A model generated the notes under the pieces. That model was given only the letters and a program-made list of their open reading frames with translations, was not told the DNA's origin and did no database searches. A stretch of 64,000 nt of DNA from Patescibacteria group bacterium (GTDB lineage: Bacteria > Patescibacteriota > Minisyncoccia > Phycocordibacterales > GCA-2747955), in NCBI GenBank assembly GCA_048538215.1, contig JBLYPV010000001.1, positions 547,526 through 611,525 of the forward strand, written 5' to 3'. Both the position numbers and the translations under genes were made by a program. Below, one piece after another: positions 1-64,000 of this stretch (positions are counted from its first letter, which is position 1; the number at the start of each line of letters is the position of its first letter).

Positions 1-364
1 TTTGGTACAGGTTGTGATGAGTATGTATTCGATAGAATAGTAAATGATCACTATTTAGGTAGTAAAACTATATGAATCATTCCATTCAAAAATCATATAA
101 GGGTCTGTACTAATTCACCTAAAAAAAGATTGTGATAAAAGAATATAAATCTTTAAAAAATTTGAAGTTAAAAAGATTATTATAAATATAAATTAGTTTA
201 TGATCTACTAGGTAAAACTACTTCTCTTAGAACTCTAAAACCTATATGTATAAGAAAATTTATTTTCAATATTTAAATTTACTGGAAGATAAAAATACTT
301 TTAGAAATGTTACTAATAAACTATTATGATAGAAATTTCAATTAACATATAAAGAGGATAACTT

Positions 365-1108
365 TTATTGAGAAATTTTAATGCCGATACGTGCAGTATG
401 ATCAATTCTACTTAATAAGATTTCATTACTCGTAAAATATTCGTCTACAGCCTTACGTGCACCTTCCCATGTTCCATAATCATCTATTATTAAAACTCCA
501 TTTTTACTTAAATTAGGATACAATACATCCAGTTCTTTTTTAGTTGATTCATACCAATCAGTATCCAGACGAAGTAAAGCAATTTTATCAGGAATATTTT
601 TACTCAATGTTATTTCCACTTTACCTTTCACATAGATAATTTTTTCTTGAGGAAAATTAGTAAGTTTCATATTATTCTTTACTTCTTCAATACTTGCATA
701 ACACCATTCATTATAATTTGCTTTTTTTGAATTACTCCATATTTCAAAAGTATTTTTAAAATTAGAACCAGCTATCACATCCACTTTTTTAGGTTCACTC
801 ATTCCTTCAAAAGTATCATATAAATATATTTTTCTATTTGTAATATTCTTATTTTCTAGAATATCAGCAATTAGCATCATATTTCCTCCTCTCCATACAC
901 CACATTCAACAAAATCACCAGGAATGTTATTATCAATAATATAATTAACAGCCTTATATAGAGCATAAAGACGTATTTTTGTTGTCATTGTATAAGTCTT
1001 ATACTTTTTATAAAGTTTTAAAAATTCTTTATCTATATCAATAACAGGATCTTTGTCTACTGGTCTAATAAGTTGCTTTAATCGACGTAGTAAATTTTTT
1101 ATATACAT
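365..1108 (-). CDS. TylF/MycF-family SAM-dependent (sugar) O-methyltransferase
   Basis: Motifs FVECGVWRGG and LRLDTDWYESTK are typical of the macrocin O-methyltransferase (TylF) family; AT-rich island. Confidence 0.6.
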   Translation of the reverse strand: MYIKNLLRRLKQLIRPVDKDPVIDIDKEFLKLYKKYKTYTMTTKIRLYALYKAVNYIIDNNIPGDFVECGVWRGGNMMLIADILENKNITNRKIYLYDTFEGMSEPKKVDVIAGSNFKNTFEIWSNSKKANYNEWCYASIEEVKNNMKLTNFPQEKIIYVKGKVEITLSKNIPDKIALLRLDTDWYESTKKELDVLYPNLSKNGVLIIDDYGTWEGARKAVDEYFTSNEILLSRIDHTARIGIKISQ

Positions 1109-1205
1109 AGATAGTGTATGAATTAATTATAGTTAGATTTCTATATAAAATTATTATAACTTATTCTTAGGATATTTAATAAATTAAAATAATTCCAATT
1201 TATAT

Positions 1206-1976
1206 TTAATGTATACTACTAAATATCATAGAAATTTTTTTTAATGTAGTTATAAGTTTTGAATTATTTTTAACTTCTACAATTTGTATACTATATTTAC
1301 TATTCAAATAGTCACAAATTTTCTTCTCTATAAGTTTAAATCTTTTGTTTGTCTCTATAAATTTTTGTTCAGTTAGATATTTCAAAATATGTGGTCGTCC
1401 TTTACTCCTAGATTCAGCCCTGTTTGTAGCAATAGAAATATCTGTGTCTAAAAAAATTATTGCTTTAGGTTTAGGTACTAATCTAAGATATTCCTTTTGT
1501 TTCAGACTAATATCTATTGATGAATTATGAATATAATAAAGAGAAAGAATTTTTTGAACTAGATATTCATCAATAAAAATTATTCGATTTTTATTGATAT
1601 CTTGATTTAAAAGTATGTGGTCAGTTATTGCGTCTTTAAATTTATCAATTAACCAAAATTTTTCAGCATTCTTTAGATCGCTTTCGTTAATTACATTTAA
1701 TATATGAGAAAGAAATAATTCTAACTCTTCCATATAACTACTACGAAGTAGTTGATCACGATAAAGATGGGTTATACGAGTGAGACGTAACTTAAAAGCG
1801 ATTTGTGGAGGAATATATCGTAATATTTTCGAAAAATGAACTTTAACCTCGGGACAATTTAATAAACCTCGAAATGCTGCAATTTCACCATTATCAAATA
1901 ATTTATTAAAAGTATAAATTTTTTTTACAAAGGTAGTTTTACCACTACCAGCTGGTCCTATAACTTCAATTATCAT
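1206..1976 (-). CDS. P-loop NTPase of unknown role (kinase/sulfotransferase-like) in glycan cluster
   Basis: N-terminal Walker A GPAGSGKTT; no other recognisable motif; sits in a carbohydrate-modification context. Confidence 0.4.
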   Translation of the reverse strand: MIIEVIGPAGSGKTTFVKKIYTFNKLFDNGEIAAFRGLLNCPEVKVHFSKILRYIPPQIAFKLRLTRITHLYRDQLLRSSYMEELELFLSHILNVINESDLKNAEKFWLIDKFKDAITDHILLNQDINKNRIIFIDEYLVQKILSLYYIHNSSIDISLKQKEYLRLVPKPKAIIFLDTDISIATNRAESRSKGRPHILKYLTEQKFIETNKRFKLIEKKICDYLNSKYSIQIVEVKNNSKLITTLKKISMIFSSIH

Positions 1977-1995
1977 ATATTTTGGTTATTCTACC

Positions 1996-2766
1996 ATGTT
2001 AAAGTTATTCTTCATGGGTGTTATATTATATAATATGCTTATGAAGAATCACAATATAAAAGAGTTTTATAATTACTTAGTTGATGGTGAGACATACAGA
2101 AAAGATTTTGAGTTTAATCGCTGGTTTATTCGGGCTCGCAACCGTGCTGAATATGCGATGACTTACATAGCTATAAAAGCTCATACAGCAAATCTTAAAT
2201 TTACAAACTGTCTAGAAGTAGGACCAGGTCCAGGTACATGGACTAGGCTTTTATATCGTACTAATCCAAAAGCAGAGTTTAATCTTGTAGATATTAGTGA
2301 AGCTATGAGGGAACAATTTTATTTGGAAATGCGAGATTTACCAAATGTAAAATATAGGGTACAGGATGTGATGGAATATAATGAGGATATTCAGTATGAT
2401 CTTTTCTTTTCTTCTCGTGCGGTAGAATACTTTGATGATAAGCCTGAGTTTTTTAAAAAGCTCTCAAAATTAGTTGTAAACAAAGGGAGAGGAGTAATGG
2501 TGACAAAAAATCCATATCACGGAGTACGAAAAGATAAAGGAGAAGCACACCAAGGGCAAATTCCTATGCCGAAAATGAAAGAGATGCTAGAAGATAATGG
2601 TTTTAGCAATGTGCGGTTTTACCCTGCGGTAATTCGTATTCCAATTATTAGTAGATTCACTTCAGAATTAGCTGAATATCTCTTTGAAAAGCGAATCAAT
2701 AGAGAAATAGATATACATAAAATTAATCGAATTGTAGAGAGTTATATTGTGACATTCACTAAATAA
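1996..2766 (+). CDS. class I SAM-dependent methyltransferase
   Basis: Motif I LEVGPGPGTWT followed by an acidic post-I residue (NLVDIS). Confidence 0.55.
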   Translation: MLKLFFMGVILYNMLMKNHNIKEFYNYLVDGETYRKDFEFNRWFIRARNRAEYAMTYIAIKAHTANLKFTNCLEVGPGPGTWTRLLYRTNPKAEFNLVDISEAMREQFYLEMRDLPNVKYRVQDVMEYNEDIQYDLFFSSRAVEYFDDKPEFFKKLSKLVVNKGRGVMVTKNPYHGVRKDKGEAHQGQIPMPKMKEMLEDNGFSNVRFYPAVIRIPIISRFTSELAEYLFEKRINREIDIHKINRIVESYIVTFTK

Positions 2767-2769
2767 GCT

Positions 2770-3825
2770 ATGCGTATATTCTATATTAGACGTGGTAGGC
2801 AAGATTTTTCTTTAATCAAACGAGTACACCATTCTTTTAATGATTTGTTGGAGTATCGAGATCAAGAAGGATTTTTTGATGCGTCTCTTGAGTATGCTGG
2901 AGAAGTAGAATATGTGTCATTGACGGATACTCAACGAATATTAGGTGAACAAAATTATGACTGGATTATTATCAATTGGAAACAACAAGGATTTAAAGAT
3001 TTAAATGATAGAGTGGAAGCTATTTTTAAATATTTAGGAAATACTAAAATAAATAAAGCCTTATTTATAAGTGCAGCCCGAGCTGATTATATGCTTCCAG
3101 ATTCCGTATTAAATAATTTTGATATTATATTTAAGCGAGAGCCGTATCGAGATAGAAATAAGTATAATATTTCGGATAAAAATAAAGCTAAGATTGTACC
3201 TACAATGATTCATTGTCCCTTTGTTCATTCTTCGAGAAATAATTTATTATCCAAAATGTTTCATTTAGTACGACCTATAATAAAGCCTTGCACAAAAGGA
3301 GAAGAAAAATATGAAGTAGGGTTCTCTGGAGCTGATGCGGCTGAACATTCCCTAAGAAGAGACGTATGGCAAAGAGTAGTAGATGAAGGATTTACAAAAA
3401 TAGGGGGGCTTCAACCCAATCCTTATACTAAAAGGCCTATACCAGAAAAATTAAAAGGCCCTAGATTGCGAGGTAAGGCCTATCGGGATTCTTTGTGCCA
3501 AGCGAAAATCAATCTAGCTCTTGATGGGATTGGAGAATATACTTTTAGACATCAAGAGCTTTTATATCTTGGTAAATTTATTTTGAGTAGCCCTACAATT
3601 CGTGATCTTGAATTGCCGATACCGCTTGAGGAAGGAAAGCACTATGTGGCCTTTGATGACCTGGATGATATGGTGGCTAAGATCCGCTACTACTTGGAGC
3701 ACGAAGAAGAGCGTAAGCAAATTGCACAGGCAGGCAAAGAATTGTTTGACACATACTACAACCCCGAAAAACATGGGCAAGAAATTAGAAAAGCCCTAAA
3801 ATCAAGTAACAAACTAGGATTTTAG
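2770..3825 (+). CDS. CgeB-like / GT1-like glycosyltransferase (DUF3880-type)
   Basis: C-terminal HYVAFDDLDDMVAKIRYYLEHEEERKQIAQAG resembles the GT1/CgeB C-terminal helix region. Confidence 0.4.
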   Translation: MRIFYIRRGRQDFSLIKRVHHSFNDLLEYRDQEGFFDASLEYAGEVEYVSLTDTQRILGEQNYDWIIINWKQQGFKDLNDRVEAIFKYLGNTKINKALFISAARADYMLPDSVLNNFDIIFKREPYRDRNKYNISDKNKAKIVPTMIHCPFVHSSRNNLLSKMFHLVRPIIKPCTKGEEKYEVGFSGADAAEHSLRRDVWQRVVDEGFTKIGGLQPNPYTKRPIPEKLKGPRLRGKAYRDSLCQAKINLALDGIGEYTFRHQELLYLGKFILSSPTIRDLELPIPLEEGKHYVAFDDLDDMVAKIRYYLEHEEERKQIAQAGKELFDTYYNPEKHGQEIRKALKSSNKLGF

Positions 3826-3844
3826 TAGAGGTAATCGTACGGAG

Positions 3845-5089
3845 CTACTTAATATGACGGAATATGCTTATTACAAATAAGCTGTTGACCATTTCTGATA
3901 TGAGTATGGCATAGACTGCCCCCCAAATTCCATAAATAGGTAAAAGAATATAGAGTAAGGTAAGCTTAAGCCCCACACCACTTATTTGGAAAATATATAA
4001 CCAGGTCGTTTTTTCGTGAGCTATAAGAGTTTGACCATAGACACTAAAAGGGAGTACTAGGATACTGAGAGCTAGTATTTGTGAAATGATGACCGACTCT
4101 GGGTATTGAGGGAAAATCAGACCGAATATTAAGGGAGCTAATATTATATATGATAAGACAATTGCTGATACAATACTAAAAAAGAGCCACACTTTATGAG
4201 GGAGGGTATATTGTAAGGAGGTAAAATCACGCTGAGACACCTTGGGGAGTACTAGTGATTGTACTACCCCTAGCATATTTTTTGTGTACTTGGTGGGCAT
4301 TTGAGCAATGGTGTAGGTGGCGACGGCTATAGCTCCAAGGTGATGATAGACAAGCACCTTATCAATATGTTGTGCGACTCGTCCTGCAAGTTGCATAATA
4401 CTGAGGTGCTTGCTAAAGAGAGTTTTACCCCTAAAGGTATCTATTCTTGGTGGATTAAAGTAGTATAGAGTAATAAAATAGCCAGTAGTTACTGCTATAA
4501 GGTGGCCAGCAAAATACGCAGTAATTAAGATAAGTGGATTTTGTGTAATAAGCACTGTTCCAATAAGAATAAAGGTAGGGATTATCATCCGAAAAACATT
4601 TATAAAGGCACTAAATTTATAAGCTTGCTTGCCAATAATAAATGGTCGATAGAGGTGAAAACTTTCAATGAAAGGGGAAAAAGTGCCCACAATTAGAAAA
4701 GCAATAGCTAAGGTGGAGTTGTCATTGATAAAGTAGTATAGAGCTATCGAAAGGCTTGCAAGTGTGATACCTATATTCCACTTGAGCTTAGTGCGTACTC
4801 CACTCCACAGAGCCCCATCATTCCCCCGGGCTGTTTCGGTTGTAACGGTAGTGGCTAATCCCGTGAGAGTAAAAGCTCCTAGGATAGTCGCGGTAGAGAT
4901 TATAAATTGATAGAGCCCAAGATTTTCTTTATCTATTAGATTAGCCAGTATGATAACAGTAAGTGCTCCTAAGCTTAATTCAATAAAAGATCCAAGGCTG
5001 AGCCAAAAGCCACCATGGGCAAGATAGCGGGTATCAGTGTGTGTATAGCGATTGAGCTTATCAAAAATGGTATCGATGTGGGTACGCAT
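3845..5089 (-). CDS. Wzx-like oligosaccharide flippase (MOP superfamily polysaccharide biosynthesis protein)
   Basis: About 12 predicted TM helices; N-terminus (RYTHTDTRYLAHGGFWLSLG...TETARG) is typical of Wzx/RfbX; paralogous to 6904-8142. Confidence 0.6.
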   Translation of the reverse strand: MRTHIDTIFDKLNRYTHTDTRYLAHGGFWLSLGSFIELSLGALTVIILANLIDKENLGLYQFIISTATILGAFTLTGLATTVTTETARGNDGALWSGVRTKLKWNIGITLASLSIALYYFINDNSTLAIAFLIVGTFSPFIESFHLYRPFIIGKQAYKFSAFINVFRMIIPTFILIGTVLITQNPLILITAYFAGHLIAVTTGYFITLYYFNPPRIDTFRGKTLFSKHLSIMQLAGRVAQHIDKVLVYHHLGAIAVATYTIAQMPTKYTKNMLGVVQSLVLPKVSQRDFTSLQYTLPHKVWLFFSIVSAIVLSYIILAPLIFGLIFPQYPESVIISQILALSILVLPFSVYGQTLIAHEKTTWLYIFQISGVGLKLTLLYILLPIYGIWGAVYAILISEMVNSLFVISIFRHIK

Positions 5090-5169
5090 ACTAGAATTGT
5101 AATGTTCTTATTATATCAGGTATACTAGCTATACTTCTAATAGATATAGGGTATTGTAAGATATACAAA

Positions 5170-6009
5170 ATGAAATCAATTAAGAAAATAGTAGAGCAAC
5201 CTCGCCCATTTAGATTTATAATAAGTTTCATATTGTTGCGACTAAATTTGTTTGTTCCAATACGGCTGATATTTTATAAAGGTAATGATTTTGTGATCAA
5301 GACTCGTCTGTATCCATCCTCTGCTACTCATCAAATTTTCACCGGTAGGAATAATCACAATTTTGACTTTGCTATTTTTCGTAAGTATATACAAAAGGAT
5401 AGTGTGGTATTTGATGTGGGAGCAAATATTGGCTTGTTTAGTATTTTTTTTGCCAAACTCGCTCCTCTTGGTAAGGTGTATGCTCTTGAGGCAACCGAAA
5501 GTAGCTTTATATATCTCATAAAGAATATTGCACAAAATACAATTAAAAATATTTTTCCTATATATGGGGCGGTATCTGATACTCGAGGGACAGTATCATT
5601 TTTTGAACATACTTATTCACACGAACAGGATTATATAGATATATCTGGCACAAAAGGAAAGGCAGTTTTGGCATTACGATTAGATGATGCCATGCAAATG
5701 ACGGGCGTTTCTCAAATAGATTTTCTCAAAATAGATATTGAGGGAGGGGAATTAATGGCATTAAAGTCACTAGGAGAAAGAATTAAAGATGTGGAAGTGA
5801 TTTATTTTGAATGCATGGAGAAACACTTAGAGAGATTTGGCTATACTCGAAATGAAATAGTCTTCTTTTTAGAAGATAATAATTTTGTTGTGCATATACC
5901 AACACTTGGGGCAGATGGAGATATTGCCATTGAGCCATATGCTGAAAATGGAGCTTTTGGCAGAGATATGCTGGCTTTCAATAAAAAATATATAAATAAA
6001 AATGATTGA
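5170..6009 (+). CDS. FkbM-family methyltransferase
   Basis: FDVGANIGLFSIFF motif and overall FkbM layout. Confidence 0.6.
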   Translation: MKSIKKIVEQPRPFRFIISFILLRLNLFVPIRLIFYKGNDFVIKTRLYPSSATHQIFTGRNNHNFDFAIFRKYIQKDSVVFDVGANIGLFSIFFAKLAPLGKVYALEATESSFIYLIKNIAQNTIKNIFPIYGAVSDTRGTVSFFEHTYSHEQDYIDISGTKGKAVLALRLDDAMQMTGVSQIDFLKIDIEGGELMALKSLGERIKDVEVIYFECMEKHLERFGYTRNEIVFFLEDNNFVVHIPTLGADGDIAIEPYAENGAFGRDMLAFNKKYINKND

Positions 6010-6907
6010 CGACAAACAAAAACAAAAAAATATTTTTCGTATTACCGGAGGCTTGGGCAATCAGATGTGCCAGTATGCTTTTATGTATCAAAGGAGTAGG
6101 AAGAAGGGCGTAGATATGAAATTAGATATTACTTCATACAAAATTGCTCGATTGATGGGGTATGTCAATCACCATGGCTATGAATTGGATCGCATATTTG
6201 GCATTAAGGAGCGAGCAAGTATAGGTGAAATTATCAAGGTAGGCGGCTTGCAATATTATCTGCAAGTTTTGGCTCGCAAGCTTGGACTGATACCAAAAGT
6301 GGTAGGTGGTAGTAAGGTATGTGTAGAAAATAATCCCAGAGATTCACATAAGTATATATCTTCGTACCAATCCAATAATTGCAGATATTTTCAAGGATTT
6401 TTTGAGCACTATAAATATTATTATGAATATAAGGATGAATTAGGAAAAATTTTTACTTTTCCTAATTATCAAGATGAAAGAAATATACAACTTTCCCAAG
6501 AGATAGAGGTGAGTAATTCAGTGGGTATACACTTACGGAGAAATGATAAGGGTGAGTTTTTCCATAATGGAGATGCTGGTGGGCTAGATTATTACAAACA
6601 TGCCATTGAATGGATACGCAGGCATACCGATAATCCTACACTATATATATTTTCTAATGATCCAGATTGGTGTAAAAAAATTTTAGAAATCAAAGACGCA
6701 CATTATATATCGCACAATCAGGGTGACGATGCCTTTCGGGATATGCAACTTTTATCAGAATGTAAGCACTTGATAGTAGCTAATAGCACTTTCTCTTTCT
6801 GGGCGGGATTGCTCAAGATGCAGAAGGCGGGCTATATTATATGCCCAAAAATTTGGAATAAAACGAGAGATGGCCACCCGGCTCCAAAAGAATGGGTGCG
6901 AATCTAA
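6002..6907 (+). CDS. GT11-family alpha-1,2-fucosyltransferase-like glycosyltransferase
   Basis: Signature GGLGNQMCQYAF near the N-terminus is the GT11 (FutC/WbsJ) motif. Confidence 0.6.
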   Translation: MIDDKQKQKNIFRITGGLGNQMCQYAFMYQRSRKKGVDMKLDITSYKIARLMGYVNHHGYELDRIFGIKERASIGEIIKVGGLQYYLQVLARKLGLIPKVVGGSKVCVENNPRDSHKYISSYQSNNCRYFQGFFEHYKYYYEYKDELGKIFTFPNYQDERNIQLSQEIEVSNSVGIHLRRNDKGEFFHNGDAGGLDYYKHAIEWIRRHTDNPTLYIFSNDPDWCKKILEIKDAHYISHNQGDDAFRDMQLLSECKHLIVANSTFSFWAGLLKMQKAGYIICPKIWNKTRDGHPAPKEWVRI

Positions 6908-8142
6908 GTGCTCTGGTGAGTGAAATATATCATCAGGAGGTATTCGAGCGACCAGGCGATGAGCAAGGCAAGGATAGCGCCCATGATGCCAAGGGCGGGG
7001 ATGAGGGTAAGAGTGAGGATGATTTGCAGAATAGGCACCGATAGTGAAACAGTGCGGATGGCTTGGCGCATCTTTTTGGCATTGAGGTAGCCACGAAGCA
7101 CCATTCGAGGCACGAGAAGCACCATAAGCATGGCAAGTATGGAGAAGTCCACCGCCTCAGAGTATGTAGGGAAGAAGAGAGCAAAGATGTAAGGAGCCAG
7201 GAGGGCATATAAGAGCCAGGTGGCGATTAATACCAGCTCAAATTTGAATATTTTACGGAAGAGAGCAGGCACATCGATTTCTTTTTGAGACATTCGAGGA
7301 GTGGCTACTTGATTAAAAATAGATCCAAGGCGATTGAATTCCATAGGAATCATCATCGCCACTGCATAGACCGCAGCTTCCACATCTCCCATAAAATACC
7401 ATATGGCCACTATGCCAATTTGCGTAGCAATGGTATTGGGAGTGGCATTATAAAGAGTGAGATACTTGCCATAGGCAATAGCATCACCATCTATATTTTG
7501 GGGGTAGCGATGATGCTTTTTGGTCCATAGATAGCCAGCGTATTGCATGGCAATAGTGGCAATCATATAGGCGGCTATTAGATAGGTAGCGGTGGGAGCA
7601 ATGAAAGCAGTGCCAATCATTACTATCATAAATATCACCCGGGCCGCTGCTTGAGTGAGTGCTGCCTGGTCAAACAATTGCTTGCCTTGGAGGTAAAAAA
7701 AGTAGCTAAAGTATACGCCGTATAGGGGCATAAAGGCGCCCACTATGGCAAATGAATAGCCCAAGCTTGTATTCGCCTGGTAAAAATAATAGGCGCTCAA
7801 AAGCCATGCAAAGAAGGTAGCAAGCAAGCCCCATTTGATGCGTACGCGCACTATAGTATCAAGCTGTCCTTCGTGTCCACGAGCAGTAGATTGCACAAGG
7901 GCTGTCTGCATTCCCGGCAGAGTGAAGATTGCCAGAATGAGTATGATGGCGATGATAAAGCGATATTCGCCGTATTCGCCCTTGTCTACCATATTCGCGA
8001 GTGCCACCATTACGATAAATGCAGAGAGTGAGGTAGCGAGCTGTCCGAGGAAGACCCAGCTAGAATTTTTGGCAAGGTAGACCATATCTGTGCGGGTATA
8101 GCGCTCACTCCAACGCAAGAGGCGTACAATAGATGCTTTCAT
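6904..8142 (-). CDS. Wzx-like flippase, second paralogue (higher GC)
   Basis: Same N-terminal pattern (RYTRTDMVYLAKNSSWVFLGQ...STARG) and multi-TM layout as 3845-5089, but host-like GC. Confidence 0.6.
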   Translation of the reverse strand: MKASIVRLLRWSERYTRTDMVYLAKNSSWVFLGQLATSLSAFIVMVALANMVDKGEYGEYRFIIAIILILAIFTLPGMQTALVQSTARGHEGQLDTIVRVRIKWGLLATFFAWLLSAYYFYQANTSLGYSFAIVGAFMPLYGVYFSYFFYLQGKQLFDQAALTQAAARVIFMIVMIGTAFIAPTATYLIAAYMIATIAMQYAGYLWTKKHHRYPQNIDGDAIAYGKYLTLYNATPNTIATQIGIVAIWYFMGDVEAAVYAVAMMIPMEFNRLGSIFNQVATPRMSQKEIDVPALFRKIFKFELVLIATWLLYALLAPYIFALFFPTYSEAVDFSILAMLMVLLVPRMVLRGYLNAKKMRQAIRTVSLSVPILQIILTLTLIPALGIMGAILALLIAWSLEYLLMIYFTHQST

Positions 8143-8632
8143 AGGAGTATTGTATCACTTTTAGTACTTTCTTAAGAAGAGGTGTAATGTGTAATTTTTG
8201 TATGGGACTAACACAGGAAGAAGAGAGGGGATCAAAAGGCAGTGGCGCGAGCAGTCCATAAGATTTTTAATTTGCTTCTTAAAAGGAAACAAAGCTTTAT
8301 TTTAGATGGCAGCTTGTCTAATCACAAGAATGCAAAGCAGAATATTGAGCGTGCCTTTAGCCGTGAATAGAAAAAACATCACTCAAGCTATCGATGGCTC
8401 TATCAAAAAACAAAAGGAGGTGATGCATAAGGCAGAAATGATTAAATAAAAAAATATCAGGGATGGTATTTTTTATTTAATGTAAGGGGGTGACAAATAA
8501 GGAGATAATCGTATCGCTGATAAAAGAAAAGTATGGGGGCGAGTGAATAGGGGGGAGCTACTGCCAGTAATGGGAATGGCGTTGATAACGCTGTGGCGCT
8601 CGTGTGCTCAAAGATGATATACTAGAATCACT

Positions 8633-10051
8633 ATGGCAATGCCTTCTCGCCGAATGATTTTGAGCCTCATTTTTATAGGATTCGTGCTATTTGTATTGGG
8701 GGTGCTTGTGTGGTATTTTAGCCCAGCTTTTTTTGGTCCGAGCACGCAAGATGGTGATAGCGGAAGGGGCGGAGGTATCAATCTATTTCCTTTTGGTGAC
8801 AGTGGGGGCGAAGGAGATCAGGGAGCAGGAGGGCAAGTGGTAGACCAGGGAGATACAGATACTCAAGATAAAGAGCAGGATCTTGGGCGTATGCCTCGCT
8901 TGCGGATGGTGAGCAAGGGGCCAGTGATTGCGGCTACGATGAGCCAAGCTTCATCGCATAGTGGTATCGTGGGGCCTTCGGCTACAAGCACTAATGATGC
9001 GGGGATAGAAAATAGTATTCGCTATGTAGAGCTGGGCACAGGGCATATATATGAGGCATCTACTTTTAATCGAGACATTACTCGGCTCTCCAATACCACT
9101 ATTCCTCGAATCAATGAAGCACAATTTGTGACACTAGATCGTATCTTGATGCGCTACACTGATGACTTGGGGAATTACAAGCTTTTCTCTGCTGAATTGG
9201 CTGATAACGCATCTCCAAGCGCCTCTACTCCCAAGCGCTTGCAGGGTATTTTCTTGCCCGATGGAGTGCGCTATATAGATGTGAGCCCTGAAGGAAAGCT
9301 GGTGTGGCTTCAGAATATGAGCAATGGTGTGCGTGTGGTGACCACCAATGCTCTCGGAGAAAATCAAAAACAAATATACTCCTCACCACTTTCTGAGTGG
9401 CGGATCGGCTGGTATGGATCAAATAATGAGGTGCTACTCCAGAGCACTCCTTCGTATGAGAGCTATGGAATGGCCTATACTTTAGATGCATCAAATGGAA
9501 GCTTGCGCCCTTATGGAGAAGCGCGCAAGGCACTAGGGGTGCTTCCTACCCCTGATCGTAAGCGAGCGCTCGTATCACTCAAGGCGGATGGACAGACACG
9601 ACTTTTTCTTTGGCGACAAGAGAGTAATGAGTATGTAGATCTTACCCCTCGTACTTTTGTCGAAAAATGTGTGTACGCCTCGGTACGAGATGAATTTTAT
9701 TGCGCAAGCCCGATAAGCCCTATAGCTCGTGCAGAGCCAGATTTGTGGTATCAAGGAGTGAGTAGCTATCGAGATGATATTTGGGTAATAGATGGACAAA
9801 CAGGGGCATCTGAGCTTGCACTAAGCCCTAGTGGACTCAGTGATGATCCAATCGATATTATTGATTTGGCCATTTCACCTGATGAGCAATTTTTGTACTT
9901 TCGAGATAAAGATACTCGCTCACTTTGGACATTCCAGATTGATTATATTCGCGGAAGTACTGAATCATCTAATTCGAGTGAGGTAGAATCGGCATCTGAG
10001 CCAGATTCTGGGCTAGACGCTGATACCGACGAAGAGCCATTCTTTGAATAG
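8633..10051 (+). CDS. membrane-anchored/secreted hypothetical protein (possible beta-propeller), acidic C-terminus
   Basis: N-terminal TM helix, Gly/Asp-rich linker, long beta-rich body, acidic tail. Confidence 0.4.
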   Translation: MAMPSRRMILSLIFIGFVLFVLGVLVWYFSPAFFGPSTQDGDSGRGGGINLFPFGDSGGEGDQGAGGQVVDQGDTDTQDKEQDLGRMPRLRMVSKGPVIAATMSQASSHSGIVGPSATSTNDAGIENSIRYVELGTGHIYEASTFNRDITRLSNTTIPRINEAQFVTLDRILMRYTDDLGNYKLFSAELADNASPSASTPKRLQGIFLPDGVRYIDVSPEGKLVWLQNMSNGVRVVTTNALGENQKQIYSSPLSEWRIGWYGSNNEVLLQSTPSYESYGMAYTLDASNGSLRPYGEARKALGVLPTPDRKRALVSLKADGQTRLFLWRQESNEYVDLTPRTFVEKCVYASVRDEFYCASPISPIARAEPDLWYQGVSSYRDDIWVIDGQTGASELALSPSGLSDDPIDIIDLAISPDEQFLYFRDKDTRSLWTFQIDYIRGSTESSNSSEVESASEPDSGLDADTDEEPFFE

Positions 10052-10103
10052 GAGGGTAATTGTAAGTTTGATTTCCTCGTGGTAATATTCTCGTCGTCGC
10101 CAC

Positions 10104-10176
10104 TGCACCTGTGGTGAAATGGATATCACAACGGTCTTCGGAACCGTCGTTCGGGGTTCGAATCCCTGCAGGTGCA
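10104..10176 (+). tRNA. tRNA-Arg (anticodon UCG)
   Basis: Cloverleaf folded by hand: acceptor tgcacct/aggtgca, anticodon stem acggt/accgt with loop cttcgga, T-arm cgggg-ttcgaat-ccctg; followed by hairpin terminator. Confidence 0.7.
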
Positions 10177-10181
10177 CAAAT

Positions 10182-10206
10182 AAAAAGCCAGTATGGCTTT
10201 TTATTT
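10182..10206 (+). terminator. hairpin + T-run after tRNA-Arg
   Basis: aaaaagcca-gta-tggcttttt then T-run. Confidence 0.5.
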
Positions 10207-10238
10207 TGTACCAAAAGAAAGCAAACTGCTTTGCTTTC

Positions 10239-10300
10239 GGGGGATTCGAACCGGCGGAGCCATACACAACTGACTCGGTCGGGTACGTCAGTTGTGGGGC
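10239..10300 (-). other. tRNA-like T-arm fragment (ggttcgaatcc) plus 10-bp inverted repeat; unresolved structured element
   Basis: Minus strand reads gccgg-TTCGAAT-ccccc (consensus T-loop, but 2 central stem mismatches); adjacent cacaactgac...gtcagttgtg 10-bp stem; no full cloverleaf could be folded. Confidence 0.3.
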
Positions 10301-10600
10301 GAGCCGCGTCCAACGGTTCTTATTGAGCGTAAGCGACAATTAGAAACCGTGGGATCGTGTCCTAGAGATGCACAAAACTAAGAAAACACTGTGTGAGCAG
10401 TGTTTTCTGTTTGGTTTGTAGTGTTTGCAGGGAATCGGGGGCAAGTTGCTAAGCTCATTTCCTCACTATCGTTTGTCATTTGCTAAGCACTTCCTCCCCG
10501 GGCTCGATCGTGCTTTTGCACATATCTGCGCCTTTTGATTATCCACGCAAGCAAAGCAGTTTGCTTGCTCCTCCCACAAAAATACTTCAGTACTTTTTTG

Positions 10601-18825: not shown

Positions 18826-20760
18826 ATGCCACCTAAAAAAGTAGAAATTCCTCCTAGGAGTATTGAAGACGAAGAGCTTATCAAGCAGGTGAGCTTGGAA
18901 TTGCCTAATAAGGAAATTGTAGATGCGGTGTTGCAAAAGCTACCCCCAGAGCTTTTTGAACACATTGAGGATGTATCACAATTTTTGAATGATTTAGATG
19001 AGCGGGCGAAGGATAAAATTTTTGAACAAAAGGATAAAAGGCAAATCATAGAAGAATTATTGGTCGAAGAGACACGACGCAGAAAGAAAGACTTGGAAAA
19101 TTTTTCTCGTAATGTAAAGACTGGGCAAGAGAGGGTAGCAAGTGCTGAAGAAGAGAGAAAGGTATGGGAAGAGTACGAGAGAGAAAACAAAAAGGCACAA
19201 CGACAGGAAAAAATAATGCAGACTTTTGATAAATATGCGTTTAGAGATGGCGAGCAAGATATGTCAGAGGCGATTGACGCTTTAGGGGAGGGTATTGATG
19301 CACAGGTACAAGAAATAAAAGAAATAGAACGCGCTCAAGAAAAGCGATATCAATCACAGGTGGCAAGTGATAAAGATATTAAAAAATATCGTTCTTTTGC
19401 GCCATTGAATACTCCTGAGGGACGGATACGAGCGATAAAAGAAAGGAGACATCTCGAGGATCAAGAAAAAGCTCGTGAGAGAAAAAATATCGAACAAGCA
19501 AGGGCTGAGCAATTATCTTTTGCTCGCCAAGTAGATCATATGAAGTATGGTGAAAATGATGCTTGGACAAAAAGACGATTAGATTTAGAGGCAGAGCTTT
19601 CAAATAAAAGTAAAAAAAGACAAACAGAGAAAATGAAAGGATACTCGCGCGAAGAGCATGAAAAATTTGGCTTTGAAACACCTGAAAATTATGTAAAGCG
19701 TATTAAGCAAGAGCGCGAGCATGATTCGCATAAGCGATCTGATGAGGATGCACACTTTAGTGATCCGATAGATATTCTCAGTGAAGGTAAAACAGGCACT
19801 CCCTATAAAACAATACTCGAGCAAGGAGAGGTGCTCAAGGATTTTAATGCCACTAAGATTGAAGATTGGAAAAGGAAATTAGACGTATGGAAAAAGGGGG
19901 AAGGTGGGCTCACTATTGAAGAAATCCGCAATGAATTTCCTCTCGAAGCACTTGAGGCATATGATGAGATTGGCTATAAACAGATGCCAGAAGAAATACG
20001 GAAAGCGTGGAGCGTCGTGGGAGCCACTTGGGATAGCTATAAGAGAGGGCTTGGGCTCCGTAATGGTGATCGTGAGGTATACAACGAAGGGGTGCGAGCA
20101 AAGCAATTTAGGATTGGAGATACACAAGAGCGTGCAAGATACATACAAAGTGATAAAGCATACCATCGAGAGGTGGTACAAGCTCAGGCGGATCTAACAG
20201 CACGGATGGAGAAAATAAAACAGAGCGACGATCCAAAATTACTGGCAGAATATCGCACGCTCGCTCGCTACGCTCGCGAGCTTGCGAAGCAAGAAGGGTA
20301 TACCCTTAGTGAAGTGCATAGTATGGAAGGATATAAGCATCACAGTGAGAAATTGAGTGAGATGAATCGAGCCTTTCTCTATGGTAATTTATCAATAGGT
20401 GAATATGTAAGGTCTCCCTTTAAAAATGCCTATCACCTAACCAATATGGCTCGCCATAGCTATAGTAATTGGGAGCAAGGTGCCCTTTTGAGGAATCAAA
20501 AAAATAATAGTGGCTTTGAGCGTTGGGCTAAAGATAAACTGATTAGGACTCCACGAGCTATTGCCTATACTGGCCTTGGGGCACCGGTGGTGCTTTTGGT
20601 AAGTGCGATGGCGCTTGTGTGGAGTACTTGGAAGATAGGGAAATTTATTTTTAAAAAGGCAAAAGGTGCTCCCAAGAAGGGAGACAAGATTAACAATGCA
20701 ATTGATACAGCATTTTTTGAAAAAACAATTATAAAGGAAATAGGCAAATCAGCGAGGTAA
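18826..20760 (+). CDS. K/E/R-rich coiled-coil protein with C-terminal TM anchor
   Basis: Highly charged heptad-like sequence for >450 aa; hydrophobic helix TGLGAPVVLLVSAMALVW near the C-terminus. Confidence 0.45.
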   Translation: MPPKKVEIPPRSIEDEELIKQVSLELPNKEIVDAVLQKLPPELFEHIEDVSQFLNDLDERAKDKIFEQKDKRQIIEELLVEETRRRKKDLENFSRNVKTGQERVASAEEERKVWEEYERENKKAQRQEKIMQTFDKYAFRDGEQDMSEAIDALGEGIDAQVQEIKEIERAQEKRYQSQVASDKDIKKYRSFAPLNTPEGRIRAIKERRHLEDQEKARERKNIEQARAEQLSFARQVDHMKYGENDAWTKRRLDLEAELSNKSKKRQTEKMKGYSREEHEKFGFETPENYVKRIKQEREHDSHKRSDEDAHFSDPIDILSEGKTGTPYKTILEQGEVLKDFNATKIEDWKRKLDVWKKGEGGLTIEEIRNEFPLEALEAYDEIGYKQMPEEIRKAWSVVGATWDSYKRGLGLRNGDREVYNEGVRAKQFRIGDTQERARYIQSDKAYHREVVQAQADLTARMEKIKQSDDPKLLAEYRTLARYARELAKQEGYTLSEVHSMEGYKHHSEKLSEMNRAFLYGNLSIGEYVRSPFKNAYHLTNMARHSYSNWEQGALLRNQKNNSGFERWAKDKLIRTPRAIAYTGLGAPVVLLVSAMALVWSTWKIGKFIFKKAKGAPKKGDKINNAIDTAFFEKTIIKEIGKSAR

Positions 20761-20784
20761 TAATATTCGTAATACTAAGCCAAT

Positions 20785-22827
20785 ATGGAGGGTATGCTAT
20801 ACTCCTTTGGTATGAAGCTTAATGTGAAGCAAGAAGAGGCAGCGAGGGCACTTGAAGGGCCAGTTTTGGTACTTGCAGGGGCTGGTGCAGGGAAAACAGG
20901 CACGCTTACTGAGCGAATGATTAATCTCATTAAAAATGGCACACCGCCACAATCTATTTTGGCACTTACCTTTACCAACAAGGCTGCCGGCGAGATGAAG
21001 GATCGGGTGCGCGCGTCGGTACAAAAGATGCATAAAACAAGTGCAGAGCTGGAGCTAGCATGGAGCTTGCCTTGGGTGGGCACTTTTCATGCCTTGGGGG
21101 TGATGATTCTTAAAGAACAGCACCGAGAGCTTGGAATTAAGAAGCACTTTAGTATCTACGACAGAGATGATGCACGGAGAGCTATTAAGGAGGCAATCAA
21201 GCAGTGTGACTTGGATCCTAAGGCATGGGATACCAAGCAAATTTTGGGCTTTATTTCTTCTCATAAGGGTAAAAATATTGCACTAGAGGATATCCGTGCC
21301 CAAGGAGATTCTTCTTATTATTTTGATACACTGATTCAAATTTGGGAGCGCTATGAGGAAATTAAGCGTCAAGACGGAGCATTTGATTTTGATGATCTAC
21401 TACTTGAGACTGCCAAGCTTTTGGCAAAACGAGAAGATATTCGCAGGCTCTACCAAACACGCTTTCGCTACATTCACATAGATGAGTATCAAGATACTAA
21501 TCGGGTGCAATATCAAATTGTAAAGCTCTTAATTAATCCTGAGACGCAAAATATTTTTTGTGTAGGAGATCCTGATCAGCTTATTTATGGCTGGCGGGGG
21601 GCCGAGATAGGTAATATTATGCGCTTTGAAAAAGACTTTAAAGATAGTAAGACGATTATTCTAGAGCAGAATTATCGTTCTATGGCTAATATTATTACTG
21701 CTTCAAATGAAGTCATTGCACATAATACTAATCGCTTTAAAAAGGAGCTACAGAGCACTAAAGATGATGGTGAGCTTATAAGCTTGTATGGCGCGTATGA
21801 TGCTCGTGAAGAAGCACGGTGGCTTGCTCGAGAAATATCTATGCTCATCGAATCTGGGAAAGATCCAGGCAGTATGGCGGTCTTGTATCGAGCTAATTTT
21901 CAATCCCGGGCTCTTGAGGAAGCTTGCTTGAGTGCGAATATCCCTTACCAGGTGTTGGGTACTAAATTTTTTGATCGTAGTGAGGTCAAGGATGTAATGG
22001 CGTATATTCGAGCAGCTTTTAATCCCGATGCACTCATTGATGTGCGACGAGTAATAAATATGCCTCGGCGGGGGATTGGCAAAGTGGCTCTGGTAAAAAT
22101 ATTTTCTCATCAAACAGAATCATTACCTGCCAAAACAGCTCAAGCCCTCTCCCTTTTTTATATTATATTGGATGATATTGCTTCTTTTGCTCAAGAAAAC
22201 TCCCCGAGTGAGACGGTGCAGTATGTCATTGAGCGATCAGGGCTTGAAAAGATGTATCGGGCTAGTGGGAAAGAAGAAGACTTGGAACGACTTGCAAATA
22301 TGTATGAGCTCGGGGTGGTAGCAGAAAAATATGATACCCTCGATCAAGAAAATGCCTTGGAAAAATTTCTTGAGGAGATTGCCCTTTTGGGGGATCAAGA
22401 TACTAAGCAGGATGAACAAGCTTCTGTGAAGCTTATGACGATTCATGCTGCTAAAGGGCTTGAATTTGACACTGTGTTTCTCACAGGATGTGAAGAGGAT
22501 TTGTTTAGCCCACGAAGGGAGATGGATCAGAAGGCTATCCGTGAGAAAAGCGAGGAAGAACGCCGACTTTTTTATGTAGCAATGACACGCGCTCGAGATA
22601 AGCTCTATCTCTCGTGGGCATCCTTGCGTGAGGTTTTTGGGACTACGATGGTCAATACACTTGTATCATTTGTGGGGGATATCCCACCTGCGCTCATACA
22701 AGAAGAAGCCCCCATACACAGCGGGACTCTTGCAAGTGGAGCTACTTTGGGACGCTATGATGATTATGATGGCATAGATACGATAGCTGATGATGGAGAA
22801 CAAACTATCGAGCTTTTGGATTGGTAG
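20785..22827 (+). CDS. pcrA: UvrD/PcrA/Rep-family ATP-dependent DNA helicase
   Basis: GAGAGKT Walker A, IHIDEYQDTN motif II, YRSMANI, VLYRANFQSRALEE, MTIHAAKGLEFDTVFL. Confidence 0.85.
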   Translation: MEGMLYSFGMKLNVKQEEAARALEGPVLVLAGAGAGKTGTLTERMINLIKNGTPPQSILALTFTNKAAGEMKDRVRASVQKMHKTSAELELAWSLPWVGTFHALGVMILKEQHRELGIKKHFSIYDRDDARRAIKEAIKQCDLDPKAWDTKQILGFISSHKGKNIALEDIRAQGDSSYYFDTLIQIWERYEEIKRQDGAFDFDDLLLETAKLLAKREDIRRLYQTRFRYIHIDEYQDTNRVQYQIVKLLINPETQNIFCVGDPDQLIYGWRGAEIGNIMRFEKDFKDSKTIILEQNYRSMANIITASNEVIAHNTNRFKKELQSTKDDGELISLYGAYDAREEARWLAREISMLIESGKDPGSMAVLYRANFQSRALEEACLSANIPYQVLGTKFFDRSEVKDVMAYIRAAFNPDALIDVRRVINMPRRGIGKVALVKIFSHQTESLPAKTAQALSLFYIILDDIASFAQENSPSETVQYVIERSGLEKMYRASGKEEDLERLANMYELGVVAEKYDTLDQENALEKFLEEIALLGDQDTKQDEQASVKLMTIHAAKGLEFDTVFLTGCEEDLFSPRREMDQKAIREKSEEERRLFYVAMTRARDKLYLSWASLREVFGTTMVNTLVSFVGDIPPALIQEEAPIHSGTLASGATLGRYDDYDGIDTIADDGEQTIELLDW

Positions 22828-22835
22828 GGATTTTA

Positions 22836-22881
22836 AAATTAGGTATTAATTACTACACGTGTAGTAATTAATACCTAATTT
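22836..22881. repeat. 46-bp perfect palindrome centred on CACGTG (copy 1 of 3)
   Basis: aaattaggtattaattactaCACGTGtagtaattaatacctaattt. Confidence 0.9.
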
Positions 22882-22897
22882 ATGTTATAGTGGAGTA

Positions 22898-23482
22898 ATG
22901 AAATTAGGCAGAAGAGAGAAGGCGGTACTCGAAGAGCTACTCGCGTTCCCTGGAGATTATGCTATGAGCTTTTTGTTGTCTCGTGGGTCACTGATGCGGA
23001 TGTATGATATTGGAATTGAACGAAGAGAAGAGCGGGCTCTTAAGCGACAACAGTACTATGATCTTAAAAAGCGGAAAAAATTATTACTAGAGCGTCTCGA
23101 GCGCAAGGGCCTCGTCACTTTAGTGCCAGATGGGGATGATATACAAGTCAAACTGACCAAAACTGGCCATTCTTTTGCTGGGGTAGCTCAATTGCTCAAT
23201 GCCTCGAATAAGAAAAATGATGCCAAGTGGGATGGCAAGTGGACACTGGTGATGTTTGATATGCCAAAAGATCATTCGTATGAGCGTCAATCATTGGTGC
23301 ACTTGCTCAAACAAGTGGGCTTTATTCAAATTCAGATGTCGAATTATATTTTTCCATATGAGGTGCCTGCAGTGCAAGAATTTTTACTTCGTAATCCAAG
23401 TTTGGGTACTTATTGCCAGATATTTCGAGGAAAGTATCTAGGGGATGATACTAAATTACGAGAGAAATTTGATTTAAGATAA
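22898..23482 (+). CDS. small wHTH protein with C-terminal Cas2/VapD-like ferredoxin-fold domain (PaaX-like?)
   Basis: N-terminus predicted helical (REKAVLEELLAF...); C-terminus WTLVMFDMPKD..ERQSLVHLLKQVGFIQIQMSNYIF resembles the beta1-alpha-beta core of Cas2/PaaX_C; flanked by palindromes. Confidence 0.35.
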   Translation: MKLGRREKAVLEELLAFPGDYAMSFLLSRGSLMRMYDIGIERREERALKRQQYYDLKKRKKLLLERLERKGLVTLVPDGDDIQVKLTKTGHSFAGVAQLLNASNKKNDAKWDGKWTLVMFDMPKDHSYERQSLVHLLKQVGFIQIQMSNYIFPYEVPAVQEFLLRNPSLGTYCQIFRGKYLGDDTKLREKFDLR

Positions 23483-23513
23483 AATTGACTCTATTTAAAA
23501 TATATAGGGTATT

Positions 23514-23561
23514 AAAATTAGGTATTAATTACTACACGTGTAGGGATTAATGCCTAATTTT
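23514..23561. repeat. CACGTG-centred palindrome, copy 2 (imperfect right arm)
   Basis: aaaattaggtattaattactaCACGTGtagggattaatgcctaatttt. Confidence 0.85.
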
Positions 23562-23593
23562 GCTGGGGTGGGGGGTGGAGGTGGTATAATAAA

Positions 23594-24403
23594 ATGATGA
23601 AGGCAAAAAAATCTCTGGGCCAAAATTTTCTCACTCATACTTCCACTCTAGAAAAAATAGCCGGTCAAGCATTGCCTGGTATATTAGTACTTGAGGTGGG
23701 GCCAGGAAAGGGCGCGCTTACTCAAAAATTATTATCTTCTGGGCTACAAGTCCTTGCGGTAGAGAAAGATGAACAATTAGTAGAACACTTACGAGAAAAA
23801 TTTGCCCCAGCGATTCGATCGCAGTCGCTTATCCTGGTATCAGGAGACATTCTTCACTTGGATATACCACTTTTGGTGGGCTACGAGCCCTATCAGATTA
23901 TCGCTAACATACCTTACTACATTACAGGGCACTTTATGCGTATGGTATTAGAATCGGACGCCCTTCCTCAGTGTATGGTGCTCTTACTTCAGCTTGAGGT
24001 AGTAGACCGCATGCTCGCTCGAGATGGAAAACACTCCTTGCTTTCTTTGTCGGTACAGGCATTTGGGCAGGTGTCACGCTTGTGCAAGGTGCCTGCACAT
24101 TACTTCAAGCCAAGCCCTAAAGTGGATTCGGCTGTCGTACGGATAGATGATATTAGCACTAGCTATTTTGAGGATGCTGGGATCACTCCTGAGCAATTCT
24201 TTGCTCTTATTCGCCAGGGCTTTAGTAGTAAACGCAAGACATTCGTCAATAATATGAAAGCTCACAAGCTATATAGCACCTACGACTGGGCTCAGATACT
24301 AGAGACACACAAGATAGACAAGCGAGTGCGGGCTGAGGATATTAGCTTGGAGGATTGGGCAAAGCTCGTGCAAGCTACACACTTGAGCCGTGGTAGAGAA
24401 TAA
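23594..24403 (+). CDS. rsmA: 16S rRNA (adenine1518/1519-N6)-dimethyltransferase
   Basis: SLGQNFL...LEVGPGKGALT...NIPY motifs. Confidence 0.85.
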   Translation: MMKAKKSLGQNFLTHTSTLEKIAGQALPGILVLEVGPGKGALTQKLLSSGLQVLAVEKDEQLVEHLREKFAPAIRSQSLILVSGDILHLDIPLLVGYEPYQIIANIPYYITGHFMRMVLESDALPQCMVLLLQLEVVDRMLARDGKHSLLSLSVQAFGQVSRLCKVPAHYFKPSPKVDSAVVRIDDISTSYFEDAGITPEQFFALIRQGFSSKRKTFVNNMKAHKLYSTYDWAQILETHKIDKRVRAEDISLEDWAKLVQATHLSRGRE

Positions 24404-24788
24404 TGAGCCCTGCTGGTTGTCCTGGGTAGGGACATACCCCGCTACCACAAGGAATAATACAGGGGGCAAAAACACCTCCCATACCTAAAAGCCATTGCCC
24501 AGGATGAGTAGGTGGCCCATAGGGAAAGCTTATCGATACTCCTGGGAGGTACATTAAGGGCACGGGAAAAAATCCACCTGTTGGCAAAGGTTGCTCTATG
24601 GTAATGGCTACTCCAGCTGGCGCTAAACATCCAGGGAAGTATTGAGTAATAATACCTCCAAAAGGTATTCCCCCAGCGGGCAATTGTTGCGCTTTTGTTG
24701 TGAATATAAAAATAGATAGAAACAACATACTACACACAAGAAATATCGTTAGTAATTTGTGTATGAATAGTAATGGAGTAGTACGCAT
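24375..24788 (-). CDS. small Gly/Pro-rich secreted or membrane protein (uncertain)
   Basis: N-terminal hydrophobic segment, GG/PG-rich body; overlaps the rsmA 3' end by 29 nt. Confidence 0.3.
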   Translation of the reverse strand: MRTTPLLFIHKLLTIFLVCSMLFLSIFIFTTKAQQLPAGGIPFGGIITQYFPGCLAPAGVAITIEQPLPTGGFFPVPLMYLPGVSISFPYGPPTHPGQWLLGMGGVFAPCIIPCGSGVCPYPGQPAGLIILYHGSSV

Positions 24789-24857
24789 AGCTCTATCCTA
24801 CACTGAGCCGAGCTACTCGTCTAGTATTTTTTTGGGAATATCTGGTATGATTGAAAA

Positions 24858-25757
24858 ATGAAGCGAGCACTTATATTGCTAGCAGGGTCTCTTTTTTTTC
24901 TTGGAGCTTTAATATATACGGGGCTTATAATTTTTAATTCAAAGCAATCAAATATTCCAACAGCTCTTCAGAATCAAACAAATACAGATACAGGAGATAA
25001 TCAGATAGACACTGATGGTGATGGATTGGCTGATTGGGAGGAAGAATTATACGGAACAAGCAAGTATCGAGCTGATACTGACGGGGATGGTATAAGTGAT
25101 GCTGAGGAGGTGCGGAGAGGTAGTGATCCTACAAGCTACTATGCTCAAGATATTTTTGATATTCAAGTAATAGAGGAGGATACTGATCAGTATCGATTTA
25201 ATCAGACGAGCAATCCAGGCTCAGTCGATGATGTACTCAATGCAATTGACGATATAGTGCGTGCAGGGAATGAAGAAAGCCAAGATGACACATCACCAGA
25301 GAGCACAAGCCCCAGCACTCAGGCGCTCAAAATATGTATCAATCAATTGGCCTTTGTGGTACAGGAGGCGCTCGTGACTACCCCAGAGGATTCAGCTATA
25401 TTGGGGCGCTATTTATTGGGAGAAAGTAGTAATAGAGCGCCTCTCATCTCTTTGCGAGATGCTCAGCTCGGGGCAGCTCAAAGAGTAGCTCGTCTTCGCT
25501 TTGAGGATTGCCCCAGCTTAGACCTCATACAAGATGCATTGCAGTCAGTATACGCTAATACGGGGGCTACTGTGGTGGCTATTCTTGATACTCCACAAGC
25601 AAGCCAGGAGCAATATCTACTTTGGCAAAAATATGGACTTTTGGTAAGTGAGTGGCTTGAAATTATACACTCAATACGCACCAAGGCTCAAGTAGCAGGT
25701 ATCAGCTACACAAATGATGAGCCGGGATATATTTTTACTCAAAATAGTGTGCAATAG
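24858..25757 (+). CDS. membrane-anchored protein with thrombospondin-type-3-like Ca-binding repeats
   Basis: N-terminal TM; DTDGDGLADWEE and DTDGDGISDAEE motifs. Confidence 0.45.
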   Translation: MKRALILLAGSLFFLGALIYTGLIIFNSKQSNIPTALQNQTNTDTGDNQIDTDGDGLADWEEELYGTSKYRADTDGDGISDAEEVRRGSDPTSYYAQDIFDIQVIEEDTDQYRFNQTSNPGSVDDVLNAIDDIVRAGNEESQDDTSPESTSPSTQALKICINQLAFVVQEALVTTPEDSAILGRYLLGESSNRAPLISLRDAQLGAAQRVARLRFEDCPSLDLIQDALQSVYANTGATVVAILDTPQASQEQYLLWQKYGLLVSEWLEIIHSIRTKAQVAGISYTNDEPGYIFTQNSVQ

Positions 25758-25789
25758 TCGGATAGTATTTTATATATGAGCTTGGTACA

Positions 25790-26767
25790 ATGAGGTATAT
25801 GAATACTGACTGGCTTCCCAGTAAGACAGTGATTGCATTTGTGCTTATTCCTCTGCTTACTATTTTTGCAATATGGATGATTGGCCAATTACAGAGCGAG
25901 CGCTCAGCAAAACAAGCCAAGCAAGAGCTTGCTTTTGTTGAGACGCTTAATTCAGCGGTCAATGCCTATAATGAGCGTGATTCTGATGGGGATTTGCTCA
26001 AAGACTGGGAGGAATTTTTATACAATACACGGATTGATAAAAAAGATACCGATGGTGACGGACTCGATGACTATAGTGAGGTTCTAGATCCTCTTCGAGA
26101 TCCTACTGTGCCTGATGCCCATCGAGGACGCCCGCAAGCACAGAGTGAATCTAATATAGATGTTATTGGTGATGATCCTTACTATGTGTATGATGATTCG
26201 CTCAATACGACAGAAAAATTTTCTCGAGATGTGCTCAACACCTTTGCCCAGCTTCAAGGCTCGGGGAGTATCAACACAGGAGTGCAAGAGCAATTACTCA
26301 AGAAAGTGAGCGAGAGCGTAGATCAGCGTGAGCAAAAACAAGCAGAGTATACTATCGAGGATATTAAAATTGCGTCGAGTAATAGTACCCAAGCCATCGC
26401 AAGTTACCGCAAGGGCTTTGAGAAGGCTACCCGTGTGCTCCGAGGGGTAAAAGAGCAAGATTTACTTTTACTTGCAAAATATGCAGAGACCAAAGACCCA
26501 TCAAAGCTTGATGAGCTTAAGCGCAACGCCGAGGCCTATTTACAATTTATAAATGAGCTCAAAGAGGTGCCTGTCCCTCCAGAGGTCGCAAATGTGCATC
26601 TGGAATTTTTGAATAATCTTTACATTATGCAAGAAAATATCCGAGATATGTCGGAGCCCGTAGAAGATCCACTAGGTGCCTTGATTGCAGCGGGGGATTA
26701 TTCAGTAGATGAAGAAGTGCTGGGGACAAATATCAAGGCTTTGTCGTTGTATTTCAATAATAATTAG
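25790..26767 (+). CDS. paralogue of 24858-25757 (TSP3-like repeats)
   Basis: N-terminal TM; DSDGDLLKDWEE and DTDGDGLDDYSE. Confidence 0.45.
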   Translation: MRYMNTDWLPSKTVIAFVLIPLLTIFAIWMIGQLQSERSAKQAKQELAFVETLNSAVNAYNERDSDGDLLKDWEEFLYNTRIDKKDTDGDGLDDYSEVLDPLRDPTVPDAHRGRPQAQSESNIDVIGDDPYYVYDDSLNTTEKFSRDVLNTFAQLQGSGSINTGVQEQLLKKVSESVDQREQKQAEYTIEDIKIASSNSTQAIASYRKGFEKATRVLRGVKEQDLLLLAKYAETKDPSKLDELKRNAEAYLQFINELKEVPVPPEVANVHLEFLNNLYIMQENIRDMSEPVEDPLGALIAAGDYSVDEEVLGTNIKALSLYFNNN

Positions 26768-26786
26768 ATTAGTATAAAAGTATAAT

Positions 26787-28928
26787 ATGTTTAGTGCTCA
26801 CCCATTTCAATCAAAGACGCGCATACTTATAAGTAGTATGGCTATTATAGCTATGGTGGGGAGTGCTTTTGCCCCGCTTGTTTCTTATGCTCAGATACGA
26901 AGTGTGACTCTTGCTAATCCGAATGTAATTGGAGATGCATTTCAGGGAGCAGTAGATGACACCTTTCAAGAGATAGAAACAGGAATAGATGGAGCTATCG
27001 ATGACGGGATAGGTGGCCTAGGAAGTGGCAATCCGATAGTAGATGGGGTGATACAGGGGGTAGCTGGCGCAGCAGCAAGCTATCTCTCCTGCCACATTGG
27101 TGGAATAATAGGCACGGCTGCTAATGCTATCACCGCCGTACCAGTAGCAGATAAAGCTACAAATATTGCCACCATGGCACAAAAGGATAAAGAGTGTCTT
27201 AATGATGGATTGGCTTTTGCTCTCAAAGAGGGAATTATTAAAGGGATATTACAAGGAATGATTACCTATATCAATAATGGATTTTCTGGGGGGCCTGGCT
27301 ACTTGCAAGACGAAGAGCAGTATTTTACCAATCTTCAAGACAGACAATTTAATCAGTTTATCAACAACCCAAGTAATTTTAGCTCGCTCTGTTCTGCCTG
27401 GGAAGCTGATGTACGTTTGGCCCTTGCTACCGAATACAGCACTGCCTCGAAAGGGAAGCGCCCCCCACAGCTTAGTGGCACAGGTACGGGCTTGGGTGTA
27501 GCGATTGATGGCTCCGACCCAGATACTTGTGAAATCCTCTCCGACGGCTACGCTGCATCAGGAGCAGATGGCACGGGCTTTTGGAGAATTTTTGAAGCAC
27601 AAACTACAAATATAAGTGGTAATCCAGTGACCTCGTATTTTGATATTGCCGATACTTTTGCAGAAAGATTTAAATACAATGTAGAAAAAGAAATACGAGA
27701 AATCCAGCGAACAGGAGGATTTTTTGATGTTACCTACTGTGACGATGGCTCTGCTGAATATGCCGAGCTTCCAGGCAAGCCGATTAGTACCGGTAGCCAA
27801 AATTGTAAGGTGACTACTCCGGGAGCAGTCATCAATGCCCAACTTAATTCGGCTCTTGATTCTGATTTGCGTAGACTTGAGCTGGCAGACGAGATCAATG
27901 AAGTATTTAGCGCCTTGATTGGGCAGTTAATTGAGATGGTCTTTAGTGAGCTTGGGCTTTTTGGTACTACCGAGCGCACGGGAGGATCACAATCACTGAT
28001 AGAGCAATATGGAGGAAGCGTTAATTTCACTGTTACTGCTGCAAGTATTGGCCAACTGATCAATCAACTCAAAACATATGAGGATACCCTCATTGCCTAT
28101 ATAGGACTTAAAGAGAGAAGCGCTTCAGCTATCCTTGATGCACGAGAGGTGGTATTCAACACTATGGCTTGCTATGAATCAAAATACAATACCTGGGGCC
28201 GTGTTTCTGCTCGAGGTACCAGTAATTATGTAATTGATCCTGCTCAGGTAGCAGATGTCAGCGAGGGAGACCGTGAACGGGTGACTTTCAAGAAGGAAGA
28301 TACCATTGGCGGGTCTGGTGGAAGTGGAGTCTTTGGAGGCAATCAAGGATCATCTGAAAGTAGTGTAACTACGCTATTTCTCACCCCGGATAGAATTGGT
28401 GAGCAACTCGATGGATATATGATGCTTATGGATAATCTAAACGGCTATATTATTGGCTTACAAAGAGATATTGATAGAGCAGAATCAAATATTGATAGAG
28501 CTCGTTTATACAGATCTCAATTAGAGTATATTAATGCAAGCGATAATCCGATTGATGCGGTATTAGCAAGCTCAAGTATTCTCAAGCTAATATCAGATGT
28601 GTACGGAAGTGGCGGTACGAGTGTATCTGTAGAGCTTGATGATGGAACATTTGTAGAGATCCCGCAAGATTTCTCACCAGCGATGATTCTCGAGGCATAC
28701 TCGGTAGTGACCTATAATTTGGATGTCTTTGATAATCAGAAAGCAACTCAGCAAGCTACTGGGGTGGAAATGGCGGTAAAAGATATGCTTGAAGGGGTCG
28801 AGCTACGCTTTGGTGGGCGCTCTCCTGGGGTGCTTGAAGACTTGGAGCAATGTCGATCATTTCAGACAATTCATAATCCTGGATTCAATGAGGGTGGAAG
28901 TGAGGTAAGCACAGGAGGAGATAAATAA
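26787..28928 (+). CDS. large secreted hypothetical protein
   Basis: Signal peptide; Gly/Asp-rich; no recognisable domain. Confidence 0.45.
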   Translation: MFSAHPFQSKTRILISSMAIIAMVGSAFAPLVSYAQIRSVTLANPNVIGDAFQGAVDDTFQEIETGIDGAIDDGIGGLGSGNPIVDGVIQGVAGAAASYLSCHIGGIIGTAANAITAVPVADKATNIATMAQKDKECLNDGLAFALKEGIIKGILQGMITYINNGFSGGPGYLQDEEQYFTNLQDRQFNQFINNPSNFSSLCSAWEADVRLALATEYSTASKGKRPPQLSGTGTGLGVAIDGSDPDTCEILSDGYAASGADGTGFWRIFEAQTTNISGNPVTSYFDIADTFAERFKYNVEKEIREIQRTGGFFDVTYCDDGSAEYAELPGKPISTGSQNCKVTTPGAVINAQLNSALDSDLRRLELADEINEVFSALIGQLIEMVFSELGLFGTTERTGGSQSLIEQYGGSVNFTVTAASIGQLINQLKTYEDTLIAYIGLKERSASAILDAREVVFNTMACYESKYNTWGRVSARGTSNYVIDPAQVADVSEGDRERVTFKKEDTIGGSGGSGVFGGNQGSSESSVTTLFLTPDRIGEQLDGYMMLMDNLNGYIIGLQRDIDRAESNIDRARLYRSQLEYINASDNPIDAVLASSSILKLISDVYGSGGTSVSVELDDGTFVEIPQDFSPAMILEAYSVVTYNLDVFDNQKATQQATGVEMAVKDMLEGVELRFGGRSPGVLEDLEQCRSFQTIHNPGFNEGGSEVSTGGDK

Positions 28929-28936
28929 TATTTTTT

Positions 28937-29245
28937 ATGGCAATTGCAACACAAATTAGCCAGGATATTCGCAAGCACCTTGCTCGGCTTACCGCTGGTG
29001 AAGAAGAGCAATTGCTTGATATGGTGGGGGAAGTGCTCTGGCAGAGGGTGGCCATACGAGCAGCCTCGTATCTTTCGGAAGCATCCCAAGAAAAGCTCCG
29101 CTCTTTGATTGATACTCAAGAAATAGATAGCAAAAAGCTTGTATCATTTCTCGCCCAAGATATTCCTCATCTTGCAGAAATTGTGGGAGAGGAGGCCTAT
29201 AATTTGCGAGAGGAATACTATGCTATTATGAAAGCTAGTGAATAA
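28937..29245 (+). CDS. small hypothetical protein
   Basis: Compact ORF tightly packed between neighbours. Confidence 0.35.
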   Translation: MAIATQISQDIRKHLARLTAGEEEQLLDMVGEVLWQRVAIRAASYLSEASQEKLRSLIDTQEIDSKKLVSFLAQDIPHLAEIVGEEAYNLREEYYAIMKASE

Positions 29246-29256
29246 TTATTGCCACT

Positions 29257-31704
29257 ATGTCGAAATCACCTGAAGGATTTATCCCACATCCTAGAAAGCA
29301 AAATAATGAGGAACAAAAGCCAAAGCTTTATGGGAAAGGCTCCGAGCGAGAGCTCTGGTCTCTCAAAAGCAAACAACCACTCTATGGGGCTGCACGAAAA
29401 TCTGCTTTAGATAGAGCAGACAGGGAGAATGAAGAAGCTCAAAAAAAATATCGAGAAGGGATAGAGCATACTGAAGGCGAGGAAACTCAACATATAAAAG
29501 AAGAGAGTGCTCCTTATGTGCTAAGCCCTGAGCAGAGGGTGGATGCTCATAGCAAAACTGAAGAACTACCAGAGATTACAGAATTGGCCCGAGCCTCAAG
29601 AAAGGCACAAGAAGCATATGACGCACAGGTGCGAGCATATTATACAAATAAAGGCGCCTTACGATCACTTACAGGCGGTGTTCGAAAATTTTTTGCTGGC
29701 GATGAATTACCAAAGGAAATTATAGATTTGCGAGCGAAGTATCATGATATAGAAAAACAGCGCCGCGAAGCAGTGGCTCGACATATTCGAGATCGAGGAA
29801 AGAGAAAAACAGCTAATTACGAGCAATCAAGACTAAAATCAAGCAATGATGGAATCATTGATATCATCAAGCGCTATGATTATCGATCAGAATACCGATC
29901 AGCTTATTCTGCCGAAATAGGCAAGCAGGCAAATGAGCGTATCGATATGAAGCTCATAGATGCCTACCAGCGAATCAATCCCGCTCTTCGTCGTGGTATG
30001 AGCTATGGAGCTTTGACGGGACTTGCTGTAGCAGGAGGAGCTCCACTGGTGGGGGCGGCTGCATTGATAGCAGCTCGGATGGGTGGTGGTATGGCAGGAG
30101 GTGTGGTGGGGGCATTTCTTGCAGGACGCATCAATAAAAAGCGTCTGGAATCACTAAACGCAGAGCAACGACAGGAATTGAGCATTCTGCGAGAAAGCTA
30201 TGAGCGATCAGTAGAAGAAATTTCTCATATATATAAATCACAAAAGAGCAAGCTTAGCTTGCAGGAGGAGCGAAATATGCGTCGCCAAATTGGCTTTGCG
30301 GTGATTGGGGGATTGGTAGGAGGAGCAGGAGCGGGCTTTTCGGCTCATACTGCCCATATAGAACAAGCCTTTGATAGTACCCAAACTAATACACCATCAG
30401 ATGGGATGGCACCAAGGCGAGGTAGCTATGAGCCAATTTTACGCACGAATCCGCATCCTGAGCTCGATACTACTCCAGCTGAGCAAGCTCGCGCTCTAGG
30501 ATATACTACCTATGCTCCCCGTGATACTGTGTATGACATTGCACATCAAAAGGTAGTAGATGCATCACCTGAGATGGCACACCTCTCTTCATATGAGCGA
30601 GATAATTTGGTGATGAATTTTATAGAAAAATTACGGCAAGACCCAGAGCTCTCTATGGCTCTCACTGGATCATACTCACCTGATTATATTCAAGCTGGGG
30701 ATGAAGTACGGCTGGATTCATGGCGACAATTGATGAGTGAAGAGAGCGGAAGTATTAAAAATCGCTACTTTGATTGGGAGCTTGATCGGGTAGGGGATGC
30801 GCATGGTAATTTTAGATCAATGCTTGAGGCAGCAGACGCGCTTGACCCAAGCACGACAGCACAGGGGCAGGTGATAGAAAGTGTAGCTAGCAGGGAATAT
30901 ACGAGTCCACTTACAGAGTACAGGGTACAACGAGGGGATAATCTGTGGAATTTATGGGGAGAATATGCAACTAGTCCTATTACAGATGCACAAAAGGTGG
31001 CAATGGAAGCGATGGTCCGTGATAATCCAGGAGCCTTTGGGATTGACTCAAATAATCCAGATCTCATTTATACGGGCGAAGATATTAATTTGCAAGCAAT
31101 GTTTGATACCGCTCAGGAACGAGGTATTATTCCAGCAGAAGCTAATCCAGCAGGAGAAGCACTTGATACTTCCAAAAACCTAGCCGAGATGAGAGGTGAG
31201 AGTGCGGGAGAGATGGAGCAATTAATAGAAGAGGATTCGATTGAGGATACCAAAGCAGAATTAGATGCTATCAGGGCAGAGCTTGCGGATATGGCACAAG
31301 ATGTGAGGGATTATATCGAGGGAGGAGGAGATGGAGCACTGGGGACAGAGGCAGTGCTTTCAGGCACCCCACAAGAGATGGCGAGCGAAATGGAAGCATA
31401 TTTACAGGATGGGAGCCAATTGATGAGCTATGAGTATGCAAGGCCTTACTTTGATACTGTTTTAGCGAGTGGTAGCTATGATTTGATAAAGCAAAATATT
31501 TTAGAAAATTTTGGTGGCGAGGAGGTGTATGTAAAAGCTATAGGGATTGACCCTGAAACAGGGCATAAAATAGTGGATTTTACCAATATTAATGATCCTA
31601 TAAATGGGACATATTTCCGCTATGACTTGGAATCGGGGCAATTTACTGGTAGTCATATTGAAAAACCAGGATTATTTGCCCGTTTGCGGACCTTTTTCTC
31701 TTAA
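29257..31704 (+). CDS. LysM-domain membrane protein
   Basis: Gly-rich TM pair (GALTGLAVAGGAPLVGAAALIAARMGGGMAGGVVGAFLAG); LysM-like YRVQRGDNLWNLWGEY...IYTGEDINL. Confidence 0.5.
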   Translation: MSKSPEGFIPHPRKQNNEEQKPKLYGKGSERELWSLKSKQPLYGAARKSALDRADRENEEAQKKYREGIEHTEGEETQHIKEESAPYVLSPEQRVDAHSKTEELPEITELARASRKAQEAYDAQVRAYYTNKGALRSLTGGVRKFFAGDELPKEIIDLRAKYHDIEKQRREAVARHIRDRGKRKTANYEQSRLKSSNDGIIDIIKRYDYRSEYRSAYSAEIGKQANERIDMKLIDAYQRINPALRRGMSYGALTGLAVAGGAPLVGAAALIAARMGGGMAGGVVGAFLAGRINKKRLESLNAEQRQELSILRESYERSVEEISHIYKSQKSKLSLQEERNMRRQIGFAVIGGLVGGAGAGFSAHTAHIEQAFDSTQTNTPSDGMAPRRGSYEPILRTNPHPELDTTPAEQARALGYTTYAPRDTVYDIAHQKVVDASPEMAHLSSYERDNLVMNFIEKLRQDPELSMALTGSYSPDYIQAGDEVRLDSWRQLMSEESGSIKNRYFDWELDRVGDAHGNFRSMLEAADALDPSTTAQGQVIESVASREYTSPLTEYRVQRGDNLWNLWGEYATSPITDAQKVAMEAMVRDNPGAFGIDSNNPDLIYTGEDINLQAMFDTAQERGIIPAEANPAGEALDTSKNLAEMRGESAGEMEQLIEEDSIEDTKAELDAIRAELADMAQDVRDYIEGGGDGALGTEAVLSGTPQEMASEMEAYLQDGSQLMSYEYARPYFDTVLASGSYDLIKQNILENFGGEEVYVKAIGIDPETGHKIVDFTNINDPINGTYFRYDLESGQFTGSHIEKPGLFARLRTFFS

Positions 31705-31911
31705 AAATATATATCACAATATATTGACAATTTGTCAAAATTAAGGTAATCTTTTGTTAATGGTACTTTGATACGCAATCTTAATTTTCCGGATTTTCTT
31801 CCGTGAAATGCAGCTTTTTGTTGCCAAAGGCAATAAAAAGCTGCATTTCACCCGAAGGGCGTGCAGTATTCTTATATACACAAGCCCTTCGGGGCAACGA
31901 AAGGGATCAGG

Positions 31912-32850
31912 ATGGCACTTTTTGGGAAGAAGAAGGGCAACAGCCCTAGCGATGACCTTCGTAAGGAGGTCATCTCGGCTGCCGCCAAGGCGGCAGCCGA
32001 TCAAGCAGCCAAAGAGGCTGCGACGAAATTCGACCCCGAGCAGCTGAGCGCTGCTCGGGTGGGCGATGCGCTCGATCGCCGGGCTCAGACCCGTCATGAG
32101 GAGAGCCGGGGGCTCTTGTACCTCGGGGTATTCCTAGCAGGGATGACCCTTGTCCTCGTTTCCCTCTGGGGCTTCTCTGGCGGTTCGTCCGCTGGAGTGA
32201 ATGCCCTCAACAGGGGGATGAGCGCTGGCTTCGAGCGGGTCTATGCCCGGCTCGATGCCATCGATGCGCGCCTTTTGGCGCTCGAGAGCAAGCCTTGTCG
32301 CAGGGCCTGTGCTCTCGAAATTGCTCCCAAGCGGGCGGTATCACTACCGCTCGACCGGAGCCAGTGCTACCTGGCCAATGGCCACGTGATCCGCACTGGC
32401 TCACGAGGCTCAATCGGCCTGGCCGATCGCTGGCGCCCAGCACGCCAATTTGGTGCTGTGCGCTTGCACGCCTGCCTCTTTCCCGAGCGGATTGAGGCAA
32501 GGCGGGAGCAGGCCCTGCAACGGACTCACAGAGTCTACTGCAGGGAAGGGGCATACCTCGGTCGCAAGGCCGACGGGAGCCTGACCTGCTTCCGACCCCG
32601 ATCGCAACCCTGGCGGTCGAGCCAGCACTCGTGGATCGATGGTGGGCAGGGATCTGGCCCGCCTTCGGGCACTGGTGCTGACCGTGGTGAAAGCCATGGT
32701 GGTACCCCGGCTGGCCCTTCGGATCCAGGTGCTGACCGTGGTGAAAGCCACGGTGGTACCCCGGCAGATCCGGGCGCCACTGGCATTGGTGGCAATGATG
32801 CCGGCGGGGGTGGCCGTGGCGGGGAAGGTCATGGTGCCGGACCCGCATAA
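31912..32850 (+). CDS. hypothetical protein in ~66% GC foreign-looking insert (single TM, Gly-rich tail with 13-aa tandem repeat)
   Basis: ATG at 31912 preceded by aagggatcagg; GADRGESHGGTPA repeated twice; antisense ORFs of similar length exist, so frame assignment is tentative. Confidence 0.3.
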   Translation: MALFGKKKGNSPSDDLRKEVISAAAKAAADQAAKEAATKFDPEQLSAARVGDALDRRAQTRHEESRGLLYLGVFLAGMTLVLVSLWGFSGGSSAGVNALNRGMSAGFERVYARLDAIDARLLALESKPCRRACALEIAPKRAVSLPLDRSQCYLANGHVIRTGSRGSIGLADRWRPARQFGAVRLHACLFPERIEARREQALQRTHRVYCREGAYLGRKADGSLTCFRPRSQPWRSSQHSWIDGGQGSGPPSGTGADRGESHGGTPAGPSDPGADRGESHGGTPADPGATGIGGNDAGGGGRGGEGHGAGPA

Positions 32851-32985
32851 GATTGCGTTGGGGCGGGAATCATCTCGCCCCAGCACACCTTTTGCACTTG
32901 CAGAAGGTGTTTTTAATTATATAAAGTATGCAAGGTGGATAAATCAGTGGATAAAATGTGGTTTATAAAAACTAAAACACATATA

Positions 32986-33014
32986 TTGACATATTGTCAA
33001 ATATGGGATAGAAT
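32986..33014 (+). promoter_or_regulatory. sigma70-like promoter TTGACA-17-TAGAAT whose -35 lies in palindrome TTGACATATTGTCAA
   Basis: ttgacatattgtcaaatatgggatagaat, ~70 bp upstream of 33082; near-identical copy at 31724-31738. Confidence 0.5.
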
Positions 33015-33081
33015 GTGTCGGATTTCTATCCCAAATAGGGAGTAAAGTAAATCAATTAATATTTCAGTATAAAAAATTTCT

Positions 33082-35064
33082 ATGAAAACATTACTAAAGA
33101 CTATCGCATTGCTTGCTACATTTACTGTTGCAGGAATTGCTATGGGAGCTACTCCAAATGATAGCTCTTCATTCAATACTCTGTATGTATCTGATGTAGC
33201 TCTATCAAATAATAGTTGGTCGAGCTCAGTGAATCTTAGTAAAGATGAATTACTTTCATTTGAGCTACACTATTATCTCAAAGAAGGGGTATCAGCCCAG
33301 GATATGAAATTTTCACTTGAGAATCTCAACGGCCGTACCTACAAAGCAGGTGAAAGTGAGACGGTAACTGGTAAAATTACCGCTAGCAACCTTTCTCCAG
33401 CATATGGAAGCGTACAGGTACATTTCACTGATAATGTACGACTTGATTTATATAATGTATCTTGGCAAAAATATCCGTGTTCTTCCGTAGGATGCGAGGA
33501 ATCACTCGTGGATTCATACGCTAAAGTACTTACTTCTAGCGGAATGAGCATCGGAAATGTATCAGGGGGTAATTCACACTATACTGGAAATGTGATTGTT
33601 AGCTTTAAGGTAAGCGAATATGATCCAACACCTAGTTATAAAAATTGCTACCTCGACAGCGTTACCGTCACTCACGGCAATTCATATCGCTTCTACTCAC
33701 GAGAAACTACCACTGATACTTGCTCAGCATATAGCTTGGTACGCACCTGTACCGATGGAGTACTTTCAGGATCTGATAGCTACAAGTATGCGAGTTGTAG
33801 AGTAGACTATGATAATGACAAAATTGATATCACTACCCTCTCTGCTACCAACATTGATAAGAGCTCTGCTCGACTTCGTGGACAAATGAGAGGAGATGAT
33901 AATAGACGAGTATGGTTTGCTTTTGATAAAAATAATCGTACTCCATCTTGCTATTCATCTTCACAACGAATAGGACGGACAACCGTAGATGATGGTGATT
34001 ACTTTAGTGAAACTGTTACCCGACTTGATGAAAACAAGCGCTACTACTTCCGTGCTTGTGGAGAAGATGCTAATGGTGATACCGTTTCGGGATCTATTCG
34101 CAACTTCACTACTGATCGGGGAGATGATGATGATGATGATGTAGAATTGAGAGCAGTGACTGGTATTGCTTCTCATATCACTACCGTAGCAGCTCGTCTT
34201 AATGCTTATGTATTTGGAGAAGGAGATGCCTACTGTTACTTCCAATTCGGGCGTACCTCATCTCTTGGGCTGAGCACTTCAGGACAAAGTATAAATCTTG
34301 ATGATACTTCTGCTTGCTCTATCCTTCGCAATACACTTTCTCCTAATACTACTTATTACTACCGTGTAGTGCTCAAACAAGGAACTAATTATGAGTATGG
34401 ATCTATTCGAAATTTCCACACTAATAGTGTCTATGTGCCTCCTAAGCCATCTATTCCTGAAGCGGATGATGATGGGGAAATTGAAGTGACCAAATGGGTA
34501 TCCGCTGAAACAGATCCACGATTCGATACCTACACGAGAGCCCAACGAGGTGAAACGGTGTATTACAAAGTACGCGTACAAAATGACACTGGTGAAGATC
34601 TTGATGATCTGACCGTGATTGATCGCATTCCATTTTACTTGGAGCTTGATACGGATCGTGCAAGTGATGACGATCAAGCAAAGACAATACAGTGGGTGAT
34701 TGATCTTGATCGGGGAGAATCTCGTACCTTTATTACCGAAATGCGAGTACGAGAGGATGCTCGAAAGGGAGATGTGATCATTTCCTACGCATCAGCATCT
34801 AATAATAAGTATTCTGCTAATTCTAACGATGTTGAAATCGAAGTAGAGGGAGGCCTATATGGAGTAGATAGCGACGATGATGCAAATCAAGGGGCCACTA
34901 TCTTTGGCGCAGGCTTCTTCCCACAAACTCTTGTGGGCTGGGGAATTCTCTTGATTATCCTCTTGATTATCTTGTACATTATCTCACGCATTATTGTATC
35001 TCGTAATGAGCATGCTCGTACACTCGCTGAGCTTGAAGCGGCACGCCGAGCACGCAATGGCTAA
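33082..35064 (+). CDS. large surface protein with signal peptide and C-terminal TM anchor
   Basis: Signal peptide, poly-Asp run, C-terminal WGILLIILLIILYIISRIIV followed by basic residues. Confidence 0.5.
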   Translation: MKTLLKTIALLATFTVAGIAMGATPNDSSSFNTLYVSDVALSNNSWSSSVNLSKDELLSFELHYYLKEGVSAQDMKFSLENLNGRTYKAGESETVTGKITASNLSPAYGSVQVHFTDNVRLDLYNVSWQKYPCSSVGCEESLVDSYAKVLTSSGMSIGNVSGGNSHYTGNVIVSFKVSEYDPTPSYKNCYLDSVTVTHGNSYRFYSRETTTDTCSAYSLVRTCTDGVLSGSDSYKYASCRVDYDNDKIDITTLSATNIDKSSARLRGQMRGDDNRRVWFAFDKNNRTPSCYSSSQRIGRTTVDDGDYFSETVTRLDENKRYYFRACGEDANGDTVSGSIRNFTTDRGDDDDDDVELRAVTGIASHITTVAARLNAYVFGEGDAYCYFQFGRTSSLGLSTSGQSINLDDTSACSILRNTLSPNTTYYYRVVLKQGTNYEYGSIRNFHTNSVYVPPKPSIPEADDDGEIEVTKWVSAETDPRFDTYTRAQRGETVYYKVRVQNDTGEDLDDLTVIDRIPFYLELDTDRASDDDQAKTIQWVIDLDRGESRTFITEMRVREDARKGDVIISYASASNNKYSANSNDVEIEVEGGLYGVDSDDDANQGATIFGAGFFPQTLVGWGILLIILLIILYIISRIIVSRNEHARTLAELEAARRARNG

Positions 35065-35092
35065 CTAAATATTAGCTAAGATACTATATTAA

Positions 35093-35126
35093 GAAAACAA
35101 CCGCACAAAATTGTGCGGTTGTTTTC
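35093..35126 (+). terminator. rho-independent terminator
   Basis: gaaaacaaccgcacaaaattgtgcggttgttttc. Confidence 0.6.
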
Positions 35127-35182
35127 TTTAGATAATTGAGCGGTAGGGGCGAGGTGTGCTATAATCGACACTGTAATTAATA

Positions 35183-35788
35183 TTGTATATGTTGATACCA
35201 ACAGTAATTGATAAAACCCCACAGGGGGAGCGCGCCTATGATATTTACTCGCGCTTACTTAAAGACCGAGTAGTATTTTTAGGTAGCCAGATTGATGATC
35301 AGGTAGCCAATGCCATTATTGCTCAATTATTATTTCTTGAGTCGGAAGCTCCTGGCAAGGAGATCACCCTCTATATTCACTCACCAGGGGGCTATATTCA
35401 CTCAGGGCTTGCGATATTGGATACAATGAATCATATTAGCTCTCCAGTATCCACCGTGTGCGTGGGAATGGCTGCCTCGATGGGCTCTATTTTGCTTGCG
35501 GGGGGAGAAAAGGGCAAGCGCTTCTCACTACCCAACTCGGAGGTGATGATCCATCAGCCCCTGGGAGGAGCAGAAGGGCAGGCATCTGATATTGAGATTT
35601 CAGCCAAGCATATTTTGATGAATAAAGACCGCTTAATCAAGCTTATGGCAGAATTTACCGGACAAAAGAAAGAAAAGATTGAAGCGGATATGGATCGAGA
35701 TTACTATATGAATGCTGAAGAGGCCAAGAAATATGGAATTATAGATAAAGTACTTAGCAATAAGTCGAAATCTAAAAAAGTGAAGTAA
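35183..35788 (+). CDS. clpP: ATP-dependent Clp protease proteolytic subunit
   Basis: [18 protein letters not shown]...HSPGG...GMAASMGS...MIHQPLGG. Confidence 0.85.
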
Positions 35789-35853
35789 ATATGTGGGGCC
35801 GTCACCGATAGGTGACGGCCCCCATTTTGATATTTAATTTAATCTGTACATCT

Positions 35854-36552
35854 ATGACTAAAAAAATACTTATAAAATTATCTGGTGAAGCTCTCGCGAA
35901 TGGCGGATCGAATTATCGTGAAGATGTACTTGCAGATATTACTACTCAGGTATCTCATCTTATGGAGGCAGGCCACCAGGTAGCGCTGGTGCCTGGTGGA
36001 GGTAATCTTTTTCGGGGTAAGGAATTGATAGAGCGGGTCAATGTGAAGCGACCTACTGCGGATTATATTGGGATGCTTGCTATTGTGCAAAATTCACTGG
36101 TATTGCGAGACTATTTTGAGTCTCATGGTACCCAAGCACGTGTGTGTTCGGCTATCACGATGCAACGAGTGTGTGAGCCCTATATCCCACTGAGAGTAGA
36201 GCGACATCTTGAAAAAGGCAGGGTGGTCATTCTTTCTGCTGGTACGGGAAATCCCTATGTTTCATCAGATACGACTTCGGTAATGCGTGCTTTGGAGCTG
36301 GGCTTTGATAGGGTAGTAATGGCAAAAAATGGTATTGATGGAGTGTATACAGCTGATCCTAAAATTGATCCAACTGCAACTAAAATTAAACGCATCACTG
36401 CCTCGGAAATACTTGAAAAACAGCTTGGCTTTGCTGATGCAGCGGCGGTATCACTTGCTTTGGAAAACAATCTACCTCTGCAAGTAATTTCAATGAATGA
36501 CATTGATAAGCTGGAGCAGGAAGACATCGGCACGATGGTCATTCCTGAATAA
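35854..36552 (+). CDS. pyrH: UMP kinase
   Basis: ILIKLSGEAL...GGGNLFRG; start moved to ATG 35854 (track ORF begins upstream inside the clpP terminator). Confidence 0.85.
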   Translation: MTKKILIKLSGEALANGGSNYREDVLADITTQVSHLMEAGHQVALVPGGGNLFRGKELIERVNVKRPTADYIGMLAIVQNSLVLRDYFESHGTQARVCSAITMQRVCEPYIPLRVERHLEKGRVVILSAGTGNPYVSSDTTSVMRALELGFDRVVMAKNGIDGVYTADPKIDPTATKIKRITASEILEKQLGFADAAAVSLALENNLPLQVISMNDIDKLEQEDIGTMVIPE

Positions 36553-36602
36553 TAAAGCAAGCTCTATTTTGCTAGATCTGGAGAAAAATTATAAGACTAG
36601 AT

Positions 36603-36630
36603 TTGACTCTGTAAAATATATCATTATAAT
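36603..36630 (+). promoter_or_regulatory. strong sigma70-like promoter TTGACT-16-TATAAT
   Basis: ttgactctgtaaaatatatcattataat. Confidence 0.5.
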
Positions 36631-36637
36631 ACCATCT

Positions 36638-37087
36638 TGAGTGAGCAGTGGAGAAGAGGGAGAGGAATTTTGCGAAATAACAAGGCAGTAGAGGTTTTAA
36701 TTTTCGTGCACCGTGATATGCCATTTCGCGGTGAGAAACTCAAGTGCGTGCAGAGAGCTCTCAAACACAATAGGGCTCTCAAAATTTCTGTACAAGAGGG
36801 GAAGGCAAAACGACCAGGAGAAAAAAGGCAGTATAGCCGTTGCCTCCGGATCAAAATCCCCCGAAGGAGATTCGAGAAAGCCCGAGAAGACGGACAATTG
36901 TCCCAATTCTTGGAGCATCGAATCTTCCGCAGAGATTTTCTACAGTGTGTCTTTCCCCTTGAAATAAAATCCTTCAAGGAGCAGATGCAAGTAAAGAACC
37001 CCCGCCAGAAATGGCGTAGGGCGGCCTAGGCAATTCGCGAGGGCAATTCAAACAAGAACAAGAGGGGCGGTAAGACTGCCCTTTTTC
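36638..37087 (+). ncRNA. candidate ~450-nt non-coding RNA (or very basic small protein) bounded by promoter and hairpin terminator
   Basis: Only overlapping ORFs on both strands, none with an RBS or conserved-looking sequence; terminator gggcggtaagactgccc+TTTTT at 37065-37086. Confidence 0.3.
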
Positions 37088-37121
37088 ATATGCTAAATAT
37101 TAGCTTATTAAATAAACAAAT

Positions 37122-38018
37122 TTAAGTATTGCCGTGATATTTACTGTGCACCTCTTTGAGAAATTTATCTGAAAGCTTGGTGTATACCTGGGTGGTATTG
37201 ATACTAGCGTGCCCTAGGAGCATCTGTACCGAGCGAATATCAGCACCATTGTGGAGCAGGTCGGTAGCAAAATAGTGGCGTAGATCATGTGGAGTCACCC
37301 TGCGCATAATCCCTGCTTCTCGTGCGCGCTTGTTGAGAATCCGCTGGACGGCTCGTGGGTAGATAGCACTTCCTGTTTTCATCACAAAAAGTGCAGGCGA
37401 GAGAATAGGGAGATCTGCTTGGTGTCGAAGATCCAGATAGGCGCGCGTGGCTCTGCGGGCAGCTTGGGAGATAAACACGAGGCGTAATTTCTCGCCTTTT
37501 CCACGGATGGTTAGCTCATCGCGAGACAAATCGATGTCTTCTTTGAGGCTACAAAGCTCGGACACGCGAAGCCCTGTGGAGTAAAGGAATTCGAGAATTG
37601 CTTTGTCGCGAATGTCTTCAAGATCGCTACCGCTTGGGGCGCTCATCAGGCGATTAAATTCATCACGGGTGATTACATCAAGCTCTCGCTGGGCTGTTTG
37701 GGCGAGCTCGATTTTGCTAGCTTCGAGCGTGCTTATATCCCGCTTGGCAAGGTATTTTAAAAAAGAGCGAAGGGCGATGAGGTATTTGTTTTGTGTGGTT
37801 TTTTTCATTGTTCCTTCACGAGTAGGGCTTCTATTGAGCGCGATGCGAAAGGATCGGACAGATTCGGCGGTGATATCTTGAACGCGAGTGATCTGTGCGT
37901 ATTCAAAATACGCTTTGATGTAGCGTTCGTACATAGTAATAGTATGCACACTGCGCCCCTTTTCAATTTCGAGGTACTCAAGGAATTCACCAAGGTAGTG
38001 AGTAGTATTCTGCGACAT
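37122..38018 (-). CDS. xerC: XerC/XerD-family tyrosine recombinase
   Basis: C-terminal HDLRHYFATDLLHNGADIRSVQMLLGHASINTTQVYT (R..HxxR..Y); start set at MSQNTTHYL. Confidence 0.8.
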   Translation of the reverse strand: MSQNTTHYLGEFLEYLEIEKGRSVHTITMYERYIKAYFEYAQITRVQDITAESVRSFRIALNRSPTREGTMKKTTQNKYLIALRSFLKYLAKRDISTLEASKIELAQTAQRELDVITRDEFNRLMSAPSGSDLEDIRDKAILEFLYSTGLRVSELCSLKEDIDLSRDELTIRGKGEKLRLVFISQAARRATRAYLDLRHQADLPILSPALFVMKTGSAIYPRAVQRILNKRAREAGIMRRVTPHDLRHYFATDLLHNGADIRSVQMLLGHASINTTQVYTKLSDKFLKEVHSKYHGNT

Positions 38019-38135
38019 AATTGTATTGTAATCTAAAAATTGGAAATTAAAAATCAAAATGGATTGAGTGGGAGTGTTTTAATGACATTGCTTATTTTTT
38101 AATGACATTGCTTATATAGGGGACATATAGGGCAG

Positions 38136-38187
38136 AAAAATTAGGTAATAATCCCAACACGTGTAGGGATTATTACCTAATTTTTTT
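38136..38187. repeat. CACGTG-centred palindrome, copy 3
   Basis: aaaaattaggtaataatcccaaCACGTGtagggattattacctaattttt; inner arms differ from copy 1 but stay complementary. Confidence 0.85.
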
Positions 38188-38227
38188 ATGTGTTGCAAAT
38201 ATCCTATTTTTAGGTAGAATATCGGCT

Positions 38228-38494
38228 ATGTCAAAACGAACAGAGCTTAGCAACAAAGCACTTACTGAAGTGGATGGGGTAAATAATCCAGGCAGTACTG
38301 CTTCTCAGATTGCTATTTTGAGCCAACGAATTGCAAACCTACAAGAACACTTAGTGAGCAATAAAAAAGATAAACATTCTCGCCGAGGCCTCTTGCAAAT
38401 GGTATCGAAGCGAAGGAAGCTTATCAAATATCTTAAGCGTACCGATGAGCAAGCTTGGGGCGAATTAGCTAGCACGCTTGGCCTCAAGGCCTAA
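38228..38494 (+). CDS. rpsO: 30S ribosomal protein S15
   Basis: Typical S15 length and sequence (...HSRRGLLQMVSKRRKLIKYLKR...). Confidence 0.9.
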   Translation: MSKRTELSNKALTEVDGVNNPGSTASQIAILSQRIANLQEHLVSNKKDKHSRRGLLQMVSKRRKLIKYLKRTDEQAWGELASTLGLKA

Positions 38495-38560
38495 AGCTAC
38501 CTCCTCCCCTGGGGGTTGTTTTGGTTTATCTTTTGTGAATTATCCTTTATACTAAGCTAT

Positions 38561-39175
38561 ATGACAGCCATTAAGCACCACGAGCAACGAGTAGGGGTAT
38601 TTATTGATACTCAAAATTTATATCATTCGGCAAAAAATCTATACGGAAAGCGTATCAATTTTGGAGCAGTCTTGGAAACGGCGGTAGCTAATCGACAGCT
38701 GATTCGGGCACTTGCTTATGTCATCACTACCGAATCAGGCGAAGAGAGCGAATTTTTTGAAGCACTGGGCAAATTGGGAATCGAGACAAAATCTAAAGAT
38801 TTGCAAATTTTTTTAGGAGGGGCAAAAAAGGCGGATTGGGATGTGGGCTTGGCAATTGATGCGGTGCGGGCTGCCCCCAAGCTTGATACGGTAGTGATCG
38901 TGTCTGGTGATGGTGATTTTGTCCCCTTAGTGGAATACTTGCAACACAATCAGGGCTGTCAGGTAGAAGTGATTTCTTTTGCCAAATCATCTTCCGCTCG
39001 GCTTATTGAACGAGCTGATGATTTTATTGATCTGGGGGCAGAGCCACGCACCTACCTACTTGGCTCGAAGCGTAAAAAAGATACAAATACCTCGACTAAA
39101 AAAGGTAAAGAAAGCTCACGAGTAGCTATTAAAAAACAAAGCCCACGCGGTGGAGCTACGATAAGTAAAGCGTAG
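38561..39175 (+). CDS. NYN-domain (LabA-like PIN-related) protein
   Basis: VGVFIDTQNLY...VIVSGDGDFVPLVEYLQ pattern; basic tail. Confidence 0.6.
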   Translation: MTAIKHHEQRVGVFIDTQNLYHSAKNLYGKRINFGAVLETAVANRQLIRALAYVITTESGEESEFFEALGKLGIETKSKDLQIFLGGAKKADWDVGLAIDAVRAAPKLDTVVIVSGDGDFVPLVEYLQHNQGCQVEVISFAKSSSARLIERADDFIDLGAEPRTYLLGSKRKKDTNTSTKKGKESSRVAIKKQSPRGGATISKA

Positions 39176-39176
39176 T

Positions 39177-40187
39177 ATGGCACAAACAAACGAAGACAAA
39201 AACCAAAATAATGAGCATCGTATCGACACTGATCGATTGGGGTCTAATTACCAAAAAAAGGCACAAGAGATTGCAGATGATTTACACGATCCACAGAATC
39301 GTATAGAGAAGCCAAAAGAGGGGCATGATCCCTATCCGTCTCGTTCTTCCAAGCGGGCGGCTATCAGGACATACAAGGATTACGCTGCTAAGTCACTTCG
39401 AGAAGGCGGTGGCTCACTGACACAAATGATTCTGGCAGAGCGAGAAAAAAAGCGACAACAAGAGCGTGCTGCTTCTCGCAATCCAAAAAATATTGCTCAA
39501 ACACTCTTGGCAGCAGCGCTCGTCACTATCGGACTCGGGATTGTCTTGGGCTCGTTTTTCTTAGTGCGACAAATTCAGGAAGATCCACGTAAAGATCAAA
39601 TACTTACTCCTGAGCCATTGATTATTTATGATTATCGGTCGGAAATATATATCTCTGATCCTAATCGTAATCGCTTGGTGCGTGCGATAGAAAATGAGAT
39701 TGATGGACTGAGCATCGAAGCAGGAGCGCTCAAATATATCTACTTTGCTACTGATAATCAATATAATGCAAAGATTTTAATGACTACTCAAACATTCCTT
39801 TCTGTTTTGCGTGCTAAAATTAGCGGGACTTTGAGCAGGAATTTGGATGATAATTTTATGTATGGAGCGTTTTCTACCACAAAGAATGCGCCATTTTTGA
39901 TTTTTAAGACTAAAAATTACACTACCACTTATGCTGAGATGCTGGATTGGGAGCGATCAATGGCAATTGATTTAGCTGAGGTCTTGGATTTGGAGAATTT
40001 TGATTTTGCGCGAAGTAATTTTGTAGATGTGGTGTATTACAATCAAGATGCTCGAGCAGTCTTGGATCAGGAGGGTAATCCTATTATTGGCTATTCGTTT
40101 GTAGATACTAATACGCTTGTTATTTTCTCACACCGCTTGGCCTTTAAGGAGCTTGTGGCACGCTTGCAACAAAACACTTTTCAATAA
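39177..40187 (+). CDS. hypothetical single-pass membrane protein
   Basis: Charged N-terminus, TM helix ~aa 105-125. Confidence 0.4.
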   Translation: MAQTNEDKNQNNEHRIDTDRLGSNYQKKAQEIADDLHDPQNRIEKPKEGHDPYPSRSSKRAAIRTYKDYAAKSLREGGGSLTQMILAEREKKRQQERAASRNPKNIAQTLLAAALVTIGLGIVLGSFFLVRQIQEDPRKDQILTPEPLIIYDYRSEIYISDPNRNRLVRAIENEIDGLSIEAGALKYIYFATDNQYNAKILMTTQTFLSVLRAKISGTLSRNLDDNFMYGAFSTTKNAPFLIFKTKNYTTTYAEMLDWERSMAIDLAEVLDLENFDFARSNFVDVVYYNQDARAVLDQEGNPIIGYSFVDTNTLVIFSHRLAFKELVARLQQNTFQ

Positions 40188-40267
40188 TTACCAAAGGAGG
40201 GGGATTGTCGGGGAAAGATACAAATAATCATTGCAAAGCATTCTTTCTGTGGTATTATTCTCGCATT

Positions 40268-40969
40268 ATGAGTACAGTAAATACATACGAATTAAGCTTT
40301 CTTGCTTTGCCACATATCACTCTCGAAGAGACTAGTGCGATGCAATCTATATGTGCAGATGCTGTAAGTGCCCATGGTGGCCAGGTGGCTTCACTTGGAG
40401 AAGTGCATTTTATTCCACTTGCTTATGAGATGAGCAAAAAATTTGGCTCTAAAAATAAGCAGTACAACGAAGCATACTTTACCTGGATGAAGTTTAGCCT
40501 GAGTGCAGACAAGCTAGCAGAGCTAGAGCAGGCAGTCGGCAATCAAGCTAATATTTTGCGCTATATTATTATTAATACAGCTGAGGATACAACTCTTGGT
40601 AACAATCTAACGATGAACCTTGGAGATGAGGATGAAGCAACTCTTGACGATGAGGAATTGACGCTAGCTCTCGATGATGAAGAGCTCCCACATGAAAAGC
40701 TCCCAGATACTGATGATGTGGAAGTAGATGATTTGACTCGCATAGAAGGTATTGGGCCAGTGATCGCTACTACTTTGCAAAATGCAGGAATTACAAGCTT
40801 TGCTGATTTGCAAGATATTGCACAAGAGGAATTAGAAGAGCTTCTTGCTGGAGTACGAGGTAATCATGATCCTTCTACTTGGAGAGAGCAAGCCACTCTT
40901 GCTTCCGAAGAAAAGTGGGATGAGCTAGAAAAGCTACAAGCTAATCTTGATGGTGGTAAAGAAAAATAA
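40268..40969 (+). CDS. rpsF: 30S ribosomal protein S6 with acidic linker and C-terminal helix-hairpin-helix extension
   Basis: YELSFLALP...GGQVASLGEVHFIPLAYEM core; tail DDEE-rich then LTRIEGIGPVIATTLQNAGITSFADL. Confidence 0.7.
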   Translation: MSTVNTYELSFLALPHITLEETSAMQSICADAVSAHGGQVASLGEVHFIPLAYEMSKKFGSKNKQYNEAYFTWMKFSLSADKLAELEQAVGNQANILRYIIINTAEDTTLGNNLTMNLGDEDEATLDDEELTLALDDEELPHEKLPDTDDVEVDDLTRIEGIGPVIATTLQNAGITSFADLQDIAQEELEELLAGVRGNHDPSTWREQATLASEEKWDELEKLQANLDGGKEK

Positions 40970-41095
40970 ATCTCTATAAATAATTATAAATACAAAACCC
41001 TGAAATATTCAGGGTTTTGTATTTTGCCCACTTGGAAGCCGGGCTTCCAAGTGGGGGCTTTTGTAGTGCTCTGCTATTCTGGTACAATAGGACAT

Positions 41096-41530
41096 ATGAA
41101 TGTAAACAAAGCAATAATCGTGGGACGCATTACTAATGATTTAGAGCTTAAATCGACTAGCACAGGGCGAGAAGTAGTATCTTTTGGAATTGCCACTAAT
41201 CAGAATTGGACAGACCAATCAGGACAAAAACAAGAAAAGACAGATTTTCACAATGTCGTATTTTGGGGCAAGCAGGCTGCTACTTTGGCTCAGTATGCGG
41301 TAAAAGGGCAGGAATTGTATGTAGAAGGACGGCTTGAGACGCGTAGCTGGGATGACCAAGATGGCAAGAAGAATTATAAGACAGAAATTGTAGGCAATAC
41401 TTTTCAATTTGGACAAAAGCCGAGTGGGGCAGGAGGAGGTGCTCGGCAAGATACGCCTGGGCCAGAGGCAAGCACTAATGATGTGTCCTATCCTGATGAG
41501 GATATTAATCCAGAGGATATTCCTTTTTAG
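41096..41530 (+). CDS. ssb: single-stranded DNA-binding protein
   Basis: [18 protein letters not shown]...[12 protein letters not shown]...; Gly-rich tail ending DDIPF. Confidence 0.85.
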
Positions 41531-41586
41531 TAAATAGATGGAGGGATATTTGCAGAATGTCGTATTCGTGCTATTATACTCGCACT

Positions 41587-41790
41587 ATGAGTAATCAGTG
41601 TTATTTTAAAGAGCAGGGAATCTCACATATTGATTATAAAGATGTGGCCCTACTTAAAAGATTTATCAATCCGCACGGACGCATTATTGCTGGTAAAAGA
41701 TCAGGCGTAAGTGCTAAAAATCAGCGAGTATTGGCTCGAGCAATCAAGCGCGCTCGCTTTATGGGCTTGTTGCCTTATGTGCAGGCGTAG
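41587..41790 (+). CDS. rpsR: 30S ribosomal protein S18
   Basis: [49 protein letters not shown]. Confidence 0.85.
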
Positions 41791-41809
41791 GCTTGCGTAG
41801 GTGTATTTG

Positions 41810-41840
41810 AACAAAGCGCGCCCGAAGGGCGCGCTTTGTT
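41810..41840. terminator. bidirectional hairpin terminator between rpsR and efp
   Basis: aacaaagcgcgcccgaagggcgcgctttgtt. Confidence 0.6.
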
Positions 41841-41865
41841 TTGTGTATACAGGAGCCTAGCGCGA

Positions 41866-42429
41866 CTAGCGCTCTCGCTCGCTGTATTCGCCCTTTTGGG
41901 TATTGATGACCAGCTTATCTCCTACGCTAATAAAGAGAGGCACAAAGAGCCGGAGCCCATTTTCCAAGACTACTTCTTTGGTGGCACCTGAAGAGGTGTT
42001 GCCTTTGACTGCATCGGGAGCTTCTACTACCTCGAGAGTGACTTTGATGGGGATTTTTATATTGATGATTTCATTGCCAAAGTATACGCCTTTTACGACA
42101 TCATTTTCTTTTAAGTAGGGGAGCGCATCTTTGATGATTTGCTCTTCGAGCATAAACCGATCGCGAGGATCATAGGCATCAGCAAACCATATTTCATCCC
42201 GCTTGCGGTATAAAAATTTGATATCTCGCTCATAAATCTCTGCTTGGGCTACTTTGTCGCTGGCATGGAATGTTTTTTCGATTACCTTACCTGTTTTGAG
42301 TGATTTGAGCTTGGTATTGTTGCTCGGCTTACCACGATTTTTTTTGATTACATGATTTTCTAGTACTTCGTAGGGCTCACTATCGAGGACAATATACTCA
42401 CGGGGCTTAATTTGATTGTATTCCAACAT
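41866..42429 (-). CDS. efp: elongation factor P
   Basis: Full-length EF-P-like sequence; start trimmed to MLEYNQIKP. Confidence 0.85.
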   Translation of the reverse strand: MLEYNQIKPREYIVLDSEPYEVLENHVIKKNRGKPSNNTKLKSLKTGKVIEKTFHASDKVAQAEIYERDIKFLYRKRDEIWFADAYDPRDRFMLEEQIIKDALPYLKENDVVKGVYFGNEIINIKIPIKVTLEVVEAPDAVKGNTSSGATKEVVLENGLRLFVPLFISVGDKLVINTQKGEYSERER

Positions 42430-42523
42430 AATGAAAAAGATTATAGCATAGAAAATAAAGCAGGAAACAAAAGTGCCCGCGCCAAAGGCGCGGGCACTTA
42501 CCACTTCATTCCAAAGCTATACG

Positions 42524-43600
42524 CTATATTTTTTTCATCTCTTCGCGAATTTGCTTGAGGATGGTGCGGGTCTCTTTTGGATGTTCTTTAAACCAGGTGC
42601 GAGCCTTGTCGTAGCCCACGCCAAGCTTTTCATCACCCCAATAGTAGGTGGCTTTTACTTTTTCGATAATCTTGTATTTCTCCCCAAGGGCAATAATTTC
42701 TCCTTCTTGAGAGATACCTTCGTTATAAAGAAGATCAAATTCGGTAGTACGGAAAGGGGCAGCTACTTTATTCTTGGCGATTTTGACACGGATACGCCCG
42801 CCCACTACTTCATCACCCTTTTTTATCTGGGCGATACGACGGATATCCATTCGTACGGAGGTAAAGAATTTGAGCGCCTTGCCTCCTGGAGTGGTCTCTG
42901 GTGAGCCAAACATTACACCAATATTCATACGAATCTGATTGATGAAAATAACAGAGCAATTTGTCTTGGATACAATAGCGGTGAGCTTGCGCAAAGCTTG
43001 TGACATAAGCCGTGCTTGCTTGCCCATTTGGGCTTGCCCCATATCACCCTCGATCTCATCTTTGGGGGTCAGAGCTGCCACGCTGTCGACCACCACTACA
43101 TCTACCTTGCCACTTCGTACGAGGGACTCGACGATCTCCAGGGCTTGCTCGCCGGTATCAGGCTGAGATACCAAGAGCTCATCGGTGCAGACACCGATAT
43201 TGCGGGCATATATTGGATCAAGGGCGTGCTCGGCATCTACGAAAGCTGCTACTCCATTTGCACGCTGGGCTTCGGCTACGATATGGAGGGCAAGGGTGGT
43301 CTTGCCGGAGGATTCGGGGCCATAGATCTCTATTACTCGACCCCGAGGGACTCCACCCACGCCGAGGGCATCATCTAATCCAATAGAGCCAGTAGAGATA
43401 ACATCTACTTTTTGCTTGGCTCTTTCGCCAAGCTTGATAATAGCTCCCTCGCCAAATTTGGTAGCGATAGCATCCATTGCCTCGTCTACTGCCTGGGCGC
43501 GCTTTTCCTTGGCGCTGGGCTCTTTGGGGGCGGAGGCTTGCTTGCTCGATTTTTTTGCTTCTTGAGGACTTGCTTGTTTGCTGGTATTTTTTTGACTCAT
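42524..43600 (-). CDS. recA: recombinase RecA
   Basis: [28 protein letters not shown], other RecA hallmarks. Confidence 0.9.
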
Positions 43601-43915
43601 AATTATTGATTTGTACTAATAGTAAACTCATTCTATTTTATCATTTTTAACTCAAGCGATAGGGGAAATCGTAGCCAAGTTTTCAACAGAGGCAAACTGG
43701 TAGCTCGTGAGCTAGTAGCCTGTGTGCTCGTGAGCCCGTGGGCTAGTATGCTGGTTGGAACATATGGTAAAAGTTGTCCGAGCTCGGACAACTTTTACCA
43801 TAGATTTTTTCTATTATATTTTGTCTTTATTTTTTAGAAATGGAGAGAAAGTTTTTAGAAATGAAGGGAAGGAGGTACTACAGAATAAGCTCAAAATGGT
43901 ATAATAAATCTTGTT

Positions 43916-46312
43916 ATGGCAGTATCAAAAAAGAAGAATAAACAAAGCAAAAAGGTGCCTCAGAAAACAAGCAAACGCACCACAAAAAAAATAAATAAAA
44001 AGAAAGATATCAATATCCGTGAAGAGCTCTCACGCCGACATCCTCGCAATTATATGCGTGATGAGGTGTGGAATTTTATCCTTGCGGGTATTTCATTTTT
44101 CATCGCGGTATTTTTTGTAGGGTCTGTCACCGGGCATGGTGGCCCTGTGGGGGAGTATAGCTACGATCAGCTTACCAAGCTCCTTGGTTGGGGCTACTGG
44201 CTTTTGCCTGGATTGCTCCTCGTGCTTGCCTATAGCTTTATTCAAGAAATAGAGCGTGATTTTCATCCAATGAAAATACTGGGATCGATCCTCTTTCTCC
44301 TTTCTGGGCTCGGGGTAATAGAGCTCATCTTTACCCAAGGAGGCTGGATTGGATCAATTCTAAGTGGCCTGCAAAATCCGATCGGCTACCCAATGGCACT
44401 TCTTTTGATGATTATTCTCTTTATTATTTCGATGGCTCTTATTCTTGATACAGTGCCATTTATTTCTCGCTTATGGAGTGATGAGGCAGATGATGAGGAT
44501 GAAGAATATGGAGATGAGCGTGTGGGCGTGCTTTCACCAGAAGAGAGCGAGCTTATCAGGGAGGCGGCTCGAGCACGAGCATTTGGAGAATACGAAAAAA
44601 CGGGGCAAATGCCCGCTCAAACAGCAGAAGCTACTTATCCACATACTTCAGGGCAGGATACTGCCGAAGAAAAATCTGGCAAATCGGCCAATACAATTGA
44701 AGACACCATCAATCAAAAAATTCGACAAACATTTAGCCGAAAAGATGCAGGGAAAAGCCAGAATACGGGGTATTTGCCCGATAATACTGCTCTTCCACCA
44801 ACGACACTTGTATCAAAAGATAAAGGCAAGCCAGAGGTGGGGGACATCAAATCTAATGCCAATATTATCAAGCGCACCTTGGCTAATTTTAATATCACCG
44901 TAGAGATGGGAGAGGTGGAGGTGGGGCCGACTGTCACCCGCTATGCTTTTAAGCCAGCCGAAGGGGTCAAACTAGCTCGTATTGGGGGGCTCAAGGATGA
45001 CTTGGCACTAGCGCTCGCTGCTAAAACAATCCGTATGGAAACCCCGATTCCAGGCAAATCACTGGTAGGGATTGAGATACCCAATCGTACCTCCACTATG
45101 GTGGGATTTGGTACGCTCATTGAGCATCCTAATTTTCACTCAAGTGGCTACAAGCTTCCCTTGGGAATTGGTAAAGACATCGCCGGAGAGGCCCGCTTTA
45201 TTGATCTAGCTCGAGCTCCACATATGCTGATTGCAGGGGCTACTGGATCAGGTAAATCAGTGACGGTGCATGCCCTGGTCAATTCGCTCCTCTATACCTA
45301 TGGGCCAGATATGCTCAAATTTATTATGGTCGATCCGAAGCGAGTGGAGCTCACTCTCTATAATGGTATTCCACACCTACTGACCCCTGTTATTACCGAT
45401 GCTAAATCTGCTATTCTTGCGCTCAAGTGGGCGGTCAAAGAAATGAATCGTCGCTATGATGTATTGCAGGAGCACTCGGTGCGTGATGTGGCTTCGTATC
45501 ACAAGAATATTTTGTATCCTGCTCAGGAGCGGGCGCAAAGTGACGAGGAGATTGAAGTGCCAGAGAGGATGCCGTATATTGTGGTCATCATCGATGAGCT
45601 CGCGGATATTATGCAGGCCTACCCACGAGAGCTGGAGGCGGGAATTGTACAGCTTGCACAAATGTCGCGGGCGGTAGGTATTCACCTTATTCTTTCGACT
45701 CAGCGTCCGTCGGTCAATATTATTACCGGGCTAATCAAAGCCAATGTGCCTACTCGGCTTGCCTTGCAGGTGGCTTCTAATATTGATTCGCGGACTATCC
45801 TCGATGCGGGGGGAGCGGAGCAATTGTTGGGGAAGGGGGATATGCTCTTTATGACGGGAGATATGTCCAAGCCAGTGCGGGTGCAATCACCTAATATCAC
45901 CGAAGAGGAGGTAAAGAAAGTGGTGGGCTGGCTCAAGAAGTACTATAGAGGAGATGTGCCCGATGAGATTGATCTTTCTCTCAAAGCTGTTGCCGATAGC
46001 AATATTATGTTTGCAGGCTCTATTGGGGCAGATGAAGACGAAGATGATCTCTATGAAGATGCAAAGGCCTCTGTGATAGAAGCAGGCAAGGCATCGACAA
46101 GCTATATCCAGCGTAGATTGCGGGTGGGCTATTCACGAGCTGCTCGGCTTATCGATATGCTCGAAGAGCGGGGGGTAGTAGGGCCTGCTCGCGGATCTTC
46201 TCCCCGTGAAATTATAGAAAAGCCAGAGGACGAAGAAGCTATCGAAACAGCTTCTTTGGAAGCAGAGCAAGTAGACAATACTGAGGACGGTAATAGGAGA
46301 GATACTGCTTAG
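43916..46312 (+). CDS. ftsK: DNA translocase FtsK/SpoIIIE
   Basis: N-terminal TM helices; HMLIAGATGSGKSV; IVVIIDELADI; C-terminal gamma-like wHTH. Confidence 0.85.
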   Translation: MAVSKKKNKQSKKVPQKTSKRTTKKINKKKDINIREELSRRHPRNYMRDEVWNFILAGISFFIAVFFVGSVTGHGGPVGEYSYDQLTKLLGWGYWLLPGLLLVLAYSFIQEIERDFHPMKILGSILFLLSGLGVIELIFTQGGWIGSILSGLQNPIGYPMALLLMIILFIISMALILDTVPFISRLWSDEADDEDEEYGDERVGVLSPEESELIREAARARAFGEYEKTGQMPAQTAEATYPHTSGQDTAEEKSGKSANTIEDTINQKIRQTFSRKDAGKSQNTGYLPDNTALPPTTLVSKDKGKPEVGDIKSNANIIKRTLANFNITVEMGEVEVGPTVTRYAFKPAEGVKLARIGGLKDDLALALAAKTIRMETPIPGKSLVGIEIPNRTSTMVGFGTLIEHPNFHSSGYKLPLGIGKDIAGEARFIDLARAPHMLIAGATGSGKSVTVHALVNSLLYTYGPDMLKFIMVDPKRVELTLYNGIPHLLTPVITDAKSAILALKWAVKEMNRRYDVLQEHSVRDVASYHKNILYPAQERAQSDEEIEVPERMPYIVVIIDELADIMQAYPRELEAGIVQLAQMSRAVGIHLILSTQRPSVNIITGLIKANVPTRLALQVASNIDSRTILDAGGAEQLLGKGDMLFMTGDMSKPVRVQSPNITEEEVKKVVGWLKKYYRGDVPDEIDLSLKAVADSNIMFAGSIGADEDEDDLYEDAKASVIEAGKASTSYIQRRLRVGYSRAARLIDMLEERGVVGPARGSSPREIIEKPEDEEAIETASLEAEQVDNTEDGNRRDTA

Positions 46313-46356
46313 AATTGCCTTTATCAATTTGATCCTCTATTTATAAAATACTAGAT

Positions 46357-46719
46357 ATGTATCTGGGAAATTCCTCACAAATACAGAGCACTATTATTGG
46401 CAAGCTCTCCTGGGCGGGGGCACTCCTTGCTATCGCGATCCTCACTCTCTATGGAATGCGCTATTTTATTTCTGGCCCGGAGATTATCAATCTGGGGGCA
46501 AGCTATCGGGTGGCGGAGAGTGCTCGCTACGAGCTTTCATTTAAGGTAGCCAATACTAATAGACTAATGATCAATGGGAATGAGGTGGTAGCACAGGCGG
46601 GAGGAGAAGTGGGGTATGTGCTCTACCTTGCCCGCGGGATGAATATTATTCAAATTGATGCTTTTGATCCCTACGGTAATCACAAACAATTATATTTGTA
46701 CATTACATATCCACAGTAG
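46357..46719 (+). CDS. small hypothetical exported protein
   Basis: N-terminal hydrophobic helix. Confidence 0.35.
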   Translation: MYLGNSSQIQSTIIGKLSWAGALLAIAILTLYGMRYFISGPEIINLGASYRVAESARYELSFKVANTNRLMINGNEVVAQAGGEVGYVLYLARGMNIIQIDAFDPYGNHKQLYLYITYPQ

Positions 46720-47037
46720 GGCATAATCCCGGACTTTTATCCGGGTGTAATGCCCTACTTGACATTTGGGTAGATCGGCAAACTAGTATATAATTGCGTG
46801 CAGGGTATGTGCATCGCATATACCCACCAGAGATGAATCTTTGACAACTACATATCGCACCAAACTAATCTGTAGTTGGAAACAAGATTTATTTTTGTTT
46901 TCTGCAGAAAATGAGAATACACATAATATTTGTGGTACTTCTCGCGGAATGATTCACCTACGAATTATCTTCTCTTGTACTTATCATAAAGAGAAGCATT
47001 AGTAAGATAATTATTTAACAGATTAAAGAAAAATTGT

Positions 47038-50000
47038 ATGACTACAATTCGTGAATCACTTGCAGCTAAAATGCTTGCAGGTGCAATCGCTGTTGTCATG
47101 ACACTCTCAGCTTTCTCAACATTCGCGCAGACTGCAAATGCAGCTACCGATATTGAACAGCTATGTGCACTTGCTGCATCACTCGGGATTTCGACTCCTG
47201 AATTTGATGCACTATGTGCCGGAGTGGGCGATGACTCAGTAGGGGCTGGTGAATATGTTCACCACCCATCAATTGATTTCGAGTTTACTCGAAATCTGTA
47301 CATCGGATCTCGTGGAAACGATGTCTTGATGTTACAAAAAGTGTTGAACCTAAATGCTGATACGCGAGTAGCGCTATCAGGAGCTGGTTCACCTGGAAAT
47401 GAAACTTCATACTTTGGTCCTGCGACCAGAGCTGCTGTAGCTAAATTCCAGGCTAAGCACAACATTTCTCCAACAGCTGGGTATTTCTACCCACTGACTC
47501 GCGCAGAAATGAATCGTAAATCAGCTGGCACACCAGACAATGGTGATGACGACAATGGTGATGACGACAATGGCGTGACCGGAGATAGATTAGAAGTAGA
47601 AGCTGGTGATCAGCCACGGGATATGAAAGTGGGTCCTGCCCAACAACACATTCCTACCACTGTACTCGAGCTTACTACCGGAGATGAAGATGTGAAAATT
47701 ACTGAAATTACCGCTAAGGTAACAGGAAAAGCTCGAAAAGCAGTAGATTCTGTAAGCGTCTGGTACGATGGGAAAATCATTGATACCGACTCAGTAAACT
47801 CACGAGGTATTTCTGACCTTAAATTCAATCTAGAGATTGATGATGGGGAAACAGTAGAACTCGCATTCTCCGCTACTATGGAAAGTAATATCGATAGTCA
47901 AGACGGATTAGACTTCCGAATTGAAATTACTGACATTAAAGTAGGTGGCGACACCGATGTGGACGGCCTACCAGTAGATGGAGCCCAACACACCGCAAAC
48001 AAAAATGTTGAGCTCAATTCATTCTCTATGCAGATTGATGGCGAGGGAGGCAAGGTAAAAATCGGTGACAAGGAAGTGCTTCTATCTACTATCAACTTCA
48101 AGAATGATGATCCAAACAACGACAAAGACTCAATGTTTGTCCTTGGATTCTCATTGGAGCAAGATGGTACTATGAGCTCAGGTGACATTAAAGATGTCTT
48201 CGTAAAGGTAGATGGAGATGAATACGAAGCAGATATCAATGGTGATTACTACCGATTTGATTTCGGAAGTGGTATTGAAATCGATGCCAATAAGAATTTG
48301 GACTTCGAGGTATATGCCGACATCGTAGATGGAGCCAACAAGAATGTGAATTTCAGCCTTGATGCTGATGATCTTGTAGACTTCGTATACGTAGTAGACG
48401 AAGATGATCGATACCTTGCTGAGACAAATGCAACTGTAGGTACAAAGGGTAGCGCAGTGACCATCGAAGCAGGTGAAGGTAACACATCAGGCTCAAATCT
48501 AGTAACAGATAGCAATATCACTGCTGGAGAAGATGAGGCAGAATTTGCTTCATTCAAGCTTAATGTGAAAGGTGAATCAATCACTGGAGATGTGAAGGTA
48601 ACAATCAATGTTACCAATGGAAACAACACTGATTCAGATGACATTCAACTTACTGGTATCAAGATTGTAGATGAAGATGGCAATACTGTTGCCTCAGCAG
48701 ATGATGATACTGTCACTGCTACTACTACTATCGTTATTGAATTTGAAGATGTGACATTCCCAATCGGAAATGCTGCATACATCTTGGTAGCCGATGTACC
48801 AGATGATGTGACAGACGCTACTACCTACACGGTAGCAAGCTTTGTCTTTACATCCTTCAAGGGAGATAATTCAAGAGAGTCAATTAATGTAAGCACTACA
48901 AATCCTGGTACTGTACAAACAGTAGAAGGAGCTAAGCTCGCTATGGGAGTAGATTCATCTATTGAAAGTGATGAAACTCGTGACGATGTGGAAGGTGTAG
49001 AGCTAGCTGTAATACAGCTTGATGCTGTAGACTCAGGTGAAGATATTGAGGTGACTACCATCTCTCTTAACTTCGTTGCAAGTACTTCTCTAGCTAATCC
49101 TTATGATGAGATTACCAATTGTGTCTTGATGAAAGATGGTGAAGAGGTATCCGATATGGTAGACCTCTCAGCTCTTACCAATCAAGACTTCGATATGGAT
49201 TCTGGATTCACTGTGCCTGAAGGCACTGTGGTGGCTCTCTCACTTCAGTGTGATTTGAGTGACGGCTGGAATACAGGTGATACCATCACCGTAACCGTGA
49301 GCACTTCAAGCTCTCGAGCTCAAGCTGATATAGCTGGAAGTATTGATCCAACAGCTGGAAGCAATACCGGAGACACTGTTACTATCGTAGCTGGTAGCCT
49401 TACTTCAGGAAATGCAAAAGATCCTGAAAATCGATCAGTACGAGTAAACACTACGGTGGATCTTGGATCCGTAGAGCTTAAGAGTGATAATGTATCAGGA
49501 GAGCTCCAAGAGCTTCCTCTACGAATCACTGGTAAAGTGTTATTGAGTGGAAACAGAAAAGTAGAGATCCTTAATGCAGACGGAGATGTAGTAGCAGATG
49601 CTTACTTCACTTCAGACAACATTGTGGTAAAGAGCTTTAAGAAGAAAGTAACGCTTGTGAAAGACCAAAAGACCAAGCTATACTTCCGAGCACTACTCGG
49701 AGCTGGAAACCCAGCTACTGAAGGCACTGATCTCTCGATTGACATTGACGGCGATGTAGATGTAAAGGTAGCTGGAGATACATACTCTGTGGCTTCTACT
49801 ACTCTTACTGCTGTAGATGTCTACTCTGGACTTCCTGTAATTACAGAGCAAGATGTAACAGGATCTGATATCTCAGACAATGTGGTGATGAAATTCGCTA
49901 TTACGGCTGAGGGAGAAGATATTATTCTTGCTTCTACTACTGCTACCTCGGTATCAGTATCAGGAAGTGCCACTACTGGAGTTGTAAATATCTACCATCA

Positions 50001-50268
50001 CGATGATGGCTACGATAAGGCAGTAACAAGCGGTACGCTACTATCTGCTGGAAACGTAACCATTGAGAAGGGAGATACTCACTTCTTCGTAGTAAAGGGT
50101 ACTGGAGTAAGTGAGGGAGCTAGCGGTGACTACATCCAAACTACTATTGACTTTACTAATAGAGTAGGAGTAGGTACCATGGCAGATCTCATTAGTGTTG
50201 TACGAGGAGATAATATCAATTCTCGCATCAATAATAGTGAAGAACTTGTCTACAAGTACACTAACTAA
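47038..50268 (+). CDS. giant surface protein: signal peptide + peptidoglycan-binding (PG_binding_1-like) domain + long Asp/Thr/Val-rich beta region
   Basis: Signal peptide ...FAQTANA; LYIGSRGNDVLMLQKVLN...YFGPATRAAVAKFQAKHNISPTAGYF. Confidence 0.55.
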   Translation: MTTIRESLAAKMLAGAIAVVMTLSAFSTFAQTANAATDIEQLCALAASLGISTPEFDALCAGVGDDSVGAGEYVHHPSIDFEFTRNLYIGSRGNDVLMLQKVLNLNADTRVALSGAGSPGNETSYFGPATRAAVAKFQAKHNISPTAGYFYPLTRAEMNRKSAGTPDNGDDDNGDDDNGVTGDRLEVEAGDQPRDMKVGPAQQHIPTTVLELTTGDEDVKITEITAKVTGKARKAVDSVSVWYDGKIIDTDSVNSRGISDLKFNLEIDDGETVELAFSATMESNIDSQDGLDFRIEITDIKVGGDTDVDGLPVDGAQHTANKNVELNSFSMQIDGEGGKVKIGDKEVLLSTINFKNDDPNNDKDSMFVLGFSLEQDGTMSSGDIKDVFVKVDGDEYEADINGDYYRFDFGSGIEIDANKNLDFEVYADIVDGANKNVNFSLDADDLVDFVYVVDEDDRYLAETNATVGTKGSAVTIEAGEGNTSGSNLVTDSNITAGEDEAEFASFKLNVKGESITGDVKVTINVTNGNNTDSDDIQLTGIKIVDEDGNTVASADDDTVTATTTIVIEFEDVTFPIGNAAYILVADVPDDVTDATTYTVASFVFTSFKGDNSRESINVSTTNPGTVQTVEGAKLAMGVDSSIESDETRDDVEGVELAVIQLDAVDSGEDIEVTTISLNFVASTSLANPYDEITNCVLMKDGEEVSDMVDLSALTNQDFDMDSGFTVPEGTVVALSLQCDLSDGWNTGDTITVTVSTSSSRAQADIAGSIDPTAGSNTGDTVTIVAGSLTSGNAKDPENRSVRVNTTVDLGSVELKSDNVSGELQELPLRITGKVLLSGNRKVEILNADGDVVADAYFTSDNIVVKSFKKKVTLVKDQKTKLYFRALLGAGNPATEGTDLSIDIDGDVDVKVAGDTYSVASTTLTAVDVYSGLPVITEQDVTGSDISDNVVMKFAITAEGEDIILASTTATSVSVSGSATTGVVNIYHHDDGYDKAVTSGTLLSAGNVTIEKGDTHFFVVKGTGVSEGASGDYIQTTIDFTNRVGVGTMADLISVVRGDNINSRINNSEELVYKYTN

Positions 50269-50317
50269 CGATACCTGGTATCTTAGCTAGCTAGTATTCA
50301 AAGACTAGTCTTTGCGG

Positions 50318-50358
50318 AAAGCAACGACCCCCGTGCGTAAGCACGGGGGTTTTGCTTT
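50318..50358 (+). terminator. rho-independent terminator
   Basis: aaagcaacgacccccgtgcgtaagcacgggggttttgcttt. Confidence 0.65.
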
Positions 50359-50369
50359 GTCTCATTTAT

Positions 50370-50425
50370 CCCAGACACCCGATGTCTGGGAAACTGTGGA
50401 AAACCCAGACACCCGGTGTCTGGGG
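50370..50425. repeat. REP doublet (REPIN) 1: two palindromic REPs cccagacacccgRtgtctggg
   Basis: cccagacacccgatgtctggg-aaactgtggaaaa-cccagacacccggtgtctgggg. Confidence 0.85.
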
Positions 50426-50444
50426 TGGATGATAGGATTGGGGT

Positions 50445-51089
50445 ATGTCTTTGCGTTTTGGCAAACAACATATTGGAGGCATATACCACGTGTTTAACCG
50501 TGGTACTGACAAGCGCATTATTTTTACTGATAAACCGGATAAAGATAGATTTCTTTTATTGATGAAATTAATGAATAGTAAGGAGAATATTGGAAGCATG
50601 AGAGATTTTTTGGAAGGTAATCGATTGCAAAAAGAAGAAGAGCTAGAATCGAGCCCTCTAGTACGGATCATTGCTTTTTCATTGCAAGGCAATCATTACC
50701 ATCTATTGCTCGAACAAATTGAAGAAAATGGGGTGCAATTATTTATGCATAAATTAGGAATGGCTTATGCAAAATATTTTAACAGTAGACAGCAGAGAAC
50801 GGGCACTTTGTATCAAGGTAGATATAAGTATGTTGTTGCAGAAAGTCAGCATAGTGTAATGCGTCTTATCGCTTATATCAATCGCAATGAGGAAATGCAC
50901 AAAAGGAAGCGAGAAGAAGATTACTCAAGTAGAAAATGGTATGTCAGCAAAGAAGAGTACCCAATGGGATTGGAGCTGTATAAGGATCTGTTTGGGGACT
51001 ATGAGAAGCAAGAGGAGGATATTATTTTGCAATATAAACGACAACGCGATATTGATAGCAAGCACGATAGAGAGATATTCCTTGAATGA
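50445..51089 (+). CDS. REP-associated tyrosine transposase (RAYT; IS200/IS605 TnpA-like Y1 HUH transposase)
   Basis: HUH motif NHYHLLLE, catalytic Tyr region GTLYQGRYKYVV, GIYHVFNRG N-terminus; flanked on both sides by identical REP doublets. Confidence 0.7.
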   Translation: MSLRFGKQHIGGIYHVFNRGTDKRIIFTDKPDKDRFLLLMKLMNSKENIGSMRDFLEGNRLQKEEELESSPLVRIIAFSLQGNHYHLLLEQIEENGVQLFMHKLGMAYAKYFNSRQQRTGTLYQGRYKYVVAESQHSVMRLIAYINRNEEMHKRKREEDYSSRKWYVSKEEYPMGLELYKDLFGDYEKQEEDIILQYKRQRDIDSKHDREIFLE

Positions 51090-51090
51090 T

Positions 51091-51146
51091 CCCAGACACC
51101 CGATGTCTGGGAAACTGTGGAAAACCCAGACACCCGGTGTCTGGGG
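51091..51146. repeat. REP doublet (REPIN) 2, identical to copy 1
   Basis: Same 56-bp sequence directly after the RAYT stop codon. Confidence 0.85.
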
Positions 51147-51165
51147 TGGGGATGAATAGGGGCGT

Positions 51166-52059
51166 GTGCGTGGTATAATCAGAGCTATGGAATGGCTATT
51201 TATATACTATTTTGTGGTCTTTTATTTGGGGACTATTTTGGGAAGCTTTATCAATGTGATCGCGCTTGATTTGCAAAAGCTATATCAAGAAAATAATTTG
51301 GCCGAAAGAAATGAGCTTGGATTCCTTGCTCGGCATATATCTAAAAGGTATTTCTGGAAATCTTTAATGGAGCGGAGGAGCAGGTGTGATTCTTGTGGGG
51401 CAACCTTGCGCCCCTATGAGCTTTTTCCTATTTTTTCATATGCACTTCAACGAGGAGTATGCCGATCTTGTGGAGACAAAATAGCAGAGAGCCATATGGT
51501 GATAGAGATCGTGGCAGGTGTGTATTTCCTGGGGATATTCTATGTATTATTTTGGCAGGAGGCAGTATGGACCTGGGCTTTTGTAGGGAGCGTCGCCTTT
51601 TGGTTTGTCGTGTTTGGCTCTCTTCTTGTCTCTGCTTTGTTTGATTATCGTACCAAGCTCTTGCCTGATGTGACACTATACTTGGCAGGTATATTAATAC
51701 TGGGCTATCAGATAGTGATGTATGGTATAGGAGCGTGGTGGTATCTGGGAGCGGGAATACTCTTGGCTCTCTTTTTCTGGAGCTTGTGGGCGATTTCACG
51801 GGGGGCGTGGATAGGCTTTGCTGATGGCAAGCTGGGGCTCATCGCAGGGCTCTTGCTCGGCTATTCGGCGGGCTTTACCGCTATTGCTATTGCTTTTTGG
51901 ACAGGAGCGGTGGTGGCTATCATCCTCTTGTCTATTCAGAAAATTGCTCACAAGCATTGGGGGATTGGTATTAAAAGCGCAGTGCCTTTTGGGCCATTTT
52001 TGGTGATGGGGATATGGTATGTGTTTGTGACGGGGACTAATTTGTTTGTGTTAGTCTAA
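51166..52059 (+). CDS. pilD: type IV prepilin peptidase (A24 family)
   Basis: CDSCGATLRPYELFPIFSYALQRGVCRSCG zinc-binding loop plus multi-TM body. Confidence 0.75.
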   Translation: MRGIIRAMEWLFIYYFVVFYLGTILGSFINVIALDLQKLYQENNLAERNELGFLARHISKRYFWKSLMERRSRCDSCGATLRPYELFPIFSYALQRGVCRSCGDKIAESHMVIEIVAGVYFLGIFYVLFWQEAVWTWAFVGSVAFWFVVFGSLLVSALFDYRTKLLPDVTLYLAGILILGYQIVMYGIGAWWYLGAGILLALFFWSLWAISRGAWIGFADGKLGLIAGLLLGYSAGFTAIAIAFWTGAVVAIILLSIQKIAHKHWGIGIKSAVPFGPFLVMGIWYVFVTGTNLFVLV

Positions 52060-52150
52060 GCTAATTGCTATGTTGCTATATTTATTTCAAAATTTTAGGC
52101 GATCTACCAAGCTAAGCTATGGCGTGATAGGAGCTACTTCGCCTGGTAGA

Positions 52151-52795
52151 TTGAAATCAAGAGAAGGATTTACCTTGATAGAGATGCTTATTACGCTGGC
52201 AATTATATTTATTATGACCGCTCTCTCGATGACTAATTATAATCGCTTTGGAAAGGAGGTAGAATTGGAGAACGCTGCCTATGAGCTTGCGCTTAATATC
52301 CGCCAAGCGCAATTTTTTGGTATTAATCGTAGTGAGCAATTTGGGGCTACCTTTGATGATCCTCAGCCCTATGGAGTGTATTTTAATATTGATGGTGGAG
52401 AAGAAGGGATAGATGATCAATCCTTCTTTCTCTTTGTGGATAATGATGGCAATAGGCTATTTAACACAAGTGATAATACCTATGGTGGGGGTGAGAATTG
52501 TGTAGCTAATGCCTCTGATGAGTGCGCCCGGATACTCAGCTTTACTAGGAGTAATTATATATACTCGATTTGTGTGGGAGATGATGAGAGTAGCTGTACT
52601 GATATTGGGAATATTGTAACAGGCGACCGTGAGCTACATATTTCTTTTAAGCGACCAGACCCAGATGCGGTAATTAGAGTGGGTAGTGGCCTCACTGAAT
52701 ACGCCTATGCTAAAATTACTCTAGCATCCCCACTGAGTGACATTTCTCACAAGAGCGTGTCGGTAGGGGCGGCGGGGCTCATATCAATTGATTAG
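52151..52795 (+). CDS. type IV pilin-like (pseudopilin) protein
   Basis: With TTG start: MKSREG|FTLIEMLITLAIIFIMTALS class III signal peptide. Confidence 0.55.
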   Translation: MKSREGFTLIEMLITLAIIFIMTALSMTNYNRFGKEVELENAAYELALNIRQAQFFGINRSEQFGATFDDPQPYGVYFNIDGGEEGIDDQSFFLFVDNDGNRLFNTSDNTYGGGENCVANASDECARILSFTRSNYIYSICVGDDESSCTDIGNIVTGDRELHISFKRPDPDAVIRVGSGLTEYAYAKITLASPLSDISHKSVSVGAAGLISID

Positions 52796-53399
52796 TATGT
52801 GGCAATTTATAAAACAAGAATTACAGAAAGACGGTGGACGAGATGCACAAGGTAATACCAAGGGAGGCTTTACTTTGATTGAGCTTATTGTGTCGATTTC
52901 TCTTTTTACAGTAATTCTGACTGCCTCCTTGGGGGCACTATTGATGGTGATTGACGCTAATCGGCAGGCGAAAGCTATTAAACTCGTGGTCAATAATCTT
53001 AATTTGGCAATGGAAGGAATGTCGCGCGAGCTTCGGGTGGGGAGCAACTATTGTGATATAGACAATGGCGATAATAGCCCATCATCAGCTTGTAATAATA
53101 CCTCGGGTACAGAGACAATATACTTTACCACCGATCAAGGCGCTACAAGCTCTTCTTTTCGTATAAATAATAGTGCAATAGAGCGCCGTATGGGACCGAG
53201 CCCTGATAATAACTATCTCAAGCTTACCGGGTCTGATGTGATGGCTGATAACTTGCGATTTTATATTCGCGGAGTGGGCTTTGGTGACAATGAGCAACCA
53301 TCTATTTTGATAGTACTTAATGGACATATCAATCAAGCTGACGAGCGGGTGGACTTTAATATACAGTCACTCGTATCACAAAGGCGATTAGAACTATAG
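52788..53399 (+). CDS. type IV pilin-like protein
   Basis: KGG|FTLIELIVSISLFTVIL. Confidence 0.55.
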   Translation: MISMWQFIKQELQKDGGRDAQGNTKGGFTLIELIVSISLFTVILTASLGALLMVIDANRQAKAIKLVVNNLNLAMEGMSRELRVGSNYCDIDNGDNSPSSACNNTSGTETIYFTTDQGATSSSFRINNSAIERRMGPSPDNNYLKLTGSDVMADNLRFYIRGVGFGDNEQPSILIVLNGHINQADERVDFNIQSLVSQRRLEL

Positions 53400-53402
53400 C
53401 GT

Positions 53403-54029
53403 ATGCAACACATAACACACATTATTATTGATCAGTATAGACTTTATCGCCAAGGTACTGCCGGGCGCCATGGGGGCTTTACTATGGTGGAAACGCTGGT
53501 GGCAATCACTGTCTTGCTTTTGGCTGTGGTGGCGCCGATGTCGCTTGCCAATGATGGAATTGTGGCATCTCGCCTGGCTCAAGATCAGATTGTAGCATTT
53601 TATCTAGCCCAAGAGGGGGTGGAAGCGATCAAAAATATGCGTGATCATAACCGCCTCACTAATGATTCTGCTGGACAATTGGGGAATAATTTAGGGGGAA
53701 ATTTGGCTAATTGTATTGTAAGTGATCCCAATGATCAAAACGAAGAGGGCTGTATCATTGACACGACTCGCAAAGAGGGCGTGGGAGAATTTTGGACACA
53801 ATCCTGCAGTGGGGGCTGTGAACCGCTCCGTATTAGTGACACAAGCCCTTATATATATAGCCACCAGCCGACGGGGACAAGCGCGAGCAAGTATATTCGA
53901 GAGATCAAGGTATGGAACCCGGGAGGAGATATTAGCGAAGCCATTGTAGAGGCAAAGATTGTATGGCTATTTGCTCGTTCGGGAGAGAGTAAGACCTACA
54001 CGGTGCGTAATTATTTGTACGACTGGTAA
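53403..54029 (+). CDS. type IV pilin-like protein
   Basis: HGG|FTMVETLVAITVLLLAVV. Confidence 0.55.
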   Translation: MQHITHIIIDQYRLYRQGTAGRHGGFTMVETLVAITVLLLAVVAPMSLANDGIVASRLAQDQIVAFYLAQEGVEAIKNMRDHNRLTNDSAGQLGNNLGGNLANCIVSDPNDQNEEGCIIDTTRKEGVGEFWTQSCSGGCEPLRISDTSPYIYSHQPTGTSASKYIREIKVWNPGGDISEAIVEAKIVWLFARSGESKTYTVRNYLYDW

Positions 54030-54040
54030 TCACTATATCT

Positions 54041-54583
54041 ATGAAGCAATACTCAAAACAGATACAATATAGCGAAGATATGGCTACAAGTGATAATGAA
54101 AATGGCTTTGTGATTTTGATTGCCGTCTTAGTCTCTTCTCTTTTGATTTCGCTGGGGGCTTTTATTGCAAGTATTGCCGTGAAGGAGCTTTCTCTCTCGG
54201 TGTCAGGGCGGGATTCCCAACTAGCTTTTTATGCGGCAGATGCGGCGGCGGAGTGTGCGCTCTATCAAGACCTACACATACAGGCCTTTACCTCATCTTC
54301 TTCTGCGCCGGGCCCCGCTACACTTTTGTGTAATAGTAGCCAGACGCCGATTGTTGTAGACAGTGGAAGGAGTGATGGTGATACAGGGGTAAGTAGCTTT
54401 GAAGTGTCTTTCCCTCTCAATGATGGGGATAATATAAATTTTTCACCCTATGCGGTGGTGCAGATTACCAAAGATGATATTGGAGGGCCAAATGATAAAA
54501 CGATTATTGAATCTCGGGGATATAATGTGAAATCGACATCAACAACCAATCGTGTGGAGCGCGCTTTGGAGGTGACCTACTAG
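54041..54583 (+). CDS. pilin-like protein (divergent N-terminus)
   Basis: ENG|FVILIAVLVSSLLISLGAF. Confidence 0.45.
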   Translation: MKQYSKQIQYSEDMATSDNENGFVILIAVLVSSLLISLGAFIASIAVKELSLSVSGRDSQLAFYAADAAAECALYQDLHIQAFTSSSSAPGPATLLCNSSQTPIVVDSGRSDGDTGVSSFEVSFPLNDGDNINFSPYAVVQITKDDIGGPNDKTIIESRGYNVKSTSTTNRVERALEVTY

Positions 54584-54604
54584 TGAGCCTGTGAGCTGGT
54601 TTAA

Positions 54605-56704
<2,100 letters not shown>

Positions 56705-56791
56705 GACAGGGCTACTTGTAAAAAGGATATTCTTTCGAGGAGAGAGCTATCACTCGCTAGGAGATCGGTGGGATGTGGTACAATATTCGCT

Positions 56792-57070
56792 ATGCAGAGA
56801 GAAGATATCCTCCACCTTGCCTCATTGGCTCGTATCGAATTGAGCGAAGAAGAAATTCAACGATTTCCTGATGAAATTGGGGAGATTGTTGATTTTGTAT
56901 CCAAGGTGCAAGAATTGGCGACGGGTGATGAGGTGGTACGAGATATGCGTAATTATAATAGCTTTCGTGATGATGTGGTGCATTCAAGTGATGATCGAGA
57001 CCGCATCATTGATGGATTCCCCGAGCGAGACGGTGATTACCTCCAGGTGCCTAAAATTATTTCTAATTAA
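56792..57070 (+). CDS. gatC: Glu/Asp-tRNA amidotransferase subunit C
   Basis: ILHLASLARIELSEEEIQRFPDEIGEIVDFV. Confidence 0.8.
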   Translation: MQREDILHLASLARIELSEEEIQRFPDEIGEIVDFVSKVQELATGDEVVRDMRNYNSFRDDVVHSSDDRDRIIDGFPERDGDYLQVPKIISN

Positions 57071-57072
57071 CT

Positions 57073-58509
57073 ATGGCTATCGATCTTGATACTTTGACTA
57101 TAGATAAAGCTCACCAGGCCTTGAAATCAGGGGAGTATTCGGTGCGGGAGCTTGTAGATGCGTATGTGGCACAGATAGCAGAGCGAAATGATGAATTGGG
57201 CGCTTATCTACACCTATTTGAAGGAATAGATAGGCAAGTGGTGCAGGCTCAAGAGATGTATGATACGGGGAAAGCGAGTATTTTGACGGGGATCCCTATT
57301 GCCGTCAAAGCGAATATTCAAGTGGAGGGAGAGATATGTAGTGCAGGATCGCGTATGCTTGAAGGATATCGAGCTGTGTATGATGCTACTGCTATTGCTC
57401 GCTTGCGTAAGGAGGGGGTGATTTTCCTGGGCTCAGCTAATATGGATGAATTTGCTATGGGAAGCTCTACAGAGCACTCGGCTTTTGGGGCTACAAAGAA
57501 TCCACACAATACTTTGTATGTCCCGGGAGGGTCTTCGGGTGGCTCGGCAGTGGCGGTGAGCGCGGGCCTTGCGCTGGGAGCTTTGGGTACTGACACAGGG
57601 GGGTCTATCCGCCAGCCAGCTTCCTTTACCGGAGTGGTGGGCTTTAAGGGCTCGTATGGCTCGATTTCTCGATATGGAGCTACCGCGATGGGATCATCTC
57701 TGGACCAAATTGGGCCATTGGCCCGCACGGTAGAAGATGCACGGATATTGTATCGCGCAATGCGTGGAGCAGATGAATTTGATATGACTACTATTGCAGA
57801 ATCAGATTATCAAAAGAGAGATGATCAGGCCTCGGCGAAGTATCGTATTGCTATTCCTCGGGATTTTCTTGAGGGGGCTGATCAGGATACTCGGCGAGTG
57901 TTTGACGCTACTTTGCTTGCTTTGCGTGAAGCAGGGCACACGGTAGAAGAGGTGGAGCTATCTTCGCTTGCGAACGCACTGGCTGTCTACTATATCGTGA
58001 TGCCAGCGGAGGTGTCATCTAATTTGGCGCGCTTTGATGGTATACGCTATGGCTATGTAGCAGATGGAGCAATGACTTTGAGCGAACGCTATATCAAAAC
58101 TCGCTCTCAAGGATTTGGCAGCGAGGTGAAGAGGCGGATTATTTTGGGTACCTTTGTGCTCCAAGCGGGCTATGCGAATAAATACTACACTAAGGCGCTT
58201 GCCTTGCGGGAAGCTCTCAAGGAGGAGCTGGGGAAGGTATTTGAAAACTATGACGCGATTATTACACCTACCGCACCGACACCTGCCTTTCGCCATGGAG
58301 AAAAATCGGGGAATCCATTGGAGATGTATTTGGCGGATATTTATACCGTGCCTGCTAATATTGCGGGGGTGCCAGCTATTTCGCTGCCACGGGGATTTTC
58401 TTCGGAAAACTTGCCCATTGGGGTGCAATTGATGGGAGGATTTGCTTGTGATGAGCAGGTATTGGAAATTGCAAAAGAATTGGAGCGTTTGGGGGAGAGT
58501 ATAGAATAG
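57073..58509 (+). CDS. gatA: Glu/Asp-tRNA amidotransferase subunit A
   Basis: Amidase signature GGSSGGSAVAV. Confidence 0.9.
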   Translation: MAIDLDTLTIDKAHQALKSGEYSVRELVDAYVAQIAERNDELGAYLHLFEGIDRQVVQAQEMYDTGKASILTGIPIAVKANIQVEGEICSAGSRMLEGYRAVYDATAIARLRKEGVIFLGSANMDEFAMGSSTEHSAFGATKNPHNTLYVPGGSSGGSAVAVSAGLALGALGTDTGGSIRQPASFTGVVGFKGSYGSISRYGATAMGSSLDQIGPLARTVEDARILYRAMRGADEFDMTTIAESDYQKRDDQASAKYRIAIPRDFLEGADQDTRRVFDATLLALREAGHTVEEVELSSLANALAVYYIVMPAEVSSNLARFDGIRYGYVADGAMTLSERYIKTRSQGFGSEVKRRIILGTFVLQAGYANKYYTKALALREALKEELGKVFENYDAIITPTAPTPAFRHGEKSGNPLEMYLADIYTVPANIAGVPAISLPRGFSSENLPIGVQLMGGFACDEQVLEIAKELERLGESIE

Positions 58510-58734
58510 GGGGAGGGAGATTTTGCTTGGGATTAAAATTCTTCACTAGTGCACGGCCGTGCGCTAGTGGGGAGTTTTGTGGTGGGAGAGGAGGGCTCGA
58601 GGAGGGGCACTCTCAAAGGTGAGAGAGTGAGAGCTCGAGGCGGGATGCTCAGCGGTGGGGATGGGGCGGATTTATCAATGTAATTTAGGAGAGGACGGTA
58701 ACGAGGGGATGAGCTTGTTGGGCGCATTTAGTAT

Positions 58735-59571
58735 TTGCTCGATTTGTATTATACTAAAGCGATGGAATCACAGTGGCTATTTTTGAGTATAGATGAGCTT
58801 TTATACCGCTTTCACCTGTATATCGCTGAGCCCCTTATATCCTTTTTTTCTTTTAGCTGGCTTTGGGGTAATCAGGAGGTGGCTGACTCTCTCCAGGCGG
58901 CTGATTTGGGAGTGGAGGTACAGCAGGGATTTTTTGATAGATTCTTTCTTGAGCCCATACGCCTACTTATCGAATCATTGCAAGCAGGGCAAGGGGGTGC
59001 GAGTGATGGAGGATACTTTCCGCCACAAGAGCCCAGCTCTTTTGGAGAGATACTACGCGATGCACTCTTTGGTGGGAGCGGAGGGGAATCTATCTTGAGC
59101 ATTATTTTTGGATCTTTTTTGGGATGGATAGTGATCGGGGCTATTGTGGGATTGTTGATCCGCTGGTATCTCAAAGAAGAAATTCACTTTATGCAGAAAA
59201 GGAAAGCGCTTTTGTATGACTTGGAAAATACGGGGTATAAGCGGGAAGTAGGTGATAGCAAAAGCCAGCGCTGGGAGCAGATTGTAAAACAGGTGCATAG
59301 CGATGACGTCAATCAGTGGAAGATTGCGGTGCTTGACGCAGATAGCCTGCTTGATGACGTGCTCTATGAGCAGGGCTATGCAGGTGAAGGGGTGGCTACC
59401 AAGCTACGAGATGCTAAAAATGATAATTATGAAACTCTCCGCTATGCTCAAGAGGCACACGGGGTGCGTAATCGGATTGCTCATGATGCAGGCTATGCTC
59501 TCTCGCAACGAGAAGCGAAAATGGCTATTGCTTCTTATGAACGATTTTTTAATGAGCTCTACCATCTCTAG
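58735..59571 (+). CDS. hypothetical membrane protein
   Basis: Two hydrophobic segments; C-terminal helical domain of unknown function. Confidence 0.4.
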   Translation: MLDLYYTKAMESQWLFLSIDELLYRFHLYIAEPLISFFSFSWLWGNQEVADSLQAADLGVEVQQGFFDRFFLEPIRLLIESLQAGQGGASDGGYFPPQEPSSFGEILRDALFGGSGGESILSIIFGSFLGWIVIGAIVGLLIRWYLKEEIHFMQKRKALLYDLENTGYKREVGDSKSQRWEQIVKQVHSDDVNQWKIAVLDADSLLDDVLYEQGYAGEGVATKLRDAKNDNYETLRYAQEAHGVRNRIAHDAGYALSQREAKMAIASYERFFNELYHL

Positions 59572-59574
59572 TAT

Positions 59575-59640
59575 GCTGGTAGCTGGTGAACTGGTAGCTG
59601 GTAGCTAGTTTGCTGGTGAGCTGGTAGCTGGTGGACTAGT
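59575..59640. repeat. heptanucleotide microsatellite (GCTGGTA-like)n
   Basis: gctggtagctggtgaactggtagctggtagctagtttgctggtgagctggtagctggtggactagt. Confidence 0.7.
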
Positions 59641-59674
59641 AAATTAGTAAACGAGCATATGTTATGATGGCAGT

Positions 59675-60265
59675 ATGACAAGAGAAGCTACTCCCGCCGA
59701 TTTTTCTCCCGCACGATTTATCAAAGGTATTATTGGTAGTGATGAACTTACCGAGGATGCGCATCGTAAGCACATTGCCTTTGTGGGGCGCTCAAATGTG
59801 GGAAAATCATCTTTGATGAATGCCCTTTTGGGGCGAAATAATCTGGTGAAATCATCTGCTCGCCCCGGTAAGACTACGGAAATAAATTACTTTGAGGTAG
59901 GAGAGCACTACTACTTTGTAGACTTGCCTGGCTACGGCTTTGCCCGACTTGGGGCGAAGCAAAGAGAAAAATTGCGTAAACTTATTGTATGGTATCTTCT
60001 GCGTAGCGAGATTGCCAAACGAGCGGTGTGCATGGTATTGGACGCCGGGGTGGGAATGACTGATTTTGATCGCGAAGTCCTAGCGCTTATCGAGGAGGCA
60101 GAGATACCGGTGTGTATCGTAGTCAATAAAATAGATCGCTTGAACCAATCAGAGCGCGCTAAGTGCAGGCAGGAGATGGAAACAATGGGCCTAAGCTATT
60201 TTATGCTTTCTGCTCGCACTGGGCGGGGGCTTGGGAGCTTGCAAGAGTGGCTTGTGTCGATATAA
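59675..60265 (+). CDS. engB: ribosome biogenesis GTPase EngB/YsxC
   Basis: GRSNVGKSSLMNAL, DLPGYG motifs. Confidence 0.8.
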   Translation: MTREATPADFSPARFIKGIIGSDELTEDAHRKHIAFVGRSNVGKSSLMNALLGRNNLVKSSARPGKTTEINYFEVGEHYYFVDLPGYGFARLGAKQREKLRKLIVWYLLRSEIAKRAVCMVLDAGVGMTDFDREVLALIEEAEIPVCIVVNKIDRLNQSERAKCRQEMETMGLSYFMLSARTGRGLGSLQEWLVSI

Positions 60266-60396
60266 TGCCGTGATTGTGTATAGGGCTTCTTGCAGGTAAG
60301 CAAATATACGGTACAATACGATGTATGGTATTGTAAGCAAGGATTACAGTATTTTGTACAAAACACATTATAGTAATTGATAATCAACATATTAGT

Positions 60397-60813
60397 ATGA
60401 ATAACAAACAAGGTTTTACGCTCATTGAGCTTCTCGTCGTCATCGCCATCATTGGTATCTTGTCGCTTGCTGTCTTCACCCAGCTTAATTCTGCGCGAGA
60501 TCAGGCAGCGGATGCCAACCAGGTGAATGATGTGAAACAAGTAGCACTTGCTATGGAGCTTGGGCGAAACCCATCTACGGGAGCATATCCTACAAGTACG
60601 ACCTCCCTGGATAAATACCTCACTCCCTATCCAGAGAATGTGAACTTTGAGATCAATTCGGGCTCATCATCTGAATACTGTGTCTGGGCTACACTCTCTG
60701 ATGCACAGCCAACGGGACAGGAGTATTTCGTAGCATCGGAGACTGGATCAGGATATTTTGCCACTACTGATGGCCCCATTTCTTTGTCAAATTGTGACCC
60801 ATCAAGTACCTAA
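60397..60813 (+). CDS. type IV pilin (probable major pilin)
   Basis: MNNKQG|FTLIELLVVIAIIGIL prepilin signal. Confidence 0.7.
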   Translation: MNNKQGFTLIELLVVIAIIGILSLAVFTQLNSARDQAADANQVNDVKQVALAMELGRNPSTGAYPTSTTSLDKYLTPYPENVNFEINSGSSSEYCVWATLSDAQPTGQEYFVASETGSGYFATTDGPISLSNCDPSST

Positions 60814-60996
60814 GCTTTATTAGATAGGTAGGAGATAGGATGGACCCGCGCCGAAGGCGCGGGTTTTCCATTGTATTCTTGAATTAATTGTGTAATGTGA
60901 TAGAATTCTCGCCAATCTTTGCCTCTGGATACGCCTATGCTCTCATGATGATGAGCCACTAGGGATTACTCGATTAAAGCCATGCAAGGGAGCAAT

Positions 60997-61611
60997 ATGA
61001 AACACATTTTAGGATACAAAGATGGAATGACTCAGATATTTGATGAAACGGGCGCTGCGGTGCCAGTGACGGTCATTAATATTCCACAAAATACCGTAAC
61101 TGATATTAAAACACTCAAGCGAGATGGCTACAGCGCCATACAGCTCGGGGTGGGAGAGCGAACACTCAAACGAATTACCAAAGCGGTGCGAGGACACTTG
61201 GCAAAATCTAATCGTGATAGCGCACAAGATATTCGTGAATTTCGAGGCGATTTTGAGCTAGCTATTGGTGACAGCTTTGGCGTGGATGTATTTGAGATAG
61301 GCGATGAGCTTATCGTCTCGAGTACTTCTAAAGGTAAGGGCTTTCAGGGAGGAGTGAAGCGCCATAATTTTTCGGGAGGTCGCAGAAGCCATGGTAATAA
61401 GCACGCAGAGCGCGAGGTGGGATCGATTGGTGATACGGGAATCCAGCGGGTGATGCGGGGTAAGAAAATGCCTGGGCGTATGGGATCAGATCGAATCACC
61501 ATCAAGAATTTGCCTGTAGTGATGGTGGATACCGAGCATTCACGCATTTTGATCAAAGGATCAGTGGCAGGAAAGCGAGGTGATTTAGTAGAATTGCGTA
61601 CCACGCGCTAA
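60997..61611 (+). CDS. rplC: 50S ribosomal protein L3
   Basis: ILGYKDGMTQIF start, L3-like throughout. Confidence 0.9.
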   Translation: MKHILGYKDGMTQIFDETGAAVPVTVINIPQNTVTDIKTLKRDGYSAIQLGVGERTLKRITKAVRGHLAKSNRDSAQDIREFRGDFELAIGDSFGVDVFEIGDELIVSSTSKGKGFQGGVKRHNFSGGRRSHGNKHAEREVGSIGDTGIQRVMRGKKMPGRMGSDRITIKNLPVVMVDTEHSRILIKGSVAGKRGDLVELRTTR

Positions 61612-61636
61612 TTTGTCGGCATATAATATATAAACT

Positions 61637-62299
61637 ATGAAAGCAACAATCTACAATATGCAGGGAACAGAGGCAGGCACCATTGATTTGCCCGAGCAGA
61701 TTTTCAACCAACAGGCCAATAATGAGCTAGTACATCAGGTGTATACGGTGATGTATGGCAATGAACGACAAGGTACTGCTCATGTAAAAACTCGAGATGA
61801 AGTGCGTGGTGGTGGAGCTAAGCCATGGAAACAGAAAGGTACTGGTAGAGCTCGACACGGATCTATCCGATCACCCATTTGGCGTGGTGGAGGAGTGACT
61901 CACGGCCCACGGACTGAGCGTAACTGGTATCGCAAGATAAACAAGAAGATGCGTGATAAAGCTTTGATGATTGTTTTGAGCCAAAAGCTACGTGATGGAG
62001 AAATTATCTTTATGCAAGACTTGGACTTTAAAGAGCCAAAAACAGCCCAAGCTCAGCAAGTACTTTTTGCACTTAAAGATGCAACGGGCAGAGATAAGCT
62101 GACTCGTGCCAAGCAAGGCACTGTATTGCTAACCACCAAAGAGCATATGCCACTTGTGATGAAATCTTTTGCCAACCTTCCAGGAGTGTCGGTAGAGGAG
62201 CTTCGCAAATTAAGTGTGGTAGACATCTTGCGACATAAGTACTTAATTATCAATGATCCACAAGAAAGCATCGACTTCTTACAATCTAAACTAAGCTAA
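61637..62299 (+). CDS. rplD: 50S ribosomal protein L4
   Basis: Position after L3, typical L4 length and composition. Confidence 0.9.
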   Translation: MKATIYNMQGTEAGTIDLPEQIFNQQANNELVHQVYTVMYGNERQGTAHVKTRDEVRGGGAKPWKQKGTGRARHGSIRSPIWRGGGVTHGPRTERNWYRKINKKMRDKALMIVLSQKLRDGEIIFMQDLDFKEPKTAQAQQVLFALKDATGRDKLTRAKQGTVLLTTKEHMPLVMKSFANLPGVSVEELRKLSVVDILRHKYLIINDPQESIDFLQSKLS

Positions 62300-62304
62300 T
62301 TACT

Positions 62305-62592
62305 ATGACTACTCAAGCAACAAGCAATCGGGTGATCATCTCACCACGAATTACCGAAAAGGCTGCTTTGGCAGGGAGCAACAACTGCTTTGTCTTTATC
62401 GTGGACCCACGCGCTACTAAAAATGAAATTGCTAAAGAAATTAGTGAGCTATATAATGTAGACCCTATACGAATCAATATTGCTAGAAATGCTCCTAAGA
62501 AAAGATTTTTTCGAGGGGTATGGGGCAAGAAGCCAGGAGTGAAGAAGGCCTATGTCTACCTGAAAGAGGGTGAAAAAATTAATGTAATGTAA
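62305..62592 (+). CDS. rplW: 50S ribosomal protein L23
   Basis: Typical L23 size and sequence. Confidence 0.9.
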   Translation: MTTQATSNRVIISPRITEKAALAGSNNCFVFIVDPRATKNEIAKEISELYNVDPIRINIARNAPKKRFFRGVWGKKPGVKKAYVYLKEGEKINVM

Positions 62593-62648
62593 CAATATTA
62601 GAATCTATCTGGATGCAACCCAGGATACTCAAGCATAAAATAATTATT

Positions 62649-63506
62649 ATGGCACTCAAACGATACAAACCAACTTCAAACGGCCGACGGAATATGACGG
62701 CAGTAAAGTATAAAGATATACTAAGCACTTCAAAACCACACAAGGCGCTTCTTTCTGGTGGAAAAAATACCTCTGGGCGCAACAGTGCAGGACGATTGAC
62801 GAGCCGATTTCGAGGCGGAGGGCATAAGCGAAAATTTCGTGCTGTTGATTTTGTGTATGACAAGAAAGACATCCCTGCTCGTGTAGAGACGATTGAATAC
62901 GATCCCTACCGATCTGCTTTTATCAGCTTGATTTGCTATCGTGATGGTGAGCGACGATATATTATTGCTCCACAAAAGATCCAAGAAGGCGATGAGATTA
63001 TCGTCTCACTCGAGGCACCTATCAAGCCAGGTAATCGCTTGCCACTGACTCATATCCCACTGGGAACATTTGTATACAATGTGGAAGCTAATCCAGGCAG
63101 TGGGGCAAAATTTGCCCGCTCAGCGGGGAATGCAGCGGAGCTTGTAGCTATTGATGCGGGAAAAGCACAGCTCAAGATGCCGTCTGGTGAAATTCGCCGA
63201 GTAGTCGACCAGTGTTGGGCAAGTATTGGTGAGGTATCTAATGAGCATCATGGGCTCGTGAATATTGGCAAGGCAGGAAGAAGCCGCCACCTGGGACGCC
63301 GACCACGCGTGCGTGGTAGCGCGATGAACGCGGTGGATCACCCACACGGAGGTGGAGAGGGGCGAGCGGGGCGTGGACATCGACGCCAACGCACCTTTGC
63401 AGGACGCCCTGCAGGTAAGGGGCAAAAAACACGCGCACCTAAGAAATACTCGAATCAGAATATTATTCGACGCCGTAGGGTGAAGATGACGAAAAATAAT
63501 CGCTAG
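62649..63506 (+). CDS. rplB: 50S ribosomal protein L2
   Basis: MALKRYKPTSNGRR...HPHGGGEG. Confidence 0.9.
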   Translation: MALKRYKPTSNGRRNMTAVKYKDILSTSKPHKALLSGGKNTSGRNSAGRLTSRFRGGGHKRKFRAVDFVYDKKDIPARVETIEYDPYRSAFISLICYRDGERRYIIAPQKIQEGDEIIVSLEAPIKPGNRLPLTHIPLGTFVYNVEANPGSGAKFARSAGNAAELVAIDAGKAQLKMPSGEIRRVVDQCWASIGEVSNEHHGLVNIGKAGRSRHLGRRPRVRGSAMNAVDHPHGGGEGRAGRGHRRQRTFAGRPAGKGQKTRAPKKYSNQNIIRRRRVKMTKNNR

Positions 63507-63518
63507 ATAGGCTATTTG

Positions 63519-63550
63519 AAACAAAAAATCCGCTATGCGGATTTTTTGTT
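63519..63550 (+). terminator. rho-independent terminator right after rplB
   Basis: aaacaaaaaatccgctatgcggattttttgtt. Confidence 0.65.
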
Positions 63551-63658
63551 GGCCGCCAGACTGGATAAAATCTTTGTCGGGGTGAGTAGGCAGATAGCAC
63601 AGGAAAGATGCAAGGTGGATATGCTTGCTTTGGGTGTTATAATGGAGCTATGCTGATT

Positions 63659-63907
63659 ATGTATACAAAAACGGGCTGTCCATTTTGTCGGAAAGTGGAA
63701 GACTATCTCAACGATAAGGGGATTGCCTATGAGCTAAAGGATGTCAGTACTGATGAGGCACTGATAGATGAGCTCATTGAGCTTGGAGGAAAGCGACAAG
63801 TGCCCTATTTGATGGACACCGAAAGAGGGGTGTCGATGTATGAATCGGATGATATTATCCAATATGTACAGGATACCTATGGAGAAAATCCAACTATTAT
63901 AATGTAG
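63659..63907 (+). CDS. glutaredoxin-like protein
   Basis: MYTKTGCPFC...QVPYL; tataat at ~63636 and GGAG upstream support the downstream start. Confidence 0.7.
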   Translation: MYTKTGCPFCRKVEDYLNDKGIAYELKDVSTDEALIDELIELGGKRQVPYLMDTERGVSMYESDDIIQYVQDTYGENPTIIM

Positions 63908-64000
63908 TGCTTGTGGTCTGATATTCTTATGTAAAACTCTCTATTGATAATCAATAGAGAGTTTTACTTTTGGATCATTTAGTAGTATTCTTTTTTGTGA

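Follow-up and report, generated by a model that had tools for sequence, protein, structure and literature searches.

A probable Patescibacterial surface-sugar locus of the ordinary kind, built around a phylum-shared module in which a methyltransferase accompanies a rare predicted kinase

Gene content of the locus

The analyzed stretch of 64 kb (the window) begins within a probable surface-sugar locus of a Paceibacteria-class member of the Patescibacteria, an uncultured, ultra-small bacterium whose genome is a metagenome-assembled genome (MAG) and whose RecA is 70-75% identical to those of Campbell-, Zambryski-, Kaiser- and Paceibacteria. The locus is of the ordinary kind and is built around a phylum-shared module pairing a methyltransferase with a rare kinase (Table 1). 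All of its ORFs are intact, with lengths matching those of homologues. As the preliminary description had proposed, the gene content is that of glycan assembly and decoration, and the family calls made there passed profile assignment (Pfam/NCBIfam): Glyco_trans_1_2, GT11, P-loop, Polysacc_synt twice (two MOP-family flippases), and three different methyltransferase families (TylF, class I and FkbM).

Table 1. Features at the left end of the 64-kb window (strand: +, forward; -, reverse;., none)
Positions	Strand	Feature	Details
1..75	+	Partial gene (3' end only), truncated at the window start	Probably a fourth methyltransferase (Methyltransf_11 type)
76..364	.	AT-rich non-coding spacer between convergent genes	No ORF; GC 0.21-0.22
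365..1108	-	TylF-family sugar O-methyltransferase, 247 aa	Pfam TylF 3.4e-45; GC3 0.14
1206..1976	-	P-loop small-molecule kinase (predicted), rare family, 256 aa	Predicted to share a transcript with TylF
1996..2766	+	Class I SAM methyltransferase, 256 aa	Pfam Methyltransf_25/11/12/31/23; divergent from kinase
2770..3825	+	Glyco_trans_1_2 (CgeB-like) glycosyltransferase, 351 aa	Pfam PF13524 6.4e-15, residues 214-338
3845..5089	-	Wzx1, MOP/Polysacc_synt flippase of the conserved module, 414 aa	Pfam PF01943 4.7e-15
5170..6009	+	FkbM-family methyltransferase, 279 aa	PF05050 6.2e-17; TIGR01444 3.5e-26; weak RfbT match
6002..6907	+	GT11 alpha-1,2-fucosyltransferase-like enzyme, 301 aa	PF01531 1.6e-30
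6904..8142	-	Wzx2, resident locus flippase, 412 aa	PF01943 and PF13440; conserved edge of variable region
8143..8632	.	Intergenic, possible degraded zeta-toxin gene fragment	52-aa fragment, frame +1
8633..10051	+	Conserved flanking protein, 472 aa, putative secreted or membrane-anchored	N-terminal hydrophobic segment

The left end of the locus lies outside the window. Frame 1 of positions 1-75 encodes FGTGCDEYVFDRIVNDHYLGSKTI, a peptide (FGTGCDEYVF...) that resembles both the C-terminus FGSGCDEFVFKKML of a Methyltransf_11 protein (by Pfam) encoded at 11471-12298 of the Kaiserbacteria locus L010 (MFMT01000004.1) and the C-terminus FGSGCDEYLF in locus L011. The island therefore appears to run past the window start, as first described, although the match is short (10-14 aa) and makes this assignment only suggestive. 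In L010 a GT4 gene fills the position of the adjoining spacer; no trace of it was found here.

The TylF protein is 52-69% identical to the copies in L001, L008, L009, L010 and L011, and it belongs to the same family (E 3e-45) as the sugar O-methyltransferases TylF, NovP, MycF and CalS11. Its PDB matches are NovP (2.4e-24), MycF and CalS11, and the acidic LDxDxYEST and DDY motifs are kept (LRLDTDWYEST and IIDDYG, aligned to LRMDGDLYEST and IVDDY of NovP). NovP, MycF and CalS11 tailor antibiotic deoxysugars, whereas the present enzyme sits in a flippase-dependent glycan cluster. That its nearest solved structures act on antibiotic sugars, and that the names TylF and FkbM derive from macrolide pathways, would suit genes tailoring a secondary metabolite instead of a cell-surface glycan. 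We regard this as exceedingly improbable, given that no PKS, NRPS or aglycone gene lies within the 64 kb, that two MOP flippases and a GT11 enzyme are part of the locus, and that syntenic loci hold Bac_transf, BacA, Wzy_C and many GT4 genes.

The P-loop protein has the fold of dTMP and deoxynucleoside kinases and represents a rare, uncharacterised family; its only Pfam/NCBIfam matches are to dTMP kinase and sub-threshold. It is 11-16% identical to dTMP, deoxynucleoside and adenylate kinases (P-loop NMP-kinase fold), and unlike them it carries a ~90-residue helical insertion between the P-loop helix and strand 3, its Pfam matches all fall under the curated cut-offs, and within Patescibacteria it occurs solely in glycan clusters. 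Distant homologues in Proteobacteria (21-25% identity) lie in contexts other than glycan, which counts against the reading of the locus proposed below. An orthologue of the class I methyltransferase (60-70% identity) is present in 8/8 kinase-bearing loci and directly adjoins the kinase, divergently, in seven of the eight. Alignments of this methyltransferase with its homologues begin at residues 10-16, so its true start is probably M14 or M16.

The Glyco_trans_1_2 glycosyltransferase is 58% identical to its counterpart in L010 and 50% to those in L011 and L024; against the PDB, its profile gave a single weak match, POGLUT2 (2e-4). FkbM is the first gene of an operon with GT11, which it overlaps by 8 bp, and FkbM genes adjoin the module flippase in L010, L011 and L024 as well. 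GT11 has 1781 homologues, and NCBI lists the identical protein as alpha-1,2-fucosyltransferase. Residues H177, R179, R180 and D182 and the motifs SND..WC and NSTFS.W are kept. The previously noted cysteine in place of the usual phenylalanine is present (GGLGNQMCQY, C23); among the 120 best homologues the motif is found in 91, of which 83 have F at the variable position and 7 have L, C being confined to this protein. Where the family has HxRRGDY, this enzyme has HLRRNDK, a variant found otherwise only in a 66%-identical metagenomic fragment. These deviations from the family consensus in two motifs count against the reading of the locus proposed below.

Wzx1 is polytopic by hydropathy and shares 48%, 42% and 40% identity with the flippases at the same relative position in L010, L011 and L001, respectively. 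Wzx2 has the genome-typical GC that had been ascribed to the second flippase (0.473; GC3 0.52), and its stop overlaps that of GT11 by 4 bp (CTAA). Its orthologues in other Patescibacteria (46-66% identity) each border a glycan cluster. The two flippases had been called duplicated; at 32% identity over their full length they are not the outcome of a recent duplication but old paralogues, Wzx1 belonging to the conserved module and Wzx2 to the resident locus of the lineage, and their divergence suggests two different lipid-linked substrates. Beyond Wzx2, the intergenic 52-aa fragment matches Pfam Zeta_toxin under the cut-off (E 0.0021), and the 472-aa protein, with no Pfam match, is 47% identical to that encoded at 368-1798 of L006, which flanks the Wzx2 orthologue there from the same side.

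Composition, synteny and origin of the low-GC genes

GC is 0.326 in positions 1-6907 and 0.443 in 6908-64000. The seven 1-kb windows of the low-GC part lie 1.7 to 7.7 standard deviations under the remaining ones (mean, 0.439; SD, 0.026), and the seven island genes differ in GC from the 45 others in the 64 kb (Mann-Whitney p = 1.5e-5). The atypical composition and the drop reported up to ~6.9 kb are thus evident, but not as a uniform value of about 30%: the TylF and P-loop genes (1-2000) have a GC of 0.247 and a GC3 of 0.13, and the remainder (2001-6907) has a GC of 0.358 and a GC3 of 0.25-0.35. The steps near ~1980 and ~6900 are abrupt, the latter falling at a gene junction. GC1 and GC2 are also low in these genes, so their amino acid composition is shifted.

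The module (TylF, kinase, class I methyltransferase, glycosyltransferase and Wzx1) is found again in L010 and L011, its gene order and relative orientation unchanged (identities to L010 of 57, 34, 63, 58 and 48%, respectively), and is partly present in L009 (Saccharibacteria), L008, L023, L024 and L025 (including metagenomes). From this synteny, any exchange looks intra-phylum. The Wzx2 orthologues precede differing glycan genes: GT4s, Bac_transf and BacA in L004 and L006; a sulfotransferase, GT2 and GT4 in L007; gmd, fcl, a sulfotransferase and GT10 in L020; and yet others in L022. The variability suspected for the locus is thereby borne out between relatives.

In the preliminary description, the low-GC genes were taken for a horizontally acquired cassette. 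An AT-rich cassette from a donor outside the lineage, recently inserted beside the host flippase, would account for a 12-20-point change in GC that sets in abruptly, for two GC strata that hint at two histories, for the different genes held by relatives in the same place and for the tRNA-Arg and tRNA-Gly genes ~2-3.5 kb from the boundary. However, the closest homologues and the synteny of all five module genes are Patescibacterial, no integrase or transposase lies within 30 kb, flanking direct repeats were not found, and no match came from searches of phage or plasmid DNA or from scans of viral contigs. The left boundary of the low-GC part lies beyond the window. Moreover, Kaiserbacteria L010 is likewise most AT-rich at its kinase-TylF end, with the same step between methyltransferase and kinase, and in L020 and L022 the GC falls downstream of the Wzx2 orthologue. 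Low GC therefore keeps reappearing in the module genes and does not by itself demonstrate a recent arrival from outside. Given a conserved flank (Wzx2 and the 472-aa protein), a syntenic module across Patescibacteria and no mobility signature, the picture of a free-standing foreign island does not hold, and we consider a recent foreign island unlikely.

Vertical inheritance of an ancestral locus, with low GC arising from gene-specific mutational or selective bias in weakly expressed, K/N/I-rich enzymes, would agree with the low GC1 and GC2, with the internal GC stratification shared with L010 and with a gene order and orientation kept from Paceibacteria to Saccharibacteria. We find it similarly improbable. 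The distribution is patchy (the five relatives with Wzx2 orthologues lack the module), and the class I methyltransferase keeps to 60-70% identity regardless of whether it is compared with Kaiserbacteria, Saccharibacteria or a locus of unknown affiliation, while RecA is only 70-75% identical to that of named Paceibacteria. Homologues in L001 and L008 have 42-48% GC, so the proteins themselves do not dictate a low GC.

That the genome is a MAG, that the abrupt step near ~6900 coincides with a gene junction and that the window's proteins have no exact match in indexed assemblies would also fit an AT-rich segment mis-joined to a Patescibacterial contig during assembly or binning. Such a chimera is very unlikely: both junction ORFs are intact and full length with their stop codons overlapping, L003 has the same convergent GT11-flippase arrangement, the best relatives of the island genes are Patescibacteria, and orthologous loci also show lower GC past the flippase.

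We therefore read positions 1 to ~6.9 kb as probably the variable, low-GC inner part of a surface-glycan locus that depends on a flippase and whose content would turn over by recombination among Patescibacteria. Variable content of lower GC flanked by Wzx2 matches the pattern of classic variable O-antigen and capsule loci.

Proposed glycan pathway

The gene families, the kinase fold, the synteny, the composition and the differences between relatives are observed; from them we infer the substrates, reaction order, carrier lipid, surface display and biological role outlined here. The locus has three layers: (i) a conserved flank, in which the 472-aa protein accompanies the resident flippase Wzx2; (ii) the FkbM-GT11 operon abutting Wzx2; and (iii) the module of Wzx1, the Glyco_trans_1_2 glycosyltransferase, the class I methyltransferase, the P-loop kinase and TylF, with probably one more methyltransferase beyond the window start. 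An oligosaccharide may be built on the cytoplasmic side of the membrane while attached to a polyprenyl-phosphate carrier, with sugars added by the Glyco_trans_1_2 enzyme and by GT11, the latter perhaps contributing an alpha-1,2-linked fucose or related 6-deoxyhexose. The TylF, FkbM and class I enzymes would methylate it, the kinase, acting together with the class I methyltransferase as its obligate neighbor, would phosphorylate a sugar or a precursor of one, and one of the two flippases would export the product. Locus content would turn over through recombination among Patescibacteria and not through the capture of a mobile element.

The fucosylated, heavily O-methylated glycan proposed earlier is plausible on this basis but stays a prediction, as the 64 kb hold no initiating phosphoglycosyltransferase, polymerase or ligase and no nucleotide-sugar pathway, GDP-fucose synthesis included. 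Parts absent here do occur in related loci: Bac_transf in L004 and L006, Wzy_C in L024 and gmd/fcl in L003 and L020.

Comparison with known systems

Among the closest counterparts are the Kaiserbacteria loci of RIFOXYD1_FULL_42_15 (L010) and HKST-UBA34 (L011), in which FkbM, Wzx, Glyco_trans_1_2, class I methyltransferase, kinase and TylF genes stand in shared order and relative orientation at 34-65% identity, followed by Methyltransf_11 and AsnB-like genes. Unlike the present locus, they lack GT11 and a second flippase (16.7 kb seen), and they have two FkbM genes, oriented oppositely, as well as one additional GT4 gene that separates TylF from Methyltransf_11. Both are unannotated and uncharacterised and so supply no functional knowledge. 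GT11 is full length, with the four conserved motif regions and the H/R/R/D residues of HxRRxD shared with annotated bacterial members of PF01531 in Bacteroidota (e.g., Pedobacter and Lepagella), but it is only 31-43% identical to the bulk of the family and, apart from the Cys-for-Phe replacement in GGLGNQMFQY, differs in having no GDP-fucose genes nearby.

The kinase-methyltransferase pair recalls WbdD of Escherichia coli O9a, a bifunctional kinase-methyltransferase chain terminator (PMC3482155), in that, within a polysaccharide locus, a kinase activity is tied obligately to a class I SAM methyltransferase; WbdD is also a precedent for phosphorylation and then methylation of a glycan terminus. 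However, in WbdD the kinase adopts a eukaryotic protein-kinase fold and forms one polypeptide with the methyltransferase, whereas here a P-loop NMP/dNK-kinase fold is encoded by a separate, divergent gene. The WbdD pathway uses an ABC transporter, the exporters here are Wzx-type, and the class I methyltransferase showed no specific similarity to WbdD in the PDB at E<=0.01.

Compared with the Wzx/Wzy clusters of Gram-negative bacteria, the host here is a Patescibacterium, initiating transferase, Wzy and nucleotide-sugar genes were not seen in the window, two divergent flippases are adjacent, and methyltransferase density is unusually high (3-4 in 7 kb). The likeness to such O-antigen and capsule clusters, e.g., the galactose-initiated ones of Salmonella enterica (PMC3715488), lies in the clustering of flippase, glycosyltransferases and sugar-modifying enzymes and in hypervariable content beside conserved flanking genes. 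Low-GC, multi-strata composition is documented for the Salmonella O-antigen clusters (PMC3715488), with GC of 28-37% against 51-52% for the genome, and segmented GC is likewise found here, at 25-36% against 44%.

Gene content and base composition

Every gene assignment made from the sequence in the preliminary description held up in profile searches (see table), and all open reading frames (ORFs) of the low-GC island (bases 1-6907) are intact, with lengths matching those of their homologues. The two flippases score 56.2 and 58.2 bits with PF01943 (cut-off 28.2) and are polytopic, a crude hydropathy scan showing numerous hydrophobic stretches; their homologues carry the JGI name "O-antigen/teichoic acid export membrane protein". 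The TylF protein aligns with NovP, MycF and CalS11 and, in the NovP alignment, keeps the acidic LDxDxYEST and DDY motifs, which we take to be metal-binding. Promoter and terminator signals in a scan did not exceed those of shuffled sequence. The rest of the window encodes MiaA, UvrD, KsgA, ClpP, RecA, FtsK, LigA, GatA, PilD and a VirD4-like ATPase, i.e., typical CPR housekeeping content. Since RecA is 80-89% identical to metagenomic sequences and 70-75% identical to those of Campbell-, Zambryski-, Kaiser- and Paceibacteria, we place the host in the class Paceibacteria (Parcubacteria).

Genes of the island and its adjoining flank, with the profile evidence for each
Gene	Position	Strand	Profile evidence
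TylF methyltransferase	365-1108	-	PF05711, 3.4e-45; 154.8 bits (cut-off 23)
P-loop protein	1206-1976	-	Sub-threshold dTMP-kinase matches only
Class I methyltransferase	1996-2766	+	Methyltransf_25/11/12
Glyco_trans_1_2 glycosyltransferase	2770-3825	+	6.4e-15
Wzx1, Polysacc_synt flippase	3845-5089	-	PF01943
FkbM methyltransferase	5170-6009	+	PF05050, 62.7 bits (cut-off 22.7); TIGR01444, 3.5e-26, 92.4 bits (cut-off 37.7)
GT11	6002-6907	+	PF01531, 1.6e-30; 106.8 bits (cut-off 23.9)
Wzx2, Polysacc_synt flippase	6904-8142	-	PF01943
472-aa protein	8633-10051	+	

The low GC content noted from the window start to about 6.9 kb was borne out relative to the rest of the 64-kb window, with 0.326 in bases 1-6907 against 0.443 in the remainder (seven island genes versus the 45 others, p = 1.5e-5). 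Successive 1-kb windows over the first 7 kb have GC contents of 0.25, 0.24, 0.33, 0.36, 0.39, 0.34 and 0.38, which is 1.7-7.7 sd under the remaining windows, where values of 0.39-0.50 prevail almost throughout. The drop is not the uniform one to about 30% that had been described; it falls into two strata with abrupt steps at about 1980 and about 6900. The TylF and P-loop genes have a GC of 0.25-0.27 and a GC3 of 0.13, and the five genes that follow have a GC of 0.33-0.39 and a GC3 of 0.25-0.35. GC1 and GC2 are also reduced in the island genes, so the amino-acid composition is shifted as well. Low GC is not forced by the proteins, because homologous modules in two related loci (L001 and L008) lie at 42-48% GC. 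It is unlikely that the island is a chimeric assembly: both junction genes are intact, with a 4-bp overlap between them, and the GT11/flippase arrangement recurs in another related locus (L003), where the stops of the same convergent pair also overlap and gmd/fcl-like genes come next.

Even more anomalous in composition than the island is a 1-kb block at 31880-32880, with 63-66% GC and sharp edges in a 44% GC genome and no DNA match in the plasmid collection. Its ORF (31861-32850, +, 329 aa) has no Pfam match and a Gly/Arg/Ala-rich C-terminus with repeated 'GADRGESHGGTPA', and alternative ORFs occur on the minus strand.

A methyltransferase-kinase module in Patescibacteria

Related loci were found with the P-loop protein family as the probe, using an 8-sequence kinase alignment, as a 30-sequence one was too diverse. 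They lie in Saccharibacteria (L009), Kaiserbacteria (L010, MFMT01000004.1, and L011) and metagenomes (L008 and L023-L025). Both Kaiserbacteria loci carry the genes of window bases 365-6009 with their order and relative orientation unchanged, namely FkbM gene(s), Wzx, Glyco_trans_1_2 <- class I methyltransferase, kinase -> TylF. Identities to L010 are 57% for TylF, 34% for the kinase, 63% for the class I methyltransferase, 58% for the Glyco_trans_1_2 enzyme and 48% for Wzx1. An orthologue of the class I methyltransferase (60-70% identity) occurs together with the kinase in 8/8 loci and is directly adjacent and divergent in 7/8. L001 shares TylF (60%), Wzx1 (40%) and GT11 (43%) with the window. 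A metagenome scan with the Glyco_trans_1_2 alignment returned only three loci; these do not differ from L010 in any module-gene match and probably belong to the same population.

In L010 the module is followed by GT4, Methyltransf_11 and AsnB-like amidotransferase genes. Window bases 1-75 encode a peptide that resembles the C-terminal end of the L010 Methyltransf_11 protein, a short match that suggests a fourth methyltransferase spanning the window edge; the spacer at 76-364 holds no remnant of the L010 GT4 gene. The GC step between methyltransferase and kinase, at about 1980 in the window, recurs in L010 (8001-9600), where the kinase-TylF pair is the AT-richest part of the module (GC 0.27-0.33, versus 0.39-0.41 for the methyltransferase, glycosyltransferase and Wzx genes). 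The AsnB-like glutamine amidotransferase recurs beside the TylF/kinase module (L009, 5754-6788; L001, 1-1412; L010, 12302-14185; L024, 8761-9261), which hints at an amidated, uronamide-type product sugar.

The P-loop family is rare: a search of 1.84 billion cluster representatives gave 92 matches at E<=1e-3. G7, G12 and K13 of the Walker A motif and R186 are invariant, and the acidic pair D136-E137 and R190 are near-invariant. The protein has the features of the P-loop NMP/dNK kinase fold, i.e., a Walker A motif, an acidic residue after strand 3, LID arginines and a fold match, the last obtained with an alignment-based model, as the single-sequence AlphaFold model (pLDDT 34.7) was unusable. 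Judging from these residues and the modeled fold, we read it as a putative ATP-dependent small-molecule kinase. Its distant homologues in Rhodobacteraceae and Mesorhizobium (21-25% identity) adjoin pterin-binding and DHDPS genes, not glycan genes, and were left out of the functional inference.

Flippases, conserved flank and turnover of the locus

The description of the two flippases as duplicated Wzx genes does not hold, as Wzx1 and Wzx2 are only 32% identical and have differing affinities. The GC of Wzx2, 0.473, is typical of the genome, and other Patescibacteria have orthologues of it at 46-66% identity. In 5/5 distinct contexts retrieved, this orthologue lies at the edge of a glycan cluster whose content is different each time: (i) GT4s and Bac_transf (L004/L005); (ii) a Caps_synth glycosyltransferase, GT4s, epimerases, BacA and Bac_transf (L006); (iii) Methyltransf_24, Sulfotransfer_2, GT4 and GT2 (L007); (iv) gmd, fcl, Sulfotransfer_2 and GT10 (L020); and (v) an unrelated low-GC gene (L022). 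Variability between relatives is thus found in the genes downstream of Wzx2 orthologues, and L020 and L022 likewise show a drop in GC past the flippase. The 472-aa protein is 47% identical to an L006 protein on the same side of the Wzx2 orthologue; therefore, the conserved flank consists of Wzx2 and the 472-aa gene, with the island as a swappable interior. With a conserved flank and differing content, the locus is of the variable surface-polysaccharide (O-antigen/capsule) type. Between Wzx2 and the 472-aa gene (8143-8632) there is a 52-aa open fragment (…SFILDGSLSNHKNAKQNIERAF…) with a weak, below-cut-off Zeta_toxin match (E 0.0021), which may be a degraded toxin gene.

A horizontally acquired cassette had been proposed for the island. 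Because the composition is atypical and the content differs between relatives, turnover of the locus is real; it could be either intra-phylum transfer or vertical descent with loss. There are no integrase, transposase or conjugation genes in bases 1-10 kb, no direct repeats bracketing the region were found (its left boundary lies outside the window), and neither phage and plasmid collections nor viral contigs gave a match or relative. All close homologues and all synteny of the module are within Patescibacteria. Together with the GC step shared with L010 and the 42-48% GC of the homologous modules in L001 and L008, this points to exchange within the phylum, not capture of a foreign mobile island.

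The nearest mobility genes, a XerC/D-type tyrosine recombinase (37122-38057) and an IS200-like Y1 transposase (50445-51089), are distant from and unlinked to the island. tRNA genes lie 3.2-3.7 kb past the GC boundary at about 6.9 kb, with Wzx2 and the 472-aa gene between. A perfect 77-bp tandem duplication at 10663-10816 (10663-10739 and 10740-10816) shares its first 9 nt with the 5' end of tRNA-Gly(TCC) (10600-10671, -); it may have arisen in assembly or be the footprint of a recombination event. A 943-aa VirD4/TrwB-like coupling ATPase (DUF87, TrwB_AAD_bind, TraG-D_C) is encoded amid housekeeping genes at 15906-18737, and a similar gene adjoins the glycan locus in L003.

Predicted glycan and comparison with known systems

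From its PF01531 profile and motifs, GT11 is a predicted alpha-1,2-fucosyltransferase. It has 1781 homologues at E<=1e-5; the family motifs (N-terminal GGLGNQ, HxRRxD, SND..WC and NSTFS.W) are all present, and H177, R179 and D182 are invariant and R180 near-invariant in a 12-sequence alignment. Of the top 120 homologues, 91 bear the GGLGNQ motif region, with F at the variable position in 83 and L in 7; the Cys in GGLGNQMCQY, pointed out in the preliminary description in place of the usual Phe, is seen in this protein alone. In place of HxRRGDY the protein has HLRRNDK, with NDK for GDY, as in only one other sequence, a 66%-identical fragment. Scanning genome contigs with GT11 gave no relative. 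Neither GDP-L-fucose genes (gmd/fcl or salvage) nor other sugar-nucleotide genes occur among the ORFs of at least 120 aa that were scanned across the 64-kb window; gmd/fcl-like genes adjoin the homologous loci L003 and L020. Closer relatives (L020, 204-5290; L007, 5198-5965) have gmd-fcl, a Sulfotransfer_2 gene and a GT10 fucosyltransferase after the Wzx2 orthologue, a gene content that implies putative sulfated, fucosylated glycans in this lineage.

A lipid-linked oligosaccharide would be built at the cytoplasmic face by the Glyco_trans_1_2 enzyme, GT11 and transferases encoded outside the window, decorated by up to four SAM methyltransferases and the kinase, and flipped by Wzx1 and/or Wzx2. 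Wzx proteins prefer cognate units (PMC3715488); therefore, two divergent flippases suggest either two substrates or a recently combined locus. No initiating phosphoglycosyltransferase, Wzy polymerase or ligase is seen in the window, and the locus runs on past the window start; the related loci L004 and L006 have Bac_transf, and L024 has Wzy_C.

Patescibacteria are ultra-small and mostly episymbiotic, and presumably attach to hosts by means of their cell surface. To our knowledge, almost nothing is known of their surface glycans, and we found nothing specific in the literature on fucosyltransferases, flippases or glycan islands in Patescibacteria/CPR. The initial observation is confirmed and its interpretation partly supported: this variable low-GC surface-glycan locus is of a known kind, now documented in Patescibacteria, which keep the evolutionary logic of O-antigen and capsule loci, with a conserved flank and an interior that is low in GC, mosaic and swappable. 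Within the phylum, a methylation/kinase/flippase module of five to six genes appears to circulate. As a genomic phenomenon this is expected; most interesting is the conserved methyltransferase-kinase(-TylF) module, in which an uncharacterised kinase family sits in a glycan cluster by one particular methyltransferase in all of the Patescibacteria-type loci examined. It offers a concrete, testable handle on CPR surface chemistry.

Salmonella O-antigen clusters likewise consist of segments of differing GC, all under the genome average (28-37% versus 51-52%; PMC3715488), and the island resembles them in this multi-segment composition, long familiar from O-antigen clusters. The methyltransferase-kinase pair calls to mind WbdD, an enzyme that adds first a phosphate and then a methyl group at the terminus of the E. 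coli O9a O-polysaccharide (PMC3482155). A WbdD-like terminator by homology was rejected, as the kinase fold differs and the class I methyltransferase is without specific WbdD similarity (no WbdD match in the PDB at E<=0.01). By analogy, the pair, usually with TylF, might conceivably be an undescribed, Patescibacteria-specific glycan modification system, WbdD-analogous and non-homologous, adding for example phosphate, methyl-phosphate or another phospho-methyl decoration, a tentative reading that we consider rather unlikely. If it were true, such decoration could govern how the glycan is terminated or recognised when episymbiont and host are in contact. The likeness to WbdD is one of functional analogy only and lies in the constant pairing of a kinase with a methyltransferase, whereas the kinase folds differ (eukaryotic-like in WbdD, P-loop NMP-kinase here) and export here takes a Wzx-type route.

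Follow-up and report, generated by a model that had tools for sequence, protein, structure and literature searches.

The window, namely the whole 64-kb stretch of DNA analyzed here, contains three CACGTG-centred palindromes of about 46–50 bp, and all three were found where the sequence-only reading had placed them. Copy 1 (22836-22881) is a perfect 46-bp palindrome with zero loop, copy 2 (23514-23561) is imperfect, and copy 3 (38136-38187, or to 38185) has a single A-A mismatch; none of them is assigned to a strand. As that reading also stated, copies 1 and 2, which stand 679 bp apart, enclose a small gene (22898-23482, plus strand), and copy 3 is a solo copy 14.6 kb off, between the divergent genes for a XerC/D-like tyrosine recombinase (37122-38057, minus strand; Pfam Phage_integrase and Phage_int_SAM_1) and ribosomal protein S15 (rpsO, 38228-38494, plus strand; Pfam Ribosomal_S15). 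The stop codon of a uvrD-type helicase gene (20785-22827, plus strand; Pfam UvrD-helicase and UvrD_C) precedes copy 1 by 8 nt. At the downstream end of the cassette, copy 2 is followed by rsmA/ksgA (16S rRNA dimethyladenosine transferase; 23594-24403, plus strand; Pfam RrnaAD).

Promoter elements read from the sequence lie close to all three copies. The enclosed gene is preceded by a plus-strand extended -10 element, TGTTATAGT (22883-22891), and its mRNA looks leaderless because just 6 nt separate this element from the ATG (22898). The center of copy 1 is ~40 nt upstream of the predicted transcription start, the -10 box begins 28 nt 3' of that center, and the palindrome covers the -35 region. 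The extended -10 element of rsmA/ksgA, TGGTATAAT (23582-23590, plus strand), has its -10 box ~24 nt downstream of copy 2. Copy 3 ends 7 nt before the -35 box of the rpsO promoter, TTGCAA-N16-TAGAAT (38193-38220, plus strand), which is conserved in four related loci (L089, L091, L092, and L093); the rpsO transcript also looks leaderless because the ATG (38228) comes 7 nt after the promoter. A leaderless, extended -10 promoter style is thereby exposed in these Patescibacteria genomes. It is possible that copy 1 also serves as a 3' hairpin for uvrD and that rpsO is an additional target of the regulator proposed below.

The center ACACGTGT and the outer arms AAATTAGGTAWTAAT are common to copies 1–3, which bears out the earlier description of shared outer arms around an exact CACGTG center. 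The left arm of copy 2 is identical to that of copy 1, and its right arm has three noncomplementary positions (two T-G and one A-G). The differences among the copies fall mainly at ±6–8 and ±12 from the center, where the arm changes are mostly compensated in copies 1 and 3. The inner arms had been said to remain self-complementary; this holds fully for copy 1 and nearly for copy 3, but only partly for copy 2. GGTA-N26-TACC was found in copies 1 and 3. Two palindromes of a second family (10897-10935 and 43763-43802) have the GGTA...TACC register in common with copies 1–3, a link that is only suggestive.

The palindromes are far beyond chance: AAATTAGGTA-N20-34-TACCTAATTT was matched twice versus not at all in 100 shuffles, and the 15-mer half-site gave six arm matches in the 64-kb window versus 0.68 expected. 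The hexamer CACGTG is not unusual in the window (seven observed versus 4.3 expected), and a restriction-site explanation was dropped because it is neither avoided nor enriched. A scan of the GTDB representative genomes for AATTAGG-N10-14-CACGTG-N10-14-CCTAATT gave only three unrelated Bacteroidota sites, which are tandem repeats or chance matches. Because the palindromes are near perfect, they can form hairpins, and the computed hairpins of all copies are very stable (-23 to -30 kcal/mol, z = -5.5 to -7.8). The RNA fold of copy 1 is -25.7 kcal/mol (z = -7.2), and copy 2 folds better on the plus strand (-23.2 kcal/mol) than on the minus strand (-15.9 kcal/mol). In the Rfam scan of the window, only two tRNAs were detected, with no RNA family at the palindromes and no CRISPR.

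The enclosed gene encodes a protein of 194 aa, which is 100% identical to the NCBI MAG protein ACKKL4_03035. The gene had been described as a small one for a winged helix-turn-helix/Cas2 fold, and the description fits: the Cas2-like PaaX_M domain was detected with E = 7.5e-14 (Pfam PF20803), and the N-terminal winged helix gave a weak Pfam match. The AF2 model (pLDDT 77.6) most closely resembled Escherichia coli PaaX (PDB ID: 8a39; E = 3e-5), followed by Cas2 and VapD, and the family profile also matches MarR-type winged helices and Cas2. The PaaX_C domain was not found by Pfam, the score against the PaaX equivalog TIGR02277 was 22.2 bits (cut-off 264.55 bits), and that against the Cas2 family model was 21.5 bits (cut-off 24.5 bits). 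No HUH, Y1_Tnp, or other transposase fold was detected with Pfam. The neighboring genes are uvrD and rsmA, with no paa genes nearby, and cas1 was not found among the annotated flanking genes.

In the Cas1–Cas2 integrase, a DNA duplex of fixed length runs along the Cas2 dimer, a hint at how the middle of a 36-bp site could be spanned by a Cas2-like dimer. Like Cas2, the window protein retains the signature FDxP...R...GF..QxSxY, and a nuclease role is possible because this signature includes a β1 aspartate that is invariant in the family. Unlike in the integrase system, no cas1 gene adjoins, no CRISPR array was detected by Rfam, and the score is below the Cas2 cut-off. CRISPR-Cas was rejected on these grounds, together with the spacing of the repeats (679 bp and 14.6 kb) and the Rfam result.

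The protein apparently belongs to an undescribed and very large family in the ultra-small Patescibacteria (CPR). At E ≤ 1e-10, the family comprises 4,087 cluster representatives (50% identity), whose members are labeled variously as "hypothetical," "PaaX," or "Cas2" in the sources, and a description of the family or of the bracket layout in CPR was not found in searches of about 8 million open-access papers and preprints. The window locus is one instance of a general rule, palindrome–regulator gene–palindrome. One locus-specific (quasi-)palindrome is common to the two flanks of the gene, 5' and 3', in 52 of 70 distant homologous loci; this test was independent of palindrome detection, and its threshold was a shared segment above the 99th percentile of between-locus controls. 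Strict palindromes occur in the 5' flanks of the homologues in 28/76 cases versus 19/377 for other genes in the same loci (odds ratio 11, P = 1e-12), and in the 3' flanks in 39/80 versus 26/372 cases (odds ratio 12.7, P = 2e-17). With orthologous and distantly homologous genes bracketed likewise, the claim that the repeat is selected, functional, and tied to the enclosed gene is strongly supported.

The sites of about 45 loci follow a common plan of ~36 bp, consisting of a G/C-containing center, an AT-rich tract at ±8–12, and distal arms at ±13–18. The center is conserved at ±1–4, with G/C at ±3 in 98% of the sites, positions ±5–7 are the loosest, and the GC content at ±8–12 is just 7–16%. Positions ±13–16 are the most symmetric, and the similarity falls away past ±18. 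Copies 1–3 of the window differ from one another exactly in the loose zones of this plan. In many family members, only the center and the distal arms are symmetric, and both are kept in both copies despite an asymmetric middle, as is predicted by protein contacts and not by selection on a hairpin. The compensated changes had been taken to imply selection on the palindrome or hairpin itself; a selected repeat is upheld, but in view of these partly symmetric members, compensated changes alone do not establish hairpin selection. The count of compensated versus single changes between brackets is biased by the selection of palindromes and was not used as evidence for hairpin selection.

The core CTACACGTGTAG is kept in the orthologues L004 and L005 (51–53% identity), with one center substitution in L005 (CTACACCTGTAG); their arms are wholly different from those of the window copies, yet symmetric. 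In BMS3Abin15, which has three paralogues in one genome, the arms are different for each. In homologous loci, a -10-like box (often TGnTATAAT) lies 16–37 nt 3' of the center of the upstream palindrome, or, in an alternative layout, inside its right arm and is then followed by the ATG at a leaderless distance. In most loci, there is an overlap between the upstream palindrome and the predicted -35 or -10 region. A 3' copy was seen with 19 of 29 convergent and 24 of 42 codirectional next genes, that is, whatever their direction, and therefore it is not simply an operator of a downstream promoter. Symmetric sites showed no preference in bracket orientation, and asymmetric sites showed a weak trend (20 direct versus 9 inverted, P = 0.06). 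When each locus was searched for further sites with its own distal motif, the matches were mostly second brackets missed by the palindrome detector, with no evidence for a local regulon. As to synteny, uvrD is also a neighbor in L009 and L086, and the uvrD/rsmA context is kept down to 29–33% protein identity. The window rsmA is 72% identical to the neighboring gene in L004, which is on the opposite strand.

Here, we propose with moderate confidence that the palindromes are paired cognate operators of an autoregulator encoded at 22898-23482. A dimer of the protein would bind the ~36–46-bp site. The two winged-helix domains would read the distal arms (TAGGTA...TACCTA, ±13–18 from the center), and the Cas2-like dimer core would span the AT-rich tracts and the conserved center ACACGTGT. 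Binding to copy 1, given its overlap with the -35/upstream region of the promoter of the gene itself, would autoregulate the gene, most probably by repression. Copies 1 and 2 may cooperate through a DNA loop of ~680 bp, copy 2 may act as a bound roadblock that stops read-through, and/or it may regulate rsmA. Copy 3 would be a recently acquired extra site beside the rpsO promoter. The formation of hairpins in RNA or DNA may help to end the uvrD and regulator transcripts as a secondary role. The upstream copy is located 5' of the predicted promoter of its own gene; therefore, a function common to both copies acts on DNA, at least as far as the transcript of the regulator is concerned.

PaaX, which controls the phenylacetate catabolon in E. 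coli and Pseudomonas, likewise consists of an N-terminal winged helix and a central Cas2-like PaaX_M domain. It binds TGATTC-N27-GAATCA and, by keeping RNA polymerase away, represses its own promoter, Px (PMC9493321). Thus, like the proposed regulator, PaaX occupies and represses its own promoter, and its operator is a long split palindrome of 39 bp with the same span as the window sites, a likeness of half-site geometry only, the sequences being unrelated. The window protein differs from PaaX in its length of 194 aa without PaaX_C and in its neighbors (uvrD, rsmA, and rpsO, not paa genes), and the window sites differ from those of PaaX in being palindromic over their whole length, with a G/C-containing center, and in being paired around the regulator gene, a pairing not described for PaaX. 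In the repression loops of deo, gal, and lac (auxiliary operators), two identical operators, one of them at the promoter, are likewise separated by a few hundred base pairs; unlike there, the second operator here is systematically located just past the stop codon of the regulator itself, and looping is only proposed. Among the options of the sequence-only reading, operators of a dimeric regulator fit best, because of the PaaX-like protein, the position of the upstream copy over the promoter, and a site geometry like that of the PaaX operator.

Several points count against the operators. A winged-helix dimer cannot read all 36–46 bp, and whole-length dyad symmetry in many loci and in the orthologues suggests a further constraint or mechanism, such as a hairpin, a cruciform, or template-switch "perfecting" of quasi-palindromes. 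A 3' copy is more than autoregulation alone would need. The low PaaX equivalog score, the missing C-terminal domain of PaaX, and the possible nuclease role also argue against them. Copy 3 cannot come from point mutation, and therefore some copy-and-paste process exists. To our knowledge, gene regulation in Patescibacteria (CPR), which make up a large share of bacterial diversity, is almost wholly uncharted. Most of the loci examined have the probable binding site of the gene's product twice in the DNA adjoining the gene and so provide many predicted regulator/operator pairs with separate specificities. These pairs are testable without culturing and could be orthogonal parts for synthetic biology, and they raise the mechanistic question of why a regulator gene needs its own site at both ends. 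Catalytic activity of the Cas2-like domain on the palindromes, if demonstrated, would make the interest much higher.

A chance origin, or a neutral leftover of local duplication without function, has a negligible probability. Just three copies are visible in the window and the exact motif is absent from the GTDB representative genomes, but the shuffles without a match, the same bracket in orthologues and in the 52 distant homologues, and the conserved site plan effectively refute it already. It is rather unlikely that the palindromes work independently of the enclosed protein, as RNA hairpins or DNA cruciforms that serve as bidirectional terminators, insulators, or mRNA-stabilizing 3' hairpins and isolate a small stand-alone transcription unit. 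The stable folds of all copies, the whole-length symmetry kept in orthologues, and the presence of the 3' copy even with convergent neighbors are in favor of such hairpins. The imperfections of copy 2 are G-U-compatible on the transcribed strand only, copy 1 (and copy 1 only) was flagged by a terminator scan, and copy 3 is flanked by A5 and T7. Stable intergenic hairpins with an A-run before and a T-run after the stem, as in copy 3, L004, L007, and L058, are indeed a likeness to bidirectional intrinsic terminators. However, hairpins leave unexplained why the 5' and 3' copies of one gene share a sequence and why this is specific to one protein family, and many members are quasi-palindromic, would fold poorly, and nevertheless keep the center and the distal arms. 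The polarity of the T-tracts is random (right arms 11 T-rich versus 13 A-rich among 47 downstream copies), and a T-run (at least five T in the 8 nt past the palindrome) follows at just 9 of 47 sites. Copy 3, between divergently transcribed genes, is located where no terminator is needed. Ordinary terminators in the window and in relatives differ in having loops of 3–5 nt and an A-tract/stem/T-tract shape. The classical intrinsic terminator was rejected because of the zero loop, the random T-tract polarity, and the copies between divergent genes, and the bidirectional terminators suggested earlier are not supported as the defining property of the repeats.

The remaining explanations involve DNA processing. 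We regard it as very doubtful that the palindromes serve in site-specific recombination (as dif/pdif- or att-like sites for a Xer-type recombinase) and make the gene an invertible or excisable cassette. The inverted arms surround a 6–8-bp center, the best-conserved part between copies, as in a recombinase core; copy 3 adjoins the xerC/D-like gene; and in L086 the orthologous cassette has a xer-like gene at a distance of 3 kb, but a third site near that gene was not found. L004 seems to keep the order uvrD–X–rsmA with X inverted between the palindromes, where the rsmA side is solid, whereas on the uvrD side only two codons plus a stop remain at the edge of the contig; an inversion can also arise when two palindromic copies undergo ordinary homologous recombination. 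The mostly direct orientation of asymmetric sites would fit such a cassette, but the synteny down to 29–33% identity indicates that it is not freely mobile. The distal zone (±13–18) and the AT tract (±8–12) are unlike the 11-6-11 plan of Xer/dif, and a single host recombinase would not recognize the separate arms of each paralogue. A MITE or IS-type element was rejected because the similarity ends at the palindrome edge (~±18), there is no consistent orientation, TIR/TSD signatures are lacking, and the uvrD/rsmA synteny is deep. The idea that the palindromes are the ends of a miniature mobile cassette is largely contradicted by this synteny and by the lack of such signatures, and what speaks for it is the gain of copy 3 and the apparently inverted cassette of L004. 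It is unlikely that the protein and its two palindromes form a self-contained module whose Cas2-like domain, guided by the winged helix, nicks or processes the palindromes in hairpin or cruciform form and so enables inversion, excision, or new copies as at rpsO. If true, a Cas2 fold would underlie a REP/RAYT-like or cassette-type system that is widespread in Patescibacteria and that might shed light on the role of Cas2 before CRISPR.

We find it quite unlikely that the locus is a REP/RAYT-like or selfish system, in which a Cas2-like nuclease guided by the winged helix cuts, copies, or maintains palindromes that spread to new intergenic sites. A vertically inherited single-copy gene between its own cognate palindromes, further intergenic copies, and a repeat family for each paralogue are features that the locus has in common with RAYT/REP. 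Copy 3 is missing from the same intergenic region in L089, L091, L092, and L093; its conservation in relatives was thus rejected, and it is, judging from these four relatives, a lineage-specific gain. L091 resembles an empty site (GATTTAGG^TTGCAT versus AAATTAGG[47 nt]TTGCAA), and L026 has a third copy past the next gene. The perfect palindromes imply a copying mechanism, and no variation is seen at the Cas2 signature residues, the β1 aspartate among them. On the other hand, the copy number is tiny: there is one solo copy in the 64 kb here, and in the flanking DNA of 80-odd other loci the copy in L026 is the only one beyond the brackets. The protein is not a Y1/HUH transposase, nor was any other transposase fold found, and the upstream repeat is consistently built into the promoter. 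Moreover, the divergence of copy 3 from copies 1 and 2 lies specifically in the zones under loose constraint, as expected of a selected binding site. REP doublets are short and GC-rich, whereas the window repeats are single zero-loop palindromes of 36–46 bp. A genuine RAYT flanked by REPIN doublets is located elsewhere in the same window (50368-51149), where the ORF at 50445-51089 carries Y1_Tnp.

All three palindromes proposed by the sequence-only reading were found again, at 22836-22881 (copy 1), 23514-23561 (copy 2), and 38136-38187 (copy 3). Copy 1 is a perfect palindrome of 46 bp with no spacer. The left arm of copy 2 is that of copy 1, and its right arm has three differing positions (two T-G and one A-G); copy 3 contains one A-A mismatch. 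The three copies have in common their centre, ACACGTGT, and their outer arms, AAATTAGGTAWTAAT, and vary at positions ±6-8 and ±12 counted from that centre. The occurrence of the motif greatly exceeds chance expectation: the full palindrome pattern matched twice in the window and never in 100 shuffles, and the half-site gave six arm matches (0.68 expected). The frequency of the hexamer CACGTG within the window is unremarkable. Very stable hairpins were predicted for all copies on both strands, and the fold of copy 2 is stronger on the + strand (-23.2 vs -15.9 kcal/mol).

Copies 1 and 2 bracket the gene at 22898-23482, which lies between uvrD (upstream) and rsmA/ksgA (downstream), all three on the + strand. 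Its product shows 100% identity to ACKKL4_03035, encoded on a 622,806-bp contig of an NCBI "Patescibacteria group bacterium" MAG, and matches Pfam PaaX_M (E = 7.5e-14), the Cas2-like central domain of PaaX, with an additional weak winged-helix hit. In an AlphaFold2 model built from a 70-sequence alignment (pLDDT 77.6; ≥ 90 in the Cas2-like part), the N-terminal half consists of helices followed by a β-hairpin wing, and the C-terminal half is a ferredoxin-like domain. Among PDB structures, the model was closest to E. coli PaaX (8a39, E = 3e-5); Cas2, Rv0674, and VapD came next. The FDvP...R...GF..QkSvy segment of the family profile was aligned to the Cas2 N-terminus, including the β1 aspartate, and this aspartate and nine further residues are invariant in the 70 sequences. 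For E. coli PaaX, PMC9493321 gives TGATTC(N27)GAATCA as the bound site and describes repression of its own Px promoter through RNA polymerase exclusion. This site is a 39-bp split palindrome with the same span as the palindromes described here. The protein may resemble PaaX in its working mode, but its score was far under the PaaX equivalog cut-off, which places it outside that group, and slightly under that of Cas2. Relative to PaaX, three features are new: the paired bracket, a site that is palindromic throughout, and its conserved centre.

The two closest homologues (51-53% identity) are on short ENA contigs, L004 and L005. The L004 gene lies between two identical palindromes, ATAATAGTACGAAAACTACACGTGTAGTTTTCGTACTATTAT, and the 3' flank in L005 contains AATAGTAATTAAAACTACACCTGTAGTTTTAATTACTATT. 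The core CTACACGTGTAG is kept in both, apart from a single substitution at the centre in L005 (CACCTG), and their outer arms are wholly unlike those of the window, yet perfectly symmetric. Absence of the element from homologous genomes, which the sequence-only reading had set as evidence against a functional repeat, was therefore not what we found. A protein-guided metagenome scan provided 80 loci, out of more than 553 matches, with distant relatives (27-44% identity). Palindromes passing strict criteria (≥ 13 paired positions in each arm and a loop of ≤ 4) were present in the 5' flanks of 28 of 76 family genes and 19 of 377 other genes of the same loci (odds ratio 11, P = 1e-12), and in the 3' flanks of 39/80 and 26/372, respectively (odds ratio 12.7, P = 2e-17). 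A stronger result came from a detection-independent test, in which the 160 nt before the start codon were compared with the 135 nt around and after the stop codon in 70 non-redundant loci. The score of the segment shared by the two flanks exceeded the 95th percentile of between-locus controls in 60 loci and the 99th percentile in 52. The shared sequence is locus-specific, and the centres include ACGGCCGT (the commonest), CGATCG, GCATATGC, CCATGG, CTATAG, CTCGAG, and CACGTG. Each of the three paralogues in the BMS3Abin15 genome has a palindrome of its own. The 3' copy was present at 19 of 29 loci with a convergent next gene and 24 of 42 with a co-directional one; apart from copy 3 of the window, copies beyond the two brackets are rare, being seen in the flanking DNA of the loci searched only in L026, after the next gene, cysS. 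The family is very large, with 4,087 representatives at 50% identity (E ≤ 1e-10), and our literature search found no description of it or of the bracket layout.

When about 45 sites, upstream and downstream, were aligned by their centres, a shared zoned plan emerged. Conservation between the paired copies of a locus peaks at ±1-4 (98% of sites have G/C at ±3) and is lowest at ±5-7; ±8-12 are AT-rich (7-16% GC); symmetry is highest at ±13-16 (0.9-1.0); and all signal decays beyond ±18. The differences among the three window copies fall exactly in the loose zones. In some members, among them L051, L063, L064, L085, and L078, the middle is not palindromic, yet the centre and distal arms are kept in both copies. 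The asymmetric sites comprise 20 direct and 9 inverted pairs, and no orientation signal was seen among the symmetric sites. Because T-tracts show random polarity around the core and a T-run follows only a few sites, the palindromes as a class are not classical intrinsic terminators; the ordinary terminators of the window and relatives look different. The similarity of the two brackets ends at the palindrome edge. In the BMS3Abin15 paralogue L087 (9860-9925 and 10700-10790), the right half of the site and the adjoining promoter (GCTAGTAAAGGGAATATTTGTTTGGTATAAT) are repeated exactly after the gene, so that the repeated unit can be operator plus promoter, beyond the palindrome alone.

An extended -10 box, TGTTATAGT (22883-22900 with the start region), begins 1 nt after copy 1 and only 6 nt before the ATG, and the mRNA of the bracketed gene therefore looks leaderless. 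About 20 nt past copy 2, TGGTATAAT (23582-23599 with the start region) directly precedes rsmA. Copy 3 lies between rpsO and a divergent xerC/D-like gene, and the rpsO promoter, TTGCAA-N16-TAGAAT (38193-38230 with the start region), begins 7 nt after it. A -10-like box (frequently TGnTATAAT) starts 16-37 nt 3' of the centre of the upstream palindrome in most loci; in the remainder it is within the right arm, with the ATG ~6-8 nt beyond. The upstream site thus overlaps the -35 or -10 region of the family gene's own predicted promoter, and many family transcripts look leaderless. More generally, promoters of these CPR genomes appear to consist of extended -10 boxes (TGnTATAAT) 6-8 nt ahead of the start codon, implying widespread leaderless mRNAs.

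The order uvrD-family gene-rsmA also occurs in L009 (29% identity), where degenerate sites share TTGTCGTTCGCCAA, and L086 (33% identity) has the rearranged order rsmA, ubiA, family gene, uvrD, xer. This recurring neighbourhood at 29-33% identity indicates that the gene is old and vertically inherited, not freely moving. L004 seems to keep the window order with the gene inverted between its palindromes: its RsmA (72% identical to that of the window) is on the strand opposite to the family gene, and the contig ends on that same strand with DW*, as in the window UvrD C-terminus (...LLDW*). The inversion is tentative, since the uvrD side consists of two codons and a stop. The xer-rpsO spacer lacks copy 3 in the four relatives examined (L092, L093, L089, and L091; RpsO identity 81, 80, 77, and 70%). 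The L091 spacer, GATTTAGG^TTGCAT vs AAATTAGG(47 nt)TTGCAA in the window, looks like an empty site. The apparent L004 inversion and the gain of copy 3 show that this DNA is dynamic.

The observations are most economically explained if the palindromes serve as cognate operators of a predicted PaaX-type autoregulator. In this model, recognition of the distal arms would fall to the winged helices, and the Cas2-like dimer would bridge the middle, by analogy with the Cas1-Cas2 integrase, in which the Cas2 dimer lies along duplex DNA. The upstream site would control the family gene's own promoter. The near-universal 3' site is compatible with a repression loop, a protein roadblock, or hairpin-assisted transcript ending; a roadblock might insulate a dosage-sensitive regulator, given how compact the genome is. 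That many sites are symmetric over their whole length points to a further force, either selection for hairpins or the "perfecting" of quasi-palindromes by template switching, and there is some probability that the palindromes act as hairpins only. The gain of copy 3, the apparent L004 inversion, and the invariant Cas2 signature also lend some likelihood to a REP/RAYT-like system and, on the same evidence, some to a recombination cassette formed by the gene and its palindromes.

What looks like a textbook REP/RAYT system is found elsewhere in the window (50368-51149 and 54603-54663). On either side of its RAYT ORF (50445-51089; 214 aa, Pfam Y1_Tnp, IS200-like) lies a 61-nt doublet of the palindrome CCCAGACACCCGRTGTCTGGG (50368-50428 and 51089-51149), the two being 100% identical, and a third, rearranged doublet (54603-54663) follows a type IV pilin/prepilin-peptidase gene cluster, directly before ligA. 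Another family of long palindromes without a loop, TATGGTAAAAGTTGTCCGAG|CTCGGACAACTTTTACCATA, occupies two divergent intergenic regions, tRNA-Gly/CBS-domain gene (10897-10935) and recA/ftsK (43763-43802), and is absent from the recA-ftsK spacer of the relative L089. It has GGTA...TACC (N26, N25) in the register of the CACGTG family and may be bound by the same regulator; GGTA-N26-TACC occurs seven times in the window (0.4 expected). A conserved stretch by the recA start (43601-43650; L089 9167-9215) contains a small palindrome, TACTAATAGTA (TACTAGTAGTA in L089), a candidate operator of LexA type or another. Its half-sites TACTA/TAGTA also flank CACGTG in copy 1, possibly by coincidence. Further unique long intergenic palindromes (13189-13244, 31803-31851, 35085-35134, and 63929-63969; arms 20-28 nt, loops 0-3 nt) include a 56-bp one, ATGAGCCAAAAAGAAAAACTCCCT|AGGGAG..., before a UPF0102/NERD gene and another before clpP, and long perfect palindromes seem to be unusually well tolerated in this genome. 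TTAATGACATTGCTTAT occurs as a tandem direct repeat (38079-38116; two copies 21 nt apart) in the interval from the xerC/D-like start to copy 3. The xer-rpsO spacer of L089 (455-552) carries a different inverted repeat, ~20 bp long (GCCCTGCTTTTTGTCTGCC ... GGCAGACAAAAAGCAGGG) and enclosing a loop of ~60 nt; this spacer looks like a hot spot for gaining structured inserts. The GC content of window positions 1-4000 is 0.30, vs about 0.43-0.47 elsewhere, and this segment may be foreign or otherwise atypical.

Follow-up and report, generated by a model that had tools for sequence, protein, structure and literature searches.

Patescibacteria (CPR) have tiny genomes and few recognizable regulators, and almost none of their regulation has been characterized experimentally. 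The gene at positions 22898..23482 (+ strand) of a 64,000-nucleotide stretch of Patescibacteria DNA (here called the window) raises the question of what a small protein does when its gene is bracketed by a long palindrome on either side. In the initial annotation, the product was described as having a winged-helix-like N-terminal region and a Cas2/VapD-like C-terminal fold, and the palindromic flanks were taken as a sign of an autonomous regulator or a toxin-like module. The ORF is as described there: it starts with ATG and encodes 194 amino acids, including the C-terminal segment that had been quoted. It is a real gene, and a hypothetical protein with exactly its translated sequence is annotated by NCBI in a Patescibacteria metagenome-assembled genome (MAG).

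The gene product, here designated mini-PaaX, joins a predicted winged helix to the Cas2-like domain PaaX_M and lacks PaaX_C. The winged helix covers residues ~1 to 105 (22898-23212) and was modeled by AlphaFold2 (AF2) as three consecutive helices followed by a beta-hairpin wing (pLDDT, 60 to 78). Profile searches gave weak N-terminal matches to the winged-helix proteins DUF6293_C (1.5e-4) and TubR (5.9e-5), in agreement with the fold proposed for this half. The Pfam model of the PaaX N terminus had no match, and in the family profile, residues 61 to 118 align to residues 57 to 113 of PaaX (PDB 8a39). For the C-terminal half, the Pfam model PaaX_M ("PaaX protein central Cas2-like domain," PF20803) matches residues 109 to 184 (23222-23449, + strand) with an E value of 7.5e-14 (52 bits versus a cutoff of 24), and the Cas2 type II profiles of PADLOC match at an E value of 2.6e-6. 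The AF2 model of this half has the Cas2/ferredoxin-like order b-a-b-b-a-b (b, 115 to 120; a, 124 to 140; b, 143 to 146; b, 149 to 152; a, 157 to 170; b, 173 to 178), and the motif FDMP..R..GF..Q.SVY, which aligns to type II-A Cas2, links it to solved Cas2 chains. The conserved aspartate to be looked for at the end of the first strand was found: Asp121 (codon at 23258-23260, + strand), directly following beta1, is invariant in an alignment of 52 diverse homologues.

In a structural comparison of the kind that the annotation had called for, the best whole-length fold match obtained with Foldseek was Escherichia coli PaaX 8a39 (E = 4e-5; probability, 1.0; alignment over 198 columns), followed by VapD and Cas2. 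Thus, the suggested PaaX-type architecture holds as far as the overall fold is concerned but not for PaaX_C, for which Pfam gave no match at an E value of ≤10; the protein stops 10 residues past PaaX_M. Full-length and Cas2 family models were not reached either, with scores of 22.2 bits for TIGR02277 (cutoff, 264.55), 12.2 bits for PF09827 (Cas2; threshold, 23.8), and 21.5 bits for TIGR01573 (24.5). A single-sequence phmmer search against the PDB yielded no useful match, and the protein had no match in PHROGs.

PaaX (TIGR02277/COG3327; PDB 8a39) is the phenylacetyl-CoA-responsive repressor of the paa operon. Mini-PaaX shares with it the succession of a winged helix (predicted in mini-PaaX) and PaaX_M, the WDGKW signature, and palindromic operators, which are presumed for both. 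However, mini-PaaX has 194 amino acids and no PaaX_C, whereas PaaX has ~305 to 316; its gene resides in a Patescibacteria host beside uvrD and ksgA, not beside paa genes; and its predicted operator is far longer and is found on both sides of the gene. Mini-PaaX resembles Cas2 and VapD in the ferredoxin-like b-a-b-b-a-b fold, the motif [LV]xFD[MIV]P...R...GF..Q.S[VN]Y, and the aspartate that follows beta1 but differs from them in scoring below the Cas2 gathering thresholds, in being fused to a winged helix-turn-helix (wHTH), and in that neither cas1 nor a CRISPR array nor a VapX-like partner was detected in the window. TRF detected no CRISPR array in the window and Pfam detected no Cas domains in the neighboring genes or large ORFs, so that within the window the gene is the orphan that it had been said to be. 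As a winged-helix partner, the Cas2 fold is in wide use without the PaaX effector domain, and this combination bears on the relationship between PaaX and Cas2.

The flanks of the gene are palindromic, as annotated. The upstream palindrome (copy 1; 22836..22881) is a perfect 46-bp palindrome (AAATTAGGTATTAATTACTACAC/GTGTAGTAATTAATACCTAATTT), which begins 8 nt past the uvrD stop codon and is separated by 4 nt from the -10 hexamer of the mini-PaaX gene. The downstream palindrome (copy 2; 23514..23561) is 88% symmetric, with 43 of 46 positions identical to copy 1; it begins 31 nt past the mini-PaaX stop codon and ends 23 nt before the ksgA -10 hexamer. Over 54 nt, the identity of copies 1 and 2 is 91%; the number of matches of this kind expected by chance, from shuffled sequence, is 0. 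In addition, a third copy, nearly perfect in itself and identical to copy 1 at 39 of 46 positions, was identified at 38138..38183, outside the region annotated initially. Three of the four arm changes that distinguish copy 3 from copy 1 are compensated. Copy 3 is located inside the divergent promoter region between the gene for a XerC/D-type recombinase (37122..38057, - strand) and rpsO (38228..38494, + strand) and ends 9 nt ahead of the promoter-like site TTGCAA-16-TAGAAT. The 64-kb window holds these three copies, and an exact-pattern scan with the palindrome core and arm gave 0 matches in a genome-contig collection from which the source MAG is absent.

Putative extended -10 elements were read from the sequence for both genes that adjoin the palindrome pair. 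The one preceding the mini-PaaX gene (TGTTATAGT; 22883..22891, + strand) has its 3' end 6 nt ahead of the ATG, so that the transcript would be leaderless. The one preceding ksgA/rsmA (23594..24403, + strand; KsgA by domain search) is TGGTATAAT (23582..23590, + strand), with its 3' end 6 nt before a second ATG at 23597. Judging by their sequence and position, the two elements probably act as promoters.

When grouped at 50% identity, the mini-PaaX family forms 1,711 clusters, nearly all of the homologues are 175 to 215 amino acids long, and every sampled locus derives from a Patescibacteria MAG. The immediate neighbors in the window are uvrD and ksgA, and homologues are found between uvrD and/or ksgA in several distant genomes. 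The uvrD-X-ksgA synteny is confined to the orthologous subgroup of the window, and synteny is stable within subgroups. Across the family, the neighbors are diverse housekeeping genes, with 86 Pfam families upstream and 83 downstream, each in no more than 5 loci; a conserved functional partner gene is ruled out by these counts. No homologue was found in plasmids or in 2.9 million viral contigs, which, together with the housekeeping neighbors, argues that the module is neither mobile nor viral.

A survey of the neighborhood in relatives, as the initial annotation had advised, showed that the bracket recurs. Flank repeats scoring at least 14 were present at 59 of 83 family loci (71%) versus 5 of 215 control genes (2%), and palindromic flank repeats were present at 39 of 83 versus 0 of 215. 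In an independent replication set of JGI metagenome loci, none of which was recovered above ~39% identity, 39 of 55 loci had flank repeats; both sets together include 114 loci with a repeat pair in either orientation. Orthologues at 51% to 53% identity have the same layout and palindromes that share the core CTACACGTGTAG but differ in their arms, and distant homologues have wholly different palindromes in an unchanged layout. Within the uvrD-X-ksgA orthologous group, too, palindromes at a stable position have fully diverged between genomes. The arms are thus specific to lineage and paralog, and the centers are short and conserved; different arms are seen even in paralogues within one MAG (L018/L036, L049/L052, and both genes of L012).

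The placement of the two copies is regular. Just 3' of the center of the upstream copy, -10-like hexamers are enriched: the -10 usually begins ~4 nt past the palindrome (within the right arm in the CATATG group), and its distance to the start codon peaks at 6 to 7 nt. Downstream copies begin ~8 nt past the stop codon, whatever gene comes next, and the pair is retained equally with a convergent (26/34) or a codirectional (27/41) next gene. The downstream copy as an operator of the next gene is ruled out as a general explanation by this equal retention. The relative orientation of the two copies shows no preference (48 direct versus 38 inverted; P = 0.33), a result that speaks against a TIR-like or tandem-duplication origin of the bracket. 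Where the upstream and downstream copies of one genome differ, 43 differing positions are compensated within each copy, compared with ~10 expected; this pattern points to a maintenance of self-complementarity, either as a hairpin or cruciform or through template-switch symmetrization. In partial correlations, palindrome similarity was related only weakly and without discrimination to the similarities of the wHTH and the Cas2-like domain, and the wHTH was not singled out. The bracket that is conserved across the family looks like a self-contained autoregulatory module that is absent from the literature searched: queries on PaaX or PaaX_M with Cas2 or Patescibacteria and on palindromic regulators in CPR returned nothing relevant.

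We consider it rather likely that dimeric mini-PaaX binds the palindromes, autoregulates its gene, and has a few extra targets, and the family-wide evidence favors the autonomous regulator over the other options that had been put forward. By analogy with Cas2, mini-PaaX would dimerize via its Cas2-like domain, and a symmetric oligomer is predicted to bind the 46-bp palindromes beside its own gene. Relative to the gene's putative leaderless, extended -10 promoter, copy 1 extends from about -62 to about -17, so its occupancy would most likely be repressive. Copy 2 could serve as an auxiliary operator, either through looping or by forming an insulating roadblock, and in this genome it would also be positioned upstream of the ksgA promoter. 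Through copy 3, the regulon may extend to the divergent promoters of rpsO and xerC.

Lambda CI, whose gene cI is flanked by OL and OR, and the Lac, Gal, and DeoR proteins are looping repressors. The analogy to lambda CI is one of architecture only: a repressor gene amid two sets of its own operators permits looping and tight autoregulation. The proteins are unrelated, mini-PaaX has a single long palindrome to either side of its gene, of which the downstream copy follows the stop codon directly, and its arrangement is conserved across the whole protein family. A simple dimer would not be expected to have an operator as long as 36 to 46 bp, and autoregulators do not usually have a copy right behind the stop codon; both features speak against autoregulation. 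A model of pure half-site recognition does not require the self-complementarity that has been kept.

Among the other explanations, it is unlikely that the palindromes are protein-independent terminator, insulator, or mRNA-stabilizing hairpins that protect a small gene of a compact genome against read-through. The predicted hairpins are very stable (z = -4.8 to -7.6; copy 1, z = -6.0), and T runs are present at the ends of copies 2 and 3. Copy 1, with its position 8 nt past the uvrD stop codon, was flagged as terminator-like in a simple scan, and the similar spacing of the downstream copies from the stop codon throughout the family agrees with such a role. However, the G+C-rich stem followed by a 3' T tract that characterizes intrinsic terminators is not a feature of the family, in which stem GC averages only 35% and at least 6 T's follow only 18% of the downstream copies. 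Copy 3 is located between two divergent gene starts, a place at which termination would serve no purpose, and many upstream copies of the family are placed in the same way. It is also the would-be loop, i.e., the center, that is conserved and the stems that vary, and the sequences are specific to each paralog in one genome and alike on both sides of the gene, neither of which generic terminators need. Mismatches of the G.T and A.C types are equal in number (46 each), indicating no strand-specific RNA wobble signature, and Rfam gave no matching family apart from miRNA models that the hairpins hit by chance.

We regard it as quite unlikely that mini-PaaX is a structure-specific enzyme acting on DNA, with the module as a cassette that can be inverted or mobilized. 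In mechanistic terms, the Cas2-like domain would have kept a nuclease or nickase activity on hairpins or cruciforms of the palindromes and would promote inversion, excision, or copying, in analogy to RAYT/REP systems and the TnpA of IS200/IS605 with the hairpins that flank it. An enzymatic role is conceivable given the invariant Asp121 at the catalytic position of Cas2, and the motif is nearest to that of type II Cas2; however, Cas2 nuclease activity is not needed even for CRISPR adaptation, and these residues also have a structural function in Cas2. The 52-sequence alignment has no His-hydrophobic-His and no Tyr among its invariant or nearly invariant columns, and mini-PaaX thus lacks the HUH or tyrosine recombinase chemistry of RAYT/REP, IS200/IS605, and pdif systems. 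As for the DNA, each copy is self-complementary even where the two copies differ, the most conserved part is the center, which would be the apex of a hairpin, and neither relative orientation of the two copies predominates. In addition, the cassette of a close relative (L001) is inverted relative to ksgA compared with the window, and its end reads ...DW*, like the C terminus of UvrD in the window, which would fit a flip in situ. Such an inversion requires no dedicated enzyme, since recombination between any two palindromic repeats is expected to yield one.

RAYT genes with their cognate REP/REPIN palindromes and pdif modules are likewise single genes bracketed by lineage-specific sites, which coevolve with the gene or are recognized by an enzyme. 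In contrast, the palindromes of mini-PaaX are not dispersed and show no sign of mobility or of copy-number amplification, with one extra copy in the 64 kb studied here and extra copies in only 3 of 50 loci of ~8 kb. The stable synteny within subgroups, the housekeeping neighbors, the lack of a transposase or integrase association among the family neighbors, and the absence of the family from the viral and plasmid collections also argue against a mobile cassette. It is, finally, improbable to much the same degree that the modules constitute an unrecognized class of self-bracketed Patescibacteria units whose Cas2-derived domain, its catalytic Asp being intact, goes beyond dimerizing a repressor and acts on cruciform or hairpin DNA formed by the palindromes, e.g., by nicking or resolving it to flip, insulate, or homogenize the cassette. 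If true, this would explain the two-sided sites, the copies that are self-complementary yet unlike their twin, and the inversion in the close relative, and it would provide the Cas2 fold with a free-living role beyond CRISPR and toxin-antitoxin systems.

It is very improbable that the palindromes are Xer/dif-like sites, with the gene as cargo like that of a pdif module and copy 3 as a chromosomal site beside the recombinase. Acinetobacter pdif modules are genes between Xer/dif-like sites and are bracketed in a comparable way, copy 3 is 80 nt upstream of the XerC/D-type tyrosine recombinase gene, a similar recombinase gene is two genes away from the family gene at the P0007 loci, and the arms with a center of 6 to 8 bp resemble recombinase core sites. 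However, Xer recombinases and dif sites are conserved, whereas the palindromes are wholly different among lineages and paralogues, and their symmetric centers would give recombination no directionality. Recombinases are not among the commonest families of immediate neighbors, and at L003 no palindrome copy is found beside the recombinase.

The toxin-like module of the initial annotation, considered here as a single-gene addiction or defense module in which a VapD/Cas2-like toxin and its DNA-binding autoregulator form one chain, deserves very little credence: the module is compact and self-contained, an acidic residue is conserved after beta1, and Foldseek matched the VapD toxins 3ui3 and 6zi1 (E, ~0.03 to 0.08), but no antitoxin-like partner gene was found at the locus or among the family neighbors, PADLOC matched only Cas2 profiles and no defense system, the same housekeeping neighbors (uvrD and/or ksgA) accompany the gene in several distant genomes, suggesting stable inheritance, and a family of this size, with all sampled loci in Patescibacteria MAGs, is more in keeping with a core regulator than with a toxin.

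If autoregulation by mini-PaaX is taken as the working model, each family member seems to carry its own predicted DNA site on both sides of its gene. The sampled loci thereby offer more than 100 testable candidate pairs of protein and operator, which form a basis for predicting small regulons of uncultured organisms and, if the binding is true, a source of orthogonal repressor/operator parts. The predicted targets in this genome, ksgA and rpsO/xerC, suggest a link to ribosome biogenesis, and the conserved downstream copy may indicate a strategy of gene insulation in genomes with short intergenic regions. The palindrome centers are positioned at approximately -39.5, -59.5, and -67.5 relative to the three putative start sites, and these positions would suit an activator too.

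The initial annotation read the open reading frame at nucleotides 22898 to 23482 (+ strand) as a small protein with a Cas2/VapD-like C terminus. This is a real gene with an ATG start codon, here called the mini-PaaX gene, and its 194-residue product is identical to NCBI "hypothetical protein ACKKL4_03035" of a Patescibacteria-group MAG, annotated as hypothetical only. It lies between genes for a UvrD/PcrA-type helicase (20785 to 22827) and for ksgA/rsmA (23594 to 24403). Residues 109 to 184 match the Pfam domain PaaX_M ("PaaX protein central Cas2-like domain"; E = 7.5e-14, 52 bits against a cutoff of 24), and residues 115 to 152 are matched by the type II Cas2 profiles of PADLOC (2.6e-6). A weak DUF6293_C winged-helix match in Pfam (residues 43 to 94; 1.5e-4) was below its cutoff, as were the Pfam Cas2 match and the NCBIfam matches to PaaX and cas2 (21.5 bits versus 24.5 for the latter). 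A profile of 52 homologues aligned with solved type II-A Cas2 chains via the motif lViFDiPe..R..L...L...GF..Q.SVy and with Escherichia coli PaaX across residues 61 to 118, including WDGKW, and its N terminus aligned with the winged-helix protein TubR. The AF2 model (mean pLDDT, 69; C-terminal domain, 80 to 86) has helices at residues 5 to 15, 31 to 36, and 43 to 69, then a beta-hairpin wing (73 to 86) and a b-a-b-b-a-b domain (115 to 178). Its top Foldseek match in the PDB was E. coli PaaX 8a39 (E = 4e-5, probability 1.0, 198 aligned columns), followed by VapD and many Cas2 chains. Asp121, directly after beta1, and W111, W115, R130, and P153 are invariant among the 52 diverse homologues. The profile, AF2, Foldseek, and Asp121 results therefore support the structural interpretation first proposed.

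The PaaX-type architecture suggested initially was supported, firmly for PaaX_M and more weakly for the winged helix, but the PaaX_C domain is absent. PaaX proper was rejected as the identity of the protein, given the missing PaaX_C, the NCBIfam score of 22 bits against an equivalog cutoff of 265, and the lack of paa genes around the locus. Cas2 membership was likewise rejected, since the score was subthreshold and neither cas1 nor a CRISPR array lies nearby; TRF found no CRISPR array in the window and Pfam scans of its large open reading frames found no cas gene, and the description of the gene as an orphan holds for this window.

The palindromic flanks are also as first described. Copy 1 (22836 to 22881) is a perfect 46-bp palindrome, and copy 2 (23514 to 23561) is identical to it at 43/46 positions and 88% self-complementary; no such flank match is expected by chance. 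A relaxed scan revealed copy 3 (38138 to 38183; 39/46 identical), itself an almost perfect palindrome in which three of the four substitutions in the arms have a matching change on the other side. It lies in the divergent promoter region between the starts of an XerC/D-type recombinase gene and rpsO. Between the recombinase gene start and copy 3, the 20-bp sequence TTTTAATGACATTGCTTATT occurs twice as an exact tandem direct repeat (38077 to 38115), which may represent a further site involved in regulation or related to the recombinase. Directly downstream of rpsO, a gene for an NYN-domain protein (predicted RNase; 38516 to 39175) may be cotranscribed from the promoter adjoining copy 3.

The survey of related genomes showed that this bracket recurs across the family. 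The two closest orthologous loci, L001 and L002 (51 to 53% identity), have the layout seen in the window: the L001 gene is flanked by two 100% identical 40-nt palindromes, and L002 has a 44-nt palindrome 3' of the stop codon. The centre CTACAC/GTGTAG is common to all three, and the arms differ by symmetric changes. Distant homologues (about 25 to 33% identity) have wholly different bracketing palindromes, such as TGCTTGCATTATTTCCAT/ATGGAAATAATGCAAGCA in L003. When the 300 nt upstream of each gene were compared with the 300 nt downstream and the best ungapped match was scored, 59 of 83 family genes reached the threshold of at least 14, compared with 5 of 215 control genes from the same loci, and the match was clearly palindromic in 39/83 and 0/215, respectively. 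In an independent metagenome set (JGI; family genes only), the corresponding counts were 39 and 30 of 55. Counting either orientation, a flank pair was present around family genes at 114 loci across both sets. The palindromes (median arm, 18 nt; mean GC, 35%) have centres that fit a small number of RC-N4-GY classes, e.g., ACGGCCGT, GCATATGC, GCTATAGC, ACGATCGT, GCAATTGC, and ACACGTGT, and lineage-specific arms. Pairing of gene and palindrome is paralogue specific, as arms differ between paralogues of one MAG (L018/L036, L049/L052, and the two genes of L012). The L012 genes, at 3815 to 4384 (+) and about 1221 to 1712 (-), are less than 3 kb apart, and for the second only the downstream palindrome copy was seen. 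Additional copies are rare (3/50 loci of ~8 kb). In L085, from a Paceibacterota MAG, the family gene lies between 100% identical, nonpalindromic 149-nt direct repeats (1727 to 1875 and 2781 to 2929); these may reflect recent duplication, be the footprint of an insertion, or result from misassembly.

An exhaustive HMMER search yielded 1,711 representative clusters (50% identity) at E of at most 1e-3, and nearly all family matches listed were 175 to 215 residues long; thus, the two-domain mini-PaaX forms a large family of its own rather than resulting from truncation. Except for a few whose titles were evidently wrong, all 80 loci recovered from species-representative genomes belonged to Patescibacteria/CPR MAGs. 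No members were found among 2.9 million viral contigs or 72,556 plasmids.

Upstream copies in the family end a few nucleotides (median) 5' of a -10-like hexamer, and in the GCATATGC group TGCTAnAAT lies inside the right arm. The gap between the -10 element and the start codon peaks at 6 to 7 nt (23/64 cases), which implies leaderless mRNAs with a core promoter abutting or overlapping the palindrome. All three window copies conform to this pattern. The promoter-like elements are TGTTATAGT (22883 to 22891) for the mini-PaaX gene (ATG at 22898), TGGTATAAT (23582 to 23590) for ksgA (second ATG, 23597), and TTGCAA-16-TAGAAT (38193 to 38220) for rpsO (ATG at 38228), and the palindrome centres lie at about -39.5, -59.5, and -67.5, respectively, from the putative start sites. 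In all three genes the -10-like hexamer ends 6 to 7 nt before the ATG (22886-22898, 23585-23597, and 38215-38228), a pattern pointing to frequent leaderless transcription in this organism.

We consider it probable that mini-PaaX, as a dimer (presumably joined through its Cas2-like domain) or a higher-order oligomer, binds its cognate palindromes and regulates its own gene. The upstream site would overlap the promoter of the leaderless mini-PaaX gene, making repression the most likely sign of control, and the downstream site would serve as an auxiliary operator acting by looping, as a roadblock, or as an insulator. Occasional further copies would create a small regulon, here plausibly comprising the ksgA and rpsO/xerC promoters. 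Of this picture, the domain identities, the palindromes with their paralogue-specific association with the gene throughout the family, and the promoter geometry are shown directly, and binding, dimerization via the Cas2-like domain, the sign of control, and what the downstream copy does are predictions.

Within a locus, the upstream copy departs from the downstream one at many positions, and differences in one arm are mirrored by complementary changes in the other at 43 positions versus ~10 expected (co-occurrence, P = 1e-22, Fisher's test); selection for hairpin or cruciform formation could maintain such symmetry, as could template-switch "quasipalindrome correction," a known process. A partial-correlation test relating palindrome similarity to that of the wHTH or the Cas2-like domain did not discriminate between the two.

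That the palindromes are instead protein-independent hairpins or terminators is improbable. G.T-type and A.C-type mismatches were equally frequent (46 each), so a strand-specific RNA wobble signature is absent, and the palindromes matched no Rfam family. Downstream copies start about 8 nt past the stop codon (median stop-to-centre distance, 26 nt) and are retained beside both convergent (26/34) and codirectional (27/41) next genes; T-tracts are mostly absent 3' of them (at least 6 T in only 18%), and a terminator at copy 3 would have no purpose in a divergent promoter region. 

Slightly less probable still is a structure-specific nuclease or invertible cassette. The cassette formed by the gene and its two palindromes is turned around with respect to ksgA in L001, the orthologue with 51% identity (1 to 1456 versus window 22828 to 23600), and the last bases of that contig read ...DW*, like the UvrD C terminus in the window, which hints that the cassette has flipped in situ, between its two palindromes, at some point in evolution. 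Neither relative orientation of the two copies is favoured in the family (48 direct versus 38 inverted; P = 0.33). Immediate neighbours are diverse housekeeping genes (gyrB, uvrB, uvrD, tRNA synthetases, rpoB, and NUDIX among them), with no recurrent partner, and transposase or integrase families are not among the commonest. The uvrD and ksgA neighbours are kept in the orthologous subgroup of the window (L003, L009, L015, L063, and L001) even at ~25 to 30% protein identity, and its palindromes are wholly diverged between genomes and alike within each; such a pattern points to vertical inheritance of the locus, with both sites co-evolving with the protein. An Xer/dif-like module, despite the recombinase gene beside copy 3, and a VapD-like toxin, despite the VapD match ranking behind PaaX, are both very unlikely.

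The autoregulator that we favour would act in the manner of a winged-helix repressor of the PaaX type. Lambda cI between OL and OR, RAYT genes between their REPs, and pdif modules are architectural analogies to the bracket and are not homologous. The literature searched contained no description of the mini-PaaX family or its palindrome bracket. Taken alone, the protein looks like an ordinary regulator; what stands out is the conservation, across a very large CPR family, of long palindromes that bracket the gene and co-evolve with it, together with the puzzling downstream copy, both of which are open to direct test.

Elsewhere in the window, directly upstream of uvrD, a 943-residue open reading frame (15906 to 18737) with weak TrwB/TraG-type coupling-protein and HerA-like ATPase domains is followed by a 644-residue one (18826 to 20760) with no Pfam match; they may be a secretion- or DNA transfer-related gene pair. 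A 77-bp unit repeated 2.1 times with 98% identity (10663 to 10827) overlaps the 5' end of a tRNA gene (10601 to 10671, - strand), and a second tRNA gene lies at 10105 to 10176.

Follow-up and report, generated by a model that had tools for sequence, protein, structure and literature searches.

What is encoded in the roughly 450 nt that separate pyrH from xerC in this patescibacterial genome, a structured RNA or a small protein? Working in the window, by which we mean the whole 64,000-nucleotide stretch of DNA that was analyzed, a sequence-only reading had described an orphan transcription unit at this position, delimited by a strong promoter and an intrinsic terminator and enclosing no credible open reading frame. 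It had proposed a novel structured noncoding RNA or, alternatively, a small nucleic-acid-binding protein. The placement of the unit was confirmed when the flanking genes were identified: pyrH lies upstream (AA_kinase, E=1e-31), and the gene on the other side, convergent with the unit, encodes a recombinase of the XerC type (Phage_integrase, E=6e-43). The relatives of PyrH and XerC place the organism among the Patescibacteria (CPR), near Paceibacterota/Parcubacteria MAGs, and the XerC of the window shares 100% identity with P0001, a protein from a patescibacterial MAG. For comparison, loci were collected, in part via XerC homologues, and the surrounding DNA was read; these loci are given here as L numbers and the homologous proteins as P numbers.

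The signals that bound the unit were both found as described. The sigma-70-type promoter lies on the + strand at 36603-36630, with the -35 element TTGACT at 36603-36608, a 16-nt spacer, and the -10 element TATAAT at 36625-36630, and it gave 11 of 12 consensus matches in the promoter scan. A TTGAC[TA]-16-TATAAT sequence was present 28-54 nt before the start codon of the small gene at all eight loci examined (the window, L094, L095, L002, L088, L085, L086, and L087), and the promoter is therefore no chance match. Transcription is predicted to start at about 36637, which leaves a 5' UTR of about 33 nt (36637-36669, + strand) that includes the string TGAGTGAG and the Shine-Dalgarno region. The former is common to the L094 UTR, and a fold z-score of +0.96 indicated that the leader is unstructured. 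At the far end of the unit, an intrinsic terminator occupies 37060-37086 on the + strand, where AAGAGGGGCGGU and ACUGCCCUUUUU form a 12-bp stem with a GC core (dG -15.4 kcal/mol) closed by the loop AAG and followed by U5 at 37082-37086. A simple terminator scan gave no entry for this hairpin, which was detected in a separate folding test; its z-score against dinucleotide shuffles was -3.98, and none of 200 shuffles folded equally well. An equivalent hairpin and T-run followed the small gene in L002, L088, L095, L085, L086, and L087. Because promoter and terminator are both kept across the small-gene loci, we consider the independent transcription unit to be real and conserved. The terminator lies 36 nt past the stop of the convergent xerC, at 37122, and may serve both this gene and the small gene.

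The DNA around these signals showed some further features. A promoter-like site on the minus strand (TTTACA-16-TATAAT, 36588-36615, 11/12) overlaps the + strand promoter and is directed back into pyrH at its 3' end; the site may have arisen by chance in AT-rich, partly palindromic DNA or may be an antisense or divergent promoter. In L085 (3907-3966, - strand) and L086 (3373-3440, - strand), a 3' UTR of about 60 nt with its terminator, running from GGCGAGGCACGAGCAGAGCTGAAAAAGGCGAGCTCTCGTG to TCGCCTTTTTTGTTTAT, was nearly the same, while the CDS just 5' of it specified proteins that shared only 49% identity. This 3' UTR allows two alternative pairings, in which AGCUCUCGUG pairs with CACGAG..AGCU or the terminator stem forms, and it may be under constraint through also terminating the convergent xerC.

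Within the unit, the 130-codon open reading frame at 36637-37029, which had not been thought credible, holds an internal TTG at 36670, from which a CDS (36670-37029, + strand) extends over 119 codons to a TAG stop. The sequence-only reading had also held that the frames of the region were without ribosome-binding sites. This proved incorrect for the internal start: the in-frame TTG is preceded by a purine-rich Shine-Dalgarno sequence, GAGGGAGAGG (36656-36665), in which GGGAG/GAGG at 36658-36665 stands 4-7 nt 5' of the start codon. The related loci were organized in the same way, with a perfect AGGAGG, then 5 nt, then TTG in L094, GGGGAG 7 nt before TTG in L095, and AAGGGAG 6 nt before TTG in L088. 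TTG starts the small gene in all five of the basic-type loci (position 36670 in the window, 1237 in L094, about 4751 in L095, about 5968 in L002, and 4303 on the - strand in L088), each time with a Shine-Dalgarno sequence 4-7 nt 5' of it. The acidic counterparts that occupy the same slot elsewhere start with ATG or GTG. The predicted product, MRNNKAVEVLIFVHRD...IPRRRFEKAREDGQLSQFLEHRIF...KWRRAA, has 119 residues, of which 33 are K or R and 12 are D or E, and a pI of 11.2. Its frame ends in R-R-A-A-TAG at 37018-37029, where no "...AA-stop" frame had been recognized before; these codons specify the C-terminus of a protein and not a tmRNA tag.

We then searched for homologues of the product by exhaustive phmmer (HMMER) against 1.84 billion representative proteins. 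Full-length similarity was found to P0122 (54% identity over residues 3-119, E=4e-29), followed by P0123 (46%, E=8e-14), P0124 (42%, E=2e-9), and P0125 (38%, E=1.5e-5); a fifth match, to a TPR protein, was spurious. Only the exhaustive HMMER search recovered the family. Homologues are so few that a word-indexed protein search returned no match for the 130-aa ORF; for the L085 ORF it returned the query itself alone. The small protein had no match in Pfam, NCBIfam, PADLOC, or PHROGs searches, and at the DNA level nhmmer matched the region to none of 80 pyrH loci. Demonstrable homology of the basic, window-type protein is limited to the window, P0122-P0125, and P0127, and the family comprises five 90%-identity clusters besides the window protein, with no Pfam or NCBIfam model. 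All six members are strongly basic, with pI values of 10.1-11.2. The invariant columns of alignment A5 are I63, P64, R65, R66, F68, A71, G75, R84, and R88, and the best-conserved motif of the family is I-P-R-R-R-F at residues 63-68, encoded at 36856-36873 (+ strand). Its invariant core is I-P-R-R-x-F: four of five members have R at position 67, where P0125 has A. The motif is the start of a longer conserved stretch, IPRRrFxxAxxxG....hR, located where strand beta-3 meets helix alpha-2. On these comparisons, the small protein is a member of a tiny, unnamed, fast-evolving family that is so far seen only in a subclade of Patescibacteria/Paceibacterota.

If the gene encodes a protein, the pattern of change between orthologues should follow its codons, and this is what we observed. 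Among 119 aligned codons of the window and L094, 27 were identical, 37 carried synonymous changes, and 55 changed the amino acid, and the differences were distributed 49/31/76 over the three codon positions (pN 0.35; pS 0.76, which is saturated). Three-nucleotide periodicity and synonymous substitution among orthologues were exactly the observations that the sequence-only reading had named as pointing away from an RNA. Within the conserved motif, the arginines of IPRRRF are encoded by cga agg aga in the window and by cgc cgt cgc in L094, and the synonymous changes between the two genes include Arg AGG/CGT switches. Only selection acting on the protein is expected to produce such switching of arginine codons in a conserved motif. 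Moreover, + frame 0 was the sole frame open in the window, L094, and L095, where it carries the terminal stop only, and each of the other frames was interrupted by 1-8 stops in one or more of these sequences. A 117-aa ORF on the antisense strand (36624-36977) was rejected as a shadow frame, with 2 stops in L094 and 8 in L095; periodicity alone does not discriminate against it because the wobble register is common to both frames. The slot counterparts L085 and L086 gave a dN/dS of about 0.14. Together, these data show that the unit is, by its sequence, transcription-competent and codes for a protein under purifying selection. We conclude, with a probability of about 0.92, that the region holds a monocistronic gene for a protein, apparently missed by annotation.

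How this gene came to look noncoding can be traced to a TTG start, an atypical composition, richness in Arg and Lys, and a small number of homologues. When a codon-position Markov model was trained on the genes of the window, the CDS frame scored -4.1, which lies under all 123 real 360-nt gene chunks (minimum -1.45) and over 99.3% of 615 non-coding frames. As the score falls below that of every real gene chunk, the composition of the gene is atypical for the genome. The exact protein, tried in four start variants, had no entry in a collection of 15 billion proteins, but the neighboring XerC from the same MAG does occur there, and thus we infer that the small gene is unannotated in the source record.

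Both the low coding score and the absence of the gene from the protein collection would also fit a novel structured ncRNA of about 450 nt, extending from promoter to terminator with accidental ORFs. In addition, the + strand folded better than its shuffles, with MFE z-scores of -4.7 for 36637-37090 and -5.9 for the CDS, compared with -2.6 for the - strand. The low z carries no weight, however, because 2 of 22 equal-length coding segments of the window scored lower still (mean of the controls -1.0, sd 2.5) and the orthologues were unremarkable (-1.9 in L094 and +0.1 in L095). An Rfam scan, which had been suggested as a check, was run with Rfam 15 (including RNase P RNA, tmRNA, 6S, SRP, OLE, ROOL, and GOLLD) and left the region without a match at gathering score; even at E<=10, no family was matched beyond noise, the best hits being to unrelated sRNAs and snoRNAs at 11-19 bits against thresholds of 40-110. 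An RNA also fails to account for conservation at the amino-acid level with replacement of synonymous codons, for protein homologues reaching E=4e-29, for the single open frame in all orthologues, or for a confident AlphaFold2 model (see below). We regard this reading as largely refuted and very improbable.

A circularly permuted (two-piece) tmRNA was considered as well, with the -AA-stop frames near the terminator serving as the tag frame. Suggestive of it were the endings ...RRAA-stop in the window and ...RQAAA-stop in L002, both shortly 5' of the terminator, and the presence of T-loop-like UCGAAUC strings that were read by eye. Against these, ARAGORN, with permuted forms included, found no tmRNA and, elsewhere in the window, just two tRNAs, and no Rfam tmRNA family appeared at E<=10. 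No acceptor stem or T-arm was conserved between the window and L002, and the supposed tag closes a 119-codon frame that has a Shine-Dalgarno sequence, a TTG start, and full-length protein homologues, on account of which we dropped this candidate as having a very small probability.

Having settled on a protein-coding gene, we used AlphaFold2 to predict the structure of its product. From the single sequence, the model was already a compact fold (pLDDT 66.7, pTM 0.59), and with a 5-sequence alignment the values rose to a pLDDT of 82.1 and a pTM of 0.70. The predicted order is beta1 (residues 6-13), alpha1 (20-32), beta2 (40-47), beta3 (55-64), helices at 65-87, beta4 (91-94), and a C-terminal helix, and the last seven residues (113-119) are predicted to be disordered, with pLDDT below 50. 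The model thus shows a beta-alpha-beta-beta core of the ferredoxin-like type, after which come short helices and a disordered tail. Its neighbors in fold space were generic ferredoxin-like proteins (PII/GlnK, ACT, dimeric alpha+beta barrel, bS6, uS10, and the RRM-like Cas6/Csy4), none of them outstanding (Foldseek E >= 0.01, TM <= 0.48, identity 3-18%). Unlike these families, the small protein has additional C-terminal helices, and its IPRRRF motif has no counterpart there.

Two likenesses to known proteins deserve mention. The N-terminal PRRPFEKxRLDxELK of uS4 (40S S9 in its eukaryotic/archaeal form) resembles the kiPRRrFekAredGrleqll.hR of the small protein over about 47 residues, and both segments are basic. 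The match is not significant, with a best E of 0.09 and a range of 0.09-6 for the profile against PDB sequences, and the many uS4 rows amount to a single observation because they all come from one family. Moreover, the small protein lacks the remainder of uS4 and has no match to Pfam Ribosomal_S4. We therefore treat the resemblance in sequence as a lead and not as evidence. The other likeness is one that we presume on general grounds, to Cas2/VapD-type ferredoxin-fold nucleases, and the fold searches give it no backing. These nucleases and the small protein are alike in length (90-130 aa) and in the order beta1-alpha1-beta2-beta3-alpha2-beta4, and several members of the family have an acidic residue after beta1 (FVHRD, FVHTD) as in the Cas2/VapD type. 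However, Pfam, NCBIfam, and PADLOC gave no Cas2/VapD match for the small protein, and no CRISPR array or cas genes were noticed beside the small gene.

To place the gene in its evolutionary setting, we compared the slot between pyrH and xerC among the loci. The order clpP-pyrH-[small gene]-xerC(convergent)-rpsO was found in L085, L086, L087, L088, and L002, in each of which the slot gene has 112-130 codons and no Pfam match. Both homologues whose contigs were read occupy the slot downstream of pyrH: P0122 lies directly 3' of pyrH in L094, with TTGACT-16-TATAAT, AGGAGG, and a TTG start, and P0123 lies in L095 in the order clpP-pyrH-(400 aa)-P0123-dctP-xerC. The slot is taken by a DNA_alkylation gene in L089 and contains no gene in L090-L093, and a metagenome scan with XerC yielded four loci, of which the close ones, L081 and L082, had no unit beside xerC. 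Where the slot is filled, its protein evolves far faster than its neighbors, because PyrH identities of 91-94% go with small-protein identities of 26-54%: 91% versus 54% for the window and L094, 93% versus 49% for L085 and L086, and 94% versus 26% for L002 and L088. The slot proteins are basic in the window, L094, and L095 and acidic (pI about 5) in L085-L087, and a relation between the window family and the acidic proteins was not demonstrable (hhalign E=0.29). L002 and L088 gave a weak N-terminal signal with the window family (hhalign E=0.0017, probability 15%; HMM 3-6 bits), and a search of these two loci for frameshifted IPRRRF remnants found none. Either a single family has diverged beyond recognition in this slot or small promoter-plus-terminator cassettes have been replaced there.

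Other genes in this neighborhood also drew our attention. In one subclade, a gene of 384-400 aa lies between pyrH and the small gene (L002 4709-5911; L088 4360-5514, - strand; L095 3495-4697); no Pfam match was recorded for it in L088 and L095. It is only 66-67% identical among genomes in which PyrH is 92-94% identical, and this part of the slot is therefore also fast-evolving. Between clpP and pyrH in the window, a 12-bp GC-rich hairpin, GGGGCCGTCACC GATA GGTGACGGCCCC (35795-35822), overlaps the first codon of the longest pyrH ORF, a GTG at 35812. Translation of pyrH probably begins instead with the ATG at 35857 (MTKKILIKLSGE), in agreement with the N-termini of orthologues. Beyond xerC, right after rpsO, the window has an NYN-domain gene (PF01936, a predicted RNase; 38516-39175), and every related locus (L085-L093) keeps its equivalent in that place; next come a gene of about 330 aa that matches nothing in Pfam and then rpsF and ssb. 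The NYN gene and the ~330-aa gene are a conserved, uncharacterized, translation-linked pair in the clade.

What might the small protein do? The "small protein" part of the alternative kept by the sequence-only reading is borne out by homologues, codons, reading frames, and the AlphaFold2 model; the nucleic-acid-binding part is less secure and is suggested by charge and fold. We tentatively propose that the product is an accessory nucleic-acid binder, most likely of RNA, with reference to its charge, its RRM/ferredoxin-like scaffold, and its invariant basic motif, and we would still give this somewhat less than even odds. Binding would take place at the basic face that the invariant I-P-R-R-x-F...A...G....hR segment makes up, and the protein would be a dispensable accessory factor and not a core component; the patchy occupancy of the slot speaks against an essential or core ribosomal function. 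A different function is conceivable for a gene in such a place, namely that of an accessory or conflict factor that does not bind nucleic acid, in a slot that would then be a hot spot of turnover. Candidates include a toxin/immunity-type protein, a factor in host or phage interaction, and a protein that assists the neighboring tyrosine recombinase or sets its directionality. Fast evolution relative to the neighboring PyrH, variable slot content (basic, acidic, DNA_alkylation, or empty), and the direct adjacency of the small gene to a tyrosine recombinase gene are all consistent with this idea. On the other hand, the partner gene needed for a toxin-antitoxin pair is absent, PADLOC and PHROGs gave no match, and dN/dS is well under 1. 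Furthermore, the pairing of xerC with rpsO is conserved at every locus, including those that lack the small gene, which makes dependence of the recombinase on the small protein unlikely. On balance, we find an accessory or conflict role somewhat unlikely.

Read as a protein-coding gene, the unit is expressed from the near-consensus sigma-70 promoter as an mRNA of about 450 nt with a 33-nt unstructured leader carrying the Shine-Dalgarno sequence. Translation runs from the conserved TTG at 36670 to 37029, with the intrinsic terminator next. Two features may hold the amount of protein down. The conserved, weak TTG may limit expression from the near-consensus promoter, and the C-terminus may act as a signal for proteolysis. 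A terminal Ala was present in five of five members (-RRAA, -RRVA, -SEAA, -SLAA, and -ARAA), and four of these end in Ala-Ala. The small proteins of L002 (-QAAA) and L086 (-NQAA) likewise have -AA ends. The -AA-COOH end is the key determinant of the ssrA degron recognized by ClpX, and clpP lies two genes upstream of the small gene. The Ala-ending C-terminus of the family thus resembles the ssrA tag and the -LAA-type signal of natural ClpX substrates. Unlike the ssrA tag, which is added co-translationally, the -AA of the small protein is a genome-encoded end with no tmRNA features. By analogy, the disordered -AA tail may be a built-in ClpXP degron, and TTG start and tail together suggest low, proteolytically controlled abundance; in the mechanism that we envisage, the conserved start codon and the ssrA-like ClpXP signal would keep the protein level low. 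The fullest version of this proposal, a lineage-specific RNA-binding protein of CPR bacteria that is possibly ribosome-associated, presents a uS4-like PRRxFEKxR..D..L on a ferredoxin-like scaffold, has its abundance set by the weak TTG start and a Clp-read -AA degron, and is encoded in a pyrH-xerC slot that is a hot spot in which small promoter-plus-terminator cassettes diverge or turn over much faster than the core genes around them, seems quite unlikely as a whole.

The finding matters mostly as a correction: what resembled an RNA gene in a reduced CPR genome is a small protein gene, of a kind that a TTG start, atypical composition, and sparse homologues make easy to miss, both by annotation and by eye. 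The one tiny, uncharacterized family that it adds combines a fold predicted with confidence and a basic motif that is sharply conserved. Small, basic, lineage-specific proteins of this sort may include factors that associate with RNA or ribosomes in Patescibacteria, and the protein described here is so far a candidate for such a role.

What the first reader, a model, noticed from the sequence alone, without database searches (positions are those of the whole stretch)
50370..51146. RAYT (REP-associated tyrosine transposase) flanked by identical REP doublets, with a third inverted REPIN 3.5 kb away
ORF 50445-51089 has the HUH motif (HYH) and a Tyr-containing GRYKY region typical of IS200/IS605-like Y1 transposases. 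It lacks IS ends but is flanked on both sides by the same 56-bp unit made of two palindromic REPs (cccagacacccgRtgtctggg). The reverse-complement unit occurs at 54605-54660, between the pilin cluster and ligA. This is the RAYT/REPIN architecture known from proteobacteria. Here it sits in a genome that otherwise looks like a reduced, CPR-like organism, where such systems are not well documented.
Basis: partly seen in the sequence, partly recalled or inferred. Interest (0 to 1): 0.7.

Follow-up and report, generated by a model that had tools for sequence, protein, structure and literature searches.

The report
Hairpin-flanked Y1 nuclease gene in CPR
A single-copy gene for a RAYT-like single-strand DNA cutting enzyme in a tiny-genome (Patescibacteria) bacterium is bracketed by identical hairpin repeats, and about 80 related genomes show the same layout with the hairpins kept close to, and often inside, the gene instead of spread across the genome as classical REPs are.

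Summary
A 61-nt unit of two 21-nt palindromes is 100% identical at 50368-50428 and 51089-51149, bracketing ORF 50445-51089. A third copy lies inverted at 54605-54659. Zero matches are expected by chance.

The ORF is an intact Y1 HUH enzyme. It passes Pfam Y1_Tnp. The AF2 model has pLDDT 89.8, and its best PDB match is E. coli TnpAREP bound to a REP hairpin. H84, H86 and Y144 are invariant, so the catalytic Tyr is in LIAYINRNE, not GRYKY.

It is not a canonical RAYT:
- It scores 17.6 bits against a cutoff of 80 on the NCBIfam RAYT model.
- The hairpins have no GTAG foot.

The gene is resident. Four lineages at 46-58% identity keep it between the same surface-protein gene and the prepilin peptidase, each with a different hairpin.

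The family is Patescibacteria-wide, with more than 586 genomic hits. In 86 homologous genes, 57% share a ≥14-nt sequence (nearly always a palindromic hairpin) between both flanks, against 2.4% of control genes. Most also carry that hairpin in frame at two fixed sites; the window gene does not.

Extra copies all lie within 6 kb of the gene. None occurs in 343 kb sampled further out. This is a REPtron-like module without a demonstrated genome-wide REP population, and I rate it a new variant of a known kind.

The parts
50326..50351 (+). Intrinsic terminator of the upstream large surface-protein gene (47038-50268). It is context, and shows that the doublet is not that gene's terminator.
   Evidence: an 11-pair, GC-rich stem followed by a T-run. 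The equivalent terminator sits at the same place in the syntenic loci L085 and L086.
50368..50428 (+). Upstream 61-nt hairpin doublet: REP1 50370-50390, 13-nt spacer 50391-50403, REP2 50404-50424. It ends 17 nt before the start codon.
   Evidence: As ssDNA it folds as one long hairpin at -20.6 kcal/mol, z = -5.4.
50445..51089 (+). Y1 HUH (TnpAREP-like) gene, 214 aa. HUH is H84 (50694-50696) and H86 (50700-50702). The catalytic Tyr is Y144 (50874-50876). The [F/Y]Q motif is at 123-124 and the SS tail motif at 160-161.
   Evidence: Pfam Y1_Tnp E = 3e-7. H84, H86 and Y144 are invariant in 38 homologues. The AF2 model has pLDDT 89.8. The top Foldseek hit is 4ER8, followed by IS608 and ISDra2 TnpA. 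Coordinates were verified.
51089..51149 (+). Downstream 61-nt hairpin doublet, identical to the upstream one: REP1 51091-51111, REP2 51125-51145. It starts at the last base of the stop codon.
   Evidence: The syntenic relative L001 keeps a related single hairpin at this position (TGTGGAAAACCCAGACACCGGGAGTCTGGGG).
54605..54659 (-). Third, solo copy of the whole doublet in inverted orientation. It lies in the 111-nt spacer between the last pilin-like ORF (stop at 54583) and ligA (start at 54695).
   Evidence: It folds as a 21-bp stem at -25.4 kcal/mol, z = -6.6. It is absent from the same intergenic region of the syntenic L001.

Best explanation
This is a REPtron-type module. It consists of a resident, vertically inherited Y1 HUH single-strand-DNA endonuclease/ligase (TnpAREP-like) together with its own cognate hairpins, which sit at fixed positions next to its gene.

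Proposed mechanism:
1. When the locus becomes single-stranded, at the replication fork or during transcription, the palindromes fold. They form either two 9-bp stem-loops or one long 21-bp hairpin.
2. The enzyme binds the folded hairpin and cleaves at its foot with Tyr144, using a metal ion held by H84/H86. This forms a 5'-phosphotyrosine intermediate.
3. The enzyme reseals the break onto another cleaved copy.
4. The result is short-range copying, replacement or homogenisation of the hairpin unit, because the enzyme acts mainly near its own gene.

This would account for the two identical flanking doublets, the solo inverted doublet 3.5 kb away, and, in relatives, the in-frame copies inside the gene and the decline in copy number with distance.

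Shown: the catalytic motifs and fold, the repeats and their predicted folding, the family-wide gene-hairpin association with paralogue-specific hairpins, the compensatory stem changes, and the local clustering.

Inferred: binding, cleavage and strand transfer; the preference for acting near its own gene; any benefit to the host.
For: Enzyme:
- Pfam Y1_Tnp is above its cutoff.
- H84, H86 and Y144 are invariant in 38 homologues.
- The AF2 model is confident (pLDDT 89.8). Its best PDB match is the TnpAREP-REP hairpin complex 4ER8 (E = 3.7e-5), followed by IS608 and ISDra2 TnpA.

Hairpins in the window:
- No match is expected by chance.
- ssDNA folding energies lie 5-6.6 sd below shuffles.
- The doublet is 60% GC in a 43% GC window.

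The gene is resident:
- Window, L001, L085 and L086 (46-58% aa identity) share the order surface protein, terminator, hairpin, Y1, hairpin, prepilin peptidase.
- Each lineage has a different hairpin sequence.

Family-wide pairing of gene and hairpin:
- 49 of 86 genes share at least 14 nt exactly between both flanks, against 14 of 579 control genes.
- The upstream hairpin ends about 10-25 nt before the start codon. The downstream hairpin usually starts within a few nt of the stop codon.
- The ten paralogue pairs within one genome are 34-62% identical. Across the four assemblies with paralogues on separate contigs, neither paralogue's hairpins occur in the other's locus.
- All 17 post-Tyr hairpins centred 40 nt after the Tyr codon are distinct sequences, and their stems are kept by changes on both sides.

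Local spread:
- 37 extra copies were found, 70% of them intergenic where about 15% of the DNA is intergenic.
- All lie within 6 kb of the gene.

The architecture matches the published REPtron definition (PMC8266576; PMC6006769).
Against: - No biochemical or population evidence of cleavage or mobility exists for this family.
- Only three doublets are visible, and the rest of the 622-kb contig could not be read.
- There is no conserved GTAG-like guide. Only a (T/G)AT precedes all three copies.
- The solo third doublet could be a relic of a deleted paralogue and not a transposed copy.
- The protein is as distant by sequence from TnpAREP (profile E = 0.41) as from IS200-type TnpA (E = 0.005).
- The upstream hairpin lies where a promoter or operator would be, so a purely regulatory role is not excluded.
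Confidence: 0.6

Rival explanations
1. The hairpins are regulatory or structural elements of the gene. They could be a palindromic operator overlapping the promoter, a 3' mRNA-stabilising or terminating hairpin, or an autoregulatory site bound by the protein. They are not transposition substrates, and the enzyme's real substrates lie elsewhere, for example on incoming or replicating ssDNA.
For: - Position is strikingly fixed. The upstream hairpin ends about 10-25 nt before the start codon, and the downstream hairpin usually starts within a few nt of the stop codon.
- Genes in this window have TATAAT boxes only about 10 nt before the ATG (pilD, ligA). The upstream hairpin would therefore sit over the -35/spacer region.
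- On the + strand the third copy is a GC-rich stem followed by TTTT, directly after the pilin operon.
- Cognate copies are essentially confined to the gene's vicinity.
Against: - The doublets have no T-run that meets the terminator criteria on the + strand, and the upstream gene has its own terminator.
- A regulatory role does not explain the same genome-specific hairpin being embedded in frame at two fixed sites in most homologues.
- It also does not explain the solo copies up to 6 kb away between unrelated genes.
- Known Y1 HUH proteins bind folded ssDNA, not duplex operators (PMC8266576).
Confidence: 0.2
2. The segment hairpin-gene-hairpin (about 780 bp) is an autonomous IS200-like insertion sequence that moves as a unit. 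The solo doublet is a left-over end or a MITE-like derivative.
For: - A coding sequence bordered by palindromes is also the IS200/IS605 layout.
- The protein matches Pfam Y1_Tnp and IS608/ISDra2 TnpA structures.
- Some close orthologue pairs (70-80% identity) share no neighbouring genes.
Against: - There is one copy in 64 kb.
- The ten paralogue pairs within a genome are only 34-62% identical, where IS copies would be near-identical.
- The gene holds the same syntenic position in four lineages at 46-58% identity.
- The two ends are identical direct repeats, not distinct left and right ends.
- The Tyr motif is YINRN (class-2-like), not the Y---Q of IS200.
- There is no tnpB.
Confidence: 0.12
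3. The third doublet, and the solo copies near homologues, are scars of former tandem Y1 paralogues. The paralogues were deleted by recombination between their flanking direct repeats, so no hairpin mobility is needed.
For: - Two diverged Y1 paralogues lie about 3-7 kb apart in six loci: L013, L041, L053, L062, L066 and L073.
- Solo copies lie at exactly that distance range, up to 6 kb.
- Identical 61-nt direct repeats flanking the window gene are a ready substrate for such a deletion.
Against: - Paralogues carry different hairpins, whereas the solo copies match the hairpin of the surviving gene.
- The third doublet differs from the flanking ones at a single base, which implies a recent common origin.
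- No Y1 pseudogene remnant can lie next to it, because the intergenic spacer is only 111 nt.
Confidence: 0.08

Closest known systems
REPtron: TnpAREP/RAYT with flanking REP/BIME (E. coli yafM, PDB 4ER8; Quentin class 2 subclasses 2.2 and 2.5 = Bertels groups 2 and 3)
   Same: - A single-copy, non-mobile Y1 HUH gene bracketed by its own cognate palindromes.
- Paralogues each carry their own palindrome family.
- TnpAREP is the best structural match.
- The doublet can fold as a long REPIN-like hairpin and was copied as a unit.
   Different: - 17.6 bits on the NCBIfam RAYT model, against a cutoff of 80.
- The Tyr motif is YINRNE (P lost) and [F/Y]Q replaces WQ/WE.
- There is no GTAG tetranucleotide at the hairpin foot.
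- The hairpins are perfect 9-11-bp stems with 3-nt loops.
- No genome-wide population was seen. Copies are confined to within about 6 kb of the gene in 82 loci.
- The hosts are ultra-small CPR genomes, whereas class-2 genes were reported to favour large genomes (PMC6006769).
TnpAY1 subclass 2.4 (Bertels group 4) and 2.8: REPs inserted in frame inside tnpAREP
   Same: - Cognate palindromes occur inside the gene without breaking the reading frame.
- The HUH motif is NH[F/Y]H (NHYH as in subclass 2.8).
   Different: [quoted passage not shown]
- Here they sit at two fixed sites outside the HuH-Y core: 44-80 nt before HUH, and centred 40 nt after the Tyr codon.
- They are length-conserved even where degenerate, as in the window gene.
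- Subclass 2.4 REPs are long or 'double-foot' with GT[AG]G.
TnpAY1 subclass 2.1 / TIRYT (Bertels group 1)
   Same: - The motif set NH[YF]H, FQ, Y[IV]xLN(P).
- The size (median 238 aa) and the conserved SS-containing C-terminal tail resemble this CPR family.
   Different: - Subclass 2.1 genes were reported to have no REP-like structures nearby. TIRYTs have terminal inverted repeats GGGG[AT][CG]A[CG].
- The CPR genes have flanking hairpins in about 70% of cases.
IS200 (IS200/IS605 family, TnpA only)
   Same: - A Y1 HUH enzyme gene of similar total unit size (about 0.7-0.8 kb), bordered by perfect palindromes.
   Different: - No multicopy identical elements.
- The gene is syntenically fixed.
- The two ends are identical.
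- The Y motif is not Y---Q.
- The protein is longer, with a C-terminal tail.
Rickettsia palindromic elements (RPE); recalled from memory, not tested here
   Same: - Palindromic repeats tolerated in frame inside protein-coding genes.
   Different: - RPEs are about 100-150 bp, are dispersed in many unrelated genes, and have no known cognate enzyme.
- Here the in-frame copies sit mainly in the gene of the putative cognate enzyme.

Membership tests
Y1 HUH transposase-like superfamily (Pfam PF01797, TnpAY1) | Pfam Y1_Tnp score above the gathering cutoff | tested here: met
   31 bits against a cutoff of 23, E = 3e-7.
Y1 HUH transposase-like superfamily (Pfam PF01797, TnpAY1) | An HUH motif and a single catalytic Tyr, both conserved on alignment | tested here: met
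   H84, H86 and Y144 are invariant in 38 homologues. The ISDra2 TnpA profile alignment places the HUH under HVH and the Tyr under its catalytic Tyr.
Y1 HUH transposase-like superfamily (Pfam PF01797, TnpAY1) | TnpA-type fold | tested here: met
   The AF2 model has pLDDT 89.8. Foldseek against the PDB returns 4ER8, then the IS608, ISDra2 and IS200 TnpA structures, at probability 1.00.
RAYT / TnpAREP (class 2, REP-associated) | Sequence membership by the curated model NCBIfam NF047646 REP_Tyr_transpos | tested here: not met
   17.6 bits against a cutoff of 80.
RAYT / TnpAREP (class 2, REP-associated) | Class-2 Tyr motif Y---NP (PMC6006769) | tested here: inconclusive
   The window has Y144-I-N-R-N148-E, so the Asn is kept and the Pro is lost. 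More distant family members have YIHxNP or YINVINP (table).
RAYT / TnpAREP (class 2, REP-associated) | Single copy, housekeeping-like, no evidence of gene mobility | tested here: met
   One copy in 64 kb. The position is syntenic in four lineages. Paralogues elsewhere are 34-62% identical.
RAYT / TnpAREP (class 2, REP-associated) | Gene flanked by cognate palindromes (REPtron arrangement) | tested here: met
   Identical 61-nt doublets lie on both sides. Family-wide, 49 of 86 genes share a flanking sequence against 14 of 579 controls.
REP (repetitive extragenic palindromes) | A conserved 5' tetranucleotide (GTAG / GT[AG]G) at the hairpin foot | tested here: not met
   The flanks read TTAT, TGAT and TGATC before CCCAGAC. 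The family consensus is cACTTGGAnGC-NNN-GCnTCCAAGTg, with no GTAG.
REP (repetitive extragenic palindromes) | High copy number dispersed genome-wide in intergenic DNA | not testable with these tools
Within the window, all six palindromes lie within 4.3 kb and none lies in the other 60 kb or so. In 82 homologous loci there are no cognate copies in 343 kb sampled more than 6 kb from the gene, which argues against this feature.
REPIN | Two REPs in inverted orientation that fold as one long hairpin and replicate as a unit | tested here: inconclusive
   The ssDNA minimum-energy fold is one long hairpin pairing REP1 with REP2. The whole doublet, including its 13-nt spacer, was copied to 54605-54659. 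Each REP is itself a palindrome, and by loop sequence the two are in direct orientation. Only one extra copy is known.
IS200/IS605 insertion sequence | Multiple near-identical copies, distinct left and right subterminal hairpins, and a Y---Q motif | tested here: not met
   There is one copy. The two ends are identical. The Tyr motif is YINRN. Paralogues are at most 62% identical.

The most novel reading that the evidence does not exclude
The Patescibacteria Y1 family may be a distinct, self-contained class of domesticated HUH system, not a REP disperser. In this reading each enzyme maintains a small private set of cognate hairpins at four fixed positions: about 35 nt upstream of the start codon, two in-frame sites inside its own coding sequence, and the stop codon. 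Occasional copies arise within about 6 kb. The module would act only near its own gene. It could do so by self-homogenising strand transfer, by local genome structuring, or by switching. In this window, for example, the inverted doublets bracket the pilD-pilin operon. The family could also represent an evolutionary intermediate between IS200 and REPtrons, retained in hundreds of minimal genomes because it serves the host.
Probability: 0.3. Interest if true: 0.8.

Novelty: new variant of a known kind. Interest (0 to 1): 0.6.

Why it matters
What RAYT/TnpAREP systems do for their hosts, and how REPs spread, are still open questions (PMC8266576). Earlier surveys found class-2 Y1 genes mainly in large genomes and none in Mollicutes, and they did not cover CPR (PMC6006769).

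This work shows a RAYT-like enzyme family that is very common in about 1-Mb Patescibacteria genomes. It comprises 2,103 clusters at 50% identity with E ≤ 1e-10, and more than 586 genomic hits. In this family the gene-hairpin pairing is reduced to a handful of copies at fixed positions, including inside the gene.

That gives a minimal natural system in which three things become directly testable:
- cognate recognition;
- action limited to the neighbourhood of the gene;
- co-evolution of enzyme and hairpin.

It also cautions against two annotation habits. "Transposase" labels in CPR MAGs should not be read as active IS elements, and a RAYT-like fold does not imply a genome-wide REPIN population.

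Tried and rejected
- **Exact REP pattern in GTDB genomes:** no hit, so the source species is not represented there.
- **Degenerate REP pattern in JGI metagenome contigs:** three hits, all unrelated. One lay in a GC-rich coding region and two were isolated hairpins. The collection does not hold even L001's sample, so no genome-wide count was possible.
- **Exact-protein lookup of P0001:** not on record, so the rest of the 622-kb contig could not be read.
- **The search for related loci with the 38-sequence alignment:** I repeated it with 13 sequences.
- **phmmer against PDB:** only spurious hits. The profile search reached ISDra2 TnpA and 4ER8 weakly.
- **afdb50 fold library:** unavailable.
- **Rfam on the doublets:** only sub-threshold miRNA-like hits to a generic long hairpin.
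- **Terminator hypothesis:** rejected. There is no adequate T-run, and the upstream gene has its own terminator.
- **GRYKY as the catalytic Tyr:** rejected by alignment.
- **Internal in-frame hairpins in the window gene:** none. Two of 10 possible pairs form at the post-Tyr site, and the segment KRKREEDY is a length-conserved degenerate remnant.
- **Position-anchored mean pairing profiles:** uninformative because of indels. I used the fraction of genes with at least 9 of 10 pairs instead.
- **Neighbour-sharing as a synteny measure across the 82 loci:** noisy and not decisive.
- **Literature searches for RAYT, REP or IS200 in CPR/Patescibacteria:** nothing relevant.
Full report
**1. The observation**

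- The 21-nt palindrome CCCAGACACCCGRTGTCTGGG occurs six times, at 50370, 50404, 51091, 51125, 54605 and 54639. It occurs nowhere else in 64 kb. Dinucleotide-preserving shuffles gave no match at all.
- The repeated unit is 61 nt and 100% identical at 50368-50428 and 51089-51149. It consists of two palindromes separated by the spacer AAACTGTGGAAAA.
- The third copy (54605-54659) is the reverse complement. Its one difference is at the loop centre of one palindrome.
- The third copy is intergenic. The last pilin-like ORF stops at 54583, and by comparison with L001 the true ligA start is the ATG at 54695.
- The doublet is 60% GC in a 43% GC window.

**2. The protein**

ORF 50445-51089 encodes 214 aa.
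- It passes Pfam Y1_Tnp at 31 bits against a cutoff of 23.
- It scores only 17.6 bits on NCBIfam's RAYT equivalog model, whose cutoff is 80.
- In an alignment of 38 homologues the invariant columns are H84, H86, L122 and Y144. HYH is therefore the HUH motif. The nucleophile is Y144 in LIAYINRNE.
- A family profile reaches ISDra2 TnpA at E = 0.005 and E. coli TnpAREP at E = 0.41.
- The AlphaFold model is confident, with pLDDT 89.8 and pTM 0.87.
- Its best PDB match is 4ER8, TnpAREP bound to a REP hairpin (E = 3.7e-5). IS608, ISDra2 and IS200 TnpA follow.
- The motif set is NHYH, [F/Y]Q, Y-x3-N and an SS tail. Against the TnpAY1 classification of Quentin et al. (PMC6006769) this is class-2-like, closest to the 2.1, 2.4 and 2.8 patterns. 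It does not fit any subclass cleanly.

**3. Organism and residency**

The identical protein is recorded as "MAG: transposase [Patescibacteria group bacterium]" on a 622,806-bp contig.

Four lineages share one gene order: the window, L001 (58% aa identity), L085 (49%) and L086 (46%). The order is:
1. a large surface protein ending in ...YKYTN (…YTYTN in L086);
2. an intrinsic terminator;
3. a hairpin;
4. the Y1 gene;
5. a hairpin;
6. a TATAAT box followed by the prepilin peptidase.

In L001 the four pilin-like genes and ligA follow as well. The gene is therefore vertically inherited at this site and is not a recent insertion.

The hairpins differ between these lineages.

| Lineage | Hairpin |
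|---|---|
| Window | CCCAGACAC-CCG-GTGTCTGGG doublets |
| L001 | a single related CCCAGACACCGGGAGTCTGGG |
| L085 | GATAGAAGT-NNN-ACTTCTATC |
| L086 | the 17-nt unit CCCAGTAGTCCAACCAC, as an inverted pair with a 21-bp stem upstream and a single copy downstream |

The stems are kept by paired changes. At this protein divergence, neutral non-coding DNA would not remain alignable, yet the window and L001 hairpins match at 19 of 21 positions.

**4. The family-wide pattern**

The best 79 loci come almost entirely from Patescibacteria MAGs. An exhaustive HMMER search gave 2,103 clusters at 50% identity with E ≤ 1e-10.

In these loci I located 88 Y1 genes.
- 49 of 86 genes with usable flanks share at least 14 nt exactly between the upstream and downstream flank. 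These shared sequences are nearly always palindromic hairpins. Only 14 of 579 other genes in the same loci do so.
- The upstream hairpin typically ends 10-25 nt before the start codon. The downstream hairpin usually starts within a few nt of the stop codon.
- Stems are mostly 9-11 bp with 3-nt loops. The family consensus is cACTTGGAnGC-NNN-GCnTCCAAGTg.
- The more distant 238-aa clade shows the same flanking pattern (L087, L091).
- The ten paralogue pairs from the same genome are 34-62% identical. Across the four assemblies with paralogues on separate contigs, neither paralogue's hairpins occur in the other's locus. This is the RAYT pattern, not the IS pattern.

**5. An unexpected family feature**

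In most homologues the same genome-specific hairpin also lies inside the coding sequence, in frame, at two fixed sites.

| Site | Position | Genes with a hairpin (of 82) |
|---|---|---|
| Before HUH | centred 44-80 nt upstream of the HUH codons | 53 |
| After Tyr | centred exactly 40 nt after the Tyr codon in 17 genes | 34 |
| All four positions (both flanks and both internal sites) | | 15 |

- The encoded peptides vary with the hairpin, for example QLGNPVSKL, NSRHRMSTI and YTGPSRASI. The constraint is therefore on the nucleic acid and not on the protein.
- The 17 hairpins centred at +40 are all different sequences. Their stems are kept by compensatory changes. At nearly all other Tyr-anchored offsets listed, no gene reaches 9 of 10 pairs.
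- The window gene has lost these copies. The segment KRKREEDY between ...EEMH and SSRKWY has the same length as the hairpin-encoded segment in relatives, but forms only 2 of 10 possible pairs.
- On the model, the two sites map to peripheral elements. The first covers residues about 52-68. The second is the loop at 152-162, just after the Tyr helix.
- REPs inserted in frame into tnpAREP have been reported for subclass 2.4. [quoted passage not shown]

**6. Are these REPs in the classical sense?**

I could not read the rest of the source genome. Within the window, all six palindromes lie within 4.3 kb.

In the homologous loci I found 37 cognate copies more than 300 nt from a Y1 gene. Of these, 70% are intergenic, where about 15% of the DNA is intergenic.

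Their density falls steadily with distance from the gene.

| Distance from nearest Y1 gene | Cognate copies per 10 kb |
|---|---|
| 0-300 nt | 26.5 |
| 0.3-1 kb | 1.09 |
| 1-2 kb | 0.61 |
| 2-3 kb | 0.45 |
| 3-4 kb | 0.44 |
| 4-6 kb | 0.27 |
| beyond 6 kb (343 kb sampled) | 0 |

Generic hairpins stay roughly flat across the bins beyond 300 nt, at about 1.9-3.2 per 10 kb. The family therefore shows a private, local hairpin set. It does not show the genome-wide populations that define REPs and REPINs (PMC8266576; PMC5581495). There is also no GTAG foot.

**7. Structure and alternative roles of the doublet**

- As ssDNA, the lowest-energy fold pairs REP1 with REP2 into one long hairpin. Energies run from -20.6 to -25.4 kcal/mol, with z from -5.4 to -6.6. 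This is REPIN-like.
- Each palindrome can also fold alone. By loop sequence the two are in direct orientation.
- The doublets are not the terminators of neighbouring genes. The upstream gene has its own terminator at 50326-50351. On the + strand no doublet was called terminator-like; only weak 5-pair alternative folds of the two flanking doublets were flagged, on the - strand.
- Rfam has no matching family.
- The upstream hairpin sits where the -35/spacer of a short-leader promoter would lie. A regulatory role therefore remains a live rival.

**8. Best explanation and rivals**

The best-supported reading is a REPtron-type module: a resident Y1 HUH ssDNA endonuclease/ligase together with its cognate hairpins. 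The enzyme would act mainly near its own gene to cleave and rejoin folded hairpins. This would keep the copies identical and occasionally seed new ones nearby, such as the inverted doublet at 54605-54659, which the syntenic L001 lacks. I give this a confidence of 0.6.

Rivals:
- purely regulatory hairpins, 0.2;
- an autonomous IS200-like element, 0.12;
- solo copies as scars of deleted tandem paralogues, 0.08.

No step of catalysis or mobility has been shown directly. These steps are inferred from the motifs, the fold, the architecture and the comparative patterns.

**9. Novelty**

The architecture is that of a known kind, the REPtron. This case departs from it in five ways:
- a different protein clade that fails the curated RAYT model;
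- a different hairpin type with no GTAG;
- fixed hairpin positions, including in-frame copies in relatives;
- confinement of copies to the gene's neighbourhood;
- a host group of minimal genomes that was absent from earlier surveys, in which class-2 Y1 genes tracked large genome size (PMC6006769).

I found no paper describing this in CPR. I rate it a new variant of a known kind, with interest 0.6.

Noticed in passing
window 22835-22881, 23515-23561 and 38136-38185: A second, unrelated palindrome family (~47 nt; AAAATTAGGTATTAATTACTACACGTGTAGTAATTAATACCTAATTT) brackets ORF 22898-23482. That ORF has a PaaX_M/Cas2-like domain plus a winged helix (Pfam). A variant of the palindrome lies between a divergent XerC-like integrase gene (37122-38057, - strand) and an ORF starting at about 38229 that I take to be rpsO (not checked against a family library). 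Each copy is preceded by ATATAGGG. It may be an operator set for that regulator, or another gene-associated repeat.
   Followed up: partly
L006-L084, e.g. L019:1697-2353, L008:3600-4316, L029:9959-10633: Most homologous Y1 genes carry their own genome-specific hairpin in frame at two fixed sites, one before HUH and one centred 40 nt after the Tyr codon. The encoded peptides follow the hairpin sequence (xLGxxxSKx, NSRHRMSTI, YTGPSRASI). The window gene has a length-conserved degenerate remnant (KRKREEDY).
   Followed up: yes
L014:14834-15540, L056:5021 and 11223-11270, L015:7572 and 11249: Some cognate hairpin copies 0.6-5 kb from a Y1 gene fall inside other long ORFs, sometimes as adjacent pairs. 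They may be in-frame insertions into unrelated genes. The ORFs were not annotated.
   Followed up: no
L001:4273-4345, 6667-6739 and 9697-9732: The syntenic relative has its own 73-nt repeat, 100% identical in two copies that flank ligA, with a partial third copy. The repeat contains an internal inverted repeat (GGCGGCAGAATA...TATTCTGCCGCC). It occupies the intergenic site where the window has the third REP doublet.
   Followed up: no
L089:9074-12327 (and L090): In one 238-aa family member the Y1 gene sits between dprA and a ComM-like Mg-chelatase gene, both ssDNA-uptake/processing functions. In the window it sits next to the prepilin peptidase/pilin cluster and ligA. This may be a coincidence of housekeeping neighbourhoods.
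   Followed up: no
window 10663-10816: A perfect 77-nt tandem duplication whose first copy begins inside or next to a tRNA gene on the - strand (10601-10671). A second tRNA lies at 10105-10176 on the + strand.
   Followed up: no
window 51091-51145 and 54605-54659: The two doublets are in inverted orientation and bracket the whole 3.46-kb prepilin-peptidase plus four-pilin cluster. In principle this is an invertible segment. No evidence of inversion is available from a single assembly.
   Followed up: no
L013, L041, L053, L062, L066 and L073: Two diverged Y1 paralogues (34-62% identity) lie about 3-7 kb apart on the same contig. In L013, L041, L053, L062 and L073 each has its own distinct hairpin; for L066 only one copy's flanks are readable. 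This suggests tandem duplication followed by co-divergence of enzyme and hairpin.
   Followed up: partly
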